Assembly (NCBI GenBank): GCA_963760615.1
Contig: CAVXDX010000002.1
Location: 1-14,065 of the forward strand
Direction: 5' to 3'
Origin: an uncultured Candidatus Micrarchaeota archaeon
GTDB lineage: Archaea; Micrarchaeota; Micrarchaeia; Burarchaeales; Fermentimicrarchaeaceae
DNA: 14,065 nt
Numbering within the stretch: position 1 is the first letter of the stretch; each line of letters starts with the position of its first letter. Under the pieces are notes generated by a model. That model was not told the DNA's origin. It saw only the letters and a program-made list of their open reading frames with translations, and made no database searches. This document shows, in pieces, positions 1-14,065 of the stretch. The position numbers and the translations under genes are program-made.

Positions 1-840
1 GAATGTTGCGCAGGCTACCTTTGCAATGCAGATATGCAGTGTGCCCCTCAACCAGTAATTCTCTGCGCGAATTCCTTCCCGAACTGCACAGGAACCTGCA
101 ACAGCGGATGGTGCTTTAACTCAGGGCCTGGGATCTGCACATGCGCAGCATACGATGATAATTCATGCACCAGTCTGTGCTCCTCTTCGGGATCACCTTA
201 CGGAAGAAGAGTCCACAGCTCTAGTAACTGCAGCGCATCAGAATCATACATAAACGGCTGCTGTTGTTACTCTCAGGCTGCTCCGCCGCAACAGCCACCA
301 CAACAAAGCTGGTACTACTGTTGCTATTCAAACGGCCAAAATCACTGTTCCTCAACATTATGTCTCCCAACGGAGTTTACAATGGGCAGCGGTTTCTCCT
401 CCCAACAGTCATGCCAATCCTCATGTCTCGGGCAACCGCAGCAGAATTATTATTGCTGTATGACCCCGGATGGGGTCAAGAACTGCGTGAACCAAACCTG
501 CCCGTTTGGATGGGCTCAGTTTAACACTCCTGTAGCATCTCAGGATGCCTGTTTGACCTCCTGTGGTCTGCACTGGTCCTGCTGCTCAAACTATACAGGA
601 TACGCCCAATGCATGAACCAGCCCTGCGGTGCTGGATGGAATGAATTGGACGGTTATTTCAACTCACAAAGTGACTGCAACTCTTACTGCCTTGGCCCCA
701 ACCCGCAGACATACAACTGTTGCTACGACCCATCTTCCAGCTCAGCAACATGCTATGTAGGTTCGTGCCCCCAGGGCTGGAATCTCTACTGGGCCACCAT
801 GGGGCAGTACTACTGCACCAGGAACTGCGTGCACCCATAA
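1..840 (+). CDS. Cysteine-rich modular (probably extracellular) repeat protein, 5'-truncated by the window edge
   Basis: Frame 1 is open from base 1 (GAA TGT TGC GCA GGC TAC CTT TGC AAT GCA GAT ATG = ECCAGYLCNADM), so the ATG at 34 is probably internal. By manual count there are 40 Cys in 279 codons. It has a PPQQPPQQ linker, four C-terminal 6-Cys repeats and sequons NCT, NCS, NQT, NYT. Stop is TAA at 838-840. Confidence 0.85.
   Translation, partial: ECCAGYLCNADMQCAPQPVILCANSFPNCTGTCNSGWCFNSGPGICTCAAYDDNSCTSLCSSSGSPYGRRVHSSSNCSASESYINGCCCYSQAAPPQQPPQQSWYYCCYSNGQNHCSSTLCLPTEFTMGSGFSSQQSCQSSCLGQPQQNYYCCMTPDGVKNCVNQTCPFGWAQFNTPVASQDACLTSCGLHWSCCSNYTGYAQCMNQPCGAGWNELDGYFNSQSDCNSYCLGPNPQTYNCCYDPSSSSATCYVGSCPQGWNLYWATMGQYYCTRNCVHP
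319..828 (+). repeat. Four tandem protein repeats CC-x7/9-C-x4-C-x15/16-C-x3-C (319-426, 454-564, 580-690, 718-828)
   Basis: CCYSNGQNHCSSTLC..FSSQQSCQSSC / CCMTPDGVKNCVNQTCPFGW..SQDACLTSC / CCSNYTGYAQCMNQPCGAGW..FNSQSDCNSYC / CCYDPSSSSATCYVGSCPQGW..QYYCTRNC. Cys spacing is conserved, each unit is preceded by an aromatic residue, and CxxGW occurs in three of four units. Confidence 0.9.
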
Positions 841-883
841 TACTAGTGAATATCTGTCGCAACTGCAATCTGCTAGGCCACTG

Positions 884-926
884 CACCAAAAGCTATATAT
901 TTACTCCACCAAAAGGAATTCGGTGG
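884..926 (+). promoter_or_regulatory. Putative archaeal promoter (BRE caaaag + TATATAT) and GGTGG SD-like motif for the 931 gene
   Basis: caccaaaagcTATATATttac has its TATA box at 894-900, about 35 nt upstream of the ATG at 931. GGTGG lies at 922-926. Confidence 0.55.
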
Positions 927-930
927 TCCT

Positions 931-2727
931 ATGGGCGAAACTCTTGGGCATGTTACCTTTTTGGTTATCGGAATTGTGATTGGTGCCGTAATCCTATCCC
1001 TTCTATTATTCATCATCTGCTATCTGGGAGGGATGTGCGGTTTCATTTCGCCTCCTTGCAATACGCCCCCCGCCGTAATTCAGATATACCCTAGAGGTGA
1101 GTGTTCGCAGCATGCTCAAACATGCGGCTACGTGATGCCGCTTACTGGCTCTAATCTGACCGGTGCAAGCCAATACCAAGGCTGTTGCAATGGACTTACC
1201 TGCACTGGAGGTTACTGCAGGCAACCTGGTGAAATATGCATGACTGGTGGTCAGCTCTGCGGCACAGGACCTTCGCCTTCTTCCAACCCAATTCCTGATT
1301 ATTATGGTGAGTGTTGCAGCGGCTACCAATGTGTTGGCGGTTACTGCAAAACTCCCTCAAGCTGCGCGTCGCAGGGAGCAAATTGCAATTACGATTCAGA
1401 CTGCTGTTCTGGACTCACCTGCAGTGATGGGAAATGCATAAAAGAATGCACCAGATCAGGTTCATGCGCAAGCAATGCGGATTGCTGCAGCGGTTACTCC
1501 TGCAATATGAGCACCTACGCCTGTTTCATAAACGGATGCGGATTAAGCGGCTATTACCCCTGCTACTCGGATAATGACTGCTGCCAAGGACTTACCTGCA
1601 TGAATGGCACATGCGGCTCCCCGACTAAATTATGCAGCCAGATAACGCCCCAGACACCCAGCGACTGCAACCCGGGTCTCTGTTCCGGAGGACAGTGTCA
1701 TTATCTCCCAGCAACGCACCAGAATAGCAACTCCTCACAACCAATAGTCGAAAATGCGAAGTGCTGGTGCGACCTATGCGTTCAGACTCCTTCAAATTCG
1801 GACAGCATTTGGGTGAAGGGAAATTGCAACAATGGGACAGTTGCCAATACGGACTACTGCGACCAGGAAGGCGGGGAAATTTTGCACAACAGCCGTTGCT
1901 TTAACTATACGACATACATTCAGGTTAGCGGCACTGATACTGCCTTCACCGGCTATCCATTAAGCTCTTGCACGATGTATACGGTAAACTGCAGCCAATA
2001 CAATGCAGCATGCCGCGATGGAGCATGTGTGAACATCACCTGCAAGACTTCCGGTATTTGCACGCGTGACTCTGACTGCTGCTCCAGCTACTACTGCAAT
2101 CCGAACGGCAATTGTGCCGTGATACCGACATGCAGATATGAATCTGCAACATGCACGAACACTTCTGAATGCTGCCATGGGCTGGAATGCAGATCTGGTC
2201 AATGTTGGCCCCCGTGCCACTTGGCCAACTCTCCATGCTCTGTAAATTCGGACTGTTGCCAAGGTTACAGCTGCTACAGCGGATACTGCAGCCCTTCATG
2301 TGTTGACACCACAATCACATGCGCAAACACCTCGCAATGCTGCCCAGGCGACTACTGCCATTACGACAACACATGCCATTCCTCCTCGTGCAATTCACTT
2401 GGAGGCTCATGCACAACAAACACCGGGTGCTGCTCCCCCTATGCGTGTGTGAATGGCACCTGCAGCACACCCCCAACCTGCCAGACTTCGGGAAGATGCA
2501 ACACCGATACTGACTGCTGTTCTAACTATTACTGCAACTCAAACTACTATTGCAGCATATGCATGACCGCAGGAAGCTGCACCCAGAATTCCCAGTGCTG
2601 TGAAGGATACTGCAGCAATAACGGCTACTGCAGCTCCCAATCATGCAAGATGGCAGGCGGAAACTGTGCTCTCGCAAGCGACTGCTGCTACGGCATGATT
2701 TGCAAGGCAGGAACCTGCTCTGCGTGA
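931..2727 (+). CDS. Membrane-anchored cysteine-rich surface glycoprotein with 13 knottin-framework-like (C-C-CC-C-C) repeats
   Basis: 598-aa ORF with a hydrophobic N-terminal segment (VTFLVIGIVIGAVILSLLLFIICYL), about 95 Cys (16%, manual count), 13 six-Cys modules and 11 N-x-S/T sequons. It is preceded by a TATA box and GGTGG. Confidence 0.88.
   Translation: MGETLGHVTFLVIGIVIGAVILSLLLFIICYLGGMCGFISPPCNTPPAVIQIYPRGECSQHAQTCGYVMPLTGSNLTGASQYQGCCNGLTCTGGYCRQPGEICMTGGQLCGTGPSPSSNPIPDYYGECCSGYQCVGGYCKTPSSCASQGANCNYDSDCCSGLTCSDGKCIKECTRSGSCASNADCCSGYSCNMSTYACFINGCGLSGYYPCYSDNDCCQGLTCMNGTCGSPTKLCSQITPQTPSDCNPGLCSGGQCHYLPATHQNSNSSQPIVENAKCWCDLCVQTPSNSDSIWVKGNCNNGTVANTDYCDQEGGEILHNSRCFNYTTYIQVSGTDTAFTGYPLSSCTMYTVNCSQYNAACRDGACVNITCKTSGICTRDSDCCSSYYCNPNGNCAVIPTCRYESATCTNTSECCHGLECRSGQCWPPCHLANSPCSVNSDCCQGYSCYSGYCSPSCVDTTITCANTSQCCPGDYCHYDNTCHSSSCNSLGGSCTTNTGCCSPYACVNGTCSTPPTCQTSGRCNTDTDCCSNYYCNSNYYCSICMTAGSCTQNSQCCEGYCSNNGYCSSQSCKMAGGNCALASDCCYGMICKAGTCSA
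1102..1614 (+). repeat. Five tandem C-C-CC-C-C modules (N-terminal block)
   Basis: CSQHAQTC-x19-CCNGLTCTGGYC; CMTGGQLC-x17-CCSGYQCVGGYC; CASQGANCNYDSDCCSGLTCSDGKC; CTRSGSCASNADCCSGYSCNMSTYAC; CGLSGYYPCYSDNDCCQGLTCMNGTC. Confidence 0.9.
2041..2718 (+). repeat. Eight tandem C-C-CC-C-C modules (C-terminal block)
   Basis: CKTSGICTRDSDCCSSYYCNPNGNC through CKMAGGNCALASDCCYGMICKAGTC. Consensus is C-x5/6-C-x5-CC-x3/4-C-x4/5-C with linkers of about 2-5 aa. Confidence 0.9.
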
Positions 2728-2765
2728 TTACCTTCAATCCAAATCCTGCATGCTTCGCTTCATTA

Positions 2766-2803
2766 CATTAATAAATATACTTTAACCAAATAGGTTTGGT
2801 GGA
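2766..2803 (+). promoter_or_regulatory. Putative promoter (AT-rich TATA-like) and SD (GGTGGA) of the purSLQ operon
   Basis: attaataaatata lies at about 2767-2779, and GGTGGA at 2798-2803 sits just before the ATG at 2807. Confidence 0.45.
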
Positions 2804-2806
2804 CTT

Positions 2807-3028
2807 ATGAAATACAAGATTGAGGTGACCTACAAGCCTGGCGTATTGGATGCGGAAGGTAAGGCGACTCTCAGCGCATTGAAAACTCTCGGCTTCAGCG
2901 TCTCAGATGTGAAAAGCTCCAAGGCGTATCTCATAGAATGTGCCTGCGATGAGAAGAAGGTTGACGAGATGTGTAAAAAACTTCTCTCCAACCCCATAAT
3001 ACAGAACTATTCCATACAGAGGCTGTGA
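2807..3028 (+). CDS. purS: Phosphoribosylformylglycinamidine synthase subunit PurS
   Basis: 73 aa with KPGVLDAEG (canonical xxGVLDPxG) and LLSNPIIQNY (canonical LLANPVIExY), directly upstream of purL. Confidence 0.93.
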   Translation: MKYKIEVTYKPGVLDAEGKATLSALKTLGFSVSDVKSSKAYLIECACDEKKVDEMCKKLLSNPIIQNYSIQRL

Positions 3029-3036
3029 GGTGTAGG

Positions 3037-5403
3037 ATGTCCTACAAGAAATCTGACTTCCCATTCACTCTTTACTTCATAGAAATACGTGACGCCTCGG
3101 ATTCTGAGCTGAAAAGGATAAGCAATGAGAGAACCTTGTCTCTATGCTTGGATGAGATGAAGAGCATAAAGGAGCATTACAAAAAGCTCGGCAGGGATGC
3201 AACAGATGTTGAACTGGAGATGCTTGCGCAGATATGGTCCGAGCACTGTTGCCACAAGACCCTCAGAGGTGACTTCAAGGATTCCAAGGGAAAGATGGTT
3301 GCAAGGAAACTTCTCAAGAACACAATAATGGCTGCAACCCAGAAGCTGAACTTCCCCTGGTGCAGGCTCGTCTTCAAGGACAACGCGGGCATAGTTGACT
3401 TTGACGGCAAATATGCACTTGCTTTCAAGGTTGAGACGCACAACCACCCCTCTGCTTTGGAGCCATTTGGAGGAGCCTCAACAGGCGTAGGCGGAGTCAT
3501 AAGAGACATTCTTGGCGTCTGGGCGGACCCCATTGCAAACACGGACGTGCTCTGCTTCGCCCCTCTTGATTTCCCTGAAAAGAAAATTCCCAAGGGGATA
3601 AAATCCCCCCGCTACCTCTACAACGGAGTGGTTGCAGGAATAGGCGCCTACGGGAACAACATGGGCATTCCCACAGTGAATGGCTCCATTCACTTCGATG
3701 AGAGCTACCTTGGCAACCCCCTGGTTTACTGCGGCTGCCTTGGCCTGCTTCCTATTGAGAAATTCGTCAAGAACACCAAGCCTTCTGACTGCGCCCTTCT
3801 TGCTGGCGGCAGGACTGGCAAGGATGGCATTCACGGAGTGACTTTTGCATCGGCAGAGCTCACAGAAACTTCGGAAGAGTCCTCCCGCTCGGCTGTCCAA
3901 ATTGGCGACCCGATTGAGGAGGAGAAGCTCAAGCGAGCAATTCTAAGGGTAAGGGACGAGGGGCTTGCCTCCGCAATAACTGACTTGGGAGGAGGAGGCA
4001 TTTCCTGTGCAGTCAGTGAAATGGCCGAACGCTCTGCTTGCGGTGCAACTGTCGAGCTTGAGAGGGTGCCGCTGAAATACCCCATGGATGCTCCTTGGGA
4101 GATATGGGTTTCCGAATCCCAGGAGAGAATGCTCCTCTCAGTTCCTGAGGATAAGCTCAGAAGAGCCCTTGAAATTTTTGAGGATGAGGATGTGGAAGCG
4201 ACAGTTATAGGGCGCTTCAATGACTCAAAACAGATAGTCGTTCTCTATAAGGACACTCCTGTTGCAAACCTTTCGACACAATTCCTCTATGAGCTACCCT
4301 ACGATATAACAACTGTAAGAAGACCCAAGGAAATACACAAGGAGCCCAGCTTCCCGCAACCGAAAAACCTTGCTGTAATGCTCCTTAAGATTCTCTCCTT
4401 GCCCGGTATTGCCAGCAAGGAATCTGTCATTCACACCTACGACCATGAGGTGAAGGGCAACACCGTCGTGAAGCCCCTGCAAGGAGCTTTCCTTGATGGA
4501 CCTGGGGATGCATCTGTGCTCAAGCCACTAAGAAACTCCTGGAAGGGCGTTGCACTCTCCAATGGATTCAACCCAAACTACGGGAAAATTGACTTCTATG
4601 CTATGGCTTCCTCTGCAGTTGATGAGGCAGTGAGGAACAATATTGCTGTTGGAGGGAGAAGAATAGCCCTGCTGGACAACTTCTGCTGGGGTTCCCCAAA
4701 AAGACAAGAGCTTGCCTATGGCTTGGTTGAAGCGTGCAAGGCATGCAAGGACATGGCCCTTGCTTTCAAAACTCCCTTCATCTCAGGAAAAGACAGTCTA
4801 TACAACGAGTCTGCAGGCAAGCCAATTACACCCTCCCTGCTCATCTCCGCTCTTGGCATCATACCAGACATCAGAAAGGCAGTCACTATGGATGCTAAGA
4901 AGCCGGGCAGCCTCATCTACCTTATTGGAGAAACCCGCAGGGAGCTCGGGGGATCTGCCTACTACTCGCTTTTCAAACAGCTTGGCGCATCCGTGCCCAG
5001 AGTGCAGCCTGAAAAGGCAAAGAGGATTTTCAGCAAAATCACCTCTGCAATTGACAAAGGGCTTCTGCTCTCCTGCCATGACCCCTCTGAGGGAGGGCTT
5101 GCAGTTGCCGCTGCGGAAATGGCATTCTCAGGGGACTTTGGCATGGAAATCGACCTGCACCAGCTCCATTCAAACGAGAGGGACGACTTCCTGCTTTTCT
5201 CAGAATCAAACTCGCGTTTCTTGGTTGAAGTTTCTCCTTCAAAGCAGAGGAGCTTTGAGAAGCTCATGAAAGGAGTTTCTTTCTGCAGGATTGGCAGGAC
5301 CACCAAGCTGAAGGAATTCGTTGTCATTGGCAAGGAGGGGCAGGTTCTCATTGCAGAGAACCTTGAGAAGCTCAGGAAAGCCTGGAAGGAGCCCTTGAAG
5401 TGA
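3037..5403 (+). CDS. purL: Phosphoribosylformylglycinamidine synthase subunit PurL (small-type, synthetase subunit)
   Basis: Motifs WSEHCCHK, KVETHNHPSALEPFGGASTGVGGVIRDI, SESQERM, GKDSLYN and FSESNSRF. ATG 3037 is preferred over GTG 3025 because GAGGTG (3027-3032) is positioned as an SD. Confidence 0.97.
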   Translation: MSYKKSDFPFTLYFIEIRDASDSELKRISNERTLSLCLDEMKSIKEHYKKLGRDATDVELEMLAQIWSEHCCHKTLRGDFKDSKGKMVARKLLKNTIMAATQKLNFPWCRLVFKDNAGIVDFDGKYALAFKVETHNHPSALEPFGGASTGVGGVIRDILGVWADPIANTDVLCFAPLDFPEKKIPKGIKSPRYLYNGVVAGIGAYGNNMGIPTVNGSIHFDESYLGNPLVYCGCLGLLPIEKFVKNTKPSDCALLAGGRTGKDGIHGVTFASAELTETSEESSRSAVQIGDPIEEEKLKRAILRVRDEGLASAITDLGGGGISCAVSEMAERSACGATVELERVPLKYPMDAPWEIWVSESQERMLLSVPEDKLRRALEIFEDEDVEATVIGRFNDSKQIVVLYKDTPVANLSTQFLYELPYDITTVRRPKEIHKEPSFPQPKNLAVMLLKILSLPGIASKESVIHTYDHEVKGNTVVKPLQGAFLDGPGDASVLKPLRNSWKGVALSNGFNPNYGKIDFYAMASSAVDEAVRNNIAVGGRRIALLDNFCWGSPKRQELAYGLVEACKACKDMALAFKTPFISGKDSLYNESAGKPITPSLLISALGIIPDIRKAVTMDAKKPGSLIYLIGETRRELGGSAYYSLFKQLGASVPRVQPEKAKRIFSKITSAIDKGLLLSCHDPSEGGLAVAAAEMAFSGDFGMEIDLHQLHSNERDDFLLFSESNSRFLVEVSPSKQRSFEKLMKGVSFCRIGRTTKLKEFVVIGKEGQVLIAENLEKLRKAWKEPLK

Positions 5404-5407
5404 TGGT

Positions 5408-6253
5408 ATGAATCACATATGCATCATGAGGGTTGCAGGAACAAACAGAGATTACGACATCTCTGACATTCTCTCCTACCTTAAGGCAGATTCAGAAGTA
5501 GTCCACATGAATGAGTTCCTTAGAGGCAGGAAGAGCCTGCTTGACTATGATGCATTCATCTTCCCAGGAGGCTTTGCATACGGCGACAGGATACGCTCAG
5601 GAGCCATCTGGGCTAAGCAACTCATCTACAAGCTCTCAAAAGACTTCAGGAAAATTGCAGATGAGGGCAGGCCCATCCTTGGGATATGCAACGGCATGCA
5701 GGTTGTTGTCGAAGCTGGCTTGATTCCAGGTCTGCATGGGATAAGCGAATACCCAGAAGCGGCAATGGGAGTTAATGCATCCTCTAAATTTGAGTGCAGG
5801 TGGGTTTACCTCAAGAATTTCTCAAGGGGCAACTGCCTGTTCGCAAAAAAAATTCCCAAAAACACAGTGATACGCGTCCCTGTAGCGCATGGGGAGGGTA
5901 GATTCCTGCTTCCAAAGGAGAAAGAGAAGGAATTGCTGAGGACTCTTGAGAAGAACGACCAAATCGTATTCCGCTATTGCGATGAGAGTGGAAAGGCAGC
6001 AGATGGAAAATACCCACTAAACCCAAATGGGGCGTTCTCAGACATAGCAGGCATATGCAACCCGCAGGGCAATGTCCTCGCCTTCATGCCACATGCAGAA
6101 GATGCCTGCTTCCACCACCAGCACCCAGACTGGACTAGAAAAGAATTTAAGGGAGAGACAGGTGGCATACTCCTCTTCAAGAGCCTCCTCTCACATCTTA
6201 AAAACAGCACTTCTAGAAGCAGCTTCAAGGATTCTCTGGTTACAAAGAATTGA
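5408..6253 (+). CDS. purQ: Phosphoribosylformylglycinamidine synthase glutaminase subunit PurQ
   Basis: Motifs PGGFAYGD, LGICNGMQ (catalytic Cys), PVAHGEG, NPNG, and MPHAED with the His-x-Glu of the class I glutamine amidotransferase triad. It follows purL after 4 nt. Confidence 0.96.
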   Translation: MNHICIMRVAGTNRDYDISDILSYLKADSEVVHMNEFLRGRKSLLDYDAFIFPGGFAYGDRIRSGAIWAKQLIYKLSKDFRKIADEGRPILGICNGMQVVVEAGLIPGLHGISEYPEAAMGVNASSKFECRWVYLKNFSRGNCLFAKKIPKNTVIRVPVAHGEGRFLLPKEKEKELLRTLEKNDQIVFRYCDESGKAADGKYPLNPNGAFSDIAGICNPQGNVLAFMPHAEDACFHHQHPDWTRKEFKGETGGILLFKSLLSHLKNSTSRSSFKDSLVTKN

Positions 6254-6291
6254 GCAGGTGCAACCCCGAGCCTTGTATTTGAAAGAGTTAG

Positions 6292-7044
6292 TCACCTAAC
6301 CCGATACACAGCATACGAATGCTCCCCCTGCCCCACATCATCCAAACCCATCATATCCAAAAGCTTCTTCTCATGTTCTACGTGTGTAATGATATACCCT
6401 CCCTTTCTGGTGCTCCTCGCCAGACTCTTCAGATAGACGTCCTCATACTTCATCTGTATGAATGAGAATGTTATGTGTGCCTTCTCAGGGGGTGCAGATT
6501 TCTCTATATCCAACTCAATGCAGTTAATCCTCTCCCGGTACTCCTTAGGTATGCCCACCGGTATGTAGTGGTTTTTCATCTTCCCGTGATACGCTGGGAA
6601 GAACCCATCGAAATACTCTCCAAAAGCATCAATGGAGGGCACCTTCACCTCCTTTCCAGATTTCACAGCAAGCAGCACATCCCCCCGTATATCTATCACA
6701 TTCAGAACAAACCCCTCAGGCTTTATGCCAGCCTTCCTGAACCCATTCAGGAGTTCAAACGGCTCATATGAGACATTCTGCTTAAAGATGCGCCCCCTCA
6801 TGCCAGCTGACCTTTCTTTGACACCAGCCCCCACCTCGTTAACCACAATCCTGCCCTCAGAAAGCTTAAGATGGGCAAGCAGCCTTCCAAACTCCTTAAT
6901 AGCCTCCTCATTCCTGCCGAAGCTAGTATCCGTCTTAGTGTCCGGATGCTCTCTGCCCAGCCTGTCTGCGAACCTCTCTGCAAGCCCCCCTCTTATTCTT
7001 TTGAATTCCGGCTCCCCCTCATGCTCCTTATGAGTGAACACCAT
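6292..7044 (-). CDS. Class I SAM-dependent methyltransferase, CheR-like (divergent, orphan)
   Basis: Motif order matches CheR: TDTSFGRN (cf. TxFFR), VVNEVGAG (motif I), YEPFEL (cf. EEPYS), NVIDIRGDVLLAVKSG (cf. ATDISxxxLxxAxxG), INCIELDI, LARSTRKGGYII (cf. LxPGGYL). Confidence 0.6.
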   Translation of the reverse strand: MVFTHKEHEGEPEFKRIRGGLAERFADRLGREHPDTKTDTSFGRNEEAIKEFGRLLAHLKLSEGRIVVNEVGAGVKERSAGMRGRIFKQNVSYEPFELLNGFRKAGIKPEGFVLNVIDIRGDVLLAVKSGKEVKVPSIDAFGEYFDGFFPAYHGKMKNHYIPVGIPKEYRERINCIELDIEKSAPPEKAHITFSFIQMKYEDVYLKSLARSTRKGGYIITHVEHEKKLLDMMGLDDVGQGEHSYAVYRVR

Positions 7045-7125
7045 GAATACTTTTTGCCCCCCGACTTAAAAAACTGTTCTGGGTAAGCTATTAAAATCTA
7101 CCTGAGTAACTAAACTGCTGATTTT
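7045..7125. promoter_or_regulatory. Divergent promoter region with two TATA-like boxes
   Basis: On the minus strand TTTTTTAAG (7073 to 7065) is about 29 nt before ATG 7044. On the plus strand TATTAAAA (7089-7096) is about 37 nt before ATG 7126. Confidence 0.45.
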
Positions 7126-7704
7126 ATGCCCAACGAAGGCAAGATTATTGTATCTGTCCACTGCGACGTTATCTGGAAGGCTGCCCGGGTGAAGTTCTTC
7201 AGAAAGAAGAGAAAAAGGTACTTCATGGGCAACCTTGACAACGTGATCTGCGTCGGCGCCGTCCTGCGTTCAGTAATACCGCGCGTCAAGGACAGGAAGA
7301 CAAAATTCTACTTCACCAATGGAGAGGAGACAAACATGGAGGGGGCAAAGAAAGTGCTGCGCAGGGAGGGTAAAGCCCTCTACATTGCCATTGATGTTAC
7401 GCAGGCAGCCAGGAAGTCTGATGTGAACGTTGAATGGCCGCAGAACGTCAATAAAAAGGAATTGAGAAAGGTCCTCGGGCGCATCCCCAAATTAAAAATG
7501 GGCTTCAAGACAGGCCACCCAGATGAAACAATGATTTACGGCAAGAAATACCCCACATTCTCACTTAACATACCGCTTGAAGGCAACATGCACGGTCGGT
7601 CCTGCGTCTCCTTCTGGAAAGTAAAGCATTTCGGACTTTCCATCGTTGAAATACTGCACAGGATAAGAATGAACTACGACAAGATATGCGAATTCAAAGC
7701 CTAG
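7126..7704 (+). CDS. Minimal Zn-dependent exopeptidase-like protein (M28/M42/M20 clan)
   Basis: Metal-ligand motifs occur in canonical order: VSVHCD (HxD), GNLDN, TNGEE, IAIDV and NMHG. The protein is only 192 aa. Confidence 0.7.
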   Translation: MPNEGKIIVSVHCDVIWKAARVKFFRKKRKRYFMGNLDNVICVGAVLRSVIPRVKDRKTKFYFTNGEETNMEGAKKVLRREGKALYIAIDVTQAARKSDVNVEWPQNVNKKELRKVLGRIPKLKMGFKTGHPDETMIYGKKYPTFSLNIPLEGNMHGRSCVSFWKVKHFGLSIVEILHRIRMNYDKICEFKA

Positions 7705-8185
7705 TGACCATGACGAGTGCCACTCCCACAAGAAAGCTTGCAACGTTGTTTATAATGCTCATTGCAATTGCATCAGACTTCTTTATTCCCTTTCTGTTCA
7801 ACAGGAATATCACACCCGCCTCTAGTACAATCACCCCAACCTCGCCAATAAACAGCGCGAGTATGTAAGTTGTCGCGATGGAGTTAAGCAAACCAAACCC
7901 TATGGGAATAATTACACCTACCACTATGACAAAACCCCACAGCAGAGGCAGGGATATGATGTTTGCAAGTATGACGCTCAGCAGCACCCACTTGCTGAGT
8001 CTCTTCACGTGCAGGTAAATGAATGAGGTAACGAGCTCCACCCCCAGCGTTATTACCCAGAAAGCAAGCAACACAATGAGAGCAGCACCTAAAATCATTA
8101 CCCCCGCAAATGGGTCCATTATATCTGCGTATACAATACCCGCCAAGTACCCCAGGAGAAGAATGAGTATTGGTAACTTCTTCAT
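7694..8185 (-). CDS. Hypothetical multi-pass membrane protein with signal-peptide-like N-terminus
   Basis: ATG 8185 (MKKLPILILLLGYLAGIVYA) is preceded by the SD-like GGGTGGGG and lies 13 nt after the upstream stop. About five hydrophobic helices carry embedded E/N residues (GVEL, LANI, IGEVGVIVLE, INNVASF). The 3' end overlaps the peptidase gene by 11 nt. Confidence 0.8.
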   Translation of the reverse strand: MKKLPILILLLGYLAGIVYADIMDPFAGVMILGAALIVLLAFWVITLGVELVTSFIYLHVKRLSKWVLLSVILANIISLPLLWGFVIVVGVIIPIGFGLLNSIATTYILALFIGEVGVIVLEAGVIFLLNRKGIKKSDAIAMSIINNVASFLVGVALVMVTRL

Positions 8186-8198
8186 AACCCCACCCTTA

Positions 8199-9554
8199 TC
8201 AGTACAGATACCCCCACGTGTACAGCATGTCACTGTCCAGGTTCCATCTCTCCCCTATATCTGTCCTGTAGAACATGTTGGGAATCATAACGTTTTTCAC
8301 CCTTGAGTACGCCTGCTTTCTTGCGTCATCCATGGTAACTCCCGAGCCGGTAACAATCAAGGCATAGCCAGACTGCCCAGCAAGTCGCCAGTCATCCTCC
8401 ACAAGCTTCACATCACCAAGGTGTATCCCATCAAGGTTTGACTTCTTGAACAGGATGGTTGCATCTTCTGAATACTTCTTGAAAGCATCCGGGTCTTTGA
8501 ATGGGAAGGGCGGGACTGCAACAACCACGCAAATCTGGAACCCCTTCTTCGTTTTAACCTCTTTCGCCTGCCCAGCTGCCAGCTCCTTGAGGAAGGTGCT
8601 CCAGTCACTTGTAACGCCCTCAATCTGCAGGCTTATTGTTGGATACCCCCACCTCGAGGTAAATTCAAGGGGAAATATGCCTCTTGAGTTGACAATGCAA
8701 TTTAGGTCGAAGTATCCAGAATAACCAGATGCTTCAAGCATCGGCTTCATCTTCAGAAGTGTTTCATTGAAAAGCTTGTTCGGCGGGCACCAGAAAGCTG
8801 CGGTACCCATCTCTCCTGTATTCGGCCCCAGTCCGCCAGGAAACATCTTCTTGTGCTCGAAATTTATGAATATGGGCTGCATGAAATCCGTTCCATTGAA
8901 GAATGCCCCCACTGCAACCTCCACACCCTGCACAAACTTCTGGAGCTGCAGGCTCATCTTCTTTGACCAGCTCTTCTTATAGTGCTCCAGCACATTCAGC
9001 ACGTCGTTTCCGTCCTCCTCCTGCCCTATGAAGACCAATTCCTTCTCGTTCTGCGCCCTGCCGCTGGGCTTTATCACATACCTATCAGGGTTCTTCTTAA
9101 CGAACTCTATTGCATCATCAAATCCTACGAAATCCCAATGAGGCAATGTGTTGACTCCGGCTTTATTCAACTCATCCTGCCCGAACTCCCTGTCATCCTC
9201 CAACATATCTGTGTAAAGAGAGCCTCCGACAACCAACTTCCCATCCTTTCTCAAATCCTCAGCAATCTGCCCGAAACCTACATCGTCTAGAACAATCACA
9301 TCAGCCCAGTCCTTGAACTCCTTCCAGTCGTCGCACTTGTCCACAAACCCATCGCAAACATCCTTCTCTGATTTATCTCTGATGTAATACTTTACCTCGC
9401 TCCCCTCCTTCTTAACCTGCCAGGCAAGGTCTCCAATCAGGCCCTCATAGGAAACAAACAAGAATTTCAGTGGTTTCTTCTCCTCTTTTTTCTCTTCCTC
9501 CTTAGCTTTCTTCTCTTCGACTGCAGCCGCAGCGCCATTTGAGTTGGGAGACAT
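8199..9554 (-). CDS. purD: PurD-like ATP-grasp ligase (phosphoribosylamine-glycine ligase family, divergent subtype)
   Basis: ATP-grasp motifs YVIKPSG and QKFVQGVEVAV, plus GPNTGEMG (PurD GPNTGGMG) and EFTSRWGYP (PurD EFNxRxGDPE). It lies near purSLQ. Start 9554 was chosen from promoter geometry; an alternative ATG is at 9569. The family assignment is solid but PurD function is uncertain. Confidence 0.65.
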   Translation of the reverse strand: MSPNSNGAAAAVEEKKAKEEEKKEEKKPLKFLFVSYEGLIGDLAWQVKKEGSEVKYYIRDKSEKDVCDGFVDKCDDWKEFKDWADVIVLDDVGFGQIAEDLRKDGKLVVGGSLYTDMLEDDREFGQDELNKAGVNTLPHWDFVGFDDAIEFVKKNPDRYVIKPSGRAQNEKELVFIGQEEDGNDVLNVLEHYKKSWSKKMSLQLQKFVQGVEVAVGAFFNGTDFMQPIFINFEHKKMFPGGLGPNTGEMGTAAFWCPPNKLFNETLLKMKPMLEASGYSGYFDLNCIVNSRGIFPLEFTSRWGYPTISLQIEGVTSDWSTFLKELAAGQAKEVKTKKGFQICVVVAVPPFPFKDPDAFKKYSEDATILFKKSNLDGIHLGDVKLVEDDWRLAGQSGYALIVTGSGVTMDDARKQAYSRVKNVMIPNMFYRTDIGERWNLDSDMLYTWGYLY

Positions 9555-9577
9555 GAATTGATTTGACATTCAATTAG

Positions 9578-9590
9578 TTATAAACTTTTC
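9578..9590 (-). promoter_or_regulatory. Archaeal BRE-TATA promoter (GAAAAG TTTATAA) of the PurD-like gene
   Basis: The minus strand reads gaaaagTTTATAA. The first T at 9584 is 30 nt upstream of ATG 9554. Confidence 0.65.
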
Positions 9591-9602
9591 TAGTCACCGC
9601 AT

Positions 9603-10412
9603 TTACTTCACTTTAAATTTTTTGAAACTCTTGCTCACTTCCTCGCTCCAGAAGCTTGGCAGCGCATTCTCAACAATTCCGCGGAACTCATCAGAATAGA
9701 CAAAAGTCGCCTTTGCTGCATCCGCTCTGCTTTCCCTGAAATTTCTTTCAGCCTGCTCATAAACTTCACGTATCTTCTTTCTCTCAAAATCTTTCTGGAG
9801 CAATGATGGCTTCCTGAGAAGGAGGTAATCCGCCTGTCTTATGGCATTCACCTCAAGGTTTGCGGAATTTTGTGAGATGAAGAGCACGCTCAAATCTTTG
9901 TGCCTCGCTATAAGAAGTAGGTTTGAGAGAAGCTTGTTCGCGTCTGACATGGAGTCACGCGAGGAAAAAATAATCCCTCCCTCATCAACAAGTACGAATG
10001 AACCCTCCTTTATCTCATCAACACTTCTCACCACCTTTACCCACCCAGGCAGGATATCCTCCCTAAACCCCATTGCGCAAACCTTTCTATTTGTTTTTGC
10101 ATGAACATTCTCCAGAATTCTCAGGCCAAGAGCGCTCTTCCCACTTCCCCTTGCGCCGATTATCAAGCCAACAGTGCTTTTAGAATTGAGCAGCTTCTCC
10201 TCAAACCCCTCCAATGAGCCATCAACCACATTGACAACCTTTAGCTCTACATAGGCTGCGCCCGCCCTTGGCTTCCTTGCCTCAACTCCAGCACTTCTCA
10301 CAGAGCCAGTTATGAGATGATACGCAGAACCAAGAAGCCAGATTATTACTCTGAAAAATGAGCTGAATAAATTTACCACGAAATTCCACAAGGAACTCTT
10401 CTTCTTTGCCAT
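9603..10412 (-). CDS. P-loop ATPase, Zot/filamentous-phage pI-like (FtsK-HerA superfamily-type), with N-terminal hydrophobic/amphipathic segment
   Basis: Walker A IIGARGSGKS, Walker B VLVDEGG, and downstream ARHKDLSVLFISQ (RH...Q signature). The N-terminus is LWNFVVNLFSSFFRVIIWLLGSAY. Start MAKKK at 10412 is preferred over 10433. Confidence 0.72.
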   Translation of the reverse strand: MAKKKSSLWNFVVNLFSSFFRVIIWLLGSAYHLITGSVRSAGVEARKPRAGAAYVELKVVNVVDGSLEGFEEKLLNSKSTVGLIIGARGSGKSALGLRILENVHAKTNRKVCAMGFREDILPGWVKVVRSVDEIKEGSFVLVDEGGIIFSSRDSMSDANKLLSNLLLIARHKDLSVLFISQNSANLEVNAIRQADYLLLRKPSLLQKDFERKKIREVYEQAERNFRESRADAAKATFVYSDEFRGIVENALPSFWSEEVSKSFKKFKVK

Positions 10413-10450
10413 GCTATTAGAATAAACACACAATAAGAAAAACCTTGCCT

Positions 10451-11098
10451 CTACTCAAACCCCTTCTTCTTTCCCCAACCAGCTGTATCCTGGGTCCACT
10501 CCAAGACAATTCCTTCCTGCTCCTTGCTTATTATCTTCTTTGCCGTAGCCCTCTTCACCAGAGTGCTTATATCAGTAAGCGGTATCAGCTCAACACCCTC
10601 CTCTCCGAAACCCTCCACAGATTTGGGCATCTGGTAAGTAAATATAACAACGCAATGAGTTGGCTTTGCGCCTGCTGCCTTTACTGACTTCACTGCATTC
10701 AAAGAGCTTCCACCCTGGCTTATCAAATCCTCAATCACAACAACTCTTGCGCCTTTCTCCAACTTCCCCTCAATTAGATTCTGCTTTCCATGGTCTTTCT
10801 CCTCCTTCCTCACATACACCATGGGCTTCTTTATCCTGTCAGCCAGCCATGCGGCATGCGGTATTCCGGAGGATGCAACTGCTGCAAGGCAGTCAACATT
10901 CTTAAGGCCGATTCTGTCGCGCAGGACCTCCTCGTACGCGCCAACAACCTCCTCCCTCTCCCTCACATGCGACATGAGCAGCCTGCAGTCCGTGTATATC
11001 GGGCTCAGTATACCGGATGCATACCTGTATGGCTTTGCAGGGCTCAGTGTAACAGCTCCGATGTCAAGCAGAATATCCGCAATTCTCTCCTTGCTCAT
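10451..11098 (-). CDS. pyrE: Orotate phosphoribosyltransferase
   Basis: Motifs SGILSPIYTDCR and YVRKEEKDHG, plus the PRPP-binding loop VVVIEDLISQGGS. ATG 11098 follows the SD AGGTGG. Confidence 0.95.
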   Translation of the reverse strand: MSKERIADILLDIGAVTLSPAKPYRYASGILSPIYTDCRLLMSHVREREEVVGAYEEVLRDRIGLKNVDCLAAVASSGIPHAAWLADRIKKPMVYVRKEEKDHGKQNLIEGKLEKGARVVVIEDLISQGGSSLNAVKSVKAAGAKPTHCVVIFTYQMPKSVEGFGEEGVELIPLTDISTLVKRATAKKIISKEQEGIVLEWTQDTAGWGKKKGFE

Positions 11099-11106
11099 CC
11101 AACCAC

Positions 11107-11910
11107 CTATTCCCTCCATGAATAATACTCGCCCAAACTCACTTTCTTCCCGTACTTCAGCCTTGCAAACTTCCCAAACTCACTCATCTTTGAAAGCTGT
11201 TTTGAGGAGAAGACAGGTCCGTCAACACAAACCCTGTAACCATCTATCGCGCAGCTCCCGCATACGCCAAACCCGCAGTGCATATACCTCTCCAATGAAA
11301 GCTGGCACTCAACCTTCTTCCTTTTGCATACCTCGAAAACTTTTTTCAGCATCATCTCAGGTCCACACCCATAGACAACGTCAATTCCATCTCTCCCAAT
11401 GACTCCCTCCAGCAAATCGCTTGCAAAGCACTTCTTCCCGCAGGAGCCGTCATCTGTTGCGTACTCCACCTTCCCAACCTTCTCTATTCTTTTTCTGAAT
11501 ATAAACTTTCTTTCACTTCCGGCGCCCATTATAACAACAGGCTTCTTCTTGGCGAGCTTCTCAGCAAGAGTAGCAAGAGGCGCCGTACCCATTCCACCAG
11601 CAATTATACACGGTCTTTTGCAAATATCCACATCAAATCCATTCCCATATGGGCCTCTCACACCAATAAAATCGCCTTTCTTCAGCTTGAAAATTTCCTC
11701 TGCGAATCTCCCCTTCTTCTGCACAGTAACTGCTGCCTCTCCGTCCAAGTATGATAAAGCGAGAGGCTTCTCATCAACTCCAGGAAGCCACACCATGACG
11801 AACTGCCCGGGAATTGCGCCCGGTATGCTCCCTTCTAGGAAAATCGTCCTGACCTCCTTATTCTCCTCAACAACTTTCCTCACACTATTCGAAACTGGCA
11901 TGTCACTCAT
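11107..11910 (-). CDS. pyrK: Dihydroorotate dehydrogenase B electron transfer subunit
   Basis: Motifs PGQFVMVW, RGPYGNGF, AGGMGTAPL and CGPEMM, plus the 2Fe-2S motif ERYMHCGFGVCGSC...RVCVDGPVF. The start ATGAGTGA overlaps the pyrD stop; an alternative ATG is at 11901. Confidence 0.95.
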   Translation of the reverse strand: MSDMPVSNSVRKVVEENKEVRTIFLEGSIPGAIPGQFVMVWLPGVDEKPLALSYLDGEAAVTVQKKGRFAEEIFKLKKGDFIGVRGPYGNGFDVDICKRPCIIAGGMGTAPLATLAEKLAKKKPVVIMGAGSERKFIFRKRIEKVGKVEYATDDGSCGKKCFASDLLEGVIGRDGIDVVYGCGPEMMLKKVFEVCKRKKVECQLSLERYMHCGFGVCGSCAIDGYRVCVDGPVFSSKQLSKMSEFGKFARLKYGKKVSLGEYYSWRE

Positions 11911-12814
11911 GCGCCACACCCACAAGCTTCTTCACATTCTTGCAACCATTCTCCTTCATCCAGATTTTCATCTCCTCACACACCTTGCTGAAAATCTCAA
12001 TTCCCCTATAGTAAACTCCACTCCCTATCCCAACTGCAGATGCACCTGCCTGCATCATCTCAATTACATCCCTCCCTTCCATGACTCCGCCTATGCCGAG
12101 AATTGGAATGTCCACTGCCTCGTATATCTCATAAACACATCTCACCGCAATTGGTCTTATCGCAGGACCGGAAATTCCCCCCTTCCTGTAATCCAGCACA
12201 GGCTTCCTCGCCTCTATGTTTATCAGCATGCCAGGCCCCACAGTGTTTATTGCAGCTACTGCATCTGCGCCTGCCTCCTCACATGCCCTCGCGACATTTG
12301 CAATATTCAATGCCTGCGGAGTCAGCTTAGGCATCACAGGAACCTTGCCGGCGACATCCTTCACAGCGGCAACAACCTCTCCAACAAGCTTCTCACTGCA
12401 CCCGAAAACCATGCCCTCTGCCTTCGTGTTGGGGCAGGAAACGTTCAGCTCAATCACTGCCGGTTTATACCCTGCAACTGCTTCTGCAACCTCCTTGAAC
12501 TCCCCAACAGATGCGCCGTATATACTTACAAAAACAGGCACCTTAACCTCTCTCATCCTCGAGAGGTCTTCAGCCATATCCCTGTAGCCCGGCGAGGGAA
12601 GCCCCACTGCGTTCATCACACCCCATTCATAAACTACTACCGTGGGGTTCCTGTGCCCGCTCTTAACTCTGGGACCTATGGACTTAAACGTTACTGCACC
12701 AGCCCCCTCCTCTGCAACCCTCTTCAGCATCTCCACATTGCTGCCCAGGAAGCCAGATGCCAGCACGGTGGGATTCTTCATCTTTGCTCCGCAGAATGAG
12801 ACCGATAAATCCAC
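11903..12814 (-). CDS. pyrD: Dihydroorotate dehydrogenase family 1B catalytic subunit
   Basis: Motifs KNPTVLASG, VTFKS, ELNVSCPN (catalytic Cys), PKLTP, AINT, GGISGPAIRP and GIGGV. The GTG start follows the SD GGGGGTGA. Confidence 0.96.
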   Translation of the reverse strand: MDLSVSFCGAKMKNPTVLASGFLGSNVEMLKRVAEEGAGAVTFKSIGPRVKSGHRNPTVVVYEWGVMNAVGLPSPGYRDMAEDLSRMREVKVPVFVSIYGASVGEFKEVAEAVAGYKPAVIELNVSCPNTKAEGMVFGCSEKLVGEVVAAVKDVAGKVPVMPKLTPQALNIANVARACEEAGADAVAAINTVGPGMLINIEARKPVLDYRKGGISGPAIRPIAVRCVYEIYEAVDIPILGIGGVMEGRDVIEMMQAGASAVGIGSGVYYRGIEIFSKVCEEMKIWMKENGCKNVKKLVGVAHE

Positions 12815-12951
12815 TCAGTTCACCCCCTAAACTTACAGAAGTGGGGAATAAAAGCTTATCCGCAGTCACAAGTTATACGGTCGTACTTCCTAAAAACCCA
12901 CCACGAATTTGCATCCATCAAAATTCTACTGGGCTATCTACCGAAATGATT

Positions 12952-12975
12952 ATAAATAAGATTAGTCTTATTTAT
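12952..12975. promoter_or_regulatory. Perfect 10-bp inverted repeat overlapping the TATA box: putative autoregulatory operator of the TA operon
   Basis: ATAAATAAGA-ttag-TCTTATTTAT, with TTATAAAT at 12950-12957, GGTG at 12981-12984 and ATG at 12990. Confidence 0.7.
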
Positions 12976-12989
12976 CTTACGGTGTTTAT

Positions 12990-13262
12990 ATGGACGTGGA
13001 ACTAGTAAAAGTATCCTCACGAGGGCAGTTTGTGCTTCCTCTCTCAATCCGAAAGCGTTTTGGTATAAGTAAAGGAGAAAAGCTGATGCTTATCGAGAAG
13101 GATGGTAACATCACCCTAAGACCGGTCAAACAAATGAAAAAAGATATCGAAGAGGAAATCTACCTGATGCTCAGAGCTGAAAAAGGCTGGAACCTAGTAC
13201 GAGAACGCAAGGCAAAGAAGATGGCCAAGAGTGACTTCCTCAAAGAGCTGTCTGCATGGTAA
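12990..13262 (+). CDS. AbrB/MazE/SpoVT-family DNA-binding antitoxin
   Basis: VKVSSRGQFVLPLSIRKRFGISKGEKL is the typical AbrB swapped-hairpin signature. The 90-aa gene overlaps the downstream toxin gene by 7 nt. Confidence 0.9.
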   Translation: MDVELVKVSSRGQFVLPLSIRKRFGISKGEKLMLIEKDGNITLRPVKQMKKDIEEEIYLMLRAEKGWNLVRERKAKKMAKSDFLKELSAW

Positions 13263-13507
13263 AAAATATTGTCTTCACCTCGGCTTTTGAGCGCTCGATA
13301 AGAAAGCTCAAGGATGCTGCAGTCAAGGAACGCATAAAAAAACAGATTGCGGAAATAATCGAGCGGCCGAAAATTGGAAAACCACTCAGATTTGAGAAGA
13401 AGGGAGAGAGATCCGTGTGGCTTCCCCCTTTCAGGATTATCTACGCTCTACAGGATGATACAATCTATTTCCTTGATTTTGATAAAAGAGACAAGATCTA
13501 CCGCTGA
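13256..13507 (+). CDS. RelE/ParE-superfamily type II toxin
   Basis: 83 aa, basic, with IVFTSAFERSIRKL, PKIGKPLR, RSV..PFRIIY and C-terminal KRDKIY. It is translationally coupled to the AbrB gene. Confidence 0.87.
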   Translation: MVKNIVFTSAFERSIRKLKDAAVKERIKKQIAEIIERPKIGKPLRFEKKGERSVWLPPFRIIYALQDDTIYFLDFDKRDKIYR

Positions 13508-13533
13508 TTTAGGAGATAAAAATTCATGCTGGT

Positions 13534-14052
13534 TCACAAACTATAAGGCCGTACCTCTTCAAAGCTTACAATAAACTTCTTTCGTGGGCATCCCTCAACC
13601 TTCGCTCTCGCCTTCTCGCAGAGGTTTCTTAGAGATGCGATGAAGAGCACCAGCTCCCTGCCCTTCCCATTCCTCTCAGCCTCCTGCGCCCTGCTGAGCA
13701 GAGACTCTACATCCCCCTCAGTAACTTCTTCTCCCCACTTCACCTCTCCAAGAATAAGATATTTTGAATTCAGCCCGATCGCATCAAAGCAGGCGTCACC
13801 CCATGCGCTCCCGGCAACCTCGTAAGGGGGGCGACAAAACCAGCATGTATCAATGCATCCCTCACCCTGTCTCTTGCGAACTTCTCCCATCTTTTCTACT
13901 TCTACAACCTTTCCATTTTCCAGCAAAACCTCCTGGTAATTGCCGGTATACTCCAAAGCGCACAGAATTTTTCTTCTTAAAAGTGAAATGGGGTCTTCTG
14001 CTTCTTCCTTCGCTTCAACAGCCTTGTCCTCCTGTACCTTGCTTCTCAGCAT
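13534..14052 (-). CDS. PD-(D/E)XK restriction-endonuclease-like domain protein (possibly 5'-truncated)
   Basis: FDAIGLNSKYLILGEVKW matches D-x10/12-E-x-K, as in DUF234-type archaeal ATPase-associated nuclease domains. The reading frame stays open to the window edge (WVLA precede the Met). Confidence 0.65.
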   Translation of the reverse strand: MLRSKVQEDKAVEAKEEAEDPISLLRRKILCALEYTGNYQEVLLENGKVVEVEKMGEVRKRQGEGCIDTCWFCRPPYEVAGSAWGDACFDAIGLNSKYLILGEVKWGEEVTEGDVESLLSRAQEAERNGKGRELVLFIASLRNLCEKARAKVEGCPRKKFIVSFEEVRPYSL

Positions 14053-14065
14053 AGCAAGAACCCAT

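Follow-up and report, generated by a model that had tools for sequence, protein, structure and literature searches.

Thirteen knottin-like six-cysteine modules predicted behind an N-terminal membrane anchor in a Micrarchaeota protein

The window analyzed here, a stretch of 14,065 nucleotides at the start of contig CAVXDX010000002.1 (assembly GCA_963760615.1) from an uncultured Candidatus Micrarchaeota archaeon, encodes at positions 931-2727 a Cys-rich protein of 598 amino acids, on a first-ATG reading of an open frame that ends with the stop codon at 2725-2727. This gene and all other features described below lie on the forward (+) strand. The protein (P0001) contains 95 Cys (15.9%), 13 CC doublets and 11 N-x-S/T sequons, in agreement with the original prediction of an open reading frame with about 16% Cys at this position. 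A TATA-like box (TATATAT, 893-900), located ~35 nt 5' of the start codon, is a putative promoter as judged from its sequence and position, and a GGTGG motif (920-924), 6 nt 5' of the ATG, might be involved in ribosome binding. The GGTGG motif is also found 5' of purS. Three congeneric genomes (G001, G002 and G004) carry positional orthologs upstream of purS-purL, and the gene is real and conserved. The 3' part of an upstream paralog occupies positions 1-840; the paralogous gene begins on another contig (C16), the end of which is identical to the start of the window over an exact overlap of 427 nt. The full-length paralog (678 aa) carries a lipobox signal, about 12 of the six-Cys modules seen in the 598-aa protein, and a different Cys-rich domain at its C-terminus. 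This tandem pair recurs in G001 (L005) and as the NCBI neighbors H0N98_05140/05145.

In the protein, a conserved MGETLGH start precedes a predicted N-terminal transmembrane helix (residues 5-32, positions 943-1026), modeled by AF2 with a pLDDT of 83-88, and both the MGETLGH sequence and the helix are kept in orthologs. The single N-terminal hydrophobic segment that had been proposed is thus present. The juxtamembrane linker that follows (residues 33-57, 1027-1101) contains Cys36 and Cys43 and is modeled with low confidence. The remainder consists mainly of 13 modules with the Cys order C-C-CC-C-C and gaps of 5-7, 5, 0, 3-4 and 4-6 residues between successive Cys, except that the second loop is long in modules 1 and 2 (17-19 residues). 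Modules 1-5 are membrane-proximal (1102-1614; individually 1102-1218, 1237-1347, 1363-1437, 1447-1524 and 1537-1614) and modules 6-13 are membrane-distal (2041-2718), the latter with a period of ~28 aa and linkers of 2-5 residues. From the Cys pattern and the AF2 model, modules 6-9 were placed at 2041-2115, 2131-2205, 2215-2289 and 2299-2376, and modules 10-13 at 2389-2463, 2479-2553, 2560-2631 and 2644-2718. Overall, inter-module linkers measure 2-6 residues and often contain proline (RQPGEI, KTPSS, IKE, FING, WPP, SPS, SI and others). The strict module pattern matches 13 times in the protein, compared with a mean of 0.036 and a maximum of 2 in 5000 composition-preserving shuffles, so the predicted number, order and spacing of the modules were confirmed. 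However, a central region of 142 residues (residues 229-370) interrupts the string and gives an architecture of 5 + 8 modules.

Non-Cys positions are fairly conserved between modules (TSG, [SD][DE]CC, G-Y/L), including loop 1 with its conserved x-T/A-S/G-G-x, a conservation more readily explained by a structural role than by a diversified binding surface. All six Cys are kept in 244 of 302 family module matches, the remainder being mostly truncated alignments, and a comparison of paired Cys losses over the 302 family modules had no power to reveal disulfide partners because module Cys are almost never lost. At the DNA level, module copies are just 60-87% alike over 22-77 nt, indicating that the repeats are old and not an assembly artifact; a recent repeat expansion or an assembly collapse is ruled out on the same grounds. 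Orthologs carry 12, 13, 13 and 16 modules, suggesting that modules are gained and lost as single units. For the G000-G001 pair, dN/dS was ~0.15 overall and 0.07-0.26 by region, values that are rough, as dS is saturated (~1.4) and one genome pair was used. These regional values show no sign of pervasive positive selection. Nonsynonymous evolution of the gene is ~3x faster than that of purS/purL, and the distal modules 6-13 evolve fastest, with 55% non-Cys identity compared with 72-75% in the proximal parts.

Each of the 13 modules combines the six-Cys framework of the inhibitor cystine knot (ICK) with loop lengths that permit ring closure, and ring-closing loops of 5-7 and 3-4 residues look typical of ICKs. 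A profile built from the 13 modules gave 64 matches at E <= 10 against all PDB sequences, and the best 60 of these 64 were nearly all ICK toxins. AcaTx1 (6nk9) was the best match (E = 5e-4, only marginally significant for single 30-residue targets), and the Xt3a double ICK, hanatoxin, SGTx1 and omega-conotoxins were also retrieved; all six module Cys align with Cys of solved ICKs at equal spacing. Module 13 alone was modeled by AF2 with a pLDDT of 79. When a module model was compared with 48,161 chains using VIA-align, 46 reached Z >= 2 and were nearly all knottins, with GXIA scoring highest (rmsd 0.9 Å over 26 residues) at a Z of 3.6, a low ceiling that is expected for 30-residue domains; AcaTx1 showed 44% identity and 1.2 Å over 27 residues. 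Foldseek ranked SGTx1 best (probability 0.98, TM 0.71), then hanatoxin, Pn3a and EETI-II, at E-values above 0.1 that are likewise expected at this size. The full-length AF2 model presents a turn-plus-hairpin layout common to all modules (pLDDT 70-90), and its list of fold matches is headed by knottins. ICK toxins superpose on the module models at 0.8-1.2 Å over 26-28 residues, and the predicted beta-hairpin carrying CysV and CysVI superposes on solved knottins. Since AF2 may reproduce learnt knottin folds for such a Cys pattern, these models are no independent proof. Pfam knottin families scored under their gathering cut-offs (Toxin_12, PF07740, 11.3 vs 21 bits; Conotoxin_I2, PF17557, 17.2 vs 27), and the best Pfam score, that of Dickkopf_N (PF04706, 23.2 bits), was also below its cut-off of 25, with a match at residues 377-425 that straddles two six-Cys modules and does not correspond to a 10-Cys unit. 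As far as prediction goes, the modules have the framework and fold of ICKs. The ICK reading advanced in the original prediction stands on the framework, the PDB profile and the predicted fold of single modules and of the full-length protein. Taken as a whole, the original interpretation is partly supported, its adhesin, receptor, inhibitor or host-recognition role being a proposal.

The resemblance to known knottins (the spider toxins hanatoxin, SGTx1 and Pn3a with Pfam Toxin_12; omega and other framework VI/VII conotoxins such as GXIA; AcaTx1 from a sea anemone; the squash inhibitors EETI-II and MCoTI-II) involves the C-C-CC-C-C order, the loop lengths and non-Cys motifs such as D-C-C-S-G-L/Y-x-C, with identity up to 44%. 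However, known knottins are secreted by eukaryotes as free peptides of one domain, rarely two, and their loops are hypervariable, whereas the 598-aa protein is archaeal and membrane-anchored, with 13 fused copies, fairly conserved loops and a putative knot. The double-knot toxins and secreted cysteine-rich repeat proteins, or SCREPs (DkTx, Xt3a and Hi1a, all found among the sequence and fold matches), also contain tandem ICK domains with short linkers, but these toxins are soluble animal venom components of two units, whereas the archaeal chains have 12-16 units and a membrane anchor. With 13 domains behind an N-terminal hydrophobic segment, the protein corresponds to the description of a SCREP (an export signal and at least two repeated Cys-rich domains), although it is anchored and, unlike SCREPs, not secreted. 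The Dickkopf/colipase fold (Dkk1/4, prokineticin Bv8) has the best Pfam score (Dickkopf_N) and overlaps partially with the module structure (Z 2.1-2.6), but Dickkopf domains are 10-Cys units of eukaryotic signaling proteins and the units here have six Cys.

Similar repeats had been expected in poorly annotated proteins elsewhere, and many bacteria as well as further Micrarchaeota indeed encode them. Within Micrarchaeota, the module has a patchy distribution (21/301 genomes), and hundreds of exported bacterial proteins contain it, among them lipoproteins of Myxococcota and Tat-signal proteins. Its profile matched 477 representative clusters at E <= 1e-3, of which 73 remained at E <= 1e-10, tandem copies are often numerous (up to 17), and VWA, Big_5, RTX or TSP3 domains lie beside the module in other relatives. 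One relative from Bilamarchaeaceae (P0170) is labeled "dickkopf-related protein" by NCBI. These prokaryotic relatives share the module profile and exported N-termini but differ in anchors (lipobox, Tat) and partner domains, and as all of them are uncharacterized, there is no function to transfer. In 2017, knottins were still described as absent from archaea (KNOTTIN database paper, PMC5753296), and the SCREP survey covers bacteria and eukaryotes (PMC6262176). No report of archaeal knottins was found in the full-text literature on knottin with DPANN or, among top-ranked titles, with archaeal. A preprint from 2026 that treats cysteine-rich repeats and gene transfer was set aside; this module is not its subject, and it names Micrarchaeota solely for non-repeat matches.

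The paralog lipobox, the exported N-termini of relatives, and the DsbA-like genes and AglB of the genome lend some support to the proposed surface location. Lipobox signals occur in the paralog and in subfamily A, and among the N-termini of the 144 best relatives (beyond an earlier homolog set), 17 are Tat-like, 39 lipobox-like and 23 hydrophobic. The two DsbA-like ORFs of the genome (C1:7592-8017 and C8:122131-122478) combine a CxxC motif with a hydrophobic N-terminus. There are also two STT3/AglB genes, and neither DsbB nor VKOR was found in this 91%-complete genome. Because the N-terminal flank of the helix is devoid of Lys/Arg and an Arg directly follows the helix in orthologs, topology is not fixed by the positive-inside rule; we infer that the repeats are extracellular. 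A class III (pilin-type) signal was rejected, as no charged residue precedes the Gly in MGETLG|H, and so was a lipobox in the 598-aa protein, in which Phe or Ile precedes the conserved Cys where the paralog has Gly-Cys. As for the N-x-S/T sequons, the predicted count of 11 was found, but it is no excess over shuffles (9.0 +/- 2.6, with 27% of shuffles reaching 11), so an enrichment in N-glycosylation sites was discarded. The protein may be N-glycosylated.

Resting on the gene, its architecture, conservation and synteny, and its ICK likeness in sequence and predicted fold, the explanation that we retain with moderate confidence is an extracellular, disulfide-stabilized, N-terminally anchored chain of ICK modules, working as a structural or adhesive surface filament. 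In this Micrarchaeota (DPANN) archaeon, the product would be a type-II-like protein of the cell surface, with an N-terminal membrane anchor and an ectodomain made of 13 autonomous six-Cys mini-domains and one lineage-specific 140-aa insert, carried by just two of the genomes. Modules would be oxidized outside the cell after Sec-type export, probably with the help of the membrane-anchored DsbA-like oxidoreductases of the genome. Oxidation would turn each one into a small bead with three disulfides that withstands proteases, acid and heat. Together, the beads may form a semi-rigid, inextensible stalk extending a few tens of nm out from the membrane and working alongside the neighboring lipid-anchored paralog, and the fast-evolving membrane-distal modules might touch a variable partner, for example, a host cell surface or a glycan. 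For the 598-aa protein, we infer the disulfide connectivity and knotting, the geometry of the stalk and the adhesive function.

Modules with the same Cys framework could also be disulfide-rich non-knots, with another connectivity or unthreaded, such as a disulfide-directed hairpin or a Dickkopf/colipase-like or EGF-like fold. Dickkopf_N does top the Pfam scores, but its match crosses module borders, and the repeats come and go one at a time as units of 6 and not 10 Cys. Dkk1, Dkk4, draxin and Bv8 are among the structural matches (Z 2.1-3.3), but in 3/3 fold searches knottins are more numerous and rank higher than the Dkk-type matches, and they span the entire module at 0.8-1.2 Å. The NCBI name of P0170 points toward Dickkopf, and the ICK connectivity of the modules is a presumed one; on the other side, the six Cys align with solved ICKs at identical spacing and the ring-closing loops look ICK-typical in length. 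Altogether, a non-knotted fold appears unlikely.

A multi-headed display of inhibitors or toxins also seems improbable, and so does a polyprotein precursor releasing free knottin peptides. In such a reading the modules, still on the string or once released, would block a host channel, transporter or protease as their venom and seed counterparts do. Among solved structures, channel toxins and squash protease inhibitors resemble the modules most closely, but loop 1 offers no P1 Arg/Lys/Leu reactive-site loop, and loops are conserved between modules and not hypervariable. Multi-copy knottin precursors are known in plants, which counts for a precursor, but the linkers, down to 2 residues, have no common cleavage motif and the protein is membrane-anchored. 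Although the gene evolves faster than its neighbors, it is under overall purifying selection, and the recognizable domains in relatives are VWA, Ig-like and RTX, not toxin cassettes. A reverse signal-anchor helix, leaving the repeats in the cytoplasm as a metal-binding, thiolate-rich store or sensor, is highly improbable. The 16% Cys, the charge distribution around the helix and the lack of a detected DsbB/VKOR would agree with it; against it, lipobox, Sec and Tat signals precede these modules in the paralog and relatives, the genome encodes exported DsbA-like proteins, His is scarce (9/598), and the Cys follow ICK spacing rather than the CxC/CxxC clusters found in metallothioneins or zinc ribbons.

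Knottins, valued as ultra-stable scaffolds for drugs and imaging, are regarded as eukaryotic venom or defense peptides. Beyond the anchored chain of ICK modules that we favor, a more tentative and rather doubtful proposal is that the modules are true cystine knots, the first from archaea and, with 12-16 units, the longest natural poly-knottin chains, and that the TM-anchored and lipid-anchored pair tethers episymbiotic Micrarchaeota to their host. If true, the wide unannotated prokaryotic pool, which spans Myxococcota, Tat-exported proteins of bacteria and several Micrarchaeota families, would make the knottin scaffold an ancient building block of prokaryotic surface proteins and not an invention of eukaryotic venom or defense. 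Were a natural string of 12-16 knottins confirmed on an archaeal membrane, the fold would be known from the third domain of life as well, and in a new use, as a structural surface polymer instead of a free ligand. The protein would also become a concrete candidate for DPANN cell-cell contact, itself poorly understood, and its linkers a natural set for poly-knottin engineering.

The central region between modules 5 and 6 (1615-2040, 14 Cys) starts with a partial module of 4 Cys and continues with a domain that has no assigned fold, and AF2 pLDDT falls below 50 for residues 282-350. It belongs to no Pfam or NCBIfam family, its Atlas feature scores (<= 0.79) are at chance level, and comparison with the C-terminal domain of the paralog revealed no convincing similarity. 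Using phmmer, weak matches to OAA-family lectins were obtained (E = 0.093 for MBHA, 4fbr; E = 1.1 for 7dc0), and as the Pfam SBD family (PF17882) gave nothing at E <= 10, an OAA-family lectin is considered a lead only. This insert of ~140 aa is lineage-specific, being found only in G000, G001 and P0046.

P0001, the Cys-rich protein studied here, is encoded at window 931-2727 on the forward strand, in a frame whose start is the first ATG past a stop and whose product is 598 residues long. A TATA-like TATATAT is found ~35 nt upstream of this ATG, and GGTGG 6 nt upstream. The protein consists of a single hydrophobic helix (residues 5-32), a linker of 25 residues, two of them Cys (residues 33-57), five six-Cys modules (residues 58-228), a central region of different type with 142 residues and 14 Cys (residues 229-370), and eight more modules (residues 371-596) that recur every ~28 residues and are separated by 2-5-residue linkers. 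The 13 C-C-CC-C-C modules predicted originally are borne out, all 13 having the spacing C-x5-7-C-x5(17-19)-CC-x3-4-C-x4-6-C; in 5000 same-composition shuffles, the strict pattern occurred 0.036 times on average and twice at most. The predicted Cys content of ~16% and 11 N-x-S/T sequons were confirmed by count (95 of 598 residues, or 15.9%, including 13 CC doublets; 11 sequons), the sequons being no more frequent than in shuffles (9.0 +/- 2.6). A string of repeats behind one N-terminal anchor had also been proposed; the single helix stands, and the string is split 5 + 8 by the central region. Because copies of the module are just 60-87% alike at the DNA level, across short stretches, the repeats are old and no artefact of assembly.

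The module fold points to inhibitor cystine knots (ICKs, or knottins). A profile made from the 13 modules and searched against every PDB sequence gave almost exclusively ICK toxins among the matches listed, the best being sea-anemone AcaTx1 (E = 5e-4, six of six Cys aligned), with double-ICK Xt3a, heteropodatoxin, hanatoxin, SGTx1 and omega-conotoxins among further matches. In a full-length AF2 model based on an alignment of 21 sequences, each module (pLDDT 70-90) has its CC doublet preceded by a short turn and its final two Cys at a hairpin, and the Foldseek list for this model is headed by squash inhibitors, conotoxin GXIA, Pn3a and double-knot toxins. Module 13 was also modelled alone on a 77-module alignment (pLDDT 79); compared with 48,161 representative chains, it matched 46 at Z >= 2, nearly all knottins, and superposed on GXIA at 0.9 Å over 26 residues and on AcaTx1 at 1.2 Å over 27 (44% identity). 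Top Foldseek ranks were held by SGTx1 (probability 0.98, TM 0.71), hanatoxin, jingzhaotoxin-XI, Pn3a and EETI-II. Absolute fold scores are weak, as is inevitable for 30-residue domains, and the AF2 models are not independent evidence, since this Cys pattern may be one that AF2 has learnt. The module 13 matches also include, at lower rank, a few chains of Dickkopf, draxin and Bv8; a non-knotted topology is considered unlikely. Paired Cys losses across family modules were too few to inform on the putative I-IV/II-V/III-VI pairing. The knottin-like framework of the original prediction is supported, as a predicted fold, by PDB profile and fold matches. Pfam families stayed below cut-off (Dickkopf_N 23.2 bits against 25, Conotoxin_I2 17.2 against 27, Toxin_12 11.3 against 21). 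NCBIfam gave no match to P0001.

Helix flanks in P0001 and its orthologues are without clear charge bias, so topology was deduced from other evidence. P0001-type modules lie behind lipobox signals in the upstream paralogue and its subfamily, and the N-termini of the 144 best relatives beyond an earlier homologue search include 17 Tat-like, 39 lipobox-like and 23 hydrophobic ones. In relatives with other recognisable domains, the module is joined to VWA, Ig-like, RTX and TSP3. The genome encodes two STT3/AglB homologues and DsbA-like ORFs with hydrophobic N-termini at C1:7592-8017 (-), C8:122131-122478 (-) and C12:64839-65867 (+), of which two carry CSYC and CPPC motifs and the third is a two-domain protein of 543 aa. 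Searches of this 91% complete genome for VKOR and DsbB found neither. Given these signals, partner domains, and AglB and DsbA-like genes, the repeats are by far most likely an extracellular, disulfide-bonded ectodomain, and a cytoplasmic metal binder is highly improbable. As for function, the weakest part of the reading, P0001 may well be a structural stalk or adhesin. The modules share a loop consensus (x-T/A-S/G-G-x, [SD][DE]-CC, G-Y/L, Gly in the hairpin), their linkers have no common cleavage motif, loop 1 is unlike the reactive site of protease inhibitors, and selection on the gene is purifying overall; these features are easier to reconcile with a stalk or adhesin than with an array of toxins or inhibitors or with a precursor that is processed. 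An inhibitor or precursor role is judged unlikely.

Positional orthologues with an MGETLGH-plus-helix start, directly upstream of purS-purL, are present in three congeneric genomes, G001, G002 and G004, with 13, 16 and 12 modules. The central region occurs only in the present genome, G001 and one metagenomic fragment. Gain and loss therefore proceed by whole six-Cys modules, and the insert is dispensable. Between the present genome and G001, P0001 is 71.5% identical (dN 0.205; dN/dS ~0.15, a rough ratio because dS is saturated), and the corresponding identity is 85-89% for purS and the beginning of purL (dN 0.06-0.085). Divergence is fastest in the membrane-distal modules 6-13, where 55% of non-Cys positions are identical, and slowest in the proximal modules and the insert (72-75%); the quicker change in distal modules would fit a partner-facing tip. 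The AF2 model is unreliable at residues 282-350. The insert, at window 1615-2040 (+), has only two PDB sequence matches at E <= 10, found with residues 286-345 of P0001. Both are OAA-family lectins, myxobacterial haemagglutinin 4fbr (E = 0.093) and 7dc0 (E = 1.1), and both align in register with each lectin repeat; Pfam SBD (PF17882) did not confirm the resemblance.

The window comprises one entire contig of the 1.14-Mb genome; the named homologues are all 'Candidatus Micrarchaeota archaeon'. Its first 427 nt repeat exactly the final 427 nt of contig C16, which is contiguous with it. This exact overlap makes the frame at window 1-840 the 3' end of a 678-aa gene beginning on C16. Its product has a lipobox-type signal (ILLFGC), ~12 P0001-type modules and a distinct C-terminal Cys-rich domain. 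The locus is therefore a tandem paralogue pair, one helix-anchored and the other probably lipid-anchored; these are the only module-bearing genes of the genome, and the same pair is found in G001 and as NCBI H0N98_05140/05145. purS, purL, purQ and other nucleotide-synthesis genes lie downstream of P0001. The paralogue's C-terminal domain, at window 300-840 (+), carries another type of six-Cys unit, ~45 residues long (aromatic-aromatic-CC ... C-x4-C ... C-x3-C), in ~4 copies and has no Pfam or NCBIfam match.

Similar repeats had been expected in poorly annotated proteins elsewhere, and among 1.84 billion representative clusters the 77-module profile indeed retrieved 477 at E <= 1e-3, of which 73 reached E <= 1e-10, including bacteria and other Micrarchaeota. 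Members with a name include a Bilamarchaeaceae (Micrarchaeota) protein labelled 'dickkopf-related protein' by NCBI, a wasp protein, and proteins of Polyangiales, Archangium and Myxococcales. The module is thus not unique here; exported proteins of many prokaryotes are built with it, and it has gone unannotated. Among 301 sampled Micrarchaeota genomes from 129 genera (module threshold E <= 1e-6), it was detected in 21 genomes and 10 genera, mostly of two other families. Knottins were described in the KNOTTIN database paper of 2017 as still absent from archaea (PMC5753296), and the SCREP survey covered bacteria and eukaryotes (PMC6262176). Full-text literature searches found no report of archaeal knottins among the best-ranked titles. 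The fold is known, whereas a membrane-anchored archaeal protein with 12-16 fused units is not known to have been described. In one group of relatives, including P0031, P0048, P0049, P0054, P0057, P0064 and P0067, the module follows a conserved N-terminus of twin-arginine type (M-D-x-Q-R-F-D ... S-R-R), which is unexpected if the domain has to fold oxidatively outside the cell.

Other Cys-rich ORFs of the genome are located at C12:41834-46042 (-) (1403 aa, 185 Cys) and C3:128933-130324 (+) (464 aa, 58 Cys), with N-termini resembling archaeal class III (pilin-type) signals (K-A/G-Q-S, then a hydrophobic stretch). Lipobox ORFs at C10:6380-7402 (-) (IAFGC, 49 Cys) and C13:41387-42259 (+) (LLAGC, 39 Cys) have other repeat types, with C-x5-C-x6-C-x6-C periodicity. 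Judged from sequence, disulfide-rich surface proteins appear to be a heavy investment of this small genome. Amid the purine and pyrimidine synthesis genes, a 276-aa ORF at window 9603-10433 (-) gave weak sub-cut-off matches to the STAND NTPase 5 (E = 3e-4) and Zot-like P-loop (E = 2e-3) families.
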